A stretch of 64,000 bases of DNA from a virus. Numbering within the stretch: the stretch's first letter is position 1; the number at the start of each line of letters is the position of its first letter. The notes beneath the pieces are model-generated. The model was not told where the DNA came from and ran no database searches. It saw nothing but the letters and a program-made list of their open reading frames with translations. The stretch lies in the IMG/VR virus record IMGVR_UViG_3300026076_000001. One strand, written 5' to 3'. Positions 1-64,000 of this stretch are shown here, piece after piece. A program made the position numbers and the translations under genes.

Positions 1-115
1 CCTTACTATCTGAGACCCGACTGGTAAGTCGATTCACGTTTTCAACGTGCAGCACCACCTGTGTCTCATCACCTTAACTAGCCTTATGCCAGCAAGTTTG
101 TTCAGTCACTCCCGT
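1..115 (-). ncRNA. manA-type structured RNA motif (runs off the window edge)
   Basis: Minus strand reads GGGAGTGACTGAACAAACTTGCTGGCATAAGGCTAGTTAAGGTGATGAGACACAGGTGGTGCTGCACGTTGAAAACGTGAATCGACTTACCAGTCGGGTCTCAG. Visible helices: TGAGAC/GTCTCA, CACGT/ACGTG, CGACT/AGTCG, CTGGC/GCTAG. Resembles the cyanophage manA motif as I recall it; sigma70 promoter just upstream. Confidence 0.7.
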
Positions 116-141
116 GTTGGGTTCGTCAACTCAACAAAAAT

Positions 142-169
142 ATTATAGCATAAAAAAAGAGGGTGTCAA
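142..169 (-). promoter_or_regulatory. sigma70-type (early) promoter
   Basis: TTGACA (164-169), 16 nt spacer, TGC-TATAAT (142-147). Confidence 0.8.
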
Positions 170-179
170 GCACCCTCTT
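152..179 (-). terminator. Rho-independent terminator overlapping the promoter
   Basis: AAGAGGGTG/CACCCTCTT stem (157-165/171-179) followed by a T7 run on the minus strand. Confidence 0.8.
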
Positions 180-225
180 GTAAGTTCCGATTGTAGAGAC
201 CGCACGAACGGTGTCTCAATCCTAT

Positions 226-621
226 TTAGAATGTGAACTTAGCACCTAGCTTTCCGCCCCAGTCAACGATGTTGTCGCCAGAAGCGTCTTCACCATTAGT
301 AGCACCAGAGATCTCAGCATAGATTCCTAGATCCTCAGATACAGGAACAGAAGCACCGATCTTACCAGAAAGTTCTGTCTCTGTGTCATCTGTAGACTCA
401 GTATGAGCTAGAGAAGGACCACCTTGTACGTAATATGCGATCTTACCTTCAGTACCTGTTGTACCCTCATATCCAATGTGGATATCAGTTGTTGCAGCAG
501 AATAAGATCCGTCAGGATAGGTAAGGTTTGATTCTACATTCACATATGGACCAGCAAAAGCTGCACCAGCGAGAAGGAATGGAGATGCTGCTACCGCAGC
601 GATTGTTGATTTAATAGACAT
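226..621 (-). CDS. Host-like outer-membrane beta-barrel / porin-like exported protein
   Basis: Start at MSIKST (621). Signal peptide ending AAFA, alternating beta-strand pattern, C-terminal KFTF (OMP signature). Confidence 0.6.
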   Translation of the reverse strand: MSIKSTIAAVAASPFLLAGAAFAGPYVNVESNLTYPDGSYSAATTDIHIGYEGTTGTEGKIAYYVQGGPSLAHTESTDDTETELSGKIGASVPVSEDLGIYAEISGATNGEDASGDNIVDWGGKLGAKFTF

Positions 622-640
622 TTGTAAATTTGAAAGTATC

Positions 641-725
641 TCGCAAGAAAAAATCCCTGCGGATGATAGCACCCTCGACTAGGGTACTGTTTGCATCTAC
701 ACAGGGTTACGATTGTTTCGAGTCC
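641..725 (-). ncRNA. Candidate structured 5' leader of the porin-like gene
   Basis: Nested helices: UCGUAA/UUGCGA (707-712/641-646), CCCUGUG/CGCAGGG (700-706/655-661), GAUG/CAUC, AGUACCCU/AGGGUGCU (681-688/668-675). A U-rich tract follows. Confidence 0.55.
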
Positions 726-737
726 TTTGTATGATGG

Positions 738-745
738 TATTTATA
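738..745 (-). promoter_or_regulatory. T4-type late promoter TATAAATA
   Basis: Exact T4 late consensus in the intergenic region. Confidence 0.7.
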
Positions 746-768
746 ATAACATAACTTTACATTATATG

Positions 769-1188
769 TCAAGCCCTTTGAAATAAGTACGGATCCCTAC
801 CACCAAATACTCTGATTCCATCCTTTAAACCTATGTCATAGCACTCGATCGAGTCCTCTGTCATCTTGAAGTAACTTTCCACGTTAGCATCTCGCATCTT
901 ACATTGGACATCAACCTCACCATTCCAAGCAGTACCATCAAAGGTACATATCATATCACAGTCAGGAATTTCAGACTCAACCAGTACCACATCGTCTGCT
1001 ATATGCTGTAGCCTGTGGTACCTCTCACGATATGGTTTGTCCTCACCCTCATACTCATACCATTGTTTGCAATGGATAATACCATCACGTTCTTCCTCGT
1101 AAGAAAGATATACGTGTGCCCATTTAGTAGGGTTGGACTGTGCTTGCTTTAAGTTTGTCCACCTACCTAGCAACCAATCTTTAAACAT
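769..1188 (-). CDS. cpeT: CpeT/CpcT-family phycobilin lyase-like protein
   Basis: W.N..QA.SNP..WAHV and KPYRERYH motifs typical of T-type lyases. Confidence 0.8.
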   Translation of the reverse strand: MFKDWLLGRWTNLKQAQSNPTKWAHVYLSYEEERDGIIHCKQWYEYEGEDKPYRERYHRLQHIADDVVLVESEIPDCDMICTFDGTAWNGEVDVQCKMRDANVESYFKMTEDSIECYDIGLKDGIRVFGGRDPYLFQRA

Positions 1189-1426
1189 TTAAAACCTGAA
1201 TCACTTCTGGGAATCTTTCTTGGATCAGACGTTCGATACCCATCTTCATAGTTTCTGCACTCATAGCACATCCAGCACAAGCACCTAGCATCCTTACCAT
1301 AACCACTGGACCTTCCTTAGTATAGTCTATGGCTACGTACTCTAGATACCCTCCATCTGCTTCTATGTAAGGACGTATCTCATCCAGTACATTGTTTACG
1401 TTTAAATCAGTCAGTTCCATATTCAA
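1181..1426 (-). CDS. nifU: NifU/Nfu-type Fe-S cluster scaffold/carrier domain
   Basis: VLDEIRPYIEADGG...GACAGC (CxxC)...GIERLI. Confidence 0.85.
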   Translation of the reverse strand: MNMELTDLNVNNVLDEIRPYIEADGGYLEYVAIDYTKEGPVVMVRMLGACAGCAMSAETMKMGIERLIQERFPEVIQVLNV

Positions 1427-2045
1427 ATAAGAAATCGTGGACTAGGGAATGTGCTTTCTCTGCACCGAACTTACCCTTAAGGTATCCAGCAACAGGATCA
1501 AGCTTAATCATATAGTTATCAAAATCTTCGTACACTTTAGTGTCTGTTCCATCTGGTATCTCCCAATCAAGTAACTTCTCATACTCATCGAGATACTTTT
1601 CAAACATTTCTAGATGGTCATCCACCTCATCCATTGTACAGTATGCTATGTATATGTTCTCAGAAAAATGGTTACCTTTCTCAAAGAATCTATAATCACC
1701 TTCATACTTTGGTAGTGCTGGTACAGACATCAAGTAGTTCTCTACTGGATGTTGGAAATCAAATACAATAATGACTCTCTTCTCATTGAATCCCATTAGA
1801 TCCATACCAAAACAAGGCAGGTTGCCACACCATCCGTTAGCACCTGTCTTGGGGTAAATTATATTGTTATAAATGTTTGCTCTCTTGTCCCATATATCTA
1901 CCTCTCTGGACTTGAGAATATGTTCACCTGTATATGTCTTAGCTACTAGATTAGCATCTTTGTCTTGCCAATCTGCCCAAGTGTTCTGTTCTTTTAAATC
2001 AAACTTCTCAAACAGAATACGTTTGTAATTTTTCCAAAGTGTCAT
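1407..2045 (-). CDS. pebS: Phycoerythrobilin synthase (ferredoxin-dependent bilin reductase)
   Basis: LPCFGMDLM.F..KRVIIVFDFQHP, YRFFE.GNHFS and LDPV.GY...KFG motifs of phage PebS. Confidence 0.92.
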   Translation of the reverse strand: MTLWKNYKRILFEKFDLKEQNTWADWQDKDANLVAKTYTGEHILKSREVDIWDKRANIYNNIIYPKTGANGWCGNLPCFGMDLMGFNEKRVIIVFDFQHPVENYLMSVPALPKYEGDYRFFEKGNHFSENIYIAYCTMDEVDDHLEMFEKYLDEYEKLLDWEIPDGTDTKVYEDFDNYMIKLDPVAGYLKGKFGAEKAHSLVHDFLFEYGTD

Positions 2046-2656
2046 CCGTGGGATTCCTCATCAAGTACAAGATTAAAACTCACAATTATCTTTTCTTCAT
2101 CCGATGTATTGGGAGTAGTTTGGTGCTCCAACCATCCAGGAAACATAAGTAACATACCCTCATAGGGTTCGATCTCTATATCAGTTGCAGTCTGAAAGAT
2201 AAGATCGGGGTGATTAAAATGATTAATTACATTAGCAAAAGGATTGAAGAACTGAATTGCTCCACATCCTTCTGGATGTCGTACATAATATGCACCACTA
2301 ATATGTGAATTAGAATGGCTATGTCTAGGAATCAATGATCCTGGTTCATAGACTGTCCACCACGCTTGGTACCTCATAAAATTAACTTCAGGAACAAACT
2401 CTCTATATGCTTTATAGATGTGTCCCATAATATGTTTCATTAAAGGTTTGTACCTTTCTTCCTGAAACAAATTAAAATCATAGTAGGAGGTCTCGCCGTG
2501 TTCACCACGTGTAAATGGTCCTTGAACGGATCTCCATTTGACATCATATGATAAGTGCTTTCTATCCTCTTGAATCAATGCAATCATATCATCAAAAGAA
2601 GGAGGTGAAGTATTCACCTCCAAGACTGAAAACACATCACGAGTGTGCTTCTTCAT
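2042..2656 (-). CDS. 2OG-Fe(II) oxygenase-like cupin (TIGR02466-like)
   Basis: HSH..S.ISGAYYV...GMLLMFPGWLEH...IIVSFN. Confidence 0.8.
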   Translation of the reverse strand: MKKHTRDVFSVLEVNTSPPSFDDMIALIQEDRKHLSYDVKWRSVQGPFTRGEHGETSYYDFNLFQEERYKPLMKHIMGHIYKAYREFVPEVNFMRYQAWWTVYEPGSLIPRHSHSNSHISGAYYVRHPEGCGAIQFFNPFANVINHFNHPDLIFQTATDIEIEPYEGMLLMFPGWLEHQTTPNTSDEEKIIVSFNLVLDEESHG

Positions 2657-3006
2657 TCCTCTTTTGGTAGTTCTCCCTGAGCTACAGCAGTGTCTGTATC
2701 ACCAAAGGTAATGAGATCATTACCAATGCTACCATAGTTAATATCGAAATTAACAGTGTCAGCAGCAATACAAGGAGTTTCACCGCCCAAATCGAATTGA
2801 ATGTGATCATCTCCTAGTCCTCCAATATACTCAGGATATGGTGAGTTAGTATAGAGTGGAGTGCTTTCCTTCTGTGTCTCTGCAATACTGCGAAGACCTA
2901 GATAATGATCCCACAATTTTTGCAGTGTATCAACACTCAAATCATCTGTTAGTCCCTGAAGAACTGCTTGTTTAGCAGCTTCAGCAGATGCAGTGTATAC
3001 AGTCAT
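2653..3006 (-). CDS. Hypothetical acidic phage protein
   Basis: Coupled ORF (ATGA overlaps); short D.I.F repeats. Confidence 0.65.
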   Translation of the reverse strand: MTVYTASAEAAKQAVLQGLTDDLSVDTLQKLWDHYLGLRSIAETQKESTPLYTNSPYPEYIGGLGDDHIQFDLGGETPCIAADTVNFDINYGSIGNDLITFGDTDTAVAQGELPKEE

Positions 3007-3164
3007 AGTGTCTCCTGTAAATAACAGTACTTAAATCTCTTACGGTTGTCCTTGTCTAGTAGAAACTCTTCGAGACGGAACTCGCCTCCTTCTGCTTCTA
3101 CCTCCTCTCGGATTTGAATCACCCTTCGTGCTGCTGCATTAGAAGGCTTTAAGATGTACGCCAT
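3003..3164 (-). CDS. Small hypothetical protein (53 aa, MAYILKPSNAAARR...)
   Basis: Translated by hand. Fills the gap with TAATG and ATGA overlaps at both ends; missing from the ORF track. Confidence 0.6.
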   Translation of the reverse strand: MAYILKPSNAAARRVIQIREEVEAEGGEFRLEEFLLDKDNRKRFKYCYLQETL

Positions 3165-3391
3165 TAAAATACCTCATTTTCAATTAGGTCTGCTTCAATT
3201 GAATCCAAGATAACATTGTAGTCATCTTCTGGATCATCATATAGTTGCACACCTCTGTCTTCGTAGAATCTGATTAGTCTTTGATATAGTCTTGGGTGAT
3301 CCCACTCTAGATCTATATCTCCTTGAATTGCCTTGGTTAGTTTTTGATACTCCTTGTGAAATTTTGAAACAAATGCAGATTTACTAGCCAT
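3164..3391 (-). CDS. Hypothetical phage protein
   Basis: ORF downstream of a strong sigma70 promoter. Confidence 0.65.
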   Translation of the reverse strand: MASKSAFVSKFHKEYQKLTKAIQGDIDLEWDHPRLYQRLIRFYEDRGVQLYDDPEDDYNVILDSIEADLIENEVF

Positions 3392-3412
3392 TGTCTTCTA
3401 TAGAACGTTTGC

Positions 3413-3441
3413 AGTATAGGATAAATTAGGATCCGTGTCAA
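3413..3441 (-). promoter_or_regulatory. sigma70-type promoter
   Basis: TTGACA (3436-3441), 17 nt spacer, TATACT (3413-3418). Confidence 0.8.
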
Positions 3442-3609
3442 CTAGATGTCACACGGTGGATAAGTCAGGTCATTTGGATCCTGAGGAACCATCATATACT
3501 TTGTGCCATCTGATCTAGTAACCAGAAAGACTTCACCTTTCTCAACACGATCAAGATATTCATCTTGGTTCTTGCTGACCTCTTCCTCAGTGACTTCAAC
3601 TATGCTCAT
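3442..3609 (-). CDS. Phd/YefM-like small protein (55 aa)
   Basis: Translated by hand: MSIVEVTEEEVSKNQDEYLDRVEKGEVFLVTRSDGTKYMMVP. Matches the Phd N-terminal pattern (..l.rV..GE.v.ITR.G....lvP). Confidence 0.5.
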   Translation of the reverse strand: MSIVEVTEEEVSKNQDEYLDRVEKGEVFLVTRSDGTKYMMVPQDPNDLTYPPCDI

Positions 3610-4285
3610 TTTTCTCCATTAATTTAGACCAGTCTTCGTTGAATTTTCTAAGACCATCATCAGTCATAATGTGTTGGTACATCTTATCAAAAATAGAAGG
3701 TGGGATGGTACAGATGTCAGCACCTTGTGCGAAACTATACTCAACATCACCAACTGTACGGATAGATGCTGCCAAGATCTCAGGTTGATCATACTTCTGT
3801 ATGTTAAACAGTTTGTAGGAAGGAGATAAAACCTCACGTATCCTACTGATCAAACTGACACCACCAAATCGTTGGTCGTCCACACGTCCAACAAAAGGCG
3901 ATAGGTACTTAGCACCACTCTTAACCGCCAATATAGCTTGTGATACAGAGAAGATCAAAGTTACGTTAACTTCAACATCTCTCTCACTTATTTCAAGGCA
4001 AGCTTTTAGACCCTCTTTAGTACAGGGTACTTTAATTGTTACATTGTCTCCAATATTAATATATGGTTGAGCCAACTCAACCATCTCGTCTGCTGTATCT
4101 GCTGTTACTTCTGCTGAGATACTAGCATCATCCTCAAACAGGTCAGACATACGTCGAATGACCTCGTGAGGATCCTTACCTTCCTTAAGCATCAAAGAAG
4201 GGTTTGTTGTAACACCATCAATCAAACCTGTAGTAAGGTGTTCACGAACTACGTCCACTGATGACGTATCCAAAAAGATTTTCAT
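3596..4285 (-). CDS. talC: Transaldolase (TalC/FSA family)
   Basis: KIFLDT, GVTTNPSL, TIKVP (Schiff-base Lys), YLSPFVGR, ILAASIR. Confidence 0.95.
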   Translation of the reverse strand: MKIFLDTSSVDVVREHLTTGLIDGVTTNPSLMLKEGKDPHEVIRRMSDLFEDDASISAEVTADTADEMVELAQPYINIGDNVTIKVPCTKEGLKACLEISERDVEVNVTLIFSVSQAILAVKSGAKYLSPFVGRVDDQRFGGVSLISRIREVLSPSYKLFNIQKYDQPEILAASIRTVGDVEYSFAQGADICTIPPSIFDKMYQHIMTDDGLRKFNEDWSKLMEKNEHS

Positions 4286-4287
4286 TG

Positions 4288-4941
4288 TCAGGTTTTAGGT
4301 ACTGTATAAGTATACCACACTTCATCGGGTCTGTAACCCTGAAGTAATGGATCACGTGTAACACAAAAAGAATCGAAGGCTGCACTAAGTCGTACACCTT
4401 CGCCTTTGTATGCTCTTACAGCGTGAGGTAGATTCGGAGGGAACAAAGTAAATTGTCCAAATTTGTTTTCGATATCAACCTTCACACCATCTATAATATA
4501 TGTAGTCGCTGTTTTTATATTTGAACCCAAAAATATATTCCCTGATACCGACTGCGGAAAATCTTTATAATTGTCAGGTACACCTAGGTGTGCGTGGGGG
4601 TATATTTTGTTACCTAATCGAAGGATGTTACCCCAACATTTTATACGGACACCCTCACCTTCATTAAGTGATAGGTAATCCTCTATACATTGCTTAACAT
4701 ACGGTAACCCGACTTCATACCATACCTTACTAACATTGAAGAGGTTGTAGTAAGACATCTTACCAGTGATCTGGTCTTCTGGATACCTATATTGTGACTC
4801 ACCTAACCCTAGGATCTCATCTTCGTGTGATAGTAATGCATCTCGTAAGAGACAAGCACTATCATAATCCATCTGGTAGTGTTTTATTTCTCCGTCCAAA
4901 ACCAACTCTGAGGATATTTTTGCTGTGTATATGTCATCCAT
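4288..4941 (-). CDS. 2OG-Fe(II)/cupin oxygenase-like protein, tandem paralog A
   Basis: WGNILR...PHAH...SGNIFL...LFPPNLPHAV...R.SAAFD. Confidence 0.65.
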   Translation of the reverse strand: MDDIYTAKISSELVLDGEIKHYQMDYDSACLLRDALLSHEDEILGLGESQYRYPEDQITGKMSYYNLFNVSKVWYEVGLPYVKQCIEDYLSLNEGEGVRIKCWGNILRLGNKIYPHAHLGVPDNYKDFPQSVSGNIFLGSNIKTATTYIIDGVKVDIENKFGQFTLFPPNLPHAVRAYKGEGVRLSAAFDSFCVTRDPLLQGYRPDEVWYTYTVPKT

Positions 4942-5525
4942 CTCTTACCTGACACTTCACCTTGTGGATCTCTACTCTTAACTAACACATCAAATGCAGC
5001 ACTAACTCTTACTCCCGAACCTTTATATGTACGTACTGCGTGTGAAAGATTAGGAGGGAACAATGTGAACTGCCCATATTTGTTTGGTATATCTATCTTC
5101 TCACCATCAAGAATATATGTTGTAGCTGTAGGACAGTCTGCACCTAGAAATATATTACCACAAACTGACTGAGGATTATCTAAGTAATCATCTGGTACAC
5201 CAAAGTGTACGTGAGGATATACTTTTCTATTCTCTCTCAGTATATTACCCCAAGATTTAATAGCAACTTCTTCACCTTCTTTAAGTTTTAGATACTCACC
5301 GACAATCTCTTTAATGAAAGGTAATCCTACGTTATTCCAGATCCTTTCATCATTAACAAGATTATAATAATTCATCTTGCCTGTGATAGTATCATCAGGA
5401 TAGTTGTGAGTGGAATCACCAAGTCCTAGAATAGTTTCTTCCGAGTCAAGCAATGCTTTCCTCAAACTATCTGCCATATTTTTAGGAGCAGTCCAGAACC
5501 TGATCCCATAGTCACTTAGTTTCAA
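4884..5525 (-). CDS. 2OG-Fe(II)/cupin oxygenase-like protein, tandem paralog B
   Basis: Collinear with paralog A (PHVH, LFPPNLSHAV). Probable TTG start at 5525; the track's upstream part overlaps the neighbouring gene. Confidence 0.65.
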   Translation of the reverse strand: MKLSDYGIRFWTAPKNMADSLRKALLDSEETILGLGDSTHNYPDDTITGKMNYYNLVNDERIWNNVGLPFIKEIVGEYLKLKEGEEVAIKSWGNILRENRKVYPHVHFGVPDDYLDNPQSVCGNIFLGADCPTATTYILDGEKIDIPNKYGQFTLFPPNLSHAVRTYKGSGVRVSAAFDVLVKSRDPQGEVSGKRWMTYTQQKYPQSWFWTEK

Positions 5526-5766
5526 AATTAATCTTCCTAATTTTGCGTTGTCTGCGGTTCTCTTGGAACTGCCTATCTGCTTGAGATAGAACACCATCAT
5601 CACTAGCACTATACTTGTCTTGTGAGATAATGTCAACCTCATTTAGATTAACAGCTGTTACAGTGTTACCTGTGACAGTAGCCATATTAGGACAACCACA
5701 ACACTTGGTTTCTATGGTGTAGCTAGTCAGTTCTTTCCCGCATTTGTTACATCGAATCGTTATCAT
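5512..5766 (-). CDS. Small Zn-ribbon protein
   Basis: CNKC...CCGCPN; basic C-terminus. Confidence 0.65.
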   Translation of the reverse strand: MITIRCNKCGKELTSYTIETKCCGCPNMATVTGNTVTAVNLNEVDIISQDKYSASDDGVLSQADRQFQENRRQRKIRKINFETK

Positions 5767-6557
5767 TTGAATAGAAAACTAAATGGACATTTCTTTTCTT
5801 CTTTGTCGTCTTTAATCAATCCCCAAGATTTGTATGGTAACCAGTTCTTAAGACCTTGACTTAACTTAAACAGTCTCCTTACACTAGTGGGTGGTTTAAT
5901 ACCTGGCCATCTCTCTATCTGATATTCACCATCGCCACCACGGAATCTAATACAATACAAAGGAGTACCACGTGGGACATCAACCTTCTCTGCGTGACAA
6001 CGATAAGCACCATTAATAGATCTATACCACCTGCCTAAGGGAAACTCTGCGGTGATTAGTTCCATACCTGTTTTATGATGTAAGTCAGGAAATGGTACCA
6101 TTTCTACCCACAAGTTCTTGTTGGGTCTCTTTGGCCAAAACATCATACTCTGTGCCCACTGAAGAACAAGAAAGTCTTTATAAGGATACTGCTGTCTATG
6201 AATCTTACGTAGATCATTAGGATCAAACGAACCTATAGTACCCTCTTGAATATAAAGATAATCAAGTGCTCTATGTCTATCAAAATTAGTGTCGTAAACT
6301 AGACCGTCAGACTTCTGCCACCTGAATGAAATATCAAGTTGATTAAAAACTACATATGTATTTCCCCAATAATGTTGCCAAGCAGGACACTTATAATAAC
6401 TATGCTTCTCGTGTTGCTCCTTAGCGTATTGTATATATGAAATAGGAGGGATGTAGAACTCAGGTATAATTGTAGGGTGTGACAAATCAGTCTGGTCAGG
6501 GCTAGCATTACCCGCCATAGTCTGATAGTTTGGATGCCAATATACTTTAGTAGTCAC
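5763..6557 (-). CDS. Hypothetical protein with possible dUTPase/dCTP-deaminase-like fold, paralog 1
   Basis: KCPAW..YW.NT.VVF.QLD and RGTPLYCIRF; paralogous to 6554-7366. Confidence 0.5.
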   Translation of the reverse strand: MTTKVYWHPNYQTMAGNASPDQTDLSHPTIIPEFYIPPISYIQYAKEQHEKHSYYKCPAWQHYWGNTYVVFNQLDISFRWQKSDGLVYDTNFDRHRALDYLYIQEGTIGSFDPNDLRKIHRQQYPYKDFLVLQWAQSMMFWPKRPNKNLWVEMVPFPDLHHKTGMELITAEFPLGRWYRSINGAYRCHAEKVDVPRGTPLYCIRFRGGDGEYQIERWPGIKPPTSVRRLFKLSQGLKNWLPYKSWGLIKDDKEEKKCPFSFLFK

Positions 6558-7366
6558 GGTAGAAAATCAGTAGCACTTACAACAGGACACTTACCGTCCT
6601 TTTTAATCAAATTCCAAGACACTTTCTGAGCCCATTGCTTGAGTGCAGCGTGTTGATTGGAACGTATCTTCAACCACTCAGGTGGTTCTGGATCCTTCCA
6701 GCGTTGAAGATTATAAAGGTTGTTCTTACCACCTTTAAACCTCATAGTATATAAAGGATCTCCTCTCTTGATCTTGAAACTACTTCCGTGTGCTTTGAAT
6801 GCAGGGTTTGCTGCCTTATACCACCTACTAAAGGGGTACTCCACACTAATAAATTCAAGTCCAGTCTTATGAAAGAGTGATGGGTAAGCAGCTAACTCAA
6901 CCCATATATTTCTATTCTTATTAGGTAGCCACATAAAGATTAGTTGTGGCATTTGGAACACTAGATTACCCTTATAAGGACAACCAATACGTGTACTATC
7001 CCAACTGAAATCCTTATCTATAAGAGAACCTTCATTGATTAAGATATGATCTCTGAATGCCTGTGTAGAGAATGATGTCTTAGTAACCCTTCCAGTGTCC
7101 TTATTATACTCAACCTCTAAATCTAACTGAGAAAATACTACCCAAGTATTATTCCAATAACTCTTCCAAGCAGGGCACTCCCAATAAGTATGTGCCTCGT
7201 GGGTCTTCTGCTCATAGTCTAGTACACGTTGAGGTGGTATGTACACACTCTCTTGATGAAGAGGATGATCCCAAATATCTGATGGATGGACACCTTGCTC
7301 TGTCTCTGTAGTCTGCTCAACATATCCAACAGGTAAGTGATGACAAGGGGTATAATATATCTTCAT
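6554..7366 (-). CDS. Hypothetical protein with possible dUTPase/dCTP-deaminase-like fold, paralog 2
   Basis: ECPAW..YW.NT.VVF.QLD and RGDPLYTMRF; start MKIYY at 7366 (TAATG coupling). Confidence 0.5.
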   Translation of the reverse strand: MKIYYTPCHHLPVGYVEQTTETEQGVHPSDIWDHPLHQESVYIPPQRVLDYEQKTHEAHTYWECPAWKSYWNNTWVVFSQLDLEVEYNKDTGRVTKTSFSTQAFRDHILINEGSLIDKDFSWDSTRIGCPYKGNLVFQMPQLIFMWLPNKNRNIWVELAAYPSLFHKTGLEFISVEYPFSRWYKAANPAFKAHGSSFKIKRGDPLYTMRFKGGKNNLYNLQRWKDPEPPEWLKIRSNQHAALKQWAQKVSWNLIKKDGKCPVVSATDFLP

Positions 7367-7998
7367 TAATAATGTTGTGCAGAGTGAATTGGTTGACCAA
7401 ATTGCAACCACGAACCATTAACATAGTCTTTATGTGCATCTGACTCTTGACTTCTTTCAAAGTCTGCATTGAAATCAAATACATCTTTGTCTATTTTCTC
7501 ATACTTTACTGCATATGTAAACCTTACGTGGTTCCTAAACGGTGTAGCTCTATGCCAATGAATTCCATTAAACATAAGTGCTCTGTTAGGTAATGGTAGA
7601 CTACCATATACGTGGTCATCATCTACAAATTCAGTACAACCACCTTCATTCTTGTCCCATTCTAACTGTGGATAGTATAGCACAGTATATGATTTCAAAC
7701 CAGGTGCATCAATAGTATCTTGATGAAACTGAGGTTGTTCATAAGGCATATAACAATTGATATACATCCTTACTACTTCAAAGTCCTTTACAATAGGAAA
7801 CTTTTCCCTACAAAGGACATCGAATTTCTTATAGATCTCCTCACTGTCATTCATATTGACAGTGAGACCTGTTGGTAGATCAGGGTTCATATCAACTTCA
7901 CCCCACCTAGCCTGACCTCTATTCATTGCATAGTTATATGCCTTCTGATGCAATCTTGGTTCCAGAAAACTATCTACTGTGTACAACTCAAGTGTCAT
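7366..7998 (-). CDS. 2OG-Fe(II) oxygenase (prolyl-4-hydroxylase-like)
   Basis: FHQD...YTVLYYP..W....GG.T.F...NRALMFNG..WHRA...RFT. Confidence 0.85.
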   Translation of the reverse strand: MTLELYTVDSFLEPRLHQKAYNYAMNRGQARWGEVDMNPDLPTGLTVNMNDSEEIYKKFDVLCREKFPIVKDFEVVRMYINCYMPYEQPQFHQDTIDAPGLKSYTVLYYPQLEWDKNEGGCTEFVDDDHVYGSLPLPNRALMFNGIHWHRATPFRNHVRFTYAVKYEKIDKDVFDFNADFERSQESDAHKDYVNGSWLQFGQPIHSAQHY

Positions 7999-8270
7999 TT
8001 CTTCTTCTTTTCTGGTGGGGGAAGAGGTTGCTTCTTATTATTCCATAACTTAGGATTTGCTATGCCTTCTGACTGTGTAAATTTAACAAAATTTTTCTTG
8101 TACTTGTCATAATAATGATCAAAAAGATCCACTGCTCTCTGAGCAATAGCAATGTCATAAGTCTTCTTACCATCTACCATATACTCTACAAGATAGGCAG
8201 TGTAAGGAAGTTTCTTATTGTTTGCTGCTTTAGGATCGCACTTCTCTGCAATGATCTGTATATCAGTCAT
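7995..8270 (-). CDS. Conserved cyanophage hypothetical protein
   Basis: LPYTAYLVEY...YDIAI...VDLFDHYYD; coupled ORF. Confidence 0.65.
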   Translation of the reverse strand: MTDIQIIAEKCDPKAANNKKLPYTAYLVEYMVDGKKTYDIAIAQRAVDLFDHYYDKYKKNFVKFTQSEGIANPKLWNNKKQPLPPPEKKKK

Positions 8271-8811
8271 CGATAATGTCCTGTAGGGTGAACAACGATA
8301 CGAATTCTATCTTATTATGTTCCCATATGCTATGGTCATCCATACGATCAACGATAGCTATTACTTTATTAACTGTATAACCTGCACCACGTAGTACATT
8401 AACTGCTTTCATAGCACTACCACCAGTGGTAGTTACATCCTCTAGGACTGTAACAATAGCACCCTTCGGAGGTTTTGGACCTTCGATGACTTCCTTTGTA
8501 CCATATCCTTTAGGATTCTTCCTAACGATAAGAGCATCAATGTGCCCTCCTCTATAGAATGCTCTCTGTGCTACACCAACAACCAATGGATCACCACCTA
8601 AGGTAAGACCACCAACTGCTACTGATCCAATATCCAACTTCTTTACCATTAAGGTAGATAGAAGTGCATTACCCTCACAAGATAGTGTTACAGGTTTACA
8701 ATTAATATAATGCTCTGACTCTTGGCCAGATGATAATGTAAACTGGCCACGTTTGTATGCTAACTCCTTAAGGAGTTTAAGTAACGATGCTTTATACGTT
8801 GGGTCAGTCAT
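8263..8811 (-). CDS. pyrE: Orotate phosphoribosyltransferase
   Basis: FTLSSG..S..YINCK, VRKNPKGYG, LEDVTTTGGS PRPP-binding loop. Confidence 0.92.
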   Translation of the reverse strand: MTDPTYKASLLKLLKELAYKRGQFTLSSGQESEHYINCKPVTLSCEGNALLSTLMVKKLDIGSVAVGGLTLGGDPLVVGVAQRAFYRGGHIDALIVRKNPKGYGTKEVIEGPKPPKGAIVTVLEDVTTTGGSAMKAVNVLRGAGYTVNKVIAIVDRMDDHSIWEHNKIEFVSLFTLQDIIDD

Positions 8812-8962
8812 TCAAAATCTCCATAGTTAGGTGTTCAACTTCCTCATTTTCAAACCACTCAGAAAATTCTTCCATCAAGCATAAACAAGCTTGTGGATCA
8901 CCATCATTAGCGTGATGGTGCATTCTCTGGATCACATAATCCTTGATCGGGTTCAGTTCCAT
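8804..8962 (-). CDS. Small hypothetical protein (52 aa, MELNPIKDYVIQRMHHHAND...)
   Basis: Translated by hand; bridges the nuclease gene and pyrE. Confidence 0.5.
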   Translation of the reverse strand: MELNPIKDYVIQRMHHHANDGDPQACLCLMEEFSEWFENEEVEHLTMEILND

Positions 8963-9410
8963 AATAATCTTTTCGGTAGTACCGTCCTAAGATATTGCTA
9001 TTATAGTACGCAGGGGTACCGTCTGTCAATGACTCTGTAAGAACATCACACCTGAAGAGCTGTCTCGTCTCGGAATAATTGACCCGTCCTCCCGTTCGAT
9101 GAAGGGATAAGATGGTTCGTCTGAAATTGTCACTTCCAAATCTTCTAATGTCTTCTTTAAGCTCTGGACAAGATCCGTAGTATGTTTTCCAGTTACTCTC
9201 AGACGTAACTCTCCTACCTCCACCTCTAGGCTTTCGTTTCTGCCAAAAGTATTTCCTACCGATGTATTTCCTGTTGCTCTGCTTATTTGTAATGCAGTAG
9301 ACGAAACCGAAGAGGTCGCCAATATCAGCAGAAGTGAAAGTTGTACCTTTATATACCCAGGGGTTTTCATAAACTCCTTCAACCACTGGGGTCTTTGTGG
9401 TGGTCGCCAT
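8907..9410 (-). CDS. GIY-YIG-family nuclease-like protein
   Basis: GFVYCITN...KYIGRK (GIY-YIG variant), YYGS, YYN.NI. Confidence 0.65.
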   Translation of the reverse strand: MATTTKTPVVEGVYENPWVYKGTTFTSADIGDLFGFVYCITNKQSNRKYIGRKYFWQKRKPRGGGRRVTSESNWKTYYGSCPELKEDIRRFGSDNFRRTILSLHRTGGRVNYSETRQLFRCDVLTESLTDGTPAYYNSNILGRYYRKDYYGTEPDQGLCDPENAPSR

Positions 9411-9435
9411 CCCATAATATTTGTATCTCTACCCA

Positions 9436-9442
9436 TATTTAG
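9436..9442 (-). promoter_or_regulatory. Late-promoter-like CTAAATA
   Basis: Directly upstream of ORF 8907-9410; the motif recurs at many gene starts. Confidence 0.5.
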
Positions 9443-9699
9443 TCAGTTCCACCAGGGGTCTGGTATTTCTTGATTGACTGTTCCCATTCCTTCATACTGC
9501 TCTGGCAGTCTGGTGGTTCTGGATCTACGATTCCTTTCTTCTTCTTCCAGTCGTTGTACATAGCTTGCATCATCCAACTCTGAGCGAGGGACTTCGGTCC
9601 ATTTTCTATAAGCTCGCTCTGGTATTTCCCTAGTACCTTCATCCCTCGGTACTCCTCTCGCCAACCTTCTGACGGTTCTTGTCCTGTATTTTGGGTCAT
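9439..9699 (-). CDS. Conserved cyanophage hypothetical protein
   Basis: WREEY..MK...ELIENGPKSLAQSWMMQAM; coupled to nrdB. Confidence 0.65.
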   Translation of the reverse strand: MTQNTGQEPSEGWREEYRGMKVLGKYQSELIENGPKSLAQSWMMQAMYNDWKKKKGIVDPEPPDCQSSMKEWEQSIKKYQTPGGTD

Positions 9700-10856
9700 A
9701 GTTTGAAATTAGCGAAAGTATCTTTCTTAACATCTTGTTTAATGCCTCCGATTAGATAGGATTCAACTTCAGTTTCCTGAGGTGCTACTTGTAATCCCTT
9801 TGAACTGATCCAATGTTGAGTCCAAGGCAAGGGATTATTTCTCAGGGGTTGATCATATATAGGATCAAATCCAAGAGCCTTCATTCTTTTATTAGCTATC
9901 CATTCTACGTACTGAGACAGCAAGCGATCGTTGAGACCAAGGATTGAACCATCTTTGAAGAGATATTGTGCCCATTCCTTCTCTTCATCTACACATTTTT
10001 TAAACATCTCAATGGTATTTTCCTTCTCTTCCTCAACGATCTCCTTCATTTCTGGGTCGTCTCCTTCTTGCCACTTCTTGATAATATGTTGAGTGAGGAC
10101 AAGATGCTGGTTTTCATCTCTGGCGATGAAAGAGATAATTTTAGCGGATCCTTCCATAAGCTTGAGTTCCGCAAATGCGAAAGAGCACGCAAACGAGACA
10201 TAAAATCGGATACCTTCGAGGATGTTGACATTGGCTACTGCACGGTAAAGTTTTCTCTTAAGATCCTTGCTAGTCCATTCAGAATTGATGTGGTCTCTCC
10301 AGCCAGCCTTCCATAGGTTACTTTGTCCCCACTCTGCTGCTGCATTGAGGAACTCATCGTAAGCTGATGTTACTGACTTGGCTCGATCGAGAATCTTTTT
10401 GTTATCTACAATATGATCCAGTACTTCACTGGGATCTGGATACACGTTCTTAATTATATAGGTATAGGAACGACTATGGATCATCTCCATACATTCCCAA
10501 ATAGTCATTGCTGACTCTAACTCAGGTAGAGAACAGTAAGGACCAAAAGCCATACCAGGACCACGACCTTGTACAGAGTCCAAGAGGATCTGGTACTTGA
10601 GGTTGGACGTAAAGATGTGCTTTTGCGTGTCGTTAAGAGTTTGGTAATCCGAACGGTCTTTCTGGAGCGAAACTTCTTCTGGTCTCCAAAAATAGGAGAG
10701 CATTTGTTGAGTAAGTTTCTCGAATACTGGATACTTTTGTTGATCATACCTTTGCACCCCTAGTGGTGCACCAAAAAACATAGGTTGTTTTGTAGCATCA
10801 ACGTTATGAGTGTTAAAAACAGTCATTCCGTCAATCTCAGATGGTGCATCCGTCAC
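9696..10856 (-). CDS. nrdB: Ribonucleotide reductase class Ia beta subunit
   Basis: FWRPEE, EMIHSRSY, ILEGIRFY.SF, RDENQH, VAPQETE. Confidence 0.97.
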   Translation of the reverse strand: MTDAPSEIDGMTVFNTHNVDATKQPMFFGAPLGVQRYDQQKYPVFEKLTQQMLSYFWRPEEVSLQKDRSDYQTLNDTQKHIFTSNLKYQILLDSVQGRGPGMAFGPYCSLPELESAMTIWECMEMIHSRSYTYIIKNVYPDPSEVLDHIVDNKKILDRAKSVTSAYDEFLNAAAEWGQSNLWKAGWRDHINSEWTSKDLKRKLYRAVANVNILEGIRFYVSFACSFAFAELKLMEGSAKIISFIARDENQHLVLTQHIIKKWQEGDDPEMKEIVEEEKENTIEMFKKCVDEEKEWAQYLFKDGSILGLNDRLLSQYVEWIANKRMKALGFDPIYDQPLRNNPLPWTQHWISSKGLQVAPQETEVESYLIGGIKQDVKKDTFANFKL

Positions 10857-13212
10857 AGGGTTCCTCCTCGGCAGTGTTTTCTATTTGCTCTAACAAATCA
10901 TCCACAGGGATGTCATCTTTCCACCCAATTGGGTGTGCAGGTTCGTCAAAGTCTTGCTTATTATCATATGTATTCTGATAATAAGAAGTCTTCCATCCAT
11001 ACCGATAGGTCTTTAAAAGATCCTCTGCCATCACGGACACTGGTACCTCGTTACCCTCGTAATTAAGGGGATTATAAGACCAGTTACCACTGATTGCTTG
11101 GTCAAAGAACTTCTGCATTATAGCAACAATTTTTATGTAGCCATCGTTATCTTGTTGATCCCATAACAAAGTATAGTCATTCTTATGTGCCACGTACTGA
11201 GGTACGATCTGTTTAAGAACACCCTTCTTACTCTTCTTGACTGAAAGGAAGTCACGTGGTGGTTCAATACCATTGGTAGTACCACAGACCACACTACTAG
11301 ACTCTGACGGCATCTGTGCAGTCAGTGTAGAGTTACGCAATCCATAGTTCCAGATATCATCTTTGAGAGTATCCCAATCCATAGTGTACTCAAACTTCTC
11401 ACCCAACATTGGTTGTCCTTCCATTCCACCACCTTCTTGACCAATCTGTACAGTCTTACAGAACTCATCAATATCCTGTTTATAATGGTCAATAGGTACT
11501 TCCTTAGCAGCATACTTAGTCTGATCAAATCCTGAACAAGGACCATACTCCCTAGCAAGTTGATTAGATGCCTTCAGTAGATAGTATTGGAACTTTTCAG
11601 ACAATATATGAACTGCTTTCCAAGCTTTCCAATCATTGTATTTGAATCCTAGTTTAGCGAGGTAGTGTGCGAGTCCAATGAATCCAATACCTAGCGACCG
11701 ACGTGACTTAGTAGCACTCTCTGCTGCTTTCACAGGGTATTCTTGATAGTCAATCAATACATCTAGTGAACGTACTGATAGATCACATAGTTTCTCTAAC
11801 TGTTGCCAACTCTTCAACTTACTGAGATTAACAGCAGATAGAATACATAGTGCAATTTCTCCACTACCATCAATATGTTGTAGAGGATCAGTAGGTAGAG
11901 TGATCTCTTGACAAAGATTACTCATCTTAACAGGTACTTGGAAAGAACTATGAGAGTTACAATGGTCAATATTCATAATGTATATACGACCAGTCTCTGC
12001 CCTCTCCTTAAGGAGGTTAAGAATGAGTTCTTGTGCCCTAATTGTCTTCTTAGGAATGAGTGGATTATTCTCTGCTGCTACATACAACTCATCAAAGTTT
12101 GGTCCACCAAACTCCTCATACATTTCAGGTACATCGTGAGGAGAGAAGAGTGTAATATCTCCATCATCAATAAACCTTTGATAAAATATCTTACTTAACT
12201 GGATGGAGTAGTCGAGTTTTCTGACTCGGTTGTCTTCTGTTCCTTTGTTGTTTTTGAGGACGATGATGTCTTCGATTTCTTTATGCCAAATGGGAAAATG
12301 GACAGTAGCTGATCCTCCTCTGATACCGTTTTGAGTACAGCATCTAACAGTGCTCTCGAATTTTTTAAGGAAGGGGACAACACCTGTGTGCTGAACTTCT
12401 CCACCCCTGATTTTACTGTTGATTCCACGGATTCTGCCTGCGTTAATGCCGATACCAGCCCTCTGTGCGACATATTTGCCAATAGCCATATCACTGCTAA
12501 AGATACTATCGAGGGTGTCATCAGTATCAACCAGAACACAAGATGCATATTGACGAATGGGTGTCCTGACTCCCGCCATAATGGGGGTTGGGAGGTTGAG
12601 TTGGTGCTTGCTGATTGCATCGTAATAATCTTTTACGTATTTTAAACGAGTCTCTAAAGGATACACTGAGAAGATTGTAGCCGCAATCAATATGTACATT
12701 TGTTGCGGAGACTCATAGATTTCTCCAGTGCTTCTATCTTGCACCAGATACTTATCTACAACCTGTCTCAATCCAGCATAGGTAAACTGGTCATCCCTGT
12801 CATAATCTATATAGTTGTTGATCCTATCCCACTCAACATCATTATAACTTGCCCACAAGTTTTGATCATAGATGCCTTTATCTGCACCTTTAAAGAGATG
12901 ATCCTTAATATGAGGGTGTGTACGATTCCTACCAAATAATTTCTTACGTAACTGTACGCTAAGTAACCTTGCAGCAACATATTGATAGTTAGGATGCTCA
13001 AGGTCAATCAAATCACTTGCAGATCGTACCAAAATCTCTTGGATATCTTCAGTTTTAATGTTGTCGTGGAATTGTAGGTTGGATTGAATCTCCACCTGAG
13101 ATGCAGATACACCTGAAAGACCTTCACAAGCCTCTTCCACCATATTGTGTACCTTATTGAGGTCAAGTTCTTCAACTTTACCTCTGCGTTTAATTACTTG
13201 CATCTTTTCCAT
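10837..13212 (-). CDS. nrdA: Ribonucleotide reductase class Ia alpha subunit
   Basis: ATP cone, SCVL, SNLCQEI, QMPSESSS, KTSYY, C-terminal CDGC. Confidence 0.97.
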   Translation of the reverse strand: MEKMQVIKRRGKVEELDLNKVHNMVEEACEGLSGVSASQVEIQSNLQFHDNIKTEDIQEILVRSASDLIDLEHPNYQYVAARLLSVQLRKKLFGRNRTHPHIKDHLFKGADKGIYDQNLWASYNDVEWDRINNYIDYDRDDQFTYAGLRQVVDKYLVQDRSTGEIYESPQQMYILIAATIFSVYPLETRLKYVKDYYDAISKHQLNLPTPIMAGVRTPIRQYASCVLVDTDDTLDSIFSSDMAIGKYVAQRAGIGINAGRIRGINSKIRGGEVQHTGVVPFLKKFESTVRCCTQNGIRGGSATVHFPIWHKEIEDIIVLKNNKGTEDNRVRKLDYSIQLSKIFYQRFIDDGDITLFSPHDVPEMYEEFGGPNFDELYVAAENNPLIPKKTIRAQELILNLLKERAETGRIYIMNIDHCNSHSSFQVPVKMSNLCQEITLPTDPLQHIDGSGEIALCILSAVNLSKLKSWQQLEKLCDLSVRSLDVLIDYQEYPVKAAESATKSRRSLGIGFIGLAHYLAKLGFKYNDWKAWKAVHILSEKFQYYLLKASNQLAREYGPCSGFDQTKYAAKEVPIDHYKQDIDEFCKTVQIGQEGGGMEGQPMLGEKFEYTMDWDTLKDDIWNYGLRNSTLTAQMPSESSSVVCGTTNGIEPPRDFLSVKKSKKGVLKQIVPQYVAHKNDYTLLWDQQDNDGYIKIVAIMQKFFDQAISGNWSYNPLNYEGNEVPVSVMAEDLLKTYRYGWKTSYYQNTYDNKQDFDEPAHPIGWKDDIPVDDLLEQIENTAEEEPCDGCTI

Positions 13213-14189
13213 TCAGTTAGTTTTACGGTTGCTTCGAGTCCTTTATACGTATTAGATTTTATCACGTCAAGGACATTATGTCTAGCTAATATCATATCAT
13301 TGATATCTTTTTGCTGGATATTTGAGGGCCATATGACGATGGCATCTCCTGAGGCGATGGTTTTTCCCATACGTCCGACGATCTGGGGATTACGAGGTTC
13401 GTTATCGTAGATCCACACAGTATCGCTAATCCCCCTACTACTGAGATGAACGTCAGCTCCACACATAGCAATCGCTTGTGGAATGAAAGCTGCGTCCAAC
13501 GGTCCTTCAAGGACGTAGATAGTTTTAGTTTTGTCAACATCACTTAATCCATATACTTTGGGTACATCTTCTTCTAACATTACTGTAACGTAACGCAGTT
13601 TATCTTTTGGATCTAAGGATCTACCTTGATATCCAAATAAATTACCTTCCTCATCTAACAAAGGAATAATGATACGAGACTCCTCACTATCACTACTCTG
13701 GTAAGTTGGTTTTAGAGTGTTAGTCCACTCTTTAAACTTCTCAGCATAATAAAATTTTGATAAGTCTGGTATCTTTCTTCGCTCTAAGTATTCCCTTGCA
13801 GGGTGTCCTATATTTAGCTCAGAAACACGTGGTAAGTTTACGGTTTTCTTCTTCTTAAATACAGGTTTTTTGAACTTTGGAGTCACCACCTGACGTTTGC
13901 GTGAACCAGATGATTCCTTAAATTTTTCTAAGTTATATTGTTCCCACAAAACCTTGTCTTGATCCTGTAAGAAATTAAAAAATGCCTTCGAGACACCACA
14001 ATTGTGGCACTTGAAGACAAGTCCTGTCTTGGTACTAAAAAGGTATCCCCTTGCTTTTGACTTCCGCTTGGCAGAGTCACCACAGTAAGGACACCTGAAG
14101 TTATAAAGACCTGATTTTTTTGTACTAAAGTTCTGGAGTCTAGCTGAGACTAGAGACACGTACTGAAGGTCTAGGTAATTCATAGACAT
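13194..14189 (-). CDS. gp61: DNA primase
   Basis: NFRCPYCGDS...KCHNC Zn finger; TOPRIM VLEGPLD and DNEPRN. Confidence 0.93.
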   Translation of the reverse strand: MSMNYLDLQYVSLVSARLQNFSTKKSGLYNFRCPYCGDSAKRKSKARGYLFSTKTGLVFKCHNCGVSKAFFNFLQDQDKVLWEQYNLEKFKESSGSRKRQVVTPKFKKPVFKKKKTVNLPRVSELNIGHPAREYLERRKIPDLSKFYYAEKFKEWTNTLKPTYQSSDSEESRIIIPLLDEEGNLFGYQGRSLDPKDKLRYVTVMLEEDVPKVYGLSDVDKTKTIYVLEGPLDAAFIPQAIAMCGADVHLSSRGISDTVWIYDNEPRNPQIVGRMGKTIASGDAIVIWPSNIQQKDINDMILARHNVLDVIKSNTYKGLEATVKLTEWKRCK

Positions 14190-14556
14190 CCAGTATACTC
14201 ACATCTTGTGGAGGTGTCAAGGTCTTCATTAAGGACTGACCTGGTATGGATACTAGGAAACTGATGACACTGAGGGCACCGAAGATAGTCCACATCTTCT
14301 TTTCCATCAATCTCAGACGATCATCTACCTTGCGAATATCTCTCTCACATCCCGCTTTAATTTCTGTAGCCTGACGGTTAACTTCTCTATGAAGCGATTC
14401 AACTTTCTCGAATAATACCGCATCTATCCTATCTTGCTTGTCAAGCTTTTCATTATGGACAGCAAGAAGCTGTCCCATCTTCATTGAATTGTCTTGGAGA
14501 GTATCAACTACCTTCTCCAGCCGCTCTAGAATAGCAGCATTGATACTCTCAGCCAT
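14140..14556 (-). CDS. Coiled-coil protein with C-terminal hydrophobic segment
   Basis: Heptad-rich, then WTIFGALSVISFLVSI. Confidence 0.65.
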   Translation of the reverse strand: MAESINAAILERLEKVVDTLQDNSMKMGQLLAVHNEKLDKQDRIDAVLFEKVESLHREVNRQATEIKAGCERDIRKVDDRLRLMEKKMWTIFGALSVISFLVSIPGQSLMKTLTPPQDVSILDVYELPRPSVRVSSLS

Positions 14557-14558
14557 TA

Positions 14559-15218
14559 TCAGTTTTTAACTGCGAAATCTACCGCTTTCAGATAGGTTTC
14601 TGGTGAATGGTTCAGCATCTGACGGAACTTGATCTGGTTAGCAGGGTCAAGTTGACTGTATACATCTGTTACTCTCTTAGCAGAGTATGTATCCATCTTC
14701 ATTGTCTTGTCACCCACTGCGATGTCAGCAAAACCTTGCTGATCACCGACCTTTTTGTCCACTAGACCTACTGCTGTGTCAAGTACATCGACTTCAACAG
14801 ACTCTTTCTTTAATTTCTTTGTTTGATCAGAAGCTTTCTTCTTAAAATCAGAGAGACGTGCTTTCATAAGGACATCCATTTCCTTAGTCTTAGACTGCAT
14901 CTTCTTCTTAGCTTCATCACGCTTCTTCTGAAGATCTTTTTGACGACCCAACTTTTTCTGTTGAGAGATTTGCTTCTGAGCTCTTTCGGTCTCAGTTGCT
15001 GCTTCAGTGATTTTTTTAGATTCTTCAGCCATTTTTTTGTTGCGACCTGACATTATACGAGAGACTAATTTACGACCAGCTTTGGTACGACCATCATAGC
15101 TAGCAGAATTGTTCTTCTTATATTTAGAACGGTTCTTTTTTCCAACAATAATATGAGCAGGAGGCAGAGCAATTCTACTGCCATCGCCAGCTGAATTTAC
15201 GGGTGCATCCTCATTCAT
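14559..15218 (-). CDS. Conserved basic coiled-coil hypothetical protein
   Basis: DAPVNSAGDG, YDGRTK; Lys-rich middle. Confidence 0.65.
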   Translation of the reverse strand: MNEDAPVNSAGDGSRIALPPAHIIVGKKNRSKYKKNNSASYDGRTKAGRKLVSRIMSGRNKKMAEESKKITEAATETERAQKQISQQKKLGRQKDLQKKRDEAKKKMQSKTKEMDVLMKARLSDFKKKASDQTKKLKKESVEVDVLDTAVGLVDKKVGDQQGFADIAVGDKTMKMDTYSAKRVTDVYSQLDPANQIKFRQMLNHSPETYLKAVDFAVKN

Positions 15219-15574
15219 AATAGTGTTAGTTCTCCTATGGTGTATGTATCTAAGTAAGGATCGTCAAGTTCTTGTGGTAAGTAGTTTAGATACTTTAAGA
15301 ATGACTTGAGCATACTCCAGTACTTATCATCTATCTTATGAAATAGCATCGGTGTAGATGCTTCACCAAAAACATTCTGTAGTACTATAATATGATTGAG
15401 AATTAGGTGAGACTTAAGCTCTCCTGTCTTCTCATACCTTTTCAACAACCGTTTAATATATTTAAAACGCTTCAAATCCTCAAGGAAGTCATCGTAAGTT
15501 ATTCCTTGAGGATTTTCATAGTGTTTAGAAGCGAATAGAAGGAAGTTGTCATCATTTAGAAATTCAAATTTCAT
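15215..15574 (-). CDS. Conserved T4-like phage hypothetical protein
   Basis: F.EDLKRFKYIKRLL...LILNHII.L.NVFG. Confidence 0.7.
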   Translation of the reverse strand: MKFEFLNDDNFLLFASKHYENPQGITYDDFLEDLKRFKYIKRLLKRYEKTGELKSHLILNHIIVLQNVFGEASTPMLFHKIDDKYWSMLKSFLKYLNYLPQELDDPYLDTYTIGELTLL

Positions 15575-15586
15575 CCCTCATCAAAA

Positions 15587-16228
15587 TTATGCGAATGTAA
15601 TTGACTTATATGCAGATGTTACTTCTTCTGCACCACCAGCAGATGTTATTTTAACACGATACTCATATCCGTCAAGTGCTGCTTTAGTACCTGCGGTAAT
15701 TGTGAGTGCTGTTGCTGCTCCTGAAGTTACACTAGCTGCTGCTCCAGTGTTACCATATACTCCACCGTCTAGTGAAGATGTGATGTTAACCCAACGAAGT
15801 CCTGTTGCAGTCTTACGTTGCCACTGTGTGCTAAGTGCTGATGAGTCACTTGATGCAGCAGTAACTGTAAGTGCACTTGTAGTAACGGGGTCACTAAGAC
15901 CTGTTAGTGCTACTAGATCCTGACTGAATGTGATTGCAGATGCTGCGTCAGCAACGATACTGTCATCACTCTGTGTCTCGTCTGCGTTTGCCTCTGGATC
16001 TGTTAGAGGAACAAGAAGTTCTGCTTTGTGGCGAGAATTGCCAGCAGTATCTGTATATGTAACGTAATTCCACCAACCTGGACCTGTAAGTCCACGCTCT
16101 TGGTTTTCGCTAAGTGCTGCCTCAGTTGCGTCAACGAAGACGACAGTACTTCCACTAGCGTCTGCTACAACGGTAGTGGCAACTTTTGTCTTGTTGGCGT
16201 TACTGTCAGTATCTCCGTAAAGTGCCAT
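15587..16228 (-). CDS. Virion structural protein with C-terminal Ig-like domain
   Basis: GWWNY.TYTD..G..RHKAE; TQWQ...YEYRVKIT I-set-like pattern; late promoter upstream. Confidence 0.6.
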   Translation of the reverse strand: MALYGDTDSNANKTKVATTVVADASGSTVVFVDATEAALSENQERGLTGPGWWNYVTYTDTAGNSRHKAELLVPLTDPEANADETQSDDSIVADAASAITFSQDLVALTGLSDPVTTSALTVTAASSDSSALSTQWQRKTATGLRWVNITSSLDGGVYGNTGAAASVTSGAATALTITAGTKAALDGYEYRVKITSAGGAEEVTSAYKSITFA

Positions 16229-16245
16229 TGTTTTTACCTTTTAAG

Positions 16246-16252
16246 TATTTAG
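16246..16252 (-). promoter_or_regulatory. Late-promoter-like CTAAATA
   Basis: Upstream of 15587-16228. Confidence 0.5.
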
Positions 16253-16836
16253 TGTGAGACAATTAGACCAGTTACCTTACCGACTGCATCGGTAGTACCA
16301 ACTTTCTGGTTCTGAATAGAAGCTTTAAGCGTTGCTTTGTTAGAATTAAAACCATCCATAGCACGCTTATTGATCCTATCTGCTTCAGACTGATCAATAT
16401 CAAGCCATTGTCCAGTCCTAATGATAGCATCACAATCAGCAGCTTCAACAGTATCAGCAGCTTCAGTAGTAGATAATACTGCTTTTAAAATTCCACCTCC
16501 TACTTCATCATCAAAACCTGTACCAGACTTTCCAATAGGAATCTCAACATCCAGAACCTGACCTTTAGTATTCAGAACAACACGGAACTCTGCACCACGA
16601 TGGTTAACATTGTCTCCGTTTGCATCTACCAACTGTACAGTAGGAATAGACTTGTACTTTCCTGAAGAGTTTACTCGCACACGATCGAGTTGACCCTTCT
16701 CATCATAGTTACCTAAGAAGTATTTGATGGTACCATCACTTTGTGGTACCTGAGTTACAGTTCCACCATCCTGACGGATGTCAAACTTTGGTACCCAATC
16801 GTTACGATCGTCTGCCATAGTCATTTTATTACACAA
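16249..16836 (-). CDS. Hypothetical late protein
   Basis: Long ORF after TATAAATA; true start probably MADDRNDW. Confidence 0.65.
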   Translation of the reverse strand: MCNKMTMADDRNDWVPKFDIRQDGGTVTQVPQSDGTIKYFLGNYDEKGQLDRVRVNSSGKYKSIPTVQLVDANGDNVNHRGAEFRVVLNTKGQVLDVEIPIGKSGTGFDDEVGGGILKAVLSTTEAADTVEAADCDAIIRTGQWLDIDQSEADRINKRAMDGFNSNKATLKASIQNQKVGTTDAVGKVTGLIVSH

Positions 16837-16851
16837 ACTATTGTCTGTGTC

Positions 16852-16859
16852 TATTTATA
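16852..16859 (-). promoter_or_regulatory. T4-type late promoter TATAAATA
   Basis: Exact consensus, intergenic. Confidence 0.7.
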
Positions 16860-16870
16860 AAACTTTAAGA

Positions 16871-17059
16871 CTATCCCTCTAGCAAAGCTTTCTGTAGTGC
16901 ATCTACCAACTGGTCATCTACCTTGTTACCAGTCTTAGCAGCTGCCTTCTTCAGGAGCTTAATGAGGAAATCTTTAATTACTGAGTCCAGATCTTCTGGA
17001 ATTCTATCAACAGCCTTATTAATGATGCTGATAGCTATAGGCATTAGAAAATTGATCAT
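16871..17059 (-). CDS. Small conserved hypothetical protein
   Basis: 62 aa, amphipathic; CTAAATA at 17081-17087 upstream. Confidence 0.6.
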   Translation of the reverse strand: MINFLMPIAISIINKAVDRIPEDLDSVIKDFLIKLLKKAAAKTGNKVDDQLVDALQKALLEG

Positions 17060-17079
17060 TTCAATTCAAACAAGTTGTT

Positions 17080-17244
17080 TTATTTAGGCTCTTGTACTGC
17101 TTTTTTCTTGGGAAGTAAACGTTTCTTTGCCTTCTTCTTCATTAACTCCTTCGGATCATCCGTGTCGGAATTAATCTCAGGCATAATCTCTATTTCAGAG
17201 GTATCCTCAGGAAGTTCTGCTCTTAGTTGGTAGAATGTTTTCAT
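17080..17244 (-). CDS. Small hypothetical protein
   Basis: Start MKTFYQL at 17244 (ATGA coupling). Confidence 0.5.
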   Translation of the reverse strand: MKTFYQLRAELPEDTSEIEIMPEINSDTDDPKELMKKKAKKRLLPKKKAVQEPK

Positions 17245-17474
17245 AGTACTGAATACTCCTCCAGATCTTTTACCCAAGATCTAAAAATTTTGTTGTCTTC
17301 TGCTAGTGCTATTATATAGTTAGGTCCACGGCGAATTACCTTACCCACCTTACCATTACTGATGTTCTTGACCCAATCACCTTCGCAAAAGACCTGATCG
17401 TGACGGAAATCCTCTTGGACTTCACGTTCAAATCTCTCTGTTATATTGGTACGAAACTGTTTAAAGGATTTCAT
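17241..17474 (-). CDS. Small hypothetical protein (SH3-like beta pattern)
   Basis: MKSFKQF...GDWVKN...GKVIRRGPNYII. Confidence 0.6.
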   Translation of the reverse strand: MKSFKQFRTNITERFEREVQEDFRHDQVFCEGDWVKNISNGKVGKVIRRGPNYIIALAEDNKIFRSWVKDLEEYSVL

Positions 17475-17971
17475 TATACATCAAATACGAATAGATCGAA
17501 CTTAGCATCATCTACATTGACACCTGCAGCTGGATCAGATGCTGTACCAATAAAGGTAGTACCATTAACCTTTTCAAGATTAAACACTAGTGGTAGTCCT
17601 CTGCCAGCCGCACTATCATTATGATAATGACACTGTGCTAATACAAGATAACTAGCAGTATCACCATAGTCGTGATCCATAGTAAAGGTAAACTGGAATG
17701 AACCATAATTTGCTACTGCACCATAAGTTACAGTAATACCTGCACCAGTCCAAGTATGTTCTGCTGTACCGAGACCGAAATTTGTAAATCCACCAGTTCC
17801 TTTAAACCTAGCAGCACCAACACCTGCTGAAATACCACCTGCTGTGCTACCATCAGAAACTTTCAGGTTACCTGCATTAGGATCGTAGAATAATTCTCCC
17901 TTGTTGCCTACAAAAGTAGCAGCATTAGTACCACCCAACTTTTCTAGAAAGGGTCTATAAGTATCAGCCAT
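17474..17971 (-). CDS. Fibre/adhesin-like protein with Mtd-N-like N-terminal domain
   Basis: FVGNKGELFYD....LKVSDG.TAGG; start MADTY at 17971. Confidence 0.6.
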   Translation of the reverse strand: MADTYRPFLEKLGGTNAATFVGNKGELFYDPNAGNLKVSDGSTAGGISAGVGAARFKGTGGFTNFGLGTAEHTWTGAGITVTYGAVANYGSFQFTFTMDHDYGDTASYLVLAQCHYHNDSAAGRGLPLVFNLEKVNGTTFIGTASDPAAGVNVDDAKFDLFVFDV

Positions 17972-18197
17972 TTTTCTTATCGAAATCGTGAATGTTTTCT
18001 GACCCACCTACAGAGAATGGGTTGTATTTACTAGTAGCTATCTTATACATTTTCTCGTGAATGGTTTCATCAATTTGATCTTCGTAGTCAAGACCATCGT
18101 CTTCCCATTCTTCAATAGATTTGTCTGTTGCTATAGGCATAAGGTCCAAGGGGTTATCGTGGAACCAAGGATCATAATGAATTCTTGGTAAGGTCAT
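17964..18197 (-). CDS. Small hypothetical protein
   Basis: Start MTLPRI at 18197 (TAATG coupling). Confidence 0.55.
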   Translation of the reverse strand: MTLPRIHYDPWFHDNPLDLMPIATDKSIEEWEDDGLDYEDQIDETIHEKMYKIATSKYNPFSVGGSENIHDFDKKNG

Positions 18198-18421
18198 TAG
18201 TCTTTCCAACCACCAGCTTTTAACCAGTTGTTGTAGTGAGGGTTGTCCCAGTTGTCACTAATCTCATAAGAAGGAATTACAACCTCTTGGATGTATCTCC
18301 TGTTCTCTACTGCTAATTCTTCAGCGTGTTTTGATGCACCATCTATATTAGATGCCCACCAGATGCCACCACCTATTTGGACTGCTAAGAATGTAAGTAA
18401 TGGTATTGGAATGCTTTTCAT
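18197..18421 (-). CDS. Small membrane-anchored hypothetical protein
   Basis: Hydrophobic N-terminus LLTFLAVQIGGGIWW. Confidence 0.6.
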   Translation of the reverse strand: MKSIPIPLLTFLAVQIGGGIWWASNIDGASKHAEELAVENRRYIQEVVIPSYEISDNWDNPHYNNWLKAGGWKD

Positions 18422-18777
18422 TTTTTCTTCACTCTTTTTTTAATGTTCATTAGTTTTTTCTTTGCAGGAGGAGGTGTGTCATCATATCTATAGTTGGATG
18501 TTGGATTGTTAATCAATGGATCCGTTTCAACAATCTCTGAAAGATTGTCACTTAGATTAAACACAAGTTCTTCACTAGCATCAGAGTTACTACCCTGAAA
18601 CTCAGTCATTCTTGTTTCCTTTTCTTCCTGTGATACATCATCTACTGTGTAGCGATCCCACATCTTTCCACCATAGCCACAAGTGCCACGCTTCTCCCTC
18701 TTTTCACAAAGACGACAGTATTTTTCACCAGTCTTTTTCTTTGCGGGAGGGCACTTAAATTCAGAGAGTTTCTTCAT
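18418..18777 (-). CDS. Hypothetical protein with Cys cluster
   Basis: C...KYCRLC.K.E.R..C.YG motif. Confidence 0.6.
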   Translation of the reverse strand: MKKLSEFKCPPAKKKTGEKYCRLCEKREKRGTCGYGGKMWDRYTVDDVSQEEKETRMTEFQGSNSDASEELVFNLSDNLSEIVETDPLINNPTSNYRYDDTPPPAKKKLMNIKKRVKKK

Positions 18778-19343
18778 TTAAAATTAGAAGGTAAGTTGCT
18801 CTTAATCTCATTCATCAGTTTCTTACATTCACCATCGCTTAATGCTCTGGGTATGCCTTGACGAAATGCTGTGAAGTCTTCAGCAAATGCTGCACGTCTC
18901 ATCTTAGTACCAGATATTGCAAACGTATCACCGTCTGCATCACGATTACCAGATGAAACAACTTCTAGAGATCGGAAATAATAGTCCTTTCCGTTATATT
19001 TATGAATCCACTGAAATGCAGCTACACGATCTGACCCAACAACCAGTACAGCATCATCATATCCATCATTTTGTATGTCTTGTAAGCATTCTATCACAGA
19101 TTTTTGTGCATTACAGATGTTGTTGGCATAGGAACGGAACATCTTCTTCATCCACTGCACCTTCTTAGTTGATTCTAATGGATTTTTACCAGTTTTATCG
19201 TGTGATTTGGATGTATATACCCTCCAGTCACATTTAGAAGCTGCATTTTTTACCCCTTTTATGTTCTCCTCGTGTCCTATGGTTGGTGGTTGAAACCTAC
19301 CAAAGGTAAAGTAGCAGCAATCGTATAATTTTTCTAACGCCAT
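18774..19343 (-). CDS. Cytidyltransferase-like (HxGH-superfamily) nucleotidyltransferase
   Basis: FTFGRFQPPTIGH, VVGSDR, ISGTKMR. Confidence 0.85.
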   Translation of the reverse strand: MALEKLYDCCYFTFGRFQPPTIGHEENIKGVKNAASKCDWRVYTSKSHDKTGKNPLESTKKVQWMKKMFRSYANNICNAQKSVIECLQDIQNDGYDDAVLVVGSDRVAAFQWIHKYNGKDYYFRSLEVVSSGNRDADGDTFAISGTKMRRAAFAEDFTAFRQGIPRALSDGECKKLMNEIKSNLPSNFK

Positions 19344-20542
19344 TGCTTCTGGATAGTAAAGTTGTTGTATGCAAACTCAAGACGGTTGACCAACTTAATC
19401 ATATTACCATCTTGGTGTAGTACATACCCTTCAGGAGTGGTCACCTTATAACCCTTCTCAGTCTCAACGTAAGTCCTAAAGGTCTCAAGTTTATCTAGCT
19501 TATCTATGATGAATTGTTTGGTCTCCTGAATCTCCTTATAGAGTTCAATCATATATCTGAATGATGATTCATTGTCATCTAAGTATTTCTCTGACTCATA
19601 AACCAACTGACGCTTTGCAGTAAGATTCTTTTGTGTCTTAATCTTGGCAAGTTCCTTCTTCATCTTCTCGTGATAGAAAGTGATCAACTTATCAAGAGTT
19701 CCTCTGACATCACCAACTGCTTGACCCTCACGGATCATACTATTAAAGAATTGCTTGAGGTATGAAGCAACGTGAAATTTTTTATCCCCAGTTGTTCCCG
19801 TTTTTTCCACAATATTATTGAGGAATTCCCCAGTCTTTCCACAGAGCTGAAAAATCTTATTGATCTGTTGCTCGAAGTGGCTCATTTCAGAGGTCGTAAG
19901 TGTCACTTCCTGTATAGATGTGTCGTTAGATATGACAGCTACTTCAGAAACCTTTTGGTATGTATGGATAGGTGCACCTGCTCTTGCTTGCATAGTTGGC
20001 AAGTCATTACCAGTGTAATGGGTATGGAATACCACTCCAATCTTTGCACTACCTACCTGTTGACCTATCTCGTGATCAGTTGGTATAGCATATGAAATAG
20101 TATTAGGTCTAAAACTATAAACCTTTTCACCTTGTATAGTCTCAGTCTTTCTAGTATCGTCAGTGAATAGCAAGTCACCCTGTATCACACCATTAATACC
20201 CAACTTCTTAAAATACTTGTAAGAGTACTTCAACTTCTTAGCTAGATCTCCTTCATACCATCTGTCTACTGCTTCCTCACTGAAACACATCTTAGGTTCA
20301 GTCTTATTAAACACAGACTTAGTACCTACAAAGAACATACCACTGTTAGGTTCCTTACCACATATAACAGCAGGAGCACCGTCCCACTTAGTCTGCATAA
20401 AACCTGTGGCATCTGCCTTCTTACCTAGCATCTTTGCTAGTTCTCTTAAAAAATTTACAGCAGCGTGACACCCTTCAACCCCATAGTTGAGCATCTCATC
20501 CTCAAGGTGTTCGAGGTGTTTTAACTGAGTGACATTTGCCAT
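19334..20542 (-). CDS. Conserved phage protein with ATP-dependent ligase/adenylyltransferase-like motifs
   Basis: TKWDGAP (motif I KxDG), IQGDLLF (III), VVFH (IIIa), PEGYV (IV), IKLV.R (V). Confidence 0.55.
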   Translation of the reverse strand: MANVTQLKHLEHLEDEMLNYGVEGCHAAVNFLRELAKMLGKKADATGFMQTKWDGAPAVICGKEPNSGMFFVGTKSVFNKTEPKMCFSEEAVDRWYEGDLAKKLKYSYKYFKKLGINGVIQGDLLFTDDTRKTETIQGEKVYSFRPNTISYAIPTDHEIGQQVGSAKIGVVFHTHYTGNDLPTMQARAGAPIHTYQKVSEVAVISNDTSIQEVTLTTSEMSHFEQQINKIFQLCGKTGEFLNNIVEKTGTTGDKKFHVASYLKQFFNSMIREGQAVGDVRGTLDKLITFYHEKMKKELAKIKTQKNLTAKRQLVYESEKYLDDNESSFRYMIELYKEIQETKQFIIDKLDKLETFRTYVETEKGYKVTTPEGYVLHQDGNMIKLVNRLEFAYNNFTIQKQWR

Positions 20543-21807
20543 TACTGATAGTCTTTTCTTACTCGGTCTTTCATATGAGTACTACCGATAGGAGGATTAG
20601 CATCCTCATCCATAGTCTCAGTCCACATATTTTCTTTATCAAACTTATATCCTGACTGTAGCTTATCTGGCCAACCACCACCTTGGTCTTCACCTGCTGC
20701 CCTACCAGTTCTACCACCAGAGGTATCTCTTATATTGAACTTGAATACAACACCAGGACAGTTAACCTCAATATTAATTCTTACACCCGTACCAGTCTGA
20801 CCACCATAGTAGACATCAACTGACGTTGGATTAGCAAAGGAGTCACATAACCCCTTAGTCATTTCAAAGTTGTATATATTACCACCTCCCTGTTGATGAC
20901 AGTAGTGGTATCCATATCCTACAGATCCTAAGATCATAGAACGAAGTAAAGGTCTGTCATACTTGACATTCATCTCTGCTCCACCACCTTGAACTACACC
21001 AGCACCCTGATCAGCAGCACCAGTCTTAAATATTTGACAAAATTTTTCGTTGTTAATACCAAAAGTTTTTAATATAGCTAGACCAGTCTCGTGTGTGATA
21101 GCACCAGATTCTATCTGATCCCTTGAGAAGAATTTAGTTACACCAAGGTTTGACATAGTAGTGGTACCACTAGTTTTCAGTGAAAGATATATTAAACCAA
21201 CTCCACGTGCTGACTTCTCACAACTATACTTCAGTGTAATGTCAGTAACCTTAGCACCTATATTATAATTGGTATCAGTTGCTTCACCAATCTGCCACTT
21301 ATTACCTAGGTATTTCATAGGTCGCTTCTGGTTTAAAGCTCCCATTGGCATTACCTCTACGATCTCACATTCTTCTAGATCGTAGTGTTTAATAATATCC
21401 TTAGCAAATTGATGATACGGACCTGGAGGTACTTCTCCTTCTTCTTTCCATAATCTAAGATATCTTTCTAATGCTTCTTCAAATAAAGAACCAGCATTCT
21501 GTTTACCTCTACCTCCTCTACTACCATCACCAAACGAAATCTTTAAACCAGTACCCTTAATACCATATGCTTTCTTAAGATCACCAATGGTTGCATATTT
21601 TACTTTGACTGCTCTTGCTACCTTAACTTGATTCTTTGATGTACTTTGAAATGCTAATGGTCCTTGAACAGCAATGTCAGGATCATCAGTAAGACCCTTC
21701 CATAAACTATAGACGTTATCCATCTTCTCACTTTCGTGAGATTCATACAAGGTACCAAAAAGTTTTAGTGCCTCTGGGTTTGTCTTTGGAATTTTGTCGT
21801 ATGCCAT
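20542..21807 (-). CDS. Large hypothetical protein, possible PD-(D/E)xK nuclease fold
   Basis: LFEE...KVTDITL...IYLSLKT arrangement; CTAAATA at 21813-21819 upstream. Confidence 0.45.
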   Translation of the reverse strand: MAYDKIPKTNPEALKLFGTLYESHESEKMDNVYSLWKGLTDDPDIAVQGPLAFQSTSKNQVKVARAVKVKYATIGDLKKAYGIKGTGLKISFGDGSRGGRGKQNAGSLFEEALERYLRLWKEEGEVPPGPYHQFAKDIIKHYDLEECEIVEVMPMGALNQKRPMKYLGNKWQIGEATDTNYNIGAKVTDITLKYSCEKSARGVGLIYLSLKTSGTTTMSNLGVTKFFSRDQIESGAITHETGLAILKTFGINNEKFCQIFKTGAADQGAGVVQGGGAEMNVKYDRPLLRSMILGSVGYGYHYCHQQGGGNIYNFEMTKGLCDSFANPTSVDVYYGGQTGTGVRINIEVNCPGVVFKFNIRDTSGGRTGRAAGEDQGGGWPDKLQSGYKFDKENMWTETMDEDANPPIGSTHMKDRVRKDYQ

Positions 21808-21822
21808 AAGACTATTTAGATT

Positions 21823-21960
21823 TCAATCTAATAGATCTATAGCTATTTGTCTCGCTGACCTGTTCGCTGTGATTAACTTATGCATCCAGATCCTTTCTTG
21901 AAGGGTAACTGGACCTTGAGATTTAATTCTGCATATAATATCAGTCAGTTCCAACCTCAT
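21823..21960 (-). CDS. Small hypothetical protein (45 aa, MRLELTDIICRIKSQGPVTLQERIWM...)
   Basis: Translated by hand; fills the gap. Confidence 0.55.
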   Translation of the reverse strand: MRLELTDIICRIKSQGPVTLQERIWMHKLITANRSARQIAIDLLD

Positions 21961-22243
21961 CTTTGTGCTTAACATCATACTCAATGATGATCTTCTTACT
22001 ACTTATGCCAGTAGAGGTCAAAGTTTCCATTCTTGTTGCAGTTCCATTCAATAGAGCAGCAATTTGTAATATCTCAGCGATGAGATCTCCTTGATCTACT
22101 GCATAATCCTCTTGAGGAACTTCACATTCCTTATATTCTTCAACACATTCTGTTTCACATTCTTTATCTTTAGGATCACAATCAGTAGTACACTCAAGAA
22201 GTTGATCGGTACAATCCTTTTCTTCCTTAGGTCTGAGTTTCAT
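21941..22243 (-). CDS. Small protein with six periodic cysteines
   Basis: CX6CX3CX6CX3CX6C in an acidic context. Confidence 0.6.
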   Translation of the reverse strand: MKLRPKEEKDCTDQLLECTTDCDPKDKECETECVEEYKECEVPQEDYAVDQGDLIAEILQIAALLNGTATRMETLTSTGISSKKIIIEYDVKHKDEVGTD

Positions 22244-23019
22244 TTGAATACAGGAATAGGAACTAGTTTGGTGTTAAAGAAATCTTTTGATCTCTCGAAC
22301 ACAGGATAGAATTGACATACTCCTTTCTCTGAACTACAAGCTTCCATTGGAGTCCAGTGGAGGTCATCTATAATGTCATACCCTATACTAACACGAATTC
22401 CCTCATATGGCAAGGGCTTTACAGCGTGCATTAACGGACCAGGACCAAGATACTGTAGTCCTTGCTTGTTCTCTATCTTATATGGATACTCATCAGCATC
22501 TAGTGGGTGCTTAGTACGATCATCATTCTCATAGTACCAAAGACACTGTTCATCTCTATCATCAAAATTCTTAGGGATCCAATCTGCAAATACTGTCTCA
22601 GTTGGTTTATCACTTAGGTGAATAAATCCGTGGTACTTACAATAGCTATGGTTGTGCCATCCCAATGACATCTTACCTAACTCCTCATACCTATGTGCAT
22701 TCATCCAAGCGTGTATCCACAGTGGTTTAGATTCTAATCCTGGATAGGATCTAACATTTTTAAATACTTGGTTCCACAAATAGAAAAATTCTGGCATCGT
22801 AGATGACAGTGTGATGATGTTATAAGCGTTCTTGCTCATAGACATATCCCACTCATCTGCTTTACCGTGCATAGAACTTTCATACATTGGTTCTATGGCT
22901 GCTTTCCATAGACCATATGCAGTCCTAGCTTCTGTTAGTAATTCTTTCCATAATACATCGACCTCGTATGTTCGTACGAGGTCTAAAAGATTATCACAAT
23001 CATAACTGACTGTCTTCAA
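22240..23019 (-). CDS. 2OG-Fe(II)/cupin oxygenase-like protein
   Basis: WMNAH...GWHNH....HGFIHLS...HAV...RVSIGYD; paralog of 32416-33054. Confidence 0.6.
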   Translation of the reverse strand: MKTVSYDCDNLLDLVRTYEVDVLWKELLTEARTAYGLWKAAIEPMYESSMHGKADEWDMSMSKNAYNIITLSSTMPEFFYLWNQVFKNVRSYPGLESKPLWIHAWMNAHRYEELGKMSLGWHNHSYCKYHGFIHLSDKPTETVFADWIPKNFDDRDEQCLWYYENDDRTKHPLDADEYPYKIENKQGLQYLGPGPLMHAVKPLPYEGIRVSIGYDIIDDLHWTPMEACSSEKGVCQFYPVFERSKDFFNTKLVPIPVFK

Positions 23020-23020
23020 T

Positions 23021-23437
23021 TTATAAATCCCCTGATACTCTATTCTCTGATCTAGTTACTTCAAAAGATCCAGTAGGATATCTAGCAAGTAATTTAGCCA
23101 TATTCTGTGCAACGACTTGATTAAAATCAAATCCTAATGCCATACAAGCTTGACTATAATACCAGAATACATCTCCTAGTTCACGTAACAAATGTACTTT
23201 TGTGTCATCGGTTAATACCTTTCCTTGGAAAGTTACCTTCTTCACAATCTCTGCAAACTCACCACCTTCAGCACTAAGACCAATAGCAGCAGTAAGCAAA
23301 CGTGCAATATCTACACCCTGTTTATCTAGTTCTTGAATTCTGTGAATGAATTCAGCATTGTTCTTAGATGGTTGGCTTGTGGTACCATCCACAAACTCCA
23401 TATATTGATCAATGTCAACTACTGTACGGTCAGTCAT
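23021..23437 (-). CDS. mazG: MazG-family NTP pyrophosphohydrolase
   Basis: GLSAEGGEFAEIVKK...ELGDVFWY...N..KL.ARYP. Confidence 0.9.
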   Translation of the reverse strand: MTDRTVVDIDQYMEFVDGTTSQPSKNNAEFIHRIQELDKQGVDIARLLTAAIGLSAEGGEFAEIVKKVTFQGKVLTDDTKVHLLRELGDVFWYYSQACMALGFDFNQVVAQNMAKLLARYPTGSFEVTRSENRVSGDL

Positions 23438-24810
23438 ACTACAAAATCAGCAAATTTGGAAGTGTTTTTCTTTTCAAAGTCAGGTGTGAAATCAACATCC
23501 TTGGCTTCTGCCTCGGAGTCTTTACCTTGTTCAACATCATACAGCTTCATCTTCGCTCTGTCAATACCCACAACAAATCTTCTATACATTGTAGGATCAT
23601 TATACCTGTTCTTTAACTGCTTAACCATTATTTGATTCTGGGCTTCAAGTTCTTCAGAAGATATAAGAGCAAACATAAAGTCAGCAGTAGCGGGTAACCC
23701 GAAGGATTCAGAAGTGTCAGTAAGATCAACGTCAGTAGAACCAAAGCCAGAACGAGTGGTCTGTGTCGCTGAGATAATCGGGAGATCGAACTCGACGGCG
23801 AGACCACGAAGTTCTTCTGCAATCGCTTTAACATAAGTATAGGAATTAACAATAGCACCTTTATATCTGGAACTAGCACAGATGTTAAGGTAGTCGATGA
23901 ATATGATGTCAGGTACGAATGACTTCTTCAAGGCTAGTTCATTCATCAATGACCTAAAGTGACCAGAGTGTGCTGAAGCAGTAGGATACTCTTTGATGAT
24001 TAACTTACCCTGTGTCTTACGTGAGAGATCTGATACCTTGGATTCAAAAATCATCCTAGGTAGATCTGGTATGTCTTTTATATTAACGTTGAGAAGGTTA
24101 GCATCAATACGTTCTGCTATCTTTTCTTCTGCCATCTCAAGGGTAATATACAAGACATTCTTACCCTGTGACAAACAAGATGCTGCTACGTGGCACATAA
24201 ACAGGGACTTCCCTACTCCTGTTCCAGCGAGAGCAACATTAAGTGTTTTGTTGGGTATACCGCCCTTGGTAATCTTATTGAAGTATTCCAGATCAAACGA
24301 AGTTTTTTCCTCGTCAGTAGTATAGAAATCAAAGCGTTCTTGATAGTCAACCAGATAATCGTGACCAATATGATCGTCAAAAGATACCGATAGAGCTTCT
24401 TTAAGGATGTCAGGAATTGCATCCCGACTTTTCTTATCGTCTTTACCATCAGCGAGCTTGATAGACTCCATCAAAGCTATGTATATTGCCCTGTCTTTAC
24501 ACCACTTCTCAGTGGCATCAAGCAACCAATCCTCTGTAGGATCTTCTATATCTTTGAATGAGTCACAGAGATCTCTGACTTTACCATAAGTCTCATCAGA
24601 AACATCTTGCCGTCCCTCGACTTCAATGAGTATAACCTCCGTGGTCGGGAGACGGTCATACTTAGAAGCGAAGTTTTGGATCTCTTCGTATACGACCTTC
24701 TCGTGTAATTCTTCATAGTATTCAGATTTTATAAAGGGAAGTACCTTACGATAGTACTCTTCATTACTGAGGAGACTCCGTAGAATAGTCCTCTCAATAC
24801 GTTCATTCAT
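23434..24810 (-). CDS. gp41: Replicative DNA helicase
   Basis: [36 protein letters not shown]. Confidence 0.96.
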
Positions 24811-25819
24811 TGCCGTACTTAAATTCTTTTTGTGCAGCCTCGTCTAGTGCTTGCATTATTTCTGGAGTGAAATACTTTTCTGGATCATTGAGGATAACTT
24901 TAGGATAAACAGAAGTTTCACCCAACTTAATCCTATTGCCCACACGGTTAAAGACTCCGTGCTTCTCACCCAGTTCCAGTAATCCGTAATACTTGTCAAG
25001 ACCTCTCTCATCGAAGAACAACCTTACTTTAACCTTAGAATTCTCTTTTGTAAAGCGGGATTTACGATTTGTGGCAGTAATGAGATTGCCAACAACCTCG
25101 GTACCGTCTTTCTCCTTAGCCTTCGATAAGAAAATAATGTTAGAAGCAGCGTACTTAAGTCCTGTTCCACCACTCATCTCCTTCATTGGGACATACGATC
25201 CTACGACCTCGTAGGTATGGTTAGTAACTAGCAGTGGTATATTCGCTCGACCAAGATTAAGTGTCAAGACCCTGAAGATAGACTTGATCACTTGTGCTCG
25301 TGTCATATCTCTGGTATCTTTTCCTGCTGCGGAATCTTCAATTTCTTTAGATGTAGATAAGTTACCTAAACTATCTAGCACCATAAGAAGAGGAGGTCTA
25401 TCCTCTTTGTTAAGTTTCTCATACTCACTCACGATTTTCATCGCTTGTGTCCTGAATTCCTGAACTGTCACAACAGGTACTACACCTACACGTGACACAT
25501 CAAGTCCTCTCTCTGCCATCATATCCTTTGAGATAGCAGACTCTGACTCAAAGTATAGAACATTACCCTTAGGGTTCTGCTCTAAAAAATGACGACAGAC
25601 ACTAAGAGCAAAGAAAGTCTTACCAGTGCTTGACTCACCTGCTAGGGCTGTAACTTTGTTTGAAGGTATGCCACCAAAAACGGATCCAGATACAAGAGCG
25701 TTAAAAATATAACTTCCAGTATCGACCCAATCAGCAGTGTCACCAGCAGCAATTCCTTGGTCTGCGACTGCTGCATACTCATTACCAATCTCCTTGATAA
25801 CTGAATTTAAAAAAGACAT
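24803..25819 (-). CDS. uvsX: RecA-like recombinase
   Basis: [30 protein letters not shown]. Confidence 0.95.
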
Positions 25820-28302
25820 TAGAAAAATTCCATAAGGCTACCAGAACGTTCTGGCTTCCATCCAATACATTCTAGCACATTACGCAAGGGTTCGTAAAAT
25901 GCTTTCTCAAATTGTTTATCGTGATCTATGTATTTGGTCAGGTTAAACTCGGATGGTAAGTCCTGAAAGAATGCGATCACGTTCTCCTGTATAGGATTAG
26001 GTGTCTTTAGATAAACAAATTTAATCTTTTCACCCTCTTGGATAGGAGCATTCTTATGTTGAATCTTCTTATCCTTGATGTAGTGATTGTACAACAACGC
26101 ACCACGTACGTGTATGGGAGTACCCTTCTGATAAATCTCCCTTACGTGTTTGTACTTAGTGACACCATTACATCCACGTGGGAATGCAATGTCTGTAATG
26201 TCTGCGTCACGTGTTTCTTTCTTACAGTTATCAATGAAATCAATAACCGTTTCATTATCAGCAGACATAATAAGTCTGAACGCCTTCTTAAGACGATCTC
26301 TAAAGAACTGAGGGACAGACGACCTCGCAGTCTCTAGTCCCATAATTTTCATCTTTGGCTCTTTATATCTGACACCCTCGGAGTCCCATACGTTAAGAAT
26401 GTAGCGTTTCTTTGCTGTCCATATACCACGATCCGCTATATTCTCACGCTTCATTATCATCTTCTGTTCATATGCTTGAACGTACGTCGCCAGTTCCTCG
26501 TAGCTAGTATCAATGTACGGTTCAATCTTCTCTGCACAGATCTTATCGAGTAGCGAAACAATCTTGCTCTTATCACTAACCCGATGACTAAAAAATTTAT
26601 CAACAAGAGGTCCGAGATTAAGATATATCGAGTCAGTATCTGACGCGATAACATAATCGACTTTCTTTGTTTGTAGTAAATTATTTAGGTAATCATTTAT
26701 CTTATTCTCTATCCACCTGATAGAAACCTGTCCAGACAAAGTGATTGCCTCTGCATTAGCTAGTTTATAATACCTGAAGTACTCATTACCAATAGCACCA
26801 TAAGCACTGTTCAATTGGATCTTACGTGCCATCTGGAAGTTGTTAAACTTCGAGATCTGTTTCTCTAGAGTGAGGGAAGGTTCTTTCTCATACTTCTTCT
26901 TAGCCTCAATCATATTACCTTTATAGATCTTACGTTCATTGTAGATCTTTTCCATTAGTTCTGGTAGAAAACCCCGTACATCCTTACGATACATAGCACC
27001 GTTAGCACAAACGCAATCATCCCCATCAATCTGCACCTCACCATTTAAGATCCCTTCAACATTGGCACTACCGTGTCTAGTCTCCCTGAGGGTCTCTGGG
27101 GAGATGTTATATTGCATAATAAGATGAGGATAGAGGCTATTGAGGTCAAAATTAACCACCCAATCATAGCGTCCTGGTTTCGGTTCCTTAACATAAGCAC
27201 CTGCATATTTGTCGGACTTTTGATTCCTGTGTTTAGGAGGAATAACTATGTTCCGTTTCCTTAAATAATTATAGATGATTGAATCCCATACACGTACTTG
27301 AGAAAAGACATCTTCAAGGTTGACTTTGGCATCGTAAGCTAATGTGAATGCCAAATCCATAAGCTTCATCTTGTCTTCCAATTGGTCAACAAGACGTACG
27401 TCGTGGATATTATACTCCACAAACTTCTGCCAGTCTTGGGTATAGAACTCCTTGAAGGTGTCAAATTCAGAGTGGTCTAACTTCTTAGATCCCAACTCTA
27501 CAAACGCTATGTGATCCAAACGGTAGGATTCCTGATTTGTATAAGTAAATTTCCTATACAAATCAAGATAGTCCAGCACCGTAATCCCCGATACATCATA
27601 AGAGATGTTTTTTCTGCCCTGTATATAAATTTCACGGGAACTTAAAAGTTTCCAAGGTGAAAAGAGTTTAGTTTCCTTGGTTCCAAGGATACGATCCAAA
27701 CGATTACAGATATAAGGAACGTCGAACAGTTGAACATTCCAACCTGTAATAACATCAGGATAATTCTCGATCCACCAAGCGAGGTACTTCCGTAGTAGTT
27801 CCTGCTCGTCAGCACAGAGTGTGTACGATACGTCAGCGTGGTTGTTCTCGAAGGGCTGTGAACCCCATACGTGATACAATCCAGTAAAACTGTCCTTCAC
27901 TGAGATAAGTAAGATTTCCTGATCAGCAGATTCGATATCGGGGAATCCGTTCTCTGATGCAGTTTCAATATCAATCGTGAACACACGGATCTTACTTGGA
28001 TCATAGTCAACCTCACCAGGGAAGTTGTCACTGATCCATTGATAGAGATACATCTGATTACCAGAGATCTCAAAACCATCTACCTCTTCATACTGCTGGC
28101 AAAATTGCTTACAGTCTCTGATAGTACCTGGTTGTATAGGTCGAACTGGTTCTCCATACAGGGTGGAAAACTTAGATTCCTTCTTACTCTTCACATAGAG
28201 GGTAGGTCGAAACTCGTCACGAAAACGAACTTCTTTATACCCATCACAACCTCTTACAAGTATACGGTCACCAACTTGGTCAACGTTCTTGTAAAACTTC
28301 AT
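25819..28302 (-). CDS. gp43: Family B DNA polymerase
   Basis: IDIET exonuclease motif, [25 protein letters not shown]; no intein seen. Confidence 0.98.
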
Positions 28303-28555
28303 TGTAATCTTGAGTAAGAACAGTAACAGGTTCGACGATTGTAAGAATCTGATCCGAATGGATCATCATCTCGTTCTGTATTGTAATCCCTTCTAGCCAT
28401 TTTGTCAATGTTCCTTTCTCTTCTCCTTCTGTATGCAACACACAGGGATCGATCAAGCGAACATCAGGTTCACCAGGCAACTCTGCATCAGTCGGTTCTA
28501 GTTGGCTCACTAAGATCTGGTTGGTCTTCAGTATCAGTACCTGGCAGTTCTTCAT
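28280..28555 (-). CDS. Small beta-rich (Sm-like) hypothetical protein
   Basis: Start MKNCQVL; L.L.T...LV...L.DP...W pattern shared with its neighbour. Confidence 0.55.
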   Translation of the reverse strand: MKNCQVLILKTNQILVSQLEPTDAELPGEPDVRLIDPCVLHTEGEEKGTLTKWLEGITIQNEMMIHSDQILTIVEPVTVLTQDYNEVLQER

Positions 28556-28844
28556 CACTCTCTCCAAAGCGTTCTGTAAAATGTTCAATTAGTGGTGGTA
28601 GAGGATCGCACATAGTCAAGAAGGCGTGCTCCTTCACTAGGAATTTCCTCTGTTGTGATAGGGGTGCCCAGTTCTCAAACGTAACGTTTGGTCCTTTTTC
28701 AGGCGACTCCATATTTTTCATTATCCTACAGATCTGTGGATCTCTAAGGATAAAACCTTGTGGCATACCTTCTTTATCTCTGATTTCATAGACATCAGCA
28801 ACGACATCTTCACCAGATTTCATCAACAACAGTTGTATAGACAT
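28488..28844 (-). CDS. Small beta-rich (Sm-like) hypothetical protein
   Basis: LLMKSGEDVVADV...LRDP...WAPLS. Confidence 0.65.
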   Translation of the reverse strand: MSIQLLLMKSGEDVVADVYEIRDKEGMPQGFILRDPQICRIMKNMESPEKGPNVTFENWAPLSQQRKFLVKEHAFLTMCDPLPPLIEHFTERFGESDEELPGTDTEDQPDLSEPTRTD

Positions 28845-28862
28845 TGGAAAATATTTTTATAT

Positions 28863-28891
28863 ATTATAAAAGACCCCCTGACGTTTGTCAA
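28863..28891 (-). promoter_or_regulatory. Perfect sigma70 promoter
   Basis: TTGACA (28886-28891), 17 nt spacer, TATAAT (28863-28868). Confidence 0.85.
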
Positions 28892-28898
28892 GGGGTCT
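28868..28898 (-). terminator. hsp20 terminator overlapping the promoter
   Basis: AGACCCC.TGAC/GTCA.GGGGTCT stem followed by a short T run. Confidence 0.7.
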
Positions 28899-28903
28899 GT
28901 GAA

Positions 28904-29338
28904 TTAGAGGTAATTTTTACGAGCGTGGTGTTCAGGGACTATTTTACCTAGCTCTACGGTCAGAAGACCATCCTCAAACTTTACATCCCTGACTTCTGTT
29001 TCGTCAGAGAGAGTCCAAGTCCTAGTGAAAGATCTCTGAGCAAGTCCTTTGTGTTGATAGGTTGTGTCGGTTTCCTTATCTTCCTTCTGACCTTCTACAA
29101 AGAGTTTGCCGTACTCTGTGTATACATTGATTTCTTTCTTCTTGAATCCAGCTAGTGCAATCTCTAGTCTAGATTGTACATTGTTAACTTGAACAAGATT
29201 ATATGGTGGATAGTTACTAGTAGTTTCGTGTAGATTAAAGAAACGATCTAAGTAATCGTCCATCCCAATTCCGTTTCTTGTGATGCGTTCCATTAGTTCT
29301 GGAAGATCCGCAGCACGATACCTTTGAATGTTAGACAT
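28904..29338 (-). CDS. hsp20: Small heat-shock protein
   Basis: YPPYNL, LEIALAGF.K.EI.V, GLAQRSFTR.W.L, F.DGLL.V. Confidence 0.95.
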   Translation of the reverse strand: MSNIQRYRAADLPELMERITRNGIGMDDYLDRFFNLHETTSNYPPYNLVQVNNVQSRLEIALAGFKKKEINVYTEYGKLFVEGQKEDKETDTTYQHKGLAQRSFTRTWTLSDETEVRDVKFEDGLLTVELGKIVPEHHARKNYL

Positions 29339-29345
29339 TTGTTTG

Positions 29346-29401
29346 CTCCTTATTAAGCGAGTGTGAATGGTGTAACTCCGAAGCAGTTACATTATTATTT
29401 A
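29346..29401 (-). promoter_or_regulatory. Structured hsp20 5' leader
   Basis: TAAATA (29396-29401), then UGUAACU-G-C(UUCG)G-AGUUACA hairpin, then CUCGCUU-AAU-AAGGAG hairpin covering the SD. Confidence 0.55.
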
Positions 29402-29437
29402 ACCACAAGAATCTTGAAACGTCAGTCGTAGAAACCC

Positions 29438-30283
29438 TCAGGATTGGTTCGGGTTCTGCGTAATGAAAGGAGTTTTAATAGGTGTCTTATCGGTCACGGA
29501 TAGCATAGCTACTAGTGAATACCGTACGTGATCCTCAGAATACTTTGATGGATCATATGCAGCAGTATGGAATAAAGATCCTTGATAACCACTAACACAA
29601 TTAAATTCAGCAGGTACTATAGTAGCAAGATCATATACATCATCACCATCAAATAACTTCCAGTCATCAATAAGACCTTCTCCTACTCTACCCTGATCCA
29701 TACGTTGTGAAATGATCCTAGGATGTATACCACACTTCTTTTCTAAATGCTTCACGTCCATTTGACGTTGACCATCTGGCATATTGATAATGAACATAGC
29801 AGTGCCATCAGATTCATCCAAATCATCAGATAAGAATAAGTTAAAAGCAAAGTCACCTGGATCTACGTGAGGTCTATAGTTACTATCAATAGCTTTCATA
29901 TTTTTCCAGAAGACATTACAGTACAATGAAAAATCATACCAAGTAATATCTCTATGTGTTATCTTCTCATCAAATAAAACTTGCCTTAAGAATTGGACAT
30001 AAGGTTTCATCCAAGCATTAGCAACAGGTTGCTGCATACCTGGTGCACCAGTCTTATCAGGAACAAGATCATTAGTACCACAAATATAACTTGAATTTAT
30101 AAGGAAATCTCTAACGTCATAAGGATTCACTAAGACATCATCTATCATCAAATACCTATACGGCCAATCTGGATGGATCTTCTTAGTGTATGCCTTATGA
30201 TTTGGATTGATCTCAAATAATGTTTCGAGGTCTTTAGGGCGTATTATCTGTCCCTTAAAATCCTTCTCAAATGTAACTCCCAT
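29438..30283 (-). CDS. 2OG-Fe(II) oxygenase-like protein
   Basis: PHVD...FNLFL...GT.MF...FN....Y.G.LFH. Confidence 0.65.
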   Translation of the reverse strand: MGVTFEKDFKGQIIRPKDLETLFEINPNHKAYTKKIHPDWPYRYLMIDDVLVNPYDVRDFLINSSYICGTNDLVPDKTGAPGMQQPVANAWMKPYVQFLRQVLFDEKITHRDITWYDFSLYCNVFWKNMKAIDSNYRPHVDPGDFAFNLFLSDDLDESDGTAMFIINMPDGQRQMDVKHLEKKCGIHPRIISQRMDQGRVGEGLIDDWKLFDGDDVYDLATIVPAEFNCVSGYQGSLFHTAAYDPSKYSEDHVRYSLVAMLSVTDKTPIKTPFITQNPNQS

Positions 30284-30702
30284 TACGGTTCTGTCTTCTT
30301 TTTACCGATATTATACTTAGATTCTAGAATCCATTCTCCCTTCTCCTTAAAGGATAGAACCTTAATCTGGTTCAAGGGAGCTATAGTATCGATCTTCTCA
30401 GGTGTTATTATACTCAATAATCCCCAATCTGACAAGAGGGATGCAATTCTGTTACGACGTTGCACGTCGTTGATGCTTAGATTAGTTTGTTTACCATCAA
30501 GTGCGAAGAGTTCCTTGAAGTGAACGATGTAATATTTACCACGTTTGTGGAGGATGTGACAAGATTGATAGATCTTCTTTTCTTTACGAGAAGCTACACC
30601 TATCCTAGTTAATGTCTCTCTCACCTTAAGGAAGTCATCTGGTTCCTTTAGAGCAACCTCTACCATTTGTTGCTCATTCCATTGTACAAATTCTTCAGTC
30701 AT
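30283..30702 (-). CDS. regA: Translational repressor
   Basis: PDDFLKVRETLTRIG, LYQSCHILHKRGKYYIVHFKE. Confidence 0.96.
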   Translation of the reverse strand: MTEEFVQWNEQQMVEVALKEPDDFLKVRETLTRIGVASRKEKKIYQSCHILHKRGKYYIVHFKELFALDGKQTNLSINDVQRRNRIASLLSDWGLLSIITPEKIDTIAPLNQIKVLSFKEKGEWILESKYNIGKKKTEP

Positions 30703-31082
30703 TTACTGCCACCAGTATCAATAAGGGATCGAATCTCTTTCAACTGTGATGTAGTCAGTACCTGCAATGCTTGTCGTGCTTTTTCATTACTATATCCATA
30801 GTATGTTTTTACTGCGTCAAGATCATCAAGTGCAGACTTCTTCAGCCAAGGAGAGAATCTCTTCCTAGGTCTGAGGGTATTTATGTAATAATCGTACTGT
30901 AAACGCTTATCTAAATGAGCAGAAGCATTCATTTCATTTGCGTGTAGTACAGAATCTAATTGACCAGCAAGACACTTGTTGATCACATAAGGTACATAAT
31001 TTTTCTTATCATCCTCATCCCATATATCCTTCTTGGATTGGTTTATAGAATAAAGATAATCATTCAGTTTCAATGTGCTCAT
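30699..31082 (-). CDS. gp62: Clamp loader small subunit
   Basis: YVPYVIN...ANEMN...QYDYY...KRFSPWLK...YYGYS.EKA; start MSTLKL. Confidence 0.88.
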   Translation of the reverse strand: MSTLKLNDYLYSINQSKKDIWDEDDKKNYVPYVINKCLAGQLDSVLHANEMNASAHLDKRLQYDYYINTLRPRKRFSPWLKKSALDDLDAVKTYYGYSNEKARQALQVLTTSQLKEIRSLIDTGGSK

Positions 31083-31353
31083 ACCAAGGATGTTTGTACT
31101 CAGTGTAGGTGGGTTCGTCTTCTTCTGGCATATCGTACGGACCATTCATCTTCTTATTATATTCTCTCTCATCTAGAACCTCGTTAATGAGATCCTTAAG
31201 TTCAATTCTAAGTTGTGGTTCCAGTAATGTCAATGGTGTAATCTTCATCTCAGGATAGATGGGATTTCCATCTTCATCCTTAGGAAACACATTATCCTTA
31301 CATCCTTTTGATGTAGGTCCACTCATTCCCTGAGTGTCGATCTTTTCAGTCAT
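31060..31353 (-). CDS. Hypothetical protein
   Basis: Coupled ORF in the operon. Confidence 0.55.
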   Translation of the reverse strand: MTEKIDTQGMSGPTSKGCKDNVFPKDEDGNPIYPEMKITPLTLLEPQLRIELKDLINEVLDEREYNKKMNGPYDMPEEDEPTYTEYKHPWYEHIETE

Positions 31354-31559
31354 TAATAGGTTCTTACAGGTCCGAATACGGTACGACCAGAAGCATTGAA
31401 TCTGTAGATCTGTGTCTTACCTGAGGTAAGATTCACCACTACTTCATCTCCTTGGACCATAGCACTAGCTACGTCAACACCAAAGGTTTGGATTACTCCC
31501 GCCTTTGTGTCAATAAGTTGTGCACGTCCACCACGTGCTCTTGCAATAACGTTTCCCAT
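31353..31559 (-). CDS. Small conserved hypothetical protein
   Basis: 68 aa, beta-rich, coupled at both ends. Confidence 0.6.
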   Translation of the reverse strand: MGNVIARARGGRAQLIDTKAGVIQTFGVDVASAMVQGDEVVVNLTSGKTQIYRFNASGRTVFGPVRTY

Positions 31560-32419
31560 TACTTGTACCAGTTACCTGTACTATTATCGATAGTATAGTT
31601 GACCAAGAGAAGTTCTTTACGTTTATCTTGATCAGCACCATATGACTGTGTTGACCTCATAGTATATGTGAGATCCCACTTAAGCTTAGAGTACTCAGGA
31701 TATAAGTCCTCAATCTGCTTAGATGCATTGTAAGTAATCATAATATTACCAGAGAATACATTGCATAGATCTGCAAGTTTCTGGTGTCCAAAATTCTTAT
31801 GTAAGGATCCCTTACTACCATAGAGATTATCTTTGATGCTGTAAGGAGGATCTAAGAAATTGAATGCACTAGGATTCATCACCTTAGAGTAATCTTGGTT
31901 CGTAATGTTCCAAGATCGTATCGCTTGGTGGTACCACAGTAGACTATTTATGCCATTAAATGAAAAGTTAGATTGACTTGCCTGAGCAGAAAAAGAAGAG
32001 TTCTCGCTAAGACCAGAGAAGCTACACTTGTTAGCAATGTAAAAATTAATTGCTGTCTCATATATGTCCTTGTTTTCTGATAGTTTTTCTTTTGCTTTAT
32101 TGAATGCTTCTTTATGTGCCTTCAGTACATCTTCCTTATCATCGTGATCCATTAGATAGGTCTTGATGTTATGAAGATGTGATTGCATTTGTGGACCTGC
32201 ATCTCTTAGGGCAGTCCAGAAAGCAAAGACTGGATAATATAAATCATTGATAACAACCTTAAGATCTGGACGTTGCTTTGTTAGAGCAATAGCCATAGAT
32301 CCACCACCAATAAAAGGTTCGACATAGTAGTCAAACTTGCGTGGTATATAATCTAATAGTATCTTAGTAGCACGAGACTTGCCACCTGGATACCTCAATG
32401 GAGTTTTAAACTTTTTCAT
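31559..32419 (-). CDS. dam: D12-class N6-adenine DNA methyltransferase
   Basis: LRYPGGKS, EPFIGGGS, NDLY, FLDPPY. Confidence 0.88.
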   Translation of the reverse strand: MKKFKTPLRYPGGKSRATKILLDYIPRKFDYYVEPFIGGGSMAIALTKQRPDLKVVINDLYYPVFAFWTALRDAGPQMQSHLHNIKTYLMDHDDKEDVLKAHKEAFNKAKEKLSENKDIYETAINFYIANKCSFSGLSENSSFSAQASQSNFSFNGINSLLWYHQAIRSWNITNQDYSKVMNPSAFNFLDPPYSIKDNLYGSKGSLHKNFGHQKLADLCNVFSGNIMITYNASKQIEDLYPEYSKLKWDLTYTMRSTQSYGADQDKRKELLLVNYTIDNSTGNWYK

Positions 32420-33054
32420 ACTATAGGGACAAAGATAGCCTGGTTAAAATGCTCAGGTTTCGGATCGTCTAAAAGATCTATACCTATACTAGCACGTAAC
32501 CCCTTGAAATTGCAAGAGACTACACGATGTTCTAGTCTAGAATCACCCATATACATTTGACCTTGTTTGTTCTTGATTACAGTACCGTTCTTGAATTCTG
32601 TATCTGTCTCCTTATCAGAGAGGTGTACAAATCCGTGATGGTTACAATAGTCGTGTAAATGCCAACCAAGAGATTCATTTACACCATTGAGATCAGGAGA
32701 TCTATGAACGTTCAACCAACTATGGATCCACAAATGCTTATAGTCTCCTCCATAATATTCTTTGATGTTAGCAAAGACTTGTTTCCAGAGTTGATAGTAA
32801 GTTGGTAGTGGTGTACTAAGAGTAATAAGGTTGTACGTATTCTTAGATAGAGTAGGGTCAACACGAGGTTGCATATGTTCATATCGACATTCTATCTGTT
32901 CCTTCCATTGAGCATAGACCCTAGCAGTCTCCTTTAGGAGTTCGTTAAAATCTAAATCTAATTGGTAATACTTCATCTTAGGATCTTTTGGTTCCTCTTT
33001 CAAAGAAATGGTACCGTATCCTTTTCTGTGGCTATCAATAGATTGATACTTCAT
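32416..33054 (-). CDS. 2OG-Fe(II)/cupin oxygenase-like protein
   Basis: WLNVH...GWHLH....HGFVHLS...EHRV...RASIGID. Confidence 0.6.
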   Translation of the reverse strand: MKYQSIDSHRKGYGTISLKEEPKDPKMKYYQLDLDFNELLKETARVYAQWKEQIECRYEHMQPRVDPTLSKNTYNLITLSTPLPTYYQLWKQVFANIKEYYGGDYKHLWIHSWLNVHRSPDLNGVNESLGWHLHDYCNHHGFVHLSDKETDTEFKNGTVIKNKQGQMYMGDSRLEHRVVSCNFKGLRASIGIDLLDDPKPEHFNQAIFVPIV

Positions 33055-33185
33055 TTTGATTCATTAGGAGGTTTACTAAGATGAAATTCATATGCTATCC
33101 ATCTTCCCTTACCATCAGTAGCAAGGTCATTATATTTAAACTTGCAAGGGCAAGTATGTAACCATTCGTAGAACTGTTCATTCAT
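33051..33185 (-). CDS. Small hypothetical protein (44 aa, MNEQFYEWLHTCPC...)
   Basis: Translated by hand; ATGA coupling. Confidence 0.5.
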   Translation of the reverse strand: MNEQFYEWLHTCPCKFKYNDLATDGKGRWIAYEFHLSKPPNESK

Positions 33186-33196
33186 AGGTTTCTTTT

Positions 33197-33358
33197 TTAC
33201 CAATGTCTTACCACCCCACTAACAATAAAACAATTAGTAATGAGATAAGAAAGGAAAATAATACTACGTACGATAACAACGTAGTTGTCGTAGCGTTTAG
33301 TTCTTTCATCAGAAAAACTCCCAAGTGCATACTTCCATATCCTCCACCATCTAATCAC
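33197..33358 (-). CDS. Small membrane protein (53 aa, ...YLITNCFIVSGVVRHW)
   Basis: Translated by hand; GTG start overlaps the upstream stop; one TM segment. Confidence 0.6.
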   Translation of the reverse strand: MIRWWRIWKYALGSFSDERTKRYDNYVVIVRSIIFLSYLITNCFIVSGVVRHW

Positions 33359-33726
33359 TTAATTCTCCTAGGTACTTGAATAGTCCAAGAAGGAGATACT
33401 AGATCAACCATCTCGAACTGCTTCTTATTCTTTTCAATATCATTCAACATTTTTTCACGACCAGGTTCAGGTTGTATCTCACCATAATGAGTTTCTTTTA
33501 TACCCAAGTAATCCAATACAGCATCATCAACCATACTGTATAAGGTATCCCAAGTTAAAGTATCTCTTAATCCAGTTGCGATACGATCAATATCACCACC
33601 ATCTAAGTACTCACCCTTGTTTACCTTTTCTGAGTAATCTTCATACTGAGAAATAAGTTTAGCTCTGATCTCTACCAACTCATTGAGGTTGATAGTGATT
33701 TTAATGTCATCATAAATGGCTGTCAT
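33355..33726 (-). CDS. Hypothetical protein
   Basis: Coupled ORF. Confidence 0.6.
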   Translation of the reverse strand: MTAIYDDIKITINLNELVEIRAKLISQYEDYSEKVNKGEYLDGGDIDRIATGLRDTLTWDTLYSMVDDAVLDYLGIKETHYGEIQPEPGREKMLNDIEKNKKQFEMVDLVSPSWTIQVPRRIK

Positions 33727-33923
33727 TGTTCTATACCGTATTTGGATAGGTCATACTTGGGCAAACTTAATGGTTCAACCTCTTTCTTAATTGGTTTACC
33801 TATCTTATCCTCAAGTTCAGATACTATCTTCTTCTTAGAGATATGATAAGGTGTTGGTGCATTTTGCAAACACACTCGTAAACACTGAAGTTCATCATCA
33901 GTGAATGTGAATGTGTGGCTCAT
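33723..33923 (-). CDS. Small hypothetical protein
   Basis: Start MSHTFTF; CL.NAP.PY motif. Confidence 0.55.
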   Translation of the reverse strand: MSHTFTFTDDELQCLRVCLQNAPTPYHISKKKIVSELEDKIGKPIKKEVEPLSLPKYDLSKYGIEQ

Positions 33924-34009
33924 TTTTTCCTCCAATGATCGATCAAACGTTTCAATTCAGCAATACGTTTCTCTGCTTCTTTGATTTTTTCTTTTAGATA
34001 ATCACTCAT
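33920..34009 (-). CDS. Very small coiled-coil peptide (29 aa, MSDYLKEKIKEAEKRIAELKRLIDHWRKK)
   Basis: Translated by hand; ATGA coupling at both ends. Confidence 0.45.
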   Translation of the reverse strand: MSDYLKEKIKEAEKRIAELKRLIDHWRKK

Positions 34010-34944
34010 TTGAACTCACACTCCACCATAACTTGTGTCATACAAGCTAAGAGATTAATCTCTTGATCTGCTACAAAAGCAGACTTATACTGATAGTCAG
34101 CAATGATGAGAACTAATTGTGGTATACTCCTACCAACTAACTCTTGACTCAATCCATCATACAACTTACGAAAGATCATATTAGGATCGTTGTCAAGGTT
34201 CTCCACAACCCAACTACGGACAGTGCTGAACTCTTTTCTAGCTAGTGCTTTTACCAGCGTCGAAATGTCCAGTTCTGATATATCAACCAGAATACCACTA
34301 TCGATAGACCCAGAAGAGCTGTGTCGTTGTAGTTCATTAAGTGTTCGTCTCCAATCTGGATAATGTTTTTGTACAAGTTTAACCAGAACCTTGTCTTCTG
34401 CTGTAACCTTATTATCTTTAAGTATCTGTTTGACTCTAAGGAAGAACTGACCTTGAAGGTCTAGTCTATCCTCTTTCTTAATTACAAAATCAAATACAGA
34501 ACACCTAGACTGTAATGGTTGAATGATCTTATTCTTGTAGTTACAAGTAAAGACAAATCTACAGTTGTTCTGGTAATCCTCAATAGCAGCACGTAACTGT
34601 GACTGAACGTCAGCAGTCATATTGTCTGCTTCATCTATGATAACACATTTGTGTTTGCTTCCTGAGAGACTAATTGTACTAGCAAAGTTTTTAACTCTCG
34701 TTCTAACCGTATCGAGGTATCTACCCTCATCAGAACCATTAATAATAATACAACTAACACCCAGTTCATCACATAGAGCTCTTGCAACTGTTGTCTTACC
34801 AACACCAGCAGATCCAGAGAGGAGGAGATTCGGGAATTCACCCGCATCCACAAACTCCTGAAACGTTGTTTTAAGATTCTGAGGTAGGATGCAATCATTT
34901 ATTTTAGTGGGTCGATACTCCTCAACCCATAAGAATTTTCTCAC
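34006..34944 (-). CDS. gp44: Clamp loader large subunit
   Basis: LWVEEYRP, GSAGVGKTT, IIDEAD, SRC. Confidence 0.96.
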   Translation of the reverse strand: MRKFLWVEEYRPTKINDCILPQNLKTTFQEFVDAGEFPNLLLSGSAGVGKTTVARALCDELGVSCIIINGSDEGRYLDTVRTRVKNFASTISLSGSKHKCVIIDEADNMTADVQSQLRAAIEDYQNNCRFVFTCNYKNKIIQPLQSRCSVFDFVIKKEDRLDLQGQFFLRVKQILKDNKVTAEDKVLVKLVQKHYPDWRRTLNELQRHSSSGSIDSGILVDISELDISTLVKALARKEFSTVRSWVVENLDNDPNMIFRKLYDGLSQELVGRSIPQLVLIIADYQYKSAFVADQEINLLACMTQVMVECEFK

Positions 34945-35612
34945 GGTTCTAAGGCAATGTAGTAAGTTAAGTCAAGGTCACTGTGATCCCACTTAGAGAT
35001 CAATTTACTGGACACACTTACTCCGTAGTCTCCTTGGAAGAGTCTGAGGTTTTCAACTTTAAAATCGAGCGAGTAATCACCGTCTGTTGATCCTTGTACA
35101 ACTTGATCATAAGAGTTGGAGGTGTCGTCTTCTTTGTCACGTACTTTAAGAATAACGGTTTGCTTTTCACCTGACACAGTGAAGTCTGGTAGACCATACA
35201 CAGCAGCAGCTTTGCTAAGTGCACCGATCTGTTCCTCAGTCACATTGAATTCAATGTTCCCACCAGGAAATTTGATCTCACGATCAGGTGCTGCCTTCAT
35301 AGTAATCTCAGGATCACTGAAGTAGTATCTGACTCTACGTCCCTGACCTTGATCTTTAATCGTAACATAGTTAGGATTATCGAAGTGGAGTACAGGATCA
35401 TCAAACAACAAGAGACCAGCAATAAACTGATTCAAGTCATAGATGGCAAAGTCAATTGGAAATGTCTCCTCTACCTTAGCAGATGCAAGAATGTTTTCTG
35501 CATTGCTGATAGTCTTAAGGACATTACCAGTCTTCACTACGATACTCGTATTGATCGTGGCGAAGTTTTTAAGAATGGATAATGTAGTTTTGGATAAAGT
35601 GACTGCTGTCAT
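34941..35612 (-). CDS. gp45: Sliding clamp
   Basis: TLSILKNFATIN.SI, FAIYDLNQF, YYIALE. Confidence 0.93.
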   Translation of the reverse strand: MTAVTLSKTTLSILKNFATINTSIVVKTGNVLKTISNAENILASAKVEETFPIDFAIYDLNQFIAGLLLFDDPVLHFDNPNYVTIKDQGQGRRVRYYFSDPEITMKAAPDREIKFPGGNIEFNVTEEQIGALSKAAAVYGLPDFTVSGEKQTVILKVRDKEDDTSNSYDQVVQGSTDGDYSLDFKVENLRLFQGDYGVSVSSKLISKWDHSDLDLTYYIALEP

Positions 35613-35920
35613 TTGTCGTAGTCAACTGAGAATGATGTAGTTCCATCGTTGATAGCCATCGCACGTGCGGTTTTATCATTGAAATGGAGTAAGAGTATAG
35701 CATAGTGGGCAATCTTAATGATGTCCTTACGTGCTGAACCCTTTCGATCGTAGCGAGAAGCATACTTTAGGATGTTACTCCTACAGAATGCTTCAGCGTC
35801 ACCTACCGAATCGATGAGATCCAACGTCTGAACCCCACCTGGACTGTAATGACCTCGGTACGTGTTGTGAATGTAAGATTTGACTTCTTCTAGAAGTTCA
35901 TCTTCATTGTACTTGTTCAT
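35609..35920 (-). CDS. DUF3310 / T7 gp1.7-like small protein
   Basis: HYS.G..Q..D.I...AFCRSNILKYASRY..KG...KDI.K. Confidence 0.6.
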   Translation of the reverse strand: MNKYNEDELLEEVKSYIHNTYRGHYSPGGVQTLDLIDSVGDAEAFCRSNILKYASRYDRKGSARKDIIKIAHYAILLLHFNDKTARAMAINDGTTSFSVDYDK

Positions 35921-35940
35921 ATACGTGGTAGTTTTCTACC

Positions 35941-35969
35941 AGTATAACAGAGTGGTTACCTAATTGCAA
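35941..35969 (-). promoter_or_regulatory. sigma70-type promoter
   Basis: TTGCAA (35964-35969), 17 nt spacer, TGT-TATACT (35941-35946). Confidence 0.7.
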
Positions 35970-37041
35970 CCACTTTATCTGAATGAACTTCTACAGGAGA
36001 TTCTCCCTCGTCTACAGGAAGGTCAACTTTGTCATCAACCTTACTGTAAAGGTCTAGGAATGCTTGCTTAGTCTCATCATCGAAACGGTTCAAGCAAAGT
36101 TGTACTGCCTCTAGTCTATCGTTGAAGATAGAGAATGCCTTAGTGATGTGTACAAGTCTACGTGTACTGATCACCTCATCGATACCACCATCATAAAATG
36201 TCTTACGGATGATGTCTGCCCAGTCAGCAAGCTTCTTACAGTAGTCATTGTCCTTACATACCTTAGCAAGAATCTTCTGCTCTACCTGAGGTGATGGATA
36301 ATCTTGCTCAAAGGTCAATGCGAATCTCTCAAGGAATGCTTCGTTAAGTACATTAGTACCAATGAATCTACCATCTTCAGATCCTTTACCTTTAGTGTTT
36401 GCAGTAGCAAAGACATTAAATCCTTTTGTAGGTTTTACGAACTTACCTATCTTCTTGAGGAAGACTCCCTTCCCTTCGAGGATGGATTGAAGACAAAGTA
36501 TCTTATTAGATGCAAGGTCCACTTCATCCAAAAGTAGGACTGCTCCTTTTTCGAGTGCTTCGATGACTGGACCGTTGTGCCATACTGTCTCGCCATTAAC
36601 AAGGCGAAACCCACCAATAAGATCGTCTTCATCGGTTTCAATTGTAATGTTAACTCTAATCAAGTCACGCTTGAGTTGAGCACACGCTTGTTCGACACCA
36701 AACGTTTTACCATTACCAGAAAGTCCAGTAATGAATGTTGGGTAAAAGATACCTGACTTAAGGATCTTCTTAAGACGATTAAAATTACCAAAGGGAACAA
36801 AGTTAGGATCTACATCTGGTACCAAGTTCTGCTCTACAGCAGGTGCTGCTGCTGGTTTACTATAAGTTTTCTCTAGAGCTTCTTTAACAGTTAGATCCCA
36901 AGTACCACGCTTGACTTTGTATGCACTTAGTCTATTAGTGATGGCACGATAACCGAGTCCAACCTTTCTTGCATATTTTTTTACTTCAGTGGCAGTGATA
37001 TTATTGCCAAACTGGTCACGGAGATCGGAAACGACGGTCAT
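35956..37041 (-). CDS. cobS: MoxR/CobS-like AAA+ ATPase
   Basis: GLSGNGKT, LLLDEVD, ATANTKG, FLERF. Confidence 0.88.
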   Translation of the reverse strand: MTVVSDLRDQFGNNITATEVKKYARKVGLGYRAITNRLSAYKVKRGTWDLTVKEALEKTYSKPAAAPAVEQNLVPDVDPNFVPFGNFNRLKKILKSGIFYPTFITGLSGNGKTFGVEQACAQLKRDLIRVNITIETDEDDLIGGFRLVNGETVWHNGPVIEALEKGAVLLLDEVDLASNKILCLQSILEGKGVFLKKIGKFVKPTKGFNVFATANTKGKGSEDGRFIGTNVLNEAFLERFALTFEQDYPSPQVEQKILAKVCKDNDYCKKLADWADIIRKTFYDGGIDEVISTRRLVHITKAFSIFNDRLEAVQLCLNRFDDETKQAFLDLYSKVDDKVDLPVDEGESPVEVHSDKVVAIR

Positions 37042-37073
37042 AGGATTTAGAAAGATTTTGTTTGTATGTGTTT

Positions 37074-37108
37074 ATTATAATGGATAAAAGGGGTGTTGTG
37101 TACACCCC
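37074..37108 (-). terminator. Terminator hairpin with adjacent -10 box
   Basis: GGGGTGT/ACACCCC stem (37090-37108) plus T4 run; TATAAT at 37074-37079. Confidence 0.6.
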
Positions 37109-37120
37109 AAGGACAGTTTG

Positions 37121-39283
37121 TTAACTGACCATATCCACAAATGATGAGAGTATCTTTTTGTTGACACTCTTATTACCAAGAGATCTCTTGAAAGCAGCTT
37201 TGATCTTTGCTTTAGTTGCACCTTCATCAACCTCAAACTCAGTGTTGAGACCTAGGTTCTTGTTAGGCATTAGATACAACTCATCATATCCAAGAGACTT
37301 CTTAACAACTAAGGACTTGTCTCTTCTAAGTCTTGCTTTAATTTCATCTCTGGAAATTCCACGCTCCATCCAGTCGCATAGATTAGATGCATTACGTATC
37401 CAGTAAGAAACATCCCTACCCTCGATAAGTCTGAAACTAACAAAGTTGGATTCTGGAAACGTTTCTTTAAGATCTTGGATATAGATGCCAAGATTTGACA
37501 TATAATTACCTGAAAAACGATCAAAAACACGCCCCGTACGATTATTGCGAAGAGCAGCACGATGCTCCACAGTTCTCGTAAGGAGTTCTTCATCCCTGTA
37601 ATGGTCTTGCTCAGTCGTGTAGACTCCTGCGTGGGATTCTCCATCACTCAAAATAATACAGTTTAATTTTTCTACTCCATACTTCTTGCGGAAGTAAGGT
37701 ATTACAGTATGTAGAGATACTATTGCATCTGACAGTGGTGTACCACCTAAGTACAATCCAAGTGGATGTCCTAGTGCACGTGAACCTTCAAATACTTCTC
37801 CACCGCTATAGCTAGAATAGTATGCACCCAAACGGAACATATACTTTAACTGTTGCTCAAATTCATTACCACTAAGATCGGTGGTAAGCACATTAACAAG
37901 ATTAAAACAATCTCCAAAGGAGTATTTGTAAGCTGTACTTCTGTCTGGTCTGTGGTTTTCATTAGCATCTCTAGCCCATTCAGTTGTGAATAGATACGCA
38001 TTGAATGGTATCTGTGCCTTCTTACAGAACCAAGCTATATTGATGAGTTGCTTCACCATATTGAAGCATACATCACTTATAGATCCAGACCAGTCAACTA
38101 GTGCAATTAACCCGTGGTTCTTACCATCAGGGAGAACTGTTACCCGCTTAAACAAGTCCTCATTGTACTTGTAAGTATGTAGTAACCCAGTGTTCAAAAT
38201 ACCAGTTTTACTAGTAGATGCACGTGCATATGCTGCTGCTGATTTCTTACACTCAAACTCTTTAACAAGATAATTTACTTCTCTTGCAGCTTCTTTACGG
38301 TAAGAAAGGAATGCTTCATCAGCAAAGTGAACTGGATCATATCCAAAAGACTTATAGAGTGTAGAATAATGCTCTTCGCATCTCTCCATAAAATTTTTGT
38401 TAGGAACAACGATGTCATCATACTTACCTCTTTTGATCTCAATGATATCGATCTCTTCATAAGTATTTGATGATGCTAGATCTCTTAACTTACCTGCTAA
38501 GGATTCAACAGTAGATAGATCTTCTGGTTTGAGTTCTTGCTCACTACCATCATCAAATCCACCACCACCTTCTTGCTCAATTCCATCTTCACCTTCACCT
38601 TCACCAGTTTGAGACTTAAACTTATCGTCACCTTCTTCTGACTCACCCTCGGATTCTTCACCCCAGTCAGATGATGGTTGCTGACTCTCAGGAGTACCGC
38701 TTGTATTGCCCTCAGGTGCTTCTTGCTGCTGTTGAGGATGTTCTACATCCTTTCTATAGTTCCAGAGGACTCTCGCTGCTTCTACAGCATCTTCAAAGGT
38801 TTCAACTCTATCAATCTGTTCTACAATTGCTTGCTCAACTTCATTGAAAGGGATCTCAACATAGTTTCCAATCTTGAAATGAAGATTGACTCTATCTGCC
38901 ATAGTGAACTTAGTAAGATCTTGCTCCCATACACTGAAGAAATCTTGCTGATTGAGTTGCTTATAACCTTCGTAGAATGTCTTACGTAAACCAGGAAACT
39001 TACGCTTCATCAACTTCTCTATACGTACATCCTCTGTGATATTCAAGTAACCCTGAGGTACACCCAGAGTATGCATATCAACATTAGGAGTGAATAAAGC
39101 GTGTCCTACTTCGTGTCCTACAAGAAGGTCATAGATTGTATTGGTTAGACCCTTCCAGATAGGAAGTGTCAAAATTCTTTTGTTTACATCGAATGATGCA
39201 GTGTCAACAACTTTGTGTTGAACGATAAGGTTTTCAGTAGCTAGAAGTTTAGCAAGGTTACCTTTAACTTCGTAGTGGGACAT
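37121..39283 (-). CDS. HEXXH metallopeptidase-like / VWA (CobT-like) protein
   Basis: HEVGH; MIDAS DWSGS, GGTP, LSDGE; acidic linker; likely start MSHYEV at 39283. Confidence 0.8.
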   Translation of the reverse strand: MSHYEVKGNLAKLLATENLIVQHKVVDTASFDVNKRILTLPIWKGLTNTIYDLLVGHEVGHALFTPNVDMHTLGVPQGYLNITEDVRIEKLMKRKFPGLRKTFYEGYKQLNQQDFFSVWEQDLTKFTMADRVNLHFKIGNYVEIPFNEVEQAIVEQIDRVETFEDAVEAARVLWNYRKDVEHPQQQQEAPEGNTSGTPESQQPSSDWGEESEGESEEGDDKFKSQTGEGEGEDGIEQEGGGGFDDGSEQELKPEDLSTVESLAGKLRDLASSNTYEEIDIIEIKRGKYDDIVVPNKNFMERCEEHYSTLYKSFGYDPVHFADEAFLSYRKEAAREVNYLVKEFECKKSAAAYARASTSKTGILNTGLLHTYKYNEDLFKRVTVLPDGKNHGLIALVDWSGSISDVCFNMVKQLINIAWFCKKAQIPFNAYLFTTEWARDANENHRPDRSTAYKYSFGDCFNLVNVLTTDLSGNEFEQQLKYMFRLGAYYSSYSGGEVFEGSRALGHPLGLYLGGTPLSDAIVSLHTVIPYFRKKYGVEKLNCIILSDGESHAGVYTTEQDHYRDEELLTRTVEHRAALRNNRTGRVFDRFSGNYMSNLGIYIQDLKETFPESNFVSFRLIEGRDVSYWIRNASNLCDWMERGISRDEIKARLRRDKSLVVKKSLGYDELYLMPNKNLGLNTEFEVDEGATKAKIKAAFKRSLGNKSVNKKILSSFVDMVS

Positions 39284-39454
39284 AGGGTGTTCGTTTCTTA
39301 TGTCCTTATTATACAAAGAAACCCTCCGCTTGGGAGGGTTCAGTAGACACTTTATCAACTGTCTACGTCGTGCTCTCGCTTGACGCAGTGCCTGTGGTTT
39401 TAGTTTTCTTTTGGCTTCCTTCTTTGAGTGATGCTGCCAGTTTGGAACTTTCAT
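39284..39454 (-). CDS. Small basic protein (MKVPNWQHHSKK...) in frame with the VWA gene
   Basis: Arg/Lys-rich; no stop before the VWA start; internal terminator hairpin at 39320-39340. Confidence 0.45.
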
Positions 39455-39554
39455 TTAATTTCTCCAGAGCGGCTAGTACTTCGGGAGTCTCTTCCCAACT
39501 CCACGTTTCTTCTCGACCTTTCTTATCTATCTTGGTGAATGTTTTAACAGTCAT
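39363..39554 (-). CDS. Small hypothetical protein
   Basis: TFTKIDKKGREE.W.WEETPE. Confidence 0.5.
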   Translation of the reverse strand: MTVKTFTKIDKKGREETWSWEETPEVLAALEKLNESSKLAASLKEGSQKKTKTTGTASSESTT

Positions 39555-39751
39555 ACTGTAAGATCCTCCGACTTGATTGAAAATAGAATGTCATCTAGTT
39601 CCTGTATGTGTTCTATATTAAACACCATCTCGCTAACGTGCTTGATGAGGAATGGACTTTCTGATCTGGCAGCAAAGGCAAGTGCTTCTCGCAAATGCTT
39701 CTGTGCTTCTGCTAGTTCGGTTTTAACTTGTTCTGAAATTTGTGTTTGCAT
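39551..39751 (-). CDS. Small hypothetical protein
   Basis: Coupled ORF; LREALAFAARSE. Confidence 0.6.
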   Translation of the reverse strand: MQTQISEQVKTELAEAQKHLREALAFAARSESPFLIKHVSEMVFNIEHIQELDDILFSIKSEDLTV

Positions 39752-41463
39752 TAATCGGACTCCATAGTAAGTGAGTCGGGACCACCAGATTCCTTGATCT
39801 CTAGATGTGAGAAGTTTTGTGGTTTGGAGAACTGTAGTACCCGCATAAATTTATCTGTCAAGTTATCACGGTGCGAGATAACAAATACGTTTGACCTGTC
39901 GTTAAACGTTCTGAGGATGAATGATAACTCATCTGACCCTACTGTGTCAAGTGATCCATCAAATATTTCATCAAGGATAAGGAGGTTGGTGTCAACGCTG
40001 TTCTTTAGTTTAGCAATGGATCGCCAAGTTAGCAACAAACTGATATCAATACGTGCTTTCTCACCCTCTGAAAAATTTTCATATGAGAACTCATCAATGT
40101 ATCTAGACTTCAGGACTTCCTTAAACTCTTCGTCTAATGTAAAATTACAATAGAACTGTAGTTTATTTAAGTACTGGTTGATGAGTTTATTCATCACAGG
40201 TAGGTACTTCTTAATAATTCTTGTCTTGATACCTGAATCTCTAAGCAACAAACTAGCAGTCATATGAACGTCTAATTGTTTCTTAGAATCTATAAGTGAC
40301 AAGGTGACAGACTTTAAATCCTCTTGCATATCAAGCAGTTTTGTAGCTTCTTGCTCTATAGAAGAGCTAGAAGATTCCAGATCTTTCTGCTGTGCAGTTA
40401 GTGCCTTTATGGTACCGTTCTGTGTATGTGTGATTTGTATCTGTTCAGATATTGATCCGCTAAGTTCTCTTAACTTATCTAATGGCGAAATAACTTCAGC
40501 AAGACGAGCATCGATATCTTCAAACGCTCCGTTGATTTCATCGATCTTAGTATCGAGTTCTGAGATCCGTTCACGTTTTAACTCCTCACTTAGTGACTGT
40601 TTACAGGTGGGACAGGAATCTGTTTTGATATAGAATCCTTTATCTTTGTTGAGTTTGTTTACTTTAGATTTTAATTTCTTACCTAGATCTTTTAGTTGCT
40701 TCTCCTGTTTCTCTGGATCATTTAATTCTGCTATCTCATCATTCAACTCTGCTATCATCTCATTAGCTTGAGTTATCTTAGCAACACATTTATTTTGTTC
40801 TTCTAAGATGTTCTCTAATTGTTGTCTTTGTTTTGATTCTAGTTGTGTGATGAACCCTTCTTGTAGAGTTATCTTCTCCTTAACGCTTTGAGCGTTTAGT
40901 TCGTGCACCTGCACTGCATCCCTGATCTCTTTCAACCTGATTTTCAGGATCTCATTCATAGAAGAGAAGACATTAATATCTAGGAGGTCTTCAATAATTT
41001 CTCTACGTTGTGCTCCTGGAAGTCTCATAAATGGAACAAATGTTGATGATCCAAGTACGACTATCTGAGTGAAAGATTTATAGTTTAGCTTTAATATATT
41101 TTTCTCAAGAGTCTTCTGCTGATCTACGACCTTAGAGTCTTGATCAAGCATCTTACCATTCTCCCATATCTCAAAATAGTTTGGTTTGATACCACGTTTA
41201 ATGTGATAGTATCTTTGACCTATCTGAAATTCTACTTCTACTACAGTACCTTTATCGTTTACACTATTGACAAGTTGTGATTTACTGATCTTTCTAAATG
41301 GTTTTCCAAACAATCCAAAAGTAAAGGCATCAAGGACAGTACTTTTACCTGCACCATTGCTACCTATAATAAGATTAGTTTTATGAGTTATTATATCAAT
41401 CTCGGTGAATGTATCACCCGTGCTCAGGAGGTTTTTCCATCTTATCTTCTGGAACTGGATCAT
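39751..41463 (-). CDS. gp46: Recombination endonuclease subunit (SbcC/Rad50-like)
   Basis: GSNGAGKST, CPTC hook, FSEGEK, LILDE. Confidence 0.96.
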   Translation of the reverse strand: MIQFQKIRWKNLLSTGDTFTEIDIITHKTNLIIGSNGAGKSTVLDAFTFGLFGKPFRKISKSQLVNSVNDKGTVVEVEFQIGQRYYHIKRGIKPNYFEIWENGKMLDQDSKVVDQQKTLEKNILKLNYKSFTQIVVLGSSTFVPFMRLPGAQRREIIEDLLDINVFSSMNEILKIRLKEIRDAVQVHELNAQSVKEKITLQEGFITQLESKQRQQLENILEEQNKCVAKITQANEMIAELNDEIAELNDPEKQEKQLKDLGKKLKSKVNKLNKDKGFYIKTDSCPTCKQSLSEELKRERISELDTKIDEINGAFEDIDARLAEVISPLDKLRELSGSISEQIQITHTQNGTIKALTAQQKDLESSSSSIEQEATKLLDMQEDLKSVTLSLIDSKKQLDVHMTASLLLRDSGIKTRIIKKYLPVMNKLINQYLNKLQFYCNFTLDEEFKEVLKSRYIDEFSYENFSEGEKARIDISLLLTWRSIAKLKNSVDTNLLILDEIFDGSLDTVGSDELSFILRTFNDRSNVFVISHRDNLTDKFMRVLQFSKPQNFSHLEIKESGGPDSLTMESD

Positions 41464-41728
41464 CAGGTTCTATCACAGGGGGAATAACAAGTTCATCAGG
41501 AGTGATGATACTGTACTTAGAATTGGTTTGCTCACACGTGGCAATGACCTGACGGTCTTCAACTTCAGTGATGGCCATAGGAGGAAAATCCTCTTCTGCC
41601 TCTAGAAGTGTAGCATACCGCAAAGCGTCGTCTTTGTCAACAAAGAGATACAAAACGTTCTCATCTATCTCATCACGGACAGCATAAGCCCCCTCCTTGC
41701 CCATTCCTTGTAGTGTGATGATGAACAT
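41414..41728 (-). CDS. Conserved cyanophage hypothetical protein
   Basis: EGAYAV...VLYLF..KDDA.RYA..LE. Confidence 0.65.
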   Translation of the reverse strand: MFIITLQGMGKEGAYAVRDEIDENVLYLFVDKDDALRYATLLEAEEDFPPMAITEVEDRQVIATCEQTNSKYSIITPDELVIPPVIEPDDPVPEDKMEKPPEHG

Positions 41729-42759
41729 TAAACAGCTTCACAACTCTCAATATATAGTGATTTCATCAATTTCTTGAGGTCGGTTTTATCTACATTAACC
41801 TCCACGTCATCTAGGTATTCATCCAGTAATTGCAAGGTATCTTTAACATCAATATCATTTGCTTGTGGATCCTCAAAGACTCCAACCTTCTCTATAACAC
41901 TAACATCTAATGCACCCTCATCATATAATGAGTTTAGCATCTGCTCAAACCGAGCATAGTTAGTTTTCTGTTCTACTATAACCTTAACGTATTGTCCTTT
42001 ATAATTCTTTGGTTCTATCTCTGTGTCATCACTCCAGTATATCTTAGAGAAGATCTCATATGGATTCTTAATGAACTCTAGTTCAAAGGTATCTGTATCA
42101 AAGCTATGAAATCCACGAGGATCTCCATAGTCATTCCAATAGATCTGATATGGATTACCTAGGTAAGTTACGTTACCTTTCGTGCTCTTATGATGGAAGT
42201 GGCCACTGAATACGAGATCAAAGTTTGCAAAAGTACTAGCGTCCATACCGTGTTCGTAGACGAAGCCAGGACGAGCAAGATAGCCACGGAGCTCAAGATG
42301 ACCCATTGCGACTTTAGAAGTACTCCGTTGTATAGTCTGAAGAGATTTGTCATAATTATCGGGACATATCCAAGGTACAAATAGTATAGAGGTACCTCCT
42401 ATATCTAGATCAAGAGCATCCTGATAACAATACACATTGTCATATTCAGACAATAACATATACAATGTATTAAGATCGTTTGTATTTTTATAGTATGCTG
42501 TATGGTTACCTACGATAGTATGGACAGTAATATCCATAGCTCTAAGAGTGTCGTAGTATCTTCTTGCCCATTGCAAGGTAACGAAGTCTATACTCTTTCT
42601 ATTATCAAACGTATCTCCTAGATCTAGTAGAGTGGTTATATTATTCTTTTTTAACCACGGGAAGAATACATTATCGTAAAATTCTGAGTAGTAGTCTAGG
42701 TATACCTGACTACCTTTATGGCTACCAAAATGTTGGTCGGTGATGATACCTACTTTCAT
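41728..42759 (-). CDS. gp47: Recombination endonuclease subunit (SbcD/Mre11-like)
   Basis: TDQHFG, LGDTFD, VGNH, GHLE, SGHFH. Confidence 0.96.
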   Translation of the reverse strand: MKVGIITDQHFGSHKGSQVYLDYYSEFYDNVFFPWLKKNNITTLLDLGDTFDNRKSIDFVTLQWARRYYDTLRAMDITVHTIVGNHTAYYKNTNDLNTLYMLLSEYDNVYCYQDALDLDIGGTSILFVPWICPDNYDKSLQTIQRSTSKVAMGHLELRGYLARPGFVYEHGMDASTFANFDLVFSGHFHHKSTKGNVTYLGNPYQIYWNDYGDPRGFHSFDTDTFELEFIKNPYEIFSKIYWSDDTEIEPKNYKGQYVKVIVEQKTNYARFEQMLNSLYDEGALDVSVIEKVGVFEDPQANDIDVKDTLQLLDEYLDDVEVNVDKTDLKKLMKSLYIESCEAV

Positions 42760-42935
42760 TTTTTAGTCGTGTTGCTTCTTGTTCTGTTTATGATAGTAAT
42801 GAATTTGTCACCAGCAAAACTACCAGCAAGACATACGTCAATCTCATCACCATCCAACCAGTTCATCTCACCATTCATTTTGGTGTGTAGCATTGCCAAT
42901 TGAATCTTGTCAATGACTTCTTGTTTTAATATCAT
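42756..42935 (-). CDS. Small hypothetical protein (59 aa, MILKQEVIDKIQLAMLHTK...)
   Basis: Translated by hand; ATGA coupling at both ends. Confidence 0.6.
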   Translation of the reverse strand: MILKQEVIDKIQLAMLHTKMNGEMNWLDGDEIDVCLAGSFAGDKFITIINRTRSNTTKK

Positions 42936-43432
42936 CGGGACATTCTAATCTCGATGTTCTCCTTGATGCTATTCATATCGGAATCCGAACTACCCATCCC
43001 TGTCATACTACCATCATATTTGTCAGAATGCAACACCTCGCTATATCCTGATCTCTCTATAAGCTTTGTACGTATCTCCAACTGCTTCTTCTCTTTCTGA
43101 ATCTTTCTTAGGAATGCGTAGTAAATAATCTGTGTGAAGTAAGCAAAGGGGTTCTTAGATTTCTCTGGATCAAAGTTGTCCACATACTGCAAGCAGTTCT
43201 CTATACCATCGCAGACCATATCCTCTCTGAACATATAGTTCACGAAGTTTGGTTTATATGATAGGTGAGTAGCAATCTTTAAGAAGCACTCAGCGATGTA
43301 GGGGGTCAGTCGAGGACGTGGTAAATCATTCTGCTTTGCAAAATGCACCTTCTCTCTGTATGCCACAATCGCAGCCAAGAAGTCTTTATTATTGACGTAA
43401 TACTCCGTCTTGACTTTAGATCGCATTGCCAT
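42932..43432 (-). CDS. gp55: Late-transcription sigma factor
   Basis: YVNNK.F, KIATHLS.KPNF..Y..REDMV.DGIE, NPFAYFTQI. Confidence 0.95.
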   Translation of the reverse strand: MAMRSKVKTEYYVNNKDFLAAIVAYREKVHFAKQNDLPRPRLTPYIAECFLKIATHLSYKPNFVNYMFREDMVCDGIENCLQYVDNFDPEKSKNPFAYFTQIIYYAFLRKIQKEKKQLEIRTKLIERSGYSEVLHSDKYDGSMTGMGSSDSDMNSIKENIEIRMSR

Positions 43433-43457
43433 AGGTATATGTTCCTTTTATGTGGTT

Positions 43458-43487
43458 ATTATAGCACACCGCCTAAGGGCTTGACAA
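43458..43487 (-). promoter_or_regulatory. sigma70-type promoter for gp55
   Basis: TTGTCA (43482-43487), 18 nt spacer, TGC-TATAAT (43458-43463). Confidence 0.65.
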
Positions 43488-43509
43488 GTACTCTAAATCT
43501 CTATAGAAT
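43481..43509 (+). promoter_or_regulatory. Antisense (plus-strand) sigma70 promoter
   Basis: TTGACA (43481-43486), 17 nt spacer, TAGAAT (43504-43509). Confidence 0.65.
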
Positions 43510-43533
43510 AACAGTGTCGCTGTTCAGGGGAAA

Positions 43534-43965
43534 TTAGGTCCTAAACATTTTCTCAAACAGAGTCCGAGCTTTATTGACAGAACCTAGGTTACCCATTTCG
43601 AGTGTGGGTCTGATCCTGTTAGGAATAGAGTTACGGAAAACCATTTCAATATTCTCTTGATAAAAGTCGGCAATCGGTTTGTTGGCTGTTGCCATCGTTA
43701 TTATATTAGCACGATCTATCACAAATGTCTCGTCTGGTGACATACAAGACTTCATCCACAGATCTAGCTTGAATCCTTTAATCACAGTTGAACGATCTGA
43801 CGCATTTGCTTCTAACACTTGCATCGGATTGTGAAGCATTATTACAGACTCATCTTCAGGTGGGTACGTAATACCCGCAATGAGCTCATCCCCCGTCGCC
43901 AATTTTACCGTACCGATAAAATCAAACGGTTCTCCTTCTGGTGTGAATTGGATTTCAGTTTCCAT
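43534..43965 (-). CDS. Conserved Sm-like hypothetical protein
   Basis: GTVKLATGDELIA...LHNPM...W. Confidence 0.65.
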   Translation of the reverse strand: METEIQFTPEGEPFDFIGTVKLATGDELIAGITYPPEDESVIMLHNPMQVLEANASDRSTVIKGFKLDLWMKSCMSPDETFVIDRANIITMATANKPIADFYQENIEMVFRNSIPNRIRPTLEMGNLGSVNKARTLFEKMFRT

Positions 43966-43968
43966 AGG

Positions 43969-45444
43969 CTAGAATTTGGATTGGACTTTTATGATTTCAT
44001 AATCGAAGTTCTCTTGTTCATAAATTTTCAAGCGTTCTTCAAAGTGTTTGTATGTAAAATTTTTCCATTCTCCGCGTGAGATATTATCGCTAATATCATA
44101 GAGTGTGGCTACTGTTTTGCCTTTTCCTCTACGAAGGACTCTACCAATTGACTGGAGGTTTCTAATACGGGATTTACTGGGGCTTGCGAACACGATATTG
44201 TGAAGACGCTTAATATTGATACCAGTACTAAAAGTCCCATAGGACGCAACGATGATAGCATTTTCTTCTAGTTCAGTGATTCTGCGGACCTCTTCACGGT
44301 CTTCTGTATCTACACCTCCGTGTACAAAGAAGACTTTTCGATCCTTTACACTGGTATTTATCAAATTGTAAAGCGGTTCTCCGTGTCTTTCCACATAGTT
44401 GAACAACACGAGAGTGTTTCCACTCACGTCTAAACATAAATTCTTTATAAGGTTGTTACGTTTGGTGTGTGATATGAGGTAATCTATCTCATCTTGATAA
44501 CTATCAAACGTACCCCACTCGTGCTTTAGCACTAGACACTTCACCTTCAATGGTGTAAGATGACCCTTGTCCATTAGATCTTTGGTTTTAATGAGCTGCT
44601 CACAAGGTCCGAACAACCCTTCAAGGATCCACTTGTGTGTCAGAGTTCCGTCTAACGTACCAGTAAAACCAATTCTATATTTACAGGAGTGAAGCTTAGT
44701 CATAATCTTAGTCAGTGACTTAGATTTGAACAGGTGAGCTTCATCACCTAAAACCACATCAAATTTTTCAAAGAACTTTCTAGGTTCCTTGTAAATAGAT
44801 TGCCAAGTGGTTATAGTTACATTTGCTTTAGCATACTTATCCGCACCCGCATAAATTCGATGACAATGTTTTCTCGCATTCCAACCATACTCTATAAAGT
44901 CCTGATACATCTGTTCTACAAGAGAAGTAGTAGGAACGACAAGAAGTACTTTCCTTCTTTGGGCAACGTGAAATCTCGTAATCGCATACACCATCAGGGA
45001 TTTCCCCGAACCCGTGGGAGAAAGAAGGAGTTTACGATTGTACCTAAGAGCTAAAGTAACACCCTCTATCTGATACGGTCGTGGTTCTATCTTTTCAAAT
45101 CTACTGTTCTTGAGTATGTTCTTCATAAACATACGCACAGCTACTTGACTAATATCGTTTATCTCGTACGGTAAACCGAAATGATCATTGTCTTGGTAGT
45201 GTAGTGTGTACTTCATTGTTGCACACCACTGCTGGATATGCTCAGTTAGTCCACCGTATATCTCACCATTGCCAGGAGAGTATAAACGGATCTTACCGTC
45301 CCATACTTTATTCCTGTACAGTGGCATAAACTTTGCCTCAGGAACATCAAAGGTAAAGTACTCTGATAGTTCTCTGTGTACGTGTTCCTCAGCCTTAACT
45401 ATATTGTAGACTTCGTTCTTCTTATGTAAAGTAATTCTAGCCAC
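43969..45444 (-). CDS. uvsW: RNA-DNA/DNA-DNA helicase
   Basis: SPTGSGKS, GDEAH, GFTGT, QSIGRVLR; GTG start at 45444. Confidence 0.96.
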   Translation of the reverse strand: MARITLHKKNEVYNIVKAEEHVHRELSEYFTFDVPEAKFMPLYRNKVWDGKIRLYSPGNGEIYGGLTEHIQQWCATMKYTLHYQDNDHFGLPYEINDISQVAVRMFMKNILKNSRFEKIEPRPYQIEGVTLALRYNRKLLLSPTGSGKSLMVYAITRFHVAQRRKVLLVVPTTSLVEQMYQDFIEYGWNARKHCHRIYAGADKYAKANVTITTWQSIYKEPRKFFEKFDVVLGDEAHLFKSKSLTKIMTKLHSCKYRIGFTGTLDGTLTHKWILEGLFGPCEQLIKTKDLMDKGHLTPLKVKCLVLKHEWGTFDSYQDEIDYLISHTKRNNLIKNLCLDVSGNTLVLFNYVERHGEPLYNLINTSVKDRKVFFVHGGVDTEDREEVRRITELEENAIIVASYGTFSTGINIKRLHNIVFASPSKSRIRNLQSIGRVLRRGKGKTVATLYDISDNISRGEWKNFTYKHFEERLKIYEQENFDYEIIKVQSKF

Positions 45445-45880
45445 TTCTAAACTTCTCCCATTCAATAGCGTTTTTTATCTGGTATTGACGTGCGGAGATT
45501 TGCTTGAGTACAGACTCAAGGAAGTATAGTATAATCTTGAAGAACTCGATCCTTGCTTTAATCTTACAGAGATCTTCATCTGCATCAAGAAACATCTCCA
45601 CCTCATCTTTGGTGGTTAGTTTTAAATCAAAAGGAATATCTTTATACGCTTCTGCTGGTGCTTTCTTTTTGTAGTACATCCACTTTTCTTTAAGTTTAAA
45701 CTTAAGTTCAAACTCTTTATCCAATAACTTATGCTTCCAATCTACGTATTGATCTAAGTACTTAGAATGTAGATAGGGAGTTTCGTTACAAGCTTTTAAG
45801 AAATCGGGATAACCATCATTACCATCAAGAATAGTAGAGTCTTTTCTCCACTGGTCTTTTAAATCATCAAGAAGGGACAT
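45437..45880 (-). CDS. uvsY: Recombination mediator
   Basis: P.LHSKYL, KW.YY, RQYQIKNAIEW.KF..G. Confidence 0.88.
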   Translation of the reverse strand: MSLLDDLKDQWRKDSTILDGNDGYPDFLKACNETPYLHSKYLDQYVDWKHKLLDKEFELKFKLKEKWMYYKKKAPAEAYKDIPFDLKLTTKDEVEMFLDADEDLCKIKARIEFFKIILYFLESVLKQISARQYQIKNAIEWEKFRSG

Positions 45881-46391
45881 ACTTACTGGATTGCAAATTC
45901 AAAAACTCATAGAACGAATACTTAAAAGTAACCGTTGCTTGTAAAAATTCTACATCAGTAGCTGCCACATTGAGTGGTAATGTAGTTAATGACACAGGAA
46001 AGAGGTCATTAAAATTGATATAGAAATTAGGATTTAACTGATTAGTTAATATGAATAACTGTCCTGAAGCGAATTGTACTTCCTTTTCCGTATCTGGTTC
46101 ATACGCTAAGGTAGTATCATTGATCCAATTCCATAGAGACAAATAATTTTTTAGATCTTCATCTACTAGAAACTGTACTTGAAAGTCGCCAAAGGATGTT
46201 CCACCTGAAGCAGGGATAGGCAAACGTCGCCTTGGTGTAGATACCTCATTCACTACGGCAGAGATATCAGGTATCGAAGTTTGTTGACAGAAAAAATCTA
46301 CAGAAGGAAACAGATCTAGCTCCAGTTTAAAACCAACTGGTGATAGAAAGTTTCTGTTAGATGGTTGCTGACTAACCCAGTTAGCTGGCAT
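45867..46391 (-). CDS. gp3: Tail completion / sheath stabiliser
   Basis: NFLSP.GF...FFCQ...IP.I, FLVDEDLKNY, A.VTFKY; CTAAATA at 46416-46422. Confidence 0.8.
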   Translation of the reverse strand: MPANWVSQQPSNRNFLSPVGFKLELDLFPSVDFFCQQTSIPDISAVVNEVSTPRRRLPIPASGGTSFGDFQVQFLVDEDLKNYLSLWNWINDTTLAYEPDTEKEVQFASGQLFILTNQLNPNFYINFNDLFPVSLTTLPLNVAATDVEFLQATVTFKYSFYEFLNLQSSKYVPS

Positions 46392-46418
46392 CGACTCATC
46401 AGTTCATTACAAGACTAT

Positions 46419-46640
46419 TTAGTCCTTGTACATTACCCAGTTTTCAGCAAAGTCTTCGCAGTATATTAAATTATCGTAGTAGCGATGATAAGAAGAAGTA
46501 GCCCCCTTAATAAAATCGGTCGCACGTATACAACGTCTGTCGTACTCAACGCATATAGCACAGAATCTTCCGTCATCTTCTTCGACAACGAGTGCTGATC
46601 TTCTATCATTGTCGGAATAGTAAGTGGAGTGTCTAATCAT
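46419..46640 (-). CDS. Small hypothetical protein with its own promoter
   Basis: Start MIRHSTYY at 46640; TGC-TATAAT at 46648-46656. Confidence 0.55.
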   Translation of the reverse strand: MIRHSTYYSDNDRRSALVVEEDDGRFCAICVEYDRRCIRATDFIKGATSSYHRYYDNLIYCEDFAENWVMYKD

Positions 46641-46657
46641 AGTTATAATTATAGCAT

Positions 46658-46687
46658 AAAAAAAGAGACCCACAAGGAGTCTCTTTT
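46658..46687 (-). terminator. gp23 terminator
   Basis: AAAAGAGAC/GTCTCTTTT stem (46661-46687) with a T7 run. Confidence 0.8.
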
Positions 46688-46706
46688 GATATATTGTGAT
46701 AATAGA

Positions 46707-48152
46707 TCACATAAGGTTGCGAACAAGCACACGTCTGTAGTACTGGTTGCGTCCAGTTCCTGTATTGGAAAGTACGTCTTCGCCAACTGTTGATCCATCT
46801 GCCTTAAAGACGAATGGGTTAGCAACGATTCCGTATCTTGTCTTAAATCCAATTTTAGGTTGGAAGGATCCTTGATCCACTGCACGAACCATCTGTAGGG
46901 GTACATATGGGCAGTAGAACATACCAGCATCATAAGGAGATGAACCCTTATAACCAGCAACATAGAAGTGGTCGTTAGCCAAGTTCGCTGAATATGGATC
47001 AACGTAAACTTTAACGCCACCGTTTAGAGTTCCAACAAAGGTGTTACCTGTATCATCAGGAAGTCCGTTGGTGGATAGAGCAGGTGTATAGTCTAGAACA
47101 CCAGCCATATTGAGTGCAGAAGCAACGTCAGCAGAACAAAGGATGAAGTTACCCTTTCCTCTACGAGTTTGCTGTGCGATTGCGTTAGCATCACGCTCGA
47201 TTTGATAAATCAAACCTTTGAATTTCTCAACAGACCAACGACCATTACTGTCGGTGTCTAGGTTGAAGATTCCAGCGTTTGCAACGTTGTTTTGTGCTCC
47301 GACTTTTGCTTGGAGATAAACAGTTCTGATAACTTCACGGTTAATTTCAGCAAGGATCTCAGAAGAGAGAATGTTTGCTAATTCCGTTTCAGCATCTAGA
47401 CCGTGAATCGCCTTCAAGTCTTGAGCAAGTTCTAAGGTGTACTCTGCTTTGAGTGCACGTGATTTAGCAGTAACCGATACCTTATCGATTGTGAATGCCA
47501 TCTCACGGAAGTCTGGTGAACCTGAGGTTCCCAAAGCTTCTAGATAGTCTCTTGCACTACCAGCTGTATTCTCGTAACGATATCCAGTACCAGCAGAAGG
47601 ATATGTGGTACCATCGTTGAGGATAGCAGGGTTGTTACCTTCAGCAGTGTTGTCAGCAGAAGCAGCAGCTGCAGCACCTGTGCCACCGCCACCTGGATCT
47701 ACGTAACCAGCTGTAGGATCATAAGCGTTCGCACCAGCAGCGTCTCCAACTGCGGAGAAACCTGGGTTAGGCTCATTGAATAATGCTTCAGCACCATCTC
47801 TGTCGTTATAGTGTGAACGCATTGCGAAGATAAGTCCTGTAGGACCACTCATTGGCTGTACGCCACAAACATCGTATGCAACGAGGTTTGGCATAGCACG
47901 ACGGATCAAGCTGATTAGGATTGGATCGAATCCAGCTAGACCTGAAGAACCGTGAGAGGACTTAAGACCATCTGCACCAACAGAGTTGATTGGAGCAGCT
48001 TCGTTAAGCATACCGTGCTCTTCTTTGAGAGCTTTCTCTTGATTTTCTAGGATTGAAGCGGTAACCTGCCTTCTATGAGAATCCTTAATCTCAGATAGAT
48101 CTTTATGATCTAGAACAGGTGCCCACTTTTCCTGTAATTGACGGGTATCCAT
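46707..48152 (-). CDS. gp23: Major capsid protein
   Basis: GVQPMSGPTGLIFAMR, KSRALKAEYTLELAQDLKAIHGLDAE, FQPKIGFKTRYG. Confidence 0.98.
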   Translation of the reverse strand: MDTRQLQEKWAPVLDHKDLSEIKDSHRRQVTASILENQEKALKEEHGMLNEAAPINSVGADGLKSSHGSSGLAGFDPILISLIRRAMPNLVAYDVCGVQPMSGPTGLIFAMRSHYNDRDGAEALFNEPNPGFSAVGDAAGANAYDPTAGYVDPGGGGTGAAAAASADNTAEGNNPAILNDGTTYPSAGTGYRYENTAGSARDYLEALGTSGSPDFREMAFTIDKVSVTAKSRALKAEYTLELAQDLKAIHGLDAETELANILSSEILAEINREVIRTVYLQAKVGAQNNVANAGIFNLDTDSNGRWSVEKFKGLIYQIERDANAIAQQTRRGKGNFILCSADVASALNMAGVLDYTPALSTNGLPDDTGNTFVGTLNGGVKVYVDPYSANLANDHFYVAGYKGSSPYDAGMFYCPYVPLQMVRAVDQGSFQPKIGFKTRYGIVANPFVFKADGSTVGEDVLSNTGTGRNQYYRRVLVRNLM

Positions 48153-48193
48153 CTTTATTACTTTTAAGGGGGTTGATGTTTATAATGTTAAAA

Positions 48194-49282
48194 TCACTTA
48201 ACAGCGTTTCCGATTGCATTCAGATATGCTTGCATAACTGGTGCGTACTCGGTGCTGACACCTTCAAGTGGCTCTTCTTTTACTGCTTCAGCAACTTGTG
48301 CTTTCTCAGTAAAGTATGATCCCTTGATTGTGGTTAGTTTCTCTCTATAAGATGCTTCATCTTTAAAGGTTACAGCTTCAGCAAGATCAGCGAACTTCTC
48401 TTTCTGTGTATCTGTAAGTCCTTCACTCATTTCGGAGACAATGCCTCCTCTAACTTGAGCAGAGATTTGTTTTGACAATTTCACGTTCGCATCAATCTGT
48501 TCATTGAGGCGGTCTTCCATTTCACGAAGCGAAGTGTTCATAGATTCTAGAACATCTTCTTTGCCCTCAGGCACGTCAATATAGTGCTCTTCAAAGAGTC
48601 CTTTCAGACCTTTGATGAACGACTCAGTGATCTCGACTTTGAGACCAGTGTCGATAGCTACTTGATTCTCTTCTAGCCAACGCTGAGAAGTGTACTTCAA
48701 GATACCATCAACTTCTTCGGCCAAGGACTCCCGAACTTTCTCGGTGTTCTCGGCAAGCTTTTCGCTATACTGTGTTTCGAGTTCTTCAACAATAGAAACA
48801 ACTTTAGATTTTACTGCTGCTTCAAAAATTGTTGATGCTTTCTTCAAGAACTCCTCACTCAGTTCTTCTCCTTCGGAGAGTGCCTTAACGTCAGCACTTA
48901 GATCTACTTCGATATCCTCTTTCTTGGTACCGTAAGTAATCTTGTCAGCAAGCTTAGGATCAGATCCAGACGGCTCGTCTTTACCACCACCAGTTTGAGG
49001 ATCGCTCACTGCGTCCTTAGTCGCATTCTTATCCAACTTGTTGGAATCGTCACGCGGGTGATTATGTGTGGGAGTAGGTCCACCTAAATCTTGGATTGCC
49101 TGACCAGGCACCAAGGAAGGATCTACTTTACCTGAAGCCTGATCACCTGCTGCTGCTTTTGCGTTTACCGCAGTTTTGCTTTGGGTAGATGGGGCTACTG
49201 GTTCGCTCCCAGGAACTGTTGCACTAGGAAGTCCTGCTTCACTAATAAGTTCCTCAAACTTTTCGTTCAAAATTTCGGACAT
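48194..49282 (-). CDS. gp22: Prohead core scaffolding protein
   Basis: KASTIFEAAV, LFEEHYIDVP; TATAAATA at 49329-49336. Confidence 0.9.
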   Translation of the reverse strand: MSEILNEKFEELISEAGLPSATVPGSEPVAPSTQSKTAVNAKAAAGDQASGKVDPSLVPGQAIQDLGGPTPTHNHPRDDSNKLDKNATKDAVSDPQTGGGKDEPSGSDPKLADKITYGTKKEDIEVDLSADVKALSEGEELSEEFLKKASTIFEAAVKSKVVSIVEELETQYSEKLAENTEKVRESLAEEVDGILKYTSQRWLEENQVAIDTGLKVEITESFIKGLKGLFEEHYIDVPEGKEDVLESMNTSLREMEDRLNEQIDANVKLSKQISAQVRGGIVSEMSEGLTDTQKEKFADLAEAVTFKDEASYREKLTTIKGSYFTEKAQVAEAVKEEPLEGVSTEYAPVMQAYLNAIGNAVK

Positions 49283-49338
49283 CGGGGTTGACCTCTGTTA
49301 AGCTTTTATACTGTTTATGTCTAAGAGTTATTTATATA

Positions 49339-49986
49339 TTACAAACTTCCTAGGAAGTTTTGGAACACCTTGAGTTTCCGTGCCTCTAGATCACGGAGCT
49401 CACTTTCAGAAATGAACTTATGATATTTAGCTACTTTTTCTTCTTTTACGATACCATTATCCCAACACCATTCCTTACCTTCCATTATGCCATCTACGAA
49501 AGCATCAGGTGCGGAGGGGTCGGCGACGATATCAGCAGCAGTAGCTAACATATAGTCATCTCTAACGAAGGAAGTACCTTCACGTTTCTCTACAGTACCT
49601 AAACCTCTAGAGGAAACTCCAAGACGTACACCTTCATCTAATAGATTCTGTGCAATCTTGCCCATAGGTGTGCCAAGAATTCTTGCCTTACCTACAAAAT
49701 TATTTCCTTCTTTACGGAGTGAAACGATACGGTGAGATACCCTATCCAAATTAATGGTAGGACCATCTGGGTGACCAAGTTCACCTACAGCACGATCTCT
49801 ATTGACGTGCTCTTCAATGTACTTGTTTACTTCACGTTCAAGAATGTTAATAGGATAAACCCTATTATTACGATTCTTGAGCTCGCCTTGTAAAAAGACA
49901 CCTTCAATATACTGGGACTTCTTACCGTTCTTGGTTTCAGTCAGGTATTGTAGACCCTCAGTTAGTGTTTCCGATATCAGTTTCAT
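49339..49986 (-). CDS. gp21: Prohead protease
   Basis: IEGVFLQ...NRN.RVYP, GELGHP, GVSSRG.G, DIVADPSAPDA. Confidence 0.96.
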   Translation of the reverse strand: MKLISETLTEGLQYLTETKNGKKSQYIEGVFLQGELKNRNNRVYPINILEREVNKYIEEHVNRDRAVGELGHPDGPTINLDRVSHRIVSLRKEGNNFVGKARILGTPMGKIAQNLLDEGVRLGVSSRGLGTVEKREGTSFVRDDYMLATAADIVADPSAPDAFVDGIMEGKEWCWDNGIVKEEKVAKYHKFISESELRDLEARKLKVFQNFLGSL

Positions 49987-50248
49987 CAGTTTTTGGTTCT
50001 GAGTTGTTTTCTGGTTCTACAGAAGATGGAGTGCCTGGGGCTTCCGCTTCTGGAGTTTCATCTGGAGCATCTGGAAGTTCCATACCCCCAAAGTATGACT
50101 TAGCTATTACATCAGAGTATTGATCTAATGTCTCTGCCGATTTCCCATACATTAGGTTGTTGATAGCATCAACAGCAGCAGCACGATTACCATCAGCGAT
50201 AGCATCTACAGCAGCACGTGCGGAAGTTTCGGGTGTAACTTTGTCCAT
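49958..50248 (-). CDS. Small prohead-core-like protein (gp67/gp68 position)
   Basis: Between gp20 and gp21; acidic tail; CTAAATA at 50269-50275. Confidence 0.55.
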   Translation of the reverse strand: MDKVTPETSARAAVDAIADGNRAAAVDAINNLMYGKSAETLDQYSDVIAKSYFGGMELPDAPDETPEAEAPGTPSSVEPENNSEPKTDETDIGNTN

Positions 50249-50271
50249 AATATGTCAGAATATATTTTTAT

Positions 50272-51846
50272 TTAGCGTTCTAAGGACTTTGTGTCCTCAA
50301 CAGGCTGGTTTTCGGGGAGTATTGCATCAATTGGAACGATGCTTGGTATCAATCCAGAAGCACGTTCCTTCTTGATTTCTGCTTCTATTTCCAATCTTTC
50401 CGTATCAGTTTGCTGTAGAATCTTCTTCTTAATATTCTCTGCACTGAAATAACGTCCAATGTAAGGTTCCATCTTGACAACTAAGTCAAGGCGGTTGTTC
50501 ATTAGCTCCGCATCTTTCAGTTCATTAAAGTGATTATCAAAGAGATAATCATATTGAATATGCTCCCTCATCTCTTCCCACTCTTCGAGAGAGATAACTC
50601 TCTTCAGAACGAGTTGAGTCTTTAGAAGATCATCAAACAGAACAGAAAACTTTTTACGCAAGCGACCGACGAACTTGGAAAATTTAAGTTCGTCACGAAG
50701 AATTTCATTACTTCTTCCGAGACTAAATCCTTTTTCTCCATCGAGTCTACTGGGGGGTAAGTTGAGCGACTTGAAAAGTTTGGTGCGGAAGTACTCCACA
50801 TCCTTTAACTCACCAAGGTTTTGCCCACCAGGAAGAGTAGAGATCTCTGTGCCTCTACCACCCTCTCTGCGTGGTAACCAGAAATCCTCAAGCATCGACA
50901 TATGCTTTTTGTCATCTCTGATCTCACCAGTGTTAGCATCGTAAACTAACTTATTACGATACCTATTCATTACATCACGGAGGTATTGCTCCGCTTTCTG
51001 CTTAGGCAGATTACCAACATCAATATAAAATATCCTACGCTCTGGAGCACGGGATAGTCTATAGATGACTAATGCATCCTCAATCATTCTAAGTTGATTG
51101 AGTGACTTGATAGCTTTGTGTAGGAAAGATAATGTGATCTTTTGATTTAGATCCTGTAGTCCAGAATCTACGTGAGCAATAGAATCCTCTGCCATACGAA
51201 TGCCCTTTTGCTCAGGACCATTCATATTCAAGAATCCTTTTGGATTGTAGATATAGTATTCTTCGTGCTTACCGAAATCTAAATCCAGAACTGTAGGTTC
51301 TTTACCAGCTCTCTTTGCTTCGTTAGGATCTTTCTTATCCTTTAGTTCTCTTACCTTCTTTATTTTAAGTGGATCAATATACCTAAGTTCCGTTATACCC
51401 AACTTAGGGTTAGCTAAATCGATAACCTTATGGTAGTGAAGTCTACCATCAATATACCAACGACGGAATATTTCGTGTGCTCTTTGCTCGAAACCTAATA
51501 GACGCTTGCAATTTTCAAACTCTTCTCTTATCTTACCCTTAATATTCTCTCCTACGTTCAGATTAGATAGTTCTATCTGTACTGGAGTGTCATCTAAGTC
51601 AGATATAATAGCTTCGTTAACTACTTCATCAATAGCCGTATCCACTTCTGGATGAAGGGCCATATCACGATAACGGCGAATCAACTGGTACTCATTACGA
51701 GTTGACGCACCGCCATCGAGGTCTACATATTGTCCAAAGTAACCACCAGCAATAGTGGTAATACTATCATCCTGACTAGGAGGGATTGGGGATTGACCCT
51801 TCGGTCCCTCCTTTCTCTTTATAGAGAATCCAAATAATTGTGCCAT
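50272..51846 (-). CDS. gp20: Portal vertex protein
   Basis: RAPERRIFYIDVGNLP, EDFWLPRREGGRGTEI; CTAAATA at 51874-51880. Confidence 0.97.
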   Translation of the reverse strand: MAQLFGFSIKRKEGPKGQSPIPPSQDDSITTIAGGYFGQYVDLDGGASTRNEYQLIRRYRDMALHPEVDTAIDEVVNEAIISDLDDTPVQIELSNLNVGENIKGKIREEFENCKRLLGFEQRAHEIFRRWYIDGRLHYHKVIDLANPKLGITELRYIDPLKIKKVRELKDKKDPNEAKRAGKEPTVLDLDFGKHEEYYIYNPKGFLNMNGPEQKGIRMAEDSIAHVDSGLQDLNQKITLSFLHKAIKSLNQLRMIEDALVIYRLSRAPERRIFYIDVGNLPKQKAEQYLRDVMNRYRNKLVYDANTGEIRDDKKHMSMLEDFWLPRREGGRGTEISTLPGGQNLGELKDVEYFRTKLFKSLNLPPSRLDGEKGFSLGRSNEILRDELKFSKFVGRLRKKFSVLFDDLLKTQLVLKRVISLEEWEEMREHIQYDYLFDNHFNELKDAELMNNRLDLVVKMEPYIGRYFSAENIKKKILQQTDTERLEIEAEIKKERASGLIPSIVPIDAILPENQPVEDTKSLER

Positions 51847-51885
51847 AATAAGGTAGTATACCTTGTACTAAGGTATTTAGTCAAT

Positions 51886-52476
51886 CTAATTTATGCCGTT
51901 ATCGTACTCTTCAGGGTTGTCACCAGCAGTCCAGTATTGAACTTGGAACTCAACCGTGAATTCTTCGATCTGATCATTGCTATCATATGCAAGATCGATC
52001 TGTGATATCTGTGTTGGGAAACATCCCCAGAGCTTGTAAGACTTAACGTAGTTGTCCTGACGATCTTCGCCATTACGTCCTAGTTGATGTACTACAAGAT
52101 CCTTTGTGTATCCAGTACCACCACCATCAGGATTAACCAATGCAGCAACGTTATCTTCGTGTGCATTGATTGCCTGTAGCCATCCTTCAAAGAGATTACG
52201 TAGTCTGAAGTTAGTATCGTTGATGATAGTAACTGACCAAGTGTCAAAGGTTCTGTCTCCAGCTACCTTTACAACTCTTCCACGGAAAGGAACATCTATA
52301 ACTCCTAGGTTAGAGGCAGGAAGTGCTGCACTCTTACATAGGAATGATCCAAGTTCTCTGTCTGATTGTGATACACCTAAACCTGCTGGCCAATCGAGTT
52401 TGACCCTAAACAGATTAGGTTTAACTCCACTCCGTACTTTCGAGAGGAAGTCCTTTACATTACTTGTGACTGCCAT
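51886..52476 (-). CDS. gp19: Tail tube protein
   Basis: FRGR..KVAGDRTFD.W.VT, IEEFTVEFQVQYW; CTAAATA at 52499-52505. Confidence 0.95.
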   Translation of the reverse strand: MAVTSNVKDFLSKVRSGVKPNLFRVKLDWPAGLGVSQSDRELGSFLCKSAALPASNLGVIDVPFRGRVVKVAGDRTFDTWSVTIINDTNFRLRNLFEGWLQAINAHEDNVAALVNPDGGGTGYTKDLVVHQLGRNGEDRQDNYVKSYKLWGCFPTQISQIDLAYDSNDQIEEFTVEFQVQYWTAGDNPEEYDNGIN

Positions 52477-52518
52477 TTGCTATTGACCTCTGTTAATTTA
52501 TTTAGCGGGAGTGAATCT

Positions 52519-54702
52519 CTATCTTCCTACAATCTCATCGAAACTAACACCAGTACGTGTAGCAACGAATGTAATTGTAATAAAGTTGATAGAGCGAGAA
52601 GGCTTAAGATAGATCTCAGCAACAAACTCGTTACGATCTATGACATCGCCTGTGTTGTTTGTCTCGTCGCAGATTACGAGGTAGTCAGTTAGACCACGAC
52701 GTGCTTGAATCTCACGAAGATAACCACCAACAGCGTTAGCGAAGGATGAACGTGTAACGTCATCGTTTAGATCAAAGAGAACATTCTTTGCAAGGTTCTC
52801 AACTTGCTTCTCAACAACCAAGAACAAGCGACGAACGTTAATTCTATCGAATGCACTAGGTGTGCTAAGTGCGGTCTTATCTCCAAAGAGAACAGTACCA
52901 CGACCCTCAAAACTAGAGATTGGGTTTACACGTGCTTGATAAAGCTTATCACGGTCAGACTTAGCAGGGGTGTATGCTAGTTTGATTACGTTGCGAATGT
53001 TACCACGGTTAAATCCAGCTGGTGAGAACCAAGGATCTAACTCATTAGCGGTTTGAACAGCCAAGCCAGCAACATCACCATTGCAAGGTACGTAGCGATA
53101 GGTATCATTAAATCTGTCGTAGATATACTTCCAACCAGAGTCAAATACTGCATAGGATGTAGAAGAACCAACTCCATCGAAGAAGTCAATTACGTTGTCT
53201 CTTTGTGCATCAGTGCTTGTAGCAAGTGTACCGATGACTGCACCCTTATAAGGTGAGACAAATGCCATACAATCTTTACGTGCAGAAGCAATGTTTACAC
53301 ACTTCTGTGCGACTGAGATTGAATCAACTCTGGTACTTAGAAGAGGACCAGCGAGGATAAAGTCTAGGTTGATTGATTCAGTGTCAGCAAAGAGATCATA
53401 ACCTGTGTTAATATCTCCAGCATTAACAGCGTAACCATCTACACCACCAGCCATTGTGTATGACTGATATCCAAGCATCGTATAGTTACGACCACTTTGG
53501 ATTCCACTTCCCCATAAACCAGTGGTGTATCCACCGTATGAAGCAGTTGTGTTAGTTACGTCGTGCTTACCCCACCATAGGTAAGTAGAAGCAAAGCGAA
53601 GGATGTTAGCGTAATAGTTGTCTGCACCTTCTGTAGTCTGTGAATCAGCAGACTTAGATACGTTCTGGAACTTCTCAAGAACTGTGTTCTTAGTACCAGA
53701 GATTGCACCAGTAGCATCTAGAACAACAATACTTAGTTCATCATACTTAGAACTGAAGTTTGAAGCGTATGTAGATGTACCAGGTCTTGAAACAAGAGTG
53801 TTCCAGTTAATGTCTGTACCACTTAGTTTTGCTGCATCCCACCACTTAGTAGAAGCAGTAACGTTTACAGCAGCAAGTTCGTATACAGTAGCATTGTCAA
53901 GAGCATCAGCAGCTGTGGTACCAAACTGTCCACGATCAACTGAGAGTTGAGGAGCAGAAGCAGTGTCAGTTACCTTAACGATTTCTCCACCAGCAATCTG
54001 GAGATACTCACCAGTTGCAATGCCAGTAGCAGAAGTAACTGTGATAGTTGCGTCACCAGCAGCTACAGCACCGTCAAGAGTAGTATTTGTAGCACCTGTA
54101 TTCTGGATCAGGAGATTAGCGGTACCTGTTACAAGGTTACCATTAGTTTCAAATACTTTAAGAGCAGTACCACCAGCAGGATCAACGAATAGTTTACCAG
54201 TAACACCATTGCTCTGGTATACAGTAGTACCAGCAACAGCAGTTGTAGCTGCACTAACAGTTAGATCAAAGTCGTGTCCGTGGTCTACTACGTGAACACT
54301 AATGTTGTTTCCATATGAGCCAGCATACTTAGCACCGTAGTGGAAGTTCTGTGCTCCATCAAAATGATTAGTTGCGTAGTCTGAATCTCCCTCAATCAAT
54401 ACAGCAGATGCACTATCAGTTACAGCGTTAACTAAGTTGCTGTCTCCAATACGTACAACTTGTAGTTGTCCACCGTATGATAAAAAGTTTGTTGCGGTGA
54501 ACCAAAACTCTGCGTTGCTTGAGTTTGGCTTACCAAAATATTCTAGTAGTGATTTCTCGTTGGTGATGTTCACCATCTGATTCACTGGACCTCTCTCGAA
54601 CGGTCCAACTAATGCTCCAACGTTATCTACTGTTGAGTCTATACGAGCGTTAGTAAGGTCACGTTCCTTAATAACAACTCCAGGTGATACTTGCCCTGCC
54701 AT
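52519..54702 (-). CDS. gp18: Tail sheath protein
   Basis: SPGV.IKE.D, WFSPAG.NRG, FDRINVRRLF, KP.RSINFI; ATAAATA at 54744-54750. Confidence 0.97.
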   Translation of the reverse strand: MAGQVSPGVVIKERDLTNARIDSTVDNVGALVGPFERGPVNQMVNITNEKSLLEYFGKPNSSNAEFWFTATNFLSYGGQLQVVRIGDSNLVNAVTDSASAVLIEGDSDYATNHFDGAQNFHYGAKYAGSYGNNISVHVVDHGHDFDLTVSAATTAVAGTTVYQSNGVTGKLFVDPAGGTALKVFETNGNLVTGTANLLIQNTGATNTTLDGAVAAGDATITVTSATGIATGEYLQIAGGEIVKVTDTASAPQLSVDRGQFGTTAADALDNATVYELAAVNVTASTKWWDAAKLSGTDINWNTLVSRPGTSTYASNFSSKYDELSIVVLDATGAISGTKNTVLEKFQNVSKSADSQTTEGADNYYANILRFASTYLWWGKHDVTNTTASYGGYTTGLWGSGIQSGRNYTMLGYQSYTMAGGVDGYAVNAGDINTGYDLFADTESINLDFILAGPLLSTRVDSISVAQKCVNIASARKDCMAFVSPYKGAVIGTLATSTDAQRDNVIDFFDGVGSSTSYAVFDSGWKYIYDRFNDTYRYVPCNGDVAGLAVQTANELDPWFSPAGFNRGNIRNVIKLAYTPAKSDRDKLYQARVNPISSFEGRGTVLFGDKTALSTPSAFDRINVRRLFLVVEKQVENLAKNVLFDLNDDVTRSSFANAVGGYLREIQARRGLTDYLVICDETNNTGDVIDRNEFVAEIYLKPSRSINFITITFVATRTGVSFDEIVGR

Positions 54703-54787
54703 TTAATTACCTCTCCGAATGAAGATCCAGATTTGTCTAAATTTATTTATCTAAAAGGGATCTTTCAGTGGGGAAACGATGCGTGAA

Positions 54788-55012
54788 CTACCAGTCAGGG
54801 TATGCTTCATTAGGTGACTTATCCTTTCTTCTCTCTTGTATCCTTTTAATGGTGCAGACCTTACATTCATATGAGTAACTAGATGCCAGTTTACCTCTAG
54901 CCTTCCTAGTAAGGTAGAAGTCCTCTATCAAACTCTTCTCTTCTCCACATACTCTACAGCACCTTGTTTTAAAGACTAGATGATCTACAGAGAACTCCTT
55001 ATCAAATTCCAT
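54788..55012 (-). CDS. Small Zn-finger protein
   Basis: CRVC.EEK....FY...SYECKVC (EndoVII/HNH N-terminal-type finger, no catalytic domain). Confidence 0.65.
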   Translation of the reverse strand: MEFDKEFSVDHLVFKTRCCRVCGEEKSLIEDFYLTRKARGKLASSYSYECKVCTIKRIQERRKDKSPNEAYPDW

Positions 55013-55278
55013 TATGATACTTTACCACCCCATTCAGAATTAGGATCTAATCTCTCCATATAGTTAAACCCAGATCCTTCTGGGTATATGTATTTACCAT
55101 TCTCATCAAAGTTTGGTCCTACTTTCTTTGCAGGGTATGTGGGGTAAGGTCTTAACCCTGCTCTCATCTCATTACCTTTTCTTCTTCTCAACTGATTACC
55201 AGTCTCGTGATCTTCAGGCATAGTAGGCCACGAAGATCCTAAGAGCTCTTTGATCATCTCCTTAGTGTAACCTTTCAT
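55012..55278 (-). CDS. Hypothetical protein
   Basis: Coupled ORF. Confidence 0.6.
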   Translation of the reverse strand: MKGYTKEMIKELLGSSWPTMPEDHETGNQLRRRKGNEMRAGLRPYPTYPAKKVGPNFDENGKYIYPEGSGFNYMERLDPNSEWGGKVS

Positions 55279-55469
55279 TTTTCAGCAGCATATAAGGCAA
55301 ACGTAGAAGTAGTTATAACAGTCATCATATTTGCTATATGTTGTTTGACATCTGAATCACAAGTTTTACCAGGTATAAAGCAACCAAATATTGTTGCTGC
55401 TACTATTGCTAATTGAAAAAATATAACAAACCTTATAAGGTCGATGACTTGCTTCTTAGTATCCATCAA
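55275..55469 (-). CDS. Small two-helix membrane protein
   Basis: Two hydrophobic segments; C..G..C loop. Confidence 0.6.
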   Translation of the reverse strand: MMDTKKQVIDLIRFVIFFQLAIVAATIFGCFIPGKTCDSDVKQHIANMMTVITTSTFALYAAEK

Positions 55470-57130
55470 ATGTAAGGCATCATATAATCTACTTCGTATT
55501 GTTTAGTACCATATTCATCTAGCTGCCATACATTACCATCCTCATCTACTATAGTCTCTTCTTCTAATCCTGTCTCTATGAATCCGAACGGAGCCATATC
55601 TTGTTCCATTTCATTCTTACGTTCATCATAGATCTTCTTACGAACGTCAAGGTCTGTTAATTCCCTGAAGAAATCCTGAAGTACCATCCAAGAGAATATG
55701 ACGTGACACATTACTAGGTCATCGTGATACCCTTCATCTGCTTCAAATGAATCTTTCTTCTGAACAAACGTAGTTAGTTCTGCAATAGTGTCATAGTCAT
55801 TGATAAGTAACTTATCCTCTTCTATGAGTGCCTTAAGGTTAGAGCATCCTTGCTTCTTAACCGTCTTAGACATCTTGACACCTAACTGTGCTTTACCACC
55901 AGAGAAACCAGATCCCATAACCTGACCAGCTCTACCACGCATAGCACACATCAATAGATTAGGATACTCCAGATCAAACTGAAGAATAGAAGCAACCTGA
56001 TCTCCTATATCATTCACCTCTATCATTATATTTGCATTATTATAATTCCTTGCGGTGTCATAGATTACATTAGGGAATAGTATAGGTTTAATTTCATTGT
56101 TTCTATACTTACCTACTAATCTATACGGGAACTCTGTGATATCAAATACACAGAAGGCAGAGTAATCCTGTGCGGTTCCTCTAGCTACGTCAACAGTAAT
56201 AACATACTCGTGTTTATCTTTTCTATTCTCGTATAGGTCTAATCCTTTATTCCTTACTATAGGAGTATCAAATGATAGTGCTTTTAACTTAGCAGGGTTG
56301 ATAAGAGTATCCTGTGATCCTAAGAATTCACACTCAAACTCCTGAGTGAACTGTCTTTGAGAAGTATTACGTATAGTCTGTTCCTTCCATTTAGCATCTC
56401 TACCAGGAACCTGAGACCAATGTACTTCGTGATTTACATATTCGTTTCTACCTTTGAGGGAGTCCTCCCACATCTTGTAGAACATATTCATCCCGTTAGG
56501 GGTGGATATGATAATTACTTTTGATTTCTTACCTGAACTAATCGTCGGATAAACGGAACTAAAAAACTGATCGCATATATGGTTGGGGATAAATGCAAAC
56601 TCATCAAGGAAGACAATATTGAAAGACATACCACGGACAGCACTGGCACTAGTAGAAGCTGCGATAAGTTTTGATCCATTTTCTAACTCCAGTGATCCTC
56701 TGTTCCAAGCAACGATACCTTGCTGCATCCAACGTGGTAAATTCTCATACGATAATTGGAGACGGCTAAGCATTTCCCTAGCCGTTGCAGCTTTGTTTGC
56801 AAGAATTGCTACGTTTACATTAGCATTAAACAGTGCATAATGCAACAGGTAGGTCGTAACGATAGTAGACTTACCAGACTGACGTGGTAGTTTTGCTATA
56901 TTAAATCTGTTCGTATGGAACTTATGCATCATCTCCTTCTGGAAATCATACATCTTAAAGTCCATCAAACCTTCGTCTATATTAACAATCTTCAAATACC
57001 TTTCAGTGAAGTAGACAGGATTGTCTCTACACTTAATATACTCAGCAACTTGTTTCTTTGTGAAACTCTGCTGAGTATTTGCTTTTTTTAAATTGGGGTT
57101 ACCAAGATATATGTCAGTAGCTGCTCCCAT
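55466..57130 (-). CDS. gp17: Terminase large subunit
   Basis: PRQSGKS, FLDEFAF, IISTPNG, DVARG, HDDLVM. Confidence 0.97.
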   Translation of the reverse strand: MGAATDIYLGNPNLKKANTQQSFTKKQVAEYIKCRDNPVYFTERYLKIVNIDEGLMDFKMYDFQKEMMHKFHTNRFNIAKLPRQSGKSTIVTTYLLHYALFNANVNVAILANKAATAREMLSRLQLSYENLPRWMQQGIVAWNRGSLELENGSKLIAASTSASAVRGMSFNIVFLDEFAFIPNHICDQFFSSVYPTISSGKKSKVIIISTPNGMNMFYKMWEDSLKGRNEYVNHEVHWSQVPGRDAKWKEQTIRNTSQRQFTQEFECEFLGSQDTLINPAKLKALSFDTPIVRNKGLDLYENRKDKHEYVITVDVARGTAQDYSAFCVFDITEFPYRLVGKYRNNEIKPILFPNVIYDTARNYNNANIMIEVNDIGDQVASILQFDLEYPNLLMCAMRGRAGQVMGSGFSGGKAQLGVKMSKTVKKQGCSNLKALIEEDKLLINDYDTIAELTTFVQKKDSFEADEGYHDDLVMCHVIFSWMVLQDFFRELTDLDVRKKIYDERKNEMEQDMAPFGFIETGLEEETIVDEDGNVWQLDEYGTKQYEVDYMMPYI

Positions 57131-57474
57131 TATCTCCTCACCACAACATCACCTTCACCATCATCTTCTTCTTCTAGTTCTTTAATCCTATCCTTAAGGT
57201 CTTTGTTAAGTGGATCTCCTAGGTTGTGAAGTTCTGGTGAGTCTAGTTTAAATCTATCAGCAATTTCTTCTTCTGGTCTTGGTGGTTGTAGTTCTCTAAA
57301 GTTGACAACCAATAGTTCATCACCTTCTTTCACATCTGCCATCTCTGGGTGTGGAAGAGGTTTTTTATTTCTATCGTACTCATTTTGTTCCATAGTTTTC
57401 CAACCAACAGACATTAAACGAAATGCTTGAATCAATAAGTAGAGTGAGAATCCATAAAATAAAATAGGAATCAT
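57130..57474 (-). CDS. Membrane-anchored hypothetical protein (DUF2973-like)
   Basis: N-terminal TM; HPEM...GDELLVVNF. Confidence 0.65.
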   Translation of the reverse strand: MIPILFYGFSLYLLIQAFRLMSVGWKTMEQNEYDRNKKPLPHPEMADVKEGDELLVVNFRELQPPRPEEEIADRFKLDSPELHNLGDPLNKDLKDRIKELEEEDDGEGDVVVRR

Positions 57475-57659
57475 TCGCTCAGTACTTCTGGTTCCTCATC
57501 AAGCATACCTTTGACAAAGGGTGAGTCACCCTTAACTCTCATCATCTCTTGTATCTCTCGTTCTTTCTTTTTAAATCTTTCTTCCTCAAGAATCTCTTGA
57601 GCCATACCCCACGAATTCGTGGCGTTATCCTTTATGTCGATGTTCCTTATGATGTGCAT
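57471..57659 (-). CDS. Small hypothetical protein
   Basis: Strong SD AGGAGA and TATAAT (57686-57691) upstream. Confidence 0.6.
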   Translation of the reverse strand: MHIIRNIDIKDNATNSWGMAQEILEEERFKKKEREIQEMMRVKGDSPFVKGMLDEEPEVLSE

Positions 57660-57733
57660 TTTGTTTCTCCTGGAGAGGCCATTCTATTATAAGTCTAAAA
57701 GTTTTGTAACCTTTTGAGTCTAGAGTCTCTTGT

Positions 57734-58216
57734 TCAAGACTCGACCAGAGTCCCAAACGATCTCCTAATCTCGCGTAACTCTTCAAAGTTCTTTTGTTTA
57801 GTGCCACCGTCATACTCCCAAGCATATCCTTCTGTGATCATCTGTTCATTCAGAGAAATCGTGGTGTCATCAATATATAACCAACCAAGAAGACGACCAT
57901 ACTTACCAGTCCCACCAACAAGCTCAGTGCGAACAGAAAGTTCACCGTCACCATTGATAGTGTCTTCAAGTTTCTTCTTAAGCCAATTAGTCGCATCGAT
58001 ACCCAACGCTTTCTCTTCAAGATCACGTGTGCGTTTTTCTGGCGTGTCAACTCCAGCTACCCTTACTCGCTCCTTTTTATATAGGTCGAAACCAAGGTCT
58101 ATAGTGACATCTATAGTGTCACCATCAAGTACTTTGTCGATTGAGGTCACTCGGAAGTTGTAGCAGCTCTTCCGACTCGGTGGTGTCATCTTGCCCATTG
58201 GGGTACCAATCATCAT
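57734..58216 (-). CDS. Staphylococcal-nuclease (SNase/thermonuclease) family protein
   Basis: VLDGDTID, RVRVAGVDTPE, KYGRLLG, LNEQMITEGYA. Confidence 0.88.
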   Translation of the reverse strand: MMIGTPMGKMTPPSRKSCYNFRVTSIDKVLDGDTIDVTIDLGFDLYKKERVRVAGVDTPEKRTRDLEEKALGIDATNWLKKKLEDTINGDGELSVRTELVGGTGKYGRLLGWLYIDDTTISLNEQMITEGYAWEYDGGTKQKNFEELREIRRSFGTLVES

Positions 58217-58301
58217 ACTTAAGTATGTATACGAGCACCACAGTAACAGCGATCAATAAAATAGCTATCATTATATTAACTGACCAAATGACTTCAGACA
58301 T
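58125..58301 (-). CDS. Small membrane protein
   Basis: Start MSEVIW; one TM segment. Confidence 0.5.
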   Translation of the reverse strand: MSEVIWSVNIMIAILLIAVTVVLVYILKYDDWYPNGQDDTTESEELLQLPSDLNRQST

Positions 58302-58407
58302 ATGCTTCAGCAGCAAGTCTAAAAGCTAATCCTAGAGAAACCCCCATTACTGTGAGACGACTCATCCACCACATTATCTCGTGCTTATTCTTATTAATGC
58401 GTTTCAT
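58294..58407 (-). CDS. Small membrane peptide (37 aa, MKRINKNKHEIMWWMSRL...)
   Basis: Translated by hand; coupled to both neighbours. Confidence 0.5.
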   Translation of the reverse strand: MKRINKNKHEIMWWMSRLTVMGVSLGLAFRLAAEAYV

Positions 58408-58571
58408 AGCTCCATCCCCATAGTGCAGTAGTCAATAAAATGAGGATGATCCTTTAGATAGGATACATCCTCTTTACTGTGTTCTATTGCTTCGTATGCG
58501 TCTTTTGCATATTCACAAATTTCATAGTGTTCCTGGTTATTGTCGTGATAACCAACAGTGTAGTGCGACAT
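58404..58571 (-). CDS. Small host-like protein (55 aa, MSHYTVGYHD...EICEYA.DAYEA...HPHFIDY)
   Basis: Translated by hand; resembles small picocyanobacterial/cyanophage proteins as I recall them. Confidence 0.6.
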   Translation of the reverse strand: MSHYTVGYHDNNQEHYEICEYAKDAYEAIEHSKEDVSYLKDHPHFIDYCTMGMEL

Positions 58572-58599
58572 TGGGATTACGATTATTTCGAGTCCACTA

Positions 58600-58776
58600 C
58601 TAGTTATAAGTGCTTATACCCCTATCTCGATGGGTGTGTGCTATCCCTAACTCGTGCATTTTAGCGTGCTCTGCAATGGGATCTTTCACAGTCTTACCGC
58701 CTGGTCCAAAGGTAAACCAAAGACCCACTCCTACTAGAGTTAGAAGGATTCCAATAATGACAAATACTATTATCAT
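58600..58776 (-). CDS. psbN: PsbN-like membrane protein (58 aa) with His-rich tail
   Basis: TM, then FTFGPGGKTVKDPIAEH (PsbN pattern ..FG..SK.L.DPFEEH). Confidence 0.55.
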   Translation of the reverse strand: MIIVFVIIGILLTLVGVGLWFTFGPGGKTVKDPIAEHAKMHELGIAHTHRDRGISTYN

Positions 58777-58928
58777 AATAGTATAGCCCCTATGATGAAA
58801 CCTTTAGCAAATGAGATGCATAGCATCTTATAGTTGGATAGTTTGAACTTGCGTTGAAATTTTTCAGCAAGATCTCTATCCCATCCGACTACCTTGTCGA
58901 ATGCATTTTTAATATTTAAGTTCCACAT
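58773..58928 (-). CDS. Small membrane protein (51 aa, MWNLNIKNAFDKVVGWDR...)
   Basis: Translated by hand; TAATG and ATGA coupling. Confidence 0.55.
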   Translation of the reverse strand: MWNLNIKNAFDKVVGWDRDLAEKFQRKFKLSNYKMLCISFAKGFIIGAILL

Positions 58929-59332
58929 TAGTAACCTAGTTTGTCTAGAAAGAATATAGCAGTATAAGGGTGACCATTGCTAGATGTCAAGACCTCTATA
59001 GGACCATCAGCAGTGTCTTCTAGAACACCACTACCAGCAAGGTTCATCTCTCCACATCCACCAAGGATAATTGAAGTGGTACCACCACGCCCTACCTTAA
59101 CGTGCTTACCTCCATCTTGAGGCATTGAGTAAATAATTTTTGCGATATCCATTCTGGTAGGAACCTGTGTACGGGTTGCTACACCCTTACTACCAGCACC
59201 ACCAAATTCAGGGACACCTGATTCGACCACTACGTCATATGATAAATCTGACGGATCGATCGTAGTAGCATCTTCGGACGTAATCTTCACGACCGCTTGC
59301 TTTTGATTGTTTTTAAGAACGACTTTTGACAT
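58928..59332 (-). CDS. Hypothetical late protein
   Basis: CTAAATA at 59349-59355 upstream. Confidence 0.65.
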   Translation of the reverse strand: MSKVVLKNNQKQAVVKITSEDATTIDPSDLSYDVVVESGVPEFGGAGSKGVATRTQVPTRMDIAKIIYSMPQDGGKHVKVGRGGTTSIILGGCGEMNLAGSGVLEDTADGPIEVLTSSNGHPYTAIFFLDKLGY

Positions 59333-59334
59333 AG

Positions 59335-59496
59335 CTAGTCTTTATTTGTATTTAGATTTGACGACCATTTTTTGTGGGAGTATGCACCACCCTTCACTCC
59401 AAATGATCTCTTCGTATCATTTGATACCTTGTCTGAGATCGGTGTCATCTGACCCGATTCTTCGAGATCCTTTAGTATCGCTTTGAAGGGACGCAT
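59335..59496 (-). CDS. Small hypothetical protein (53 aa, MRPFKAILKDLEES...)
   Basis: Translated by hand; downstream of ATAAATA at 59522-59528. Confidence 0.45.
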   Translation of the reverse strand: MRPFKAILKDLEESGQMTPISDKVSNDTKRSFGVKGGAYSHKKWSSNLNTNKD

Positions 59497-59521
59497 TTCT
59501 GAAAATAATCCGCACTATAGT

Positions 59522-59538
59522 TATTTATGCTATAAATA
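59522..59538. promoter_or_regulatory. Back-to-back divergent late promoters
   Basis: ATAAATA on the minus strand (59522-59528) and TATAAATA on the plus strand (59531-59538). Confidence 0.7.
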
Positions 59539-59562
59539 AATGAAGGGTATGGAACAAAAACT

Positions 59563-60054
59563 GTGAAAAAGATTTTACTAATATTAGGAATATTTGCACT
59601 TGGTGGACAAGCTGCACGTGCAGATATTACTTCACGTATGACTTCTAGCGTACAGCTAACAGTCAATGCGGCTGCAACTCAGATGCAGAGAGTGGGAAAC
59701 TCTTATAGCATCTCTGGTAATAACGTGGACACAACTGATGGAACGACTGCCAACACAGTGAGTGCTGGTTCTATTAGTAGCGGTGTCTATGGTCCTGGAA
59801 CTATTTCTGTTGTTCAAGACGATCCAGGCGAGGCGTTTAGCTTCTCAACTTCGTTTATTCAAGGTGACGCTATACATACACAAGGGCCAGATGTAGGTGA
59901 TGTATCACCTTACTCCAACCAATTATCGACTGCTGCTGGATCCGCAGGATCCCTTGCAGGAACTGTAACTTCGCAAGGTGCCTTGACGGTAACAGCTGGT
60001 GGAGCTGGAACTACAGCTACTGGACAGTTTGTTACAGAGCTCCAAATCGACTAG
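59563..60054 (+). CDS. Exported Ser/Thr/Gly-rich beta protein 1
   Basis: Signal peptide MKKILL...ARA; genome-typical codon usage. Confidence 0.8.
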   Translation: MKKILLILGIFALGGQAARADITSRMTSSVQLTVNAAATQMQRVGNSYSISGNNVDTTDGTTANTVSAGSISSGVYGPGTISVVQDDPGEAFSFSTSFIQGDAIHTQGPDVGDVSPYSNQLSTAAGSAGSLAGTVTSQGALTVTAGGAGTTATGQFVTELQID

Positions 60055-60075
60055 TGAAGTGGAGGTTTTGGCAAA

Positions 60076-60558
60076 ATGAAGAAGAGGATTGCCCTATATG
60101 TGACTGCTGTGGTAAGTGCAAGTGTCGTTGCTGCACCTGCCCTGGCGGTCCCAGTGGTCCCCAACTTCCAGCAGGGCTCGATGACGAGTCATACCGAGAC
60201 TGAAAGCACAGTCACGGAGACAATAAATTCAATTGATTATCGTACAGGATGGGAATACTCAGTGACAGGGGTAGGCGTGGACAACAATGGCGAAGCCCTC
60301 AACCCCCCAGTGAACACATCAACAGTGACACTCTCGCCAACAGTAGGCACGGGAGAAGCAGCCGTAACGGGAAGTGTAACTTCTTCGTTCGATGCTATAG
60401 ACTTCTCCGCACAAAACAACTTCACAATCCACGAACCTGGAGCAGCGTTTCAATTTACCCAGACATATCAAGGACCAGGGATGACCAACCAGACAATAAT
60501 ACAAAGATTAACCACCGTAACGTCAGTCACAGACACAACTTCAACGTTTACTCAATAG
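60076..60558 (+). CDS. Exported Thr-rich beta protein 2
   Basis: SD GGAGG; signal peptide ...PALA-VPVVPNF. Confidence 0.8.
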   Translation: MKKRIALYVTAVVSASVVAAPALAVPVVPNFQQGSMTSHTETESTVTETINSIDYRTGWEYSVTGVGVDNNGEALNPPVNTSTVTLSPTVGTGEAAVTGSVTSSFDAIDFSAQNNFTIHEPGAAFQFTQTYQGPGMTNQTIIQRLTTVTSVTDTTSTFTQ

Positions 60559-61622
60559 GTAATGTCAGTGGAAGATTATCAAGAACCGCAGCCGCTTTAT
60601 GCGTCACTAGTGCTAGTTTGTTTTCTACTAGTTCTGCTCTCGCTGAAGGTGTTGGGGGCGTAAGTGCTACTGCCAATCCAATAGCCAATAGTTCGGGCTC
60701 AGTAACCAACCAGGCAATACAGGTTTTACAAGGTCCATACGTCACTAACACCTACGGTGGTGGGGTATCTTGTCAAGGTACGACTCTCAATATGACACCG
60801 TATTTACAGTTTGCAGATTCAAGGAAAGATCCTTGGGAAGATTTTTATAACGAACCGCAATATAACCTAACAGATCTAGAAGGAAGAACAGTACAACAAG
60901 TCGTTACTGTTAAGAACTACCCTTGGGAAACTTGGTATGATGACCGTACTAAGGCAGACGGTACTAGATGGTTTGAAGATGGAGATGATATACAAATAGA
61001 AATAGATGTACCAGCTGGTGATGGTGTACCTGATGTAGTAGGTAGTGGTGGTACTATGACCCCTACTTGGTATAAACCAATTAGAACAGATATGAGAGCG
61101 AATCAGAGTTTCAACGTAGGTATCTCTGCTACGCTTTCTATACCATTGAACAGAGGTATGCAACGTAAGTGTTCTGAAGCTGCAACAGCACAAATAGCAT
61201 CTGTTCAACAGTTGACTGCTAACAAGCGTTTAGACTTTGAATTAGCTAGACTCAAGAATTGTGGCGAACTCAAAAAAGCTGGTATAATGTTCCACCCTGC
61301 ATCTCCATACCACGCAGTATGTGCAGACGTTATGGTATCATCTCCTGGTAATAGAGTACTTCCACACGAGCACGAAATACCACAACCTACTTGGACGCAA
61401 CCTTCTTCTGACCAAACTTCAGAGGAAGCATCCCCTTCTTCTCTCGATACTGATTCGTCTTCTTCTCAGATAAAGTCGGACGGTACGGAGTCTTCCCAAG
61501 AATCTTCTGAACCTTCGCAATCGTCTTCTTTATCACAGGCTTCACAACTTTCAATAACAGATCCGCAATGGGTTTTGCAAGTAGGGCAGACGTTGTTGCC
61601 ACCGCAGCAATCGAAGCAGTAG
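60249..61622 (+). CDS. Exported protein 3 (start uncertain)
   Basis: Signal-like RTAAALCVTSASLFSTSSALA-EG; GGGVSCQG, C..AA...., ELARLKNCGEL; the only upstream ATG is deep inside gene 2. Confidence 0.7.
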   Translation: MGILSDRGRRGQQWRSPQPPSEHINSDTLANSRHGRSSRNGKCNFFVRCYRLLRTKQLHNPRTWSSVSIYPDISRTRDDQPDNNTKINHRNVSHRHNFNVYSIGNVSGRLSRTAAALCVTSASLFSTSSALAEGVGGVSATANPIANSSGSVTNQAIQVLQGPYVTNTYGGGVSCQGTTLNMTPYLQFADSRKDPWEDFYNEPQYNLTDLEGRTVQQVVTVKNYPWETWYDDRTKADGTRWFEDGDDIQIEIDVPAGDGVPDVVGSGGTMTPTWYKPIRTDMRANQSFNVGISATLSIPLNRGMQRKCSEAATAQIASVQQLTANKRLDFELARLKNCGELKKAGIMFHPASPYHAVCADVMVSSPGNRVLPHEHEIPQPTWTQPSSDQTSEEASPSSLDTDSSSSQIKSDGTESSQESSEPSQSSSLSQASQLSITDPQWVLQVGQTLLPPQQSKQ

Positions 61623-62289
61623 TTGTTACTGTAGGTATAGATGGTAGAAATTGCTCTATTGTTGGAACAGGTTCCCATATGGTTTCACATATCTTACCAT
61701 CAGGTGTCAGTTTATATTCTTTAACTTTCTCTGTACCCTCCTGATTCAGGTCTCCAATGCGTCTTGCATTGATTGGAGGACATTCTACCTCTTCTTCTCC
61801 ACCTCCAGCTGGAGGAGGATCTGGAGTCTCTGGGACGGGTGCATCAGGTGGATCCCCTGTATCTACTCCTCCTGCATCTGGTTGCTCTTGAGTAATAGTT
61901 TGCCAAGATAGTTCTCTATAATCATAGTCAGGTGGTTCATAATAAGGAGCACCAGCATCACACAATACTACATTTCCTTTAGGGTCATCATCGACCAGCA
62001 TCTTATTAATATTTTTTTCTTTAGCATTCTCCTTGTGTACCTTTACGCAACCTGGCATATTAACTATAGGAGTACCAGCTAGGACAGTTACAGGAACTGT
62101 TACTGGTATAGCTTGTGGTGGTTCTATTAACCACACACGAGCATCAGCAATACCTCTAACACCTATACGATTAATTCCTGTCTCTTCTGGTTTAAGTGTC
62201 CCAATAAAACGAATTCCAGTACCGTTAACTTGAATGTTAGGGATACTGGAATTGCTGCTATTAGGGATGAATGGAATACTATTTTCCAC
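61387..62289 (-). CDS. Conserved cyanophage Pro-rich protein with C-terminal membrane segment
   Basis: MPGCV, CDAG.P.Y.P, ECPP...KICE; overlaps the plus-strand gene convergently. Confidence 0.7.
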   Translation of the reverse strand: MENSIPFIPNSSNSSIPNIQVNGTGIRFIGTLKPEETGINRIGVRGIADARVWLIEPPQAIPVTVPVTVLAGTPIVNMPGCVKVHKENAKEKNINKMLVDDDPKGNVVLCDAGAPYYEPPDYDYRELSWQTITQEQPDAGGVDTGDPPDAPVPETPDPPPAGGGEEEVECPPINARRIGDLNQEGTEKVKEYKLTPDGKICETIWEPVPTIEQFLPSIPTVTTTASIAAVATTSALLAKPIADLLLKVVKPVIKKTIAKVQKILGKTPYRPTLSEKKTNQYREKKGMLPLKFGQKKVASK

Positions 62290-62545
62290 TTTGAGGTATC
62301 ACCTGTTTATAATTTTGAGTTGGTGGTTTTATTCCCTTCACAGGACCACTAGACTTTGGCCAAGCATTAACCAATTGTAAATATACTTCTTCTCTAACTA
62401 CCTGTCTGATTGCTTCTATTTTAGCATCTTCACGTTTCTGAGGACCACCAGTTTGTTGGTCGATGAGATGATTCCCACCGACCGTAGCACCAGTACCTAT
62501 AACTGCAGCTGCTGTTACTCCTGTAGTTACTTTTTGAAAGTCCAT
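62279..62545 (-). CDS. Small protein with N-terminal Gly/Ala hydrophobic helix
   Basis: GVTAAAVIGTGATVGG. Confidence 0.6.
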   Translation of the reverse strand: MDFQKVTTGVTAAAVIGTGATVGGNHLIDQQTGGPQKREDAKIEAIRQVVREEVYLQLVNAWPKSSGPVKGIKPPTQNYKQVIPQSGK

Positions 62546-62850
62546 TACCTTGGACCAATATCTCTAGTAGCAGGCCCCATTACTGGTGGAATAGATGCTT
62601 GATCTGGTGAGGGAGAAGGAGCAAGATCAGGAGCACCTAAGTTTCCAAAGTCAGGTTCTGCCATCTTAGGTACCATACCAGCACCACCTAGTGCACCACC
62701 ACCAACACCACCTAGAACGTTATCTAGTGCCTTCTCTTTAATGTCTTCTATGATGGCATCCTTTTGAGAATAAAGATAAAAACCACCACCAACAACGGCA
62801 CCAGATATAACGAAAGACGTAATAGCAAGTACATTAATAATTTTTTGCAT
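62545..62850 (-). CDS. Small membrane-anchored protein
   Basis: N-terminal TM; CTAAATA at 62873-62879. Confidence 0.65.
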   Translation of the reverse strand: MQKIINVLAITSFVISGAVVGGGFYLYSQKDAIIEDIKEKALDNVLGGVGGGALGGAGMVPKMAEPDFGNLGAPDLAPSPSPDQASIPPVMGPATRDIGPR

Positions 62851-62879
62851 AATAAATTTTAATACTCTGATCTATTTAG

Positions 62880-63500
62880 CTACTCTTCACAAGCGTCTGC
62901 AAAATCAGCAGCCATATTACCACCGAGTTCAGCACCTTGGTTTCCACCAAACATTGCTACCCAACCAGCAGCCAACCATCCTACGAATGGTATGCCTGAT
63001 ACAGCAGGTGCAGCAGCTGCTCCAACGCTAGTGCCTACAAGTCTTCCTGTTTGTTCACCACCACCGACTGCCTTTATACAGGCTTCGGTTTTAGCAGTTA
63101 CATTTCCATCTGCATCTGACTTACCTCCTGTAACAGCTAATGCAGCAGGGTCAATCCAAGCACTCCGTGTGGATACAGGTCCACCGTGATGGAACGCACC
63201 GTCCATTGTGTACTGTGAAACTACTTTCTTATTCTCATTAGCGAGTCCAAGGAACCCACCTTTCTCTTTAATTAATTCCTCTCTCCACATCACCTTAGGA
63301 TCGTTAGCACGATATGCTACTTTATATCCTTCCTCGTTTGCTTCTATATTATAAGCAGAATAAGGTCCGCTAGGTAAATTAAAATCAGGTAACTTACTAT
63401 TATTCTTAGTAGCAAGCATACCAATCATACCTATATGACTAATGCCTAGGAGACCGCCAGCTCCCAAAGCAAACCATTTTGTCCAGTTAATTTTTTCCAT
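62880..63500 (-). CDS. Membrane protein with C-terminal glycine zipper
   Basis: N-terminal TM; GGGEQTGRLVGTSVGAA...GIPFVG..AAG...FGG..GAELGG. Confidence 0.7.
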   Translation of the reverse strand: MEKINWTKWFALGAGGLLGISHIGMIGMLATKNNSKLPDFNLPSGPYSAYNIEANEEGYKVAYRANDPKVMWREELIKEKGGFLGLANENKKVVSQYTMDGAFHHGGPVSTRSAWIDPAALAVTGGKSDADGNVTAKTEACIKAVGGGEQTGRLVGTSVGAAAAPAVSGIPFVGWLAAGWVAMFGGNQGAELGGNMAADFADACEE

Positions 63501-63515
63501 AATAACCTCAAGTTG

Positions 63516-63932
63516 TTATAACGTATATTTTTTATCTGTGTCTTTAGGTGACTCAGCAATGATTTTTAATGGTGCTTGTTCTATAACAATAGTTTGTGTA
63601 GGACCGCCATTCTTTCCTACTCCATTAGGACCACCATTTCCATTCATTTTCATTGTACCGTCACCTTTCTTACTAGCTGTCTGAATTCCGAAGCTAGCTA
63701 AAACTCCAGTAAAAACTGAAGCTATAAAAGTTGGGTCAATTTTTTGTTGCGGAACTCCAGGAATTGCAACGTAATTTAAAGTCAATATACCCCCAGACCA
63801 CACTAGTACACCCAATCTCACGAAAGTGGAGATTATGGCAGCCTGTTCGTCTTCATCAGGTAGTATCTTGTCTTTTAGTTTCTGTAGTGGCCCTTTTTTC
63901 TCCACTAATTCTTCTTTAATTTCATCAGCCAT
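63516..63932 (-). CDS. Two-TM membrane protein
   Basis: VRLGVLVWSGGILTLNY...IDPTFIASVFTGVLASFG. Confidence 0.7.
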   Translation of the reverse strand: MADEIKEELVEKKGPLQKLKDKILPDEDEQAAIISTFVRLGVLVWSGGILTLNYVAIPGVPQQKIDPTFIASVFTGVLASFGIQTASKKGDGTMKMNGNGGPNGVGKNGGPTQTIVIEQAPLKIIAESPKDTDKKYTL

Positions 63933-64000
63933 CGGTAGTTTCCTCTACTTTTTTTAACATTTTTGCTAGTTCAGCAGTGCTACCAACAAACATAGTGTTG
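63925..64000 (-). CDS. gp16: Terminase small subunit, C-terminal fragment
   Basis: NTMFVGSTAELAKMLKK; position upstream of gp17. Confidence 0.7.
   Translation of the reverse strand, partial: NTMFVGSTAELAKMLKKVEETTDG

Follow-up and report, generated by a model that had tools for sequence, protein, structure and literature searches.

The 402-residue protein described here, a member of the Pfam family DUF6267, belongs to the covalent nucleotidyltransferase superfamily, as judged from its predicted fold, its motif I and its ordered motifs III to V, and its gene overlaps that of an HxGH (HIGH-type) nucleotidyltransferase. On balance, we favor the reading of DUF6267 as a divergent polynucleotide ligase, ATP-dependent and belonging to the RNA-ligase branch, which would act in one pathway with its HxGH partner in the healing and sealing of ends. 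Both proteins are encoded in a 64,000-nucleotide stretch of viral DNA (the window, from the IMG/VR record IMGVR_UViG_3300026076_000001). A literature search returned no papers on DUF6267, nor on the cyanophage "cytitidyltransferase".

The gene block and its late-promoter-like motif

The two genes are part of a block of four minus-strand genes which, from our reading of the sequence, are translationally coupled and stand behind a CTAAATA motif. The features discussed below are the following:

21813..21819, minus strand: CTAAATA, a motif resembling T4-type late promoters, upstream of the four genes (from the motif and its position in related loci)
20542..21807, minus strand: 421-aa HinP1I/MspI-like putative PD-(D/E)xK endonuclease, whose gene opens the block (from fold and conserved motif)
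19334..20542, minus strand: 402-aa DUF6267 protein, predicted divergent ligase-type covalent nucleotidyltransferase (from PF19782, predicted fold and motifs)
20378..20392, minus strand: motif I, TKWDG, residues 51-55, with K52 as the predicted AMP-accepting lysine (K52/D54/G55 invariant)
19487..19900, minus strand: all-helical insert, about residues 215-352, from motif IIIa/FHT to motif IV (from the model helices)
19382..19435, minus strand: motifs IV and V, PEGYV...IKLVNR, residues 370-387, on two adjacent strands (E371/G372/K383 invariant)
18774..19343, minus strand: 189-aa HxGH (HIGH-type) nucleotidyltransferase, NMNAT-like (from PF01467 and phrog_3041)
19272..19301, minus strand: GRFQPPTIGH, the (H/T)xGH nucleotide-binding motif (G15/R16/P19/G23/H24 invariant)
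18418..18777, minus strand: 119-aa Lys/Cys-rich ORF, coupled to the HxGH gene through ATGA (ORF reading)
17241..17474, minus strand: 77-aa ORF with a ~55-aa domain found fused to HxGH proteins elsewhere (E 4e-26 to the domain cluster)

A first-pass annotation of this DNA had placed an overlapping ligase-like and HxGH pair at 18774-20542, and both ORFs indeed lie there on the minus strand, sharing 10 nt (ATGGCGTTAG); the 421-aa and 402-aa genes meet in TAATG. The 119-aa ORF has a single homologue among 80 loci, and its best match is a weak one to DUF1660 (E 0.086). That annotation overlooked the nature of the operon's first gene, which encodes a restriction-endonuclease-like nuclease.

This 421-aa product (phrog_8438), for which no Pfam match was found, is predicted to fold like the restriction enzymes HinP1I and MspI. 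With VIA, its AF2 model (pLDDT 77.6) gave a Z of 8.0 over 201 aa for HinP1I and of 6.6 for MspI, the next unrelated rows lying at about 4, and the Foldseek probability against enzymes of this type was 0.98-0.99; additionally, T188-D189-x19-S209-x-K211 is invariant among its homologues and fits the (S/T)D...x-K catalytic motif. This type of gene stands upstream of DUF6267 in only 13 of 85 loci, other phages holding different genes there, and the idea that these variable genes form one family was rejected, since hhalign finds no relation between them. The tetranucleotides CATG, CCGG and GCGC are wholly absent from the window. No specific link between this absence and the HinP1I/MspI-like gene could be shown: CCGG is missing from most cyanophage loci whatever the upstream gene, and S-RIM32 contains GCGC despite carrying the nuclease gene.

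The CTAAATA motif at 21813, which the first-pass annotation had taken for a late promoter, is present upstream of both genes of the pair, with 5 nt between it and the ATG of the 421-aa ORF. Within the window the motif occurs 15 times against 14.7 in shuffles (i.e. with no excess); every one of them lies on the coding strand, and for 10 copies among the 14 listed an ORF start lies 16-27 nt downstream. A T4-type late promoter was taken to be a (T/C)ATAAATA-like -10 element at a conserved upstream place, and in each of 12 other loci TAAATA precedes the homologous nuclease gene, at 19-31 nt before the start codon in 11 loci and at about 50 nt in the twelfth. What stands of the proposed late expression is this late-promoter-like motif, with a position kept across homologous loci; the pair would here be transcribed, probably late, together with the HinP1I/MspI-like endonuclease.

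Motifs and predicted fold of the DUF6267 protein

The 402-aa ORF matches PF19782 (DUF6267) with an E-value of 2.8e-125, in a family of 2378 cluster representatives. Conservation was assessed in an alignment of 64 diverse homologues, 29-59% identical to the query. The motifs that had been read as those of the ligase superfamily are all present and in order (TKWDG 51-55, IQGDLLF 120-126, VVFH 170-173, PEGYV 370-374 and IKLVNR 382-387), and they go beyond chance, given their invariance across the 64 homologues: K52, D54, G55, P57, G122, D123, Y151, H173, T174, K342, E371, G372 and K383 are the same in all of these sequences, and R387 is at least 90% conserved. The KWDG lysine, on whose conservation the ligase proposal hung, is thus among the invariant residues, and the order of the motifs together with the secondary structure around them leads us to predict K52 as the catalytic lysine.

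In the AF2 model (pLDDT 92.5, pTM 0.90), motif I lies in a strand-loop-strand element (E48-52 and E58-63), G122-D123 of motif III on strand 119-127 and F144/Y151 (IIIa) on strands 139-154, with E371-G372 carried by strand 372-377 and K383 by strand 380-384. The insert of ~135 residues is formed by five helices (H217-248, 258-271, 279-300, 304-323 and 325-352) and is shorter in the ~300-320-aa forms of the protein, such as Syn9 gp183, which with its 320 aa covers the entire Pfam profile. The model contains no OB domain, the chain stopping 19 residues past motif V with one short helix.

When this model was compared with all of the PDB, six RNA ligases filled rows 1-6 (Z 6.9-8.4, 173-195 aa aligned), with NgrRnl as the best match (Z 8.4 over about 182-183 aa, rmsd 3.8) and Trl1-LIG as the second (Z 8.0 over 195 aa); T4 Rnl2 reached a Z of 7.2 and T4 Rnl1 of 6.7, and DNA ligases ranked lower (Z 5-6.3). 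In a second structure search, ATP-dependent ligases took more than 40 of the 50 rows. No LigA or other NAD-dependent ligase chain was found in the top 50 structural rows. By the aligner's own calibration, Z values near 8 count as no more than middling, because the helical insert dilutes the match. Foldseek against the PDB gave nothing at E<=0.001, the ligase fold being revealed by the exhaustive aligner only, and the BFVD match was an "RNA ligase" of phage Atu_ph07 (probability 0.99). The ligase-type fold that the first-pass annotation anticipated is borne out by the AF2 model and by the RNA and DNA ligases topping the structure searches.

At the level of sequence, none of the profile searches yielded a threshold-passing link from DUF6267 to any ligase family. 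Searches of the PDB with phmmer and hmmsearch (using the 402-aa protein and the 64-sequence profile) returned no ligase, only low-complexity matches to the helical insert. PF09414 (Rnl2/Rnl5) matched none of the 64 members at E<=5, PF01068 was absent from the 402-aa protein and from the 64 members in the profile search, and hhalign against an 18-sequence T4 Rnl2 alignment gave a probability of 0.1%, a weak test given the low diversity of that alignment. The Rnl2 family came up as a weak Atlas lead only (score 0.76), and PF09511 (T4 Rnl1) is sub-threshold both in the S-RIM32 DUF6267 gene (14.9 bits, E 0.0016) and in 2 of the 64 members (best E 6e-4).

The core of DUF6267 is best matched by NgrRnl (Rnl5; 5cot, 6vt0) and T4 Rnl2 (2hvq, 1s68), which are nick-sealing ATP-dependent RNA ligases and which, like DUF6267, have a KxDG motif I, the same order of later motifs and no OB domain. 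Unlike them, DUF6267 has no detectable sequence relation to that group, its motif III has Asp and not Glu, its motif V contains a single Lys and an Arg, and it bears an N-terminal HLEHLED with invariant H9 and H12; its accessory part is the helical insert between IIIa and IV, whereas theirs is an N- or C-terminal domain, and the constant HxGH partner further sets it apart. Fungal Trl1 (ligase-kinase-CPD; 6n67, 9r3w) is the second-best fold match, and the ligase-kinase architecture of this enzyme is also seen in the fusions of DUF6267 to a Pnk/PSTK-type kinase in some phages, but DUF6267 has no recognized CPD or phosphatase domain. With T4 Rnl1 and its companion Pnkp, the likeness consists of the faint PF09511 traces. 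Unlike both of these systems, the cyanophage version of DUF6267 comes without a kinase, and both lack the HxGH nucleotidyltransferase partner.

The KxDG motif is common to capping enzymes as well, and RNA capping had been among the functions suggested for the pair. We consider a capping guanylyltransferase extremely improbable, because the OB domain is absent (leaving nowhere for motif VI), the tail past motif V is short and the best structural matches are ligases, with no row titled capping enzyme in the structure-search results; additionally, neither a triphosphatase nor a methyltransferase was seen among the neighbors examined.

In the mechanism that we propose from the conserved motifs, Lys52 of KWDG would act on a nucleotide donor, attacking its alpha-phosphate and yielding Lys-AMP, in a pocket that would be lined by D123 (III), F144/Y151 (IIIa), E371-G372 (IV) and K383/R387 (V). 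The AMP would then move to a 5'-phosphate end, after which attack by a 3'-OH would seal the break. The helical insert, which appears to replace the OB/C-terminal domain of other ligases, probably holds the substrate, most likely RNA or RNA-containing nicks.

The HxGH partner, its fusions and its possible roles

The 189-aa protein is assigned to phrog_3041, matches PF01467 with 29.9 bits (cut-off 21; E 7e-7) and carries the motifs GRFQPPTIGH (15-24), GSDR (103-106) and ISGTKMR (143-149), in which G15, R16, P19, G23, H24, G103, D105, R106, S144 and R149 are invariant in 41 homologues. From its sequence, it looks NMNAT-like: 37 of the 41 family members match the NadR-NMNAT model, 36 NadD and 13 PPAT, with no glycerol-3-phosphate or choline/ethanolamine cytidylyltransferase model among the families listed for them, and the best PDB profile matches are the M. 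jannaschii NMNAT 1f9a and NadR. The curated NMNAT cut-offs are not reached (22 bits vs 341 for TIGR01526, 17 vs 127 for PRK01153), and the resemblance is confined to the N-terminal ~70 residues, about a third of the protein. The NMNATs (MJ0541/1f9a, NadR, NadD, NadM) share with it the GRFQPPTxGH- and ISGTKMR-type motifs; unlike them, it has Thr in place of the first His of HxGH, a replacement known from PPAT, and it is found fused to the ~55-aa domain, DUF5824, a Pol-beta NTase or DUF6267, not to Nudix or RNK. Of 63 homologous HxGH proteins, 34 carry the ~55-aa domain directly C-terminal to the HxGH domain, and the 77-aa ORF is probably a detached module of the ligase-like/HxGH system; the domain itself gave weak Atlas leads only, among them the DfrB dihydrofolate reductase family, which we take to be an SH3-like barrel.

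Since gene order is kept across T4-like genomes, adjacency by itself is weak evidence for a functional link between DUF6267 and the HxGH protein. The link that the first-pass annotation drew holds on the gene overlap together with natural fusions in both orders: DUF6267-HxGH in P0126, P0173, P0209, P0123 and S-PM2 (591 aa), and HxGH-DUF6267 in P0195, P0142 and P0196. An HxGH gene lies within a few genes downstream of DUF6267 in about 60 of 80 viral loci, and in some cyanophages the two genes are about 100 kb apart. Five records with DUF6267 and no nearby HxGH gene are fragments, 3-21% complete, and so uninformative as to an HxGH gene elsewhere in the genome. The same HxGH subfamily is present in Rak2-like jumbo phages without DUF6267; no DUF6267 gene was found near the Rak2-like homologue, from which an Rnl1-like gene is some 4.5 kb distant.

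In other phages a Pnk-like kinase and a Pol-beta nucleotidyltransferase are added to the pair, which the first-pass annotation also overlooked. P0174 is an AAA_33/Zeta kinase fused to DUF6267, and the kinase cluster has PSTK (E 2.5e-10) and a phage polynucleotide kinase as its best named matches. It is from this kinase fusion and from the HxGH fusions in both orders that we read the pair as an end-healing and sealing system. Pol-beta NTase-HxGH-DUF5824 proteins adjoin kinase genes, one of them with a PAP2 phosphatase; the Pol-beta domain matches PF01909/PF18765, and PF10127 (RlaP) is not among its matches. Pelagiphage-type loci, which carry an adenylate kinase, combine a ligase, a polynucleotide kinase and a template-independent nucleotidyltransferase, the same logic as that of the phage RNA repair kits with RlaP-type RNA-ligase-associated Pol-beta nucleotidyltransferases (Burroughs and Aravind, as cited in PMC7824862). 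The ligase of the RlaP kits is Rnl1, Rnl2 or RtcB, whereas the pelagiphage-type loci have DUF6267 and no PF10127 match. Neither the window nor the cyanophage genomes yielded a Pnk-like kinase, an adenylate kinase or Tpt1, four phage genomes have no Tpt1 gene, and kinase and phosphatase are absent from the cyanophage loci.

The ligase-like and HxGH proteins would share one pathway and probably one complex, in which the HxGH enzyme could make the adenylyl donor (e.g. NAD+) or adenylylate the phosphate end itself; we infer, as the first-pass annotation did, a two-step nucleotide transfer. To our knowledge, no ligase requires an HxGH partner, so that the pathway may be something else. One such pathway would involve small molecules, with NAD+ or a dinucleotide (e.g. 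ApnA) being made or recycled, against NAD+-depleting defence or for signalling, and AMP passing to a small phosphate acceptor. T4 RNA and DNA ligases form ApnA in vitro, NMNAT families are the only specific sub-threshold matches of the HxGH family, and an adenylate kinase is present in pelagiphage-type loci. NAD+ reconstitution by phages, which also favors this pathway, is a known counter-defence (cited in PMC12801897 and discussed in PMC7824862). The large helical insert, however, suggests a macromolecular substrate, and the loci examined showed neither Nampt nor Nudix as a partner. Moreover, the associated kinase is PSTK/Pnk-like and does not match the NadR model (which should presumably cover the ribosylnicotinamide kinase domain too), and all characterized members of the ligase/capping superfamily, as far as we know, act on polynucleotide ends; we therefore regard a small-molecule pathway as distinctly unlikely.

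The first-pass annotation had also suggested packaging. T4 gp63 (Rnl1) has tail-fibre attachment as a second function, and DUF6267, which shows faint sequence traces of Rnl1 and stands behind a late-promoter-like motif, might by comparison have a structural or assembly role, or be packaged in the virion and injected along with the DNA, catalysis then being secondary. Virions of S-CREM2 were found to contain a cytidylyltransferase, an NMNAT homologue by its description, as well as two downstream proteins; cyanophages are said to yield such detections frequently (PMC10665884), which supports packaging indirectly and for the HxGH partner only. That virion proteome lists no hypothetical protein just upstream of the cytidylyltransferase (ORF154 position), where the gene may be DUF6267. 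Additionally, the (L/I)xE capsid-targeting cleavage motif is missing from the first 20 residues of the 402-aa protein, and the invariant catalytic-type residues (in 64 homologues of a family of 2378 clusters) argue for catalysis, which makes a mainly structural role very unlikely in our judgment.

Distribution and the missing ligase

DUF6267 is near-universal in T4-like marine cyanophages: the gp41 helicase occurs in 377 "Synechococcus" and 61 "Cyanophage" records, and DUF6267 in 368 and 61. Among the other roughly 1900 T4-like records, it is absent from all of the top-listed enterobacterial groups. Its gene lies among those for replication and nucleotide metabolism (gp41, MazG, UvsX, gp43, Nrd, gp61). 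Cyanomyoviruses are stated to lack the gp30 ligase, and since 2005-2010 T4-like cyanophages and pelagiphages have been described as having neither a DNA ligase nor an RNase H, for which the enzymes of the host are assumed to stand in (PMC2984593). The absence of a ligase was tested in related complete phages, the window's own six frames being also scanned: S-RIM32, Syn9 and HTVC008M (two cyanophages and one pelagiphage, all complete) have no PF01068, PF09414, PF01653 or above-threshold PF09511 match, and PF01653 (the LigA adenylation domain) has no match in four phage genomes. The Stenotrophomonas phage DLP6 has a gp30-type ligase plus DUF6267.

DUF6267 might be the missing DNA ligase of the cyanomyoviruses, for which the question is posed in PMC2984593; it would seal Okazaki, recombination and concatemer nicks, with the NMNAT-like partner supplying NAD+ as adenylyl donor, either to this enzyme or to the LigA of the host. 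DUF6267 belongs to the core genes of the T4-like cyanophages and is absent from the gp30-bearing T4-likes, it has no other ligase beside it in the three complete genomes, and it adjoins a DNA endonuclease gene as well as sitting among replication and nucleotide-metabolism genes. In cyanomyovirus genomes it occupies the place left by the lack of a ligase. It also shares the nucleotidyltransferase fold with ATP-dependent DNA ligases (T4 gp30, Chlorella virus ligase, LIG1) but, unlike these, has no OB domain, motif VI or PF01068 match, and we know of no DNA ligase without an OB domain. RNA ligases match better (Z 7-8.4 vs 5-6), NAD-dependent ligases are missing from the top structural rows, DLP6 has its normal gp30-type ligase besides DUF6267, a late promoter would be odd for a replication enzyme, and the fused Pnk-like kinase and Pol-beta NTase suggest end repair. 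We hold a replicative DNA ligase to be rather unlikely.

The same low degree of belief goes to a wider proposal, in which DUF6267 and the HxGH protein form a novel two-enzyme ligation system and thereby supply the ligase long sought in T4-like cyanophages and pelagiphages; the HxGH enzyme would make an NAD+-type donor on the spot (recycling the NMN set free) or pre-adenylylate the end, and the OB-less core would seal RNA and/or DNA. We know of no described ligase that divides labor between a HIGH-type enzyme and an OB-less core.

T4-like cyanophages and pelagiphages rank among the most abundant viruses of the sea, and the finding on DUF6267 matters because these abundant T4-like cyanophages are reported to be ligase-less: a phage-restricted core gene with a predicted ligase fold and invariant residues makes the ligase question testable. 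The build of the protein is unusual, with an insert in place of the OB/C-terminal domain and a constant HIGH-nucleotidyltransferase partner, at times fused to it. If active, the enzyme would represent a ligase architecture not seen before, perhaps also with a novel arrangement of the cofactor, and would interest both students of RNA repair and users of ligases as reagents; a function would be given to the Pfam family DUF6267, and the label "cytidylyltransferase", carried by hundreds of phage genomes, would be corrected.

The gene block and its neighbourhood

Every gene in the window lies on the minus strand, and the gene content is of the T4-like cyanophage type, with S-RIM32 as the nearest record. 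All the motifs listed by the first-pass annotation are present at the 402-aa and 189-aa reading frames, which belong to a four-ORF block with translational coupling at each junction (in order, TAATG, a 10-nt overlap and ATGA).

Block, upstream genes and CTAAATA sites
23434-24810, minus: gp41-type helicase
23021-23437, minus: MazG
21813-21819, minus: CTAAATA, 5 nt ahead of the first ATG of the block (421-aa ORF)
20542-21807, minus: 421-aa ORF, block gene 1
19334-20542, minus: 402-aa ORF, block gene 2
18774-19343, minus: 189-aa ORF, block gene 3
18418-18777, minus: 119-aa ORF, block gene 4
16246-16252, 17081-17087, 46416-46422, 51874-51880, 52499-52505 and 59349-59355, minus: further CTAAATA sites (examples among 15)

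Between MazG and the block, a 259-aa ORF (22240-23019, minus strand) weakly resembles 2OG-Fe(II) oxygenases (PF13759, E 0.027, below cut-off). A 177-aa ORF (17474-18007, minus strand), amid a run of small ORFs, matches phrog_36222 and, at its N-terminus, Mtd_N (major tropism determinant, E 2.9e-4, below cut-off), a sequence likeness by which it may be a fragment of a fibre or receptor-binding protein.

Judged from sequence, the CTAAATA motif ahead of the block is probably a genuine late promoter of the T4 type. Its frequency in the window is not enriched; all 15 copies occupy the coding (minus) strand, 10 of the 14 copies listed precede an ORF start by 16-27 nt, and each of the 12 other loci with the homologous nuclease gene has a TAAATA upstream of it (19-31 nt ahead of the start in 11 loci and ~50 nt in the remaining one). 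The 5-nt spacing found here would yield a nearly leaderless transcript. Taken together, the strand bias and the ORF-start spacing also allow candidate late promoters to be mapped across the window. Concerning packaging, proteomics of S-CREM2 virions identified that phage's cytidylyltransferase, by three peptides, along with two hypothetical proteins encoded downstream of it, detections of a kind that the authors call frequent in cyanophages, with a warning about carry-over; nothing is listed from the position just upstream of the cytidylyltransferase, where a DUF6267 gene may lie (PMC10665884).

The first gene of the block encodes a 421-aa protein with no Pfam family, whose residues ~104-395 are predicted to share the fold of two monomeric restriction enzymes, HinP1I (Z 8.0 over 201 aa) and MspI (Z 6.6), unrelated rows being at Z ~4 and the Foldseek probability 0.98-0.99. 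T188-D189-x19-S209-x-K211 is invariant in its family, and the scanned genes adjoining the ORF showed no methyltransferase. On the modelled fold, it could be a phage nuclease shredding GC-rich host DNA, a function that reviews call unassigned in cyanomyoviruses. Since in other phages the slot upstream of DUF6267 holds unrelated genes (e.g. phrog_1462), the nuclease is an exchangeable neighbour, outside the conserved core.

HinP1I and MspI recognize GCGC and CCGG, respectively. The 64-kb window contains no CATG (~204-227 expected), no CCGG (33-100 expected), no GCGC (26-100 expected) and only four CGCG (tens to hundreds expected), with GATC, GTAC and other palindromes at normal levels. In a set of 80 related viral loci, CCGG is missing from almost all, CATG or GATC from some lineages only. 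The pattern is suggestive of selection through 4-cutter restriction enzymes, of host or phage; no specific link to the 421-aa nuclease emerged, as CCGG is lacking in most cyanophage loci whichever gene is upstream.

The ligase-like fold of the DUF6267 protein

The 402-aa protein belongs, over its full length, to both DUF6267 (E 2.8e-125) and phrog_455, neither of which has an assigned function, and a literature search found no paper naming DUF6267. The family comprises 2378 clusters (50% identity) and occurs almost exclusively in phages; of the 75 matches in "genomes", nearly all come from metagenome bins or assemblies of single cells, many of them on contigs of phage size. Across 64 members (29-59% identity to the query), H9, H12, K52, D54, G55, P57, G122, D123, Y151, H173, T174, K342, E371, G372 and K383 are invariant. 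The confident AlphaFold model (pLDDT 92.5, pTM 0.90) has KWDG within a strand-loop-strand element, with GD, EG and K383 each on a strand, which is the arrangement of ligase motifs I, III, IV and V; an insert of five helices (~residues 215-352) separates the two halves of the model, and the chain stops 19 residues past motif V.

Foldseek against the PDB returned nothing significant for this model, and exhaustive structural alignment against 48,161 chains gave the following ranking, the remaining rows being helical bundles that match the helical insert.

Exhaustive structural alignment of the 402-aa model
NgrRnl: Z 8.4 (182 aa, rmsd 3.8)
Trl1 ligase domain: Z 8.0
T4 Rnl2: Z 7.2
T4 Rnl1: Z 6.7
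Archaeal Rnl3: Z 6.4
REL1: Z 6.2
DNA ligases: Z 5.5-6.3

In a second structural look, ATP-dependent ligases occupied more than 40 of the 50 rows listed, with no NAD+-dependent ligase among them. In a viral structure library, the protein matched the 591-aa S-PM2 fusion protein (TM 0.94) and, more remotely, a protein of phage Atu_ph07 that is annotated as an RNA ligase (probability 0.99, E 1.2e-3). PDB profile searches gave no relevant match and hhalign of DUF6267 against T4 Rnl2 was negative, the sole sequence-level ligase traces being sub-threshold matches to PF09511 (T4 Rnl1), in the S-RIM32 orthologue (E 0.0016) and in two of the 64 members (best E 6e-4). We consider it very likely that the 402-aa protein belongs, though very divergent, to the covalent nucleotidyltransferase superfamily; its modelled shape is nearest to RNA ligases, without an OB domain, and it is assigned to no named ligase family.

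According to a 2010 review, cyanomyoviruses are without gp30 and RNase H, "distant homologues not yet identified" being left as a possibility (PMC2984593). A DNA ligase role for DUF6267 is supported by the complementary distribution of this family and recognised ligases: tblastn located DUF6267 in 368 "Synechococcus" and 61 "Cyanophage" records (gp41 helicase in 377 and 61) and not in Escherichia, Klebsiella or Salmonella T4-likes among the top groups listed, PF01068, PF09414 and PF01653 had no match in S-RIM32, Syn9 or HTVC008M, and the window has no Rnl2-like or gp30-like reading frame. Such a role is nevertheless unlikely, since Stenotrophomonas phage DLP6 carries a gp30-type ligase and DUF6267 together, the OB domain is missing, the model is better fitted by RNA ligases than by DNA ligases and the promoter looks late.

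Coupling with the HxGH nucleotidyltransferase

The 189-aa protein passes the CTP_transf_like Pfam threshold, and its "cytidylyltransferase" label derives solely from that family's name. GRFxPPxxGH, GSDR and S144/R149 are invariant among 41 homologues, which match models of NadR NMNAT (37/41), NadD (36/41), archaeal NMNAT (18/41) and PPAT (13/41); glycerol-phosphate or choline cytidylyltransferase models are absent from the families listed. The best PDB profile matches are M. jannaschii NMNAT and NadR. The NMNAT-type scores all fall far short of the curated cut-offs, and the matches are limited to the N-terminal ~70 residues, so that "NMNAT-like" denotes resemblance, not membership.

The strongest functional evidence is that DUF6267 and the HxGH enzyme are functionally coupled. 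The two genes overlap in the window, an HxGH gene lies within a few genes downstream of DUF6267 in ~60 of 80 viral loci, and natural fusions occur in both orders, DUF6267-HxGH (homologues P0123, P0126, P0173 and P0209, and S-PM2) and HxGH-DUF6267 (P0142, P0195, P0196), the C-terminal domains of large HxGH proteins being also fused ahead of DUF6267 (P0187, P0216, P0269). A ~55-aa domain directly follows the HxGH domain in 34 of 63 homologues and is a separate ORF in the window (17241-17474). There are exceptions to this coupling: some cyanophages have the two genes far apart, and the HxGH subfamily is present in Rak2-like jumbo phages without DUF6267 (E 1e-34 to 1e-40 against our HxGH profile). 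In these phages (Klebsiella phage Muenster, Yersinia phage fHe-Yen9-04 and Erwinia phage Kaldavass; loci L161-L163) a small DNA methyltransferase gene directly precedes the HxGH gene, and an Rnl1-type RNA ligase gene lies ~4.5 kb downstream in the Yersinia and Erwinia phages. Separately, the metagenomic P0209 (1325 aa) is predicted to join DUF6267, HxGH, RimK-type ATP-grasp and retropepsin-like "Zn_protease" domains in one chain. The first-pass observation holds up, and the core reading of that annotation (ligase fold, HxGH coupling, late promoter) was largely right.

Larger and minimal versions of the system

A much larger version of the DUF6267-HxGH system is found in pelagiphage-type loci (Pelagibacter phage HTVC008M, locus L003, 5197-8158; also L062, L074 and L078), where DUF6267 is followed by an adenylate kinase (PF00406, E 1e-38), a P-loop kinase and a large multidomain protein containing Pol-beta nucleotidyltransferase, HxGH and DUF5824 domains, once with a PAP2 phosphatase in front (L062). 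Among named families, the P-loop kinase comes closest to PSTK (E 2.5e-10) and to phage polynucleotide kinase, and in the homologue P0174 the same kinase is fused directly to DUF6267. RNA end-healing and sealing systems (T4 Pnkp/Rnl1, Trl1, RlaP-associated ligases; PMC7824862) combine a ligase, a 5'-kinase and a template-independent nucleotidyltransferase, and DUF6267, the kinase and the Pol-beta nucleotidyltransferase make up the same parts list; because of this likeness, we prefer a role in polynucleotide repair or joining over a purely metabolic one. The evidence narrows the function, without proving it, to the joining of polynucleotide ends, with a nucleotidyltransferase of the HIGH type as accessory enzyme. 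In cyanophages the system is minimal: the window, S-RIM32 and Syn9 yielded no kinase, adenylate kinase or Tpt1, so the ends to be joined would have to be 3'-OH/5'-P from the outset.
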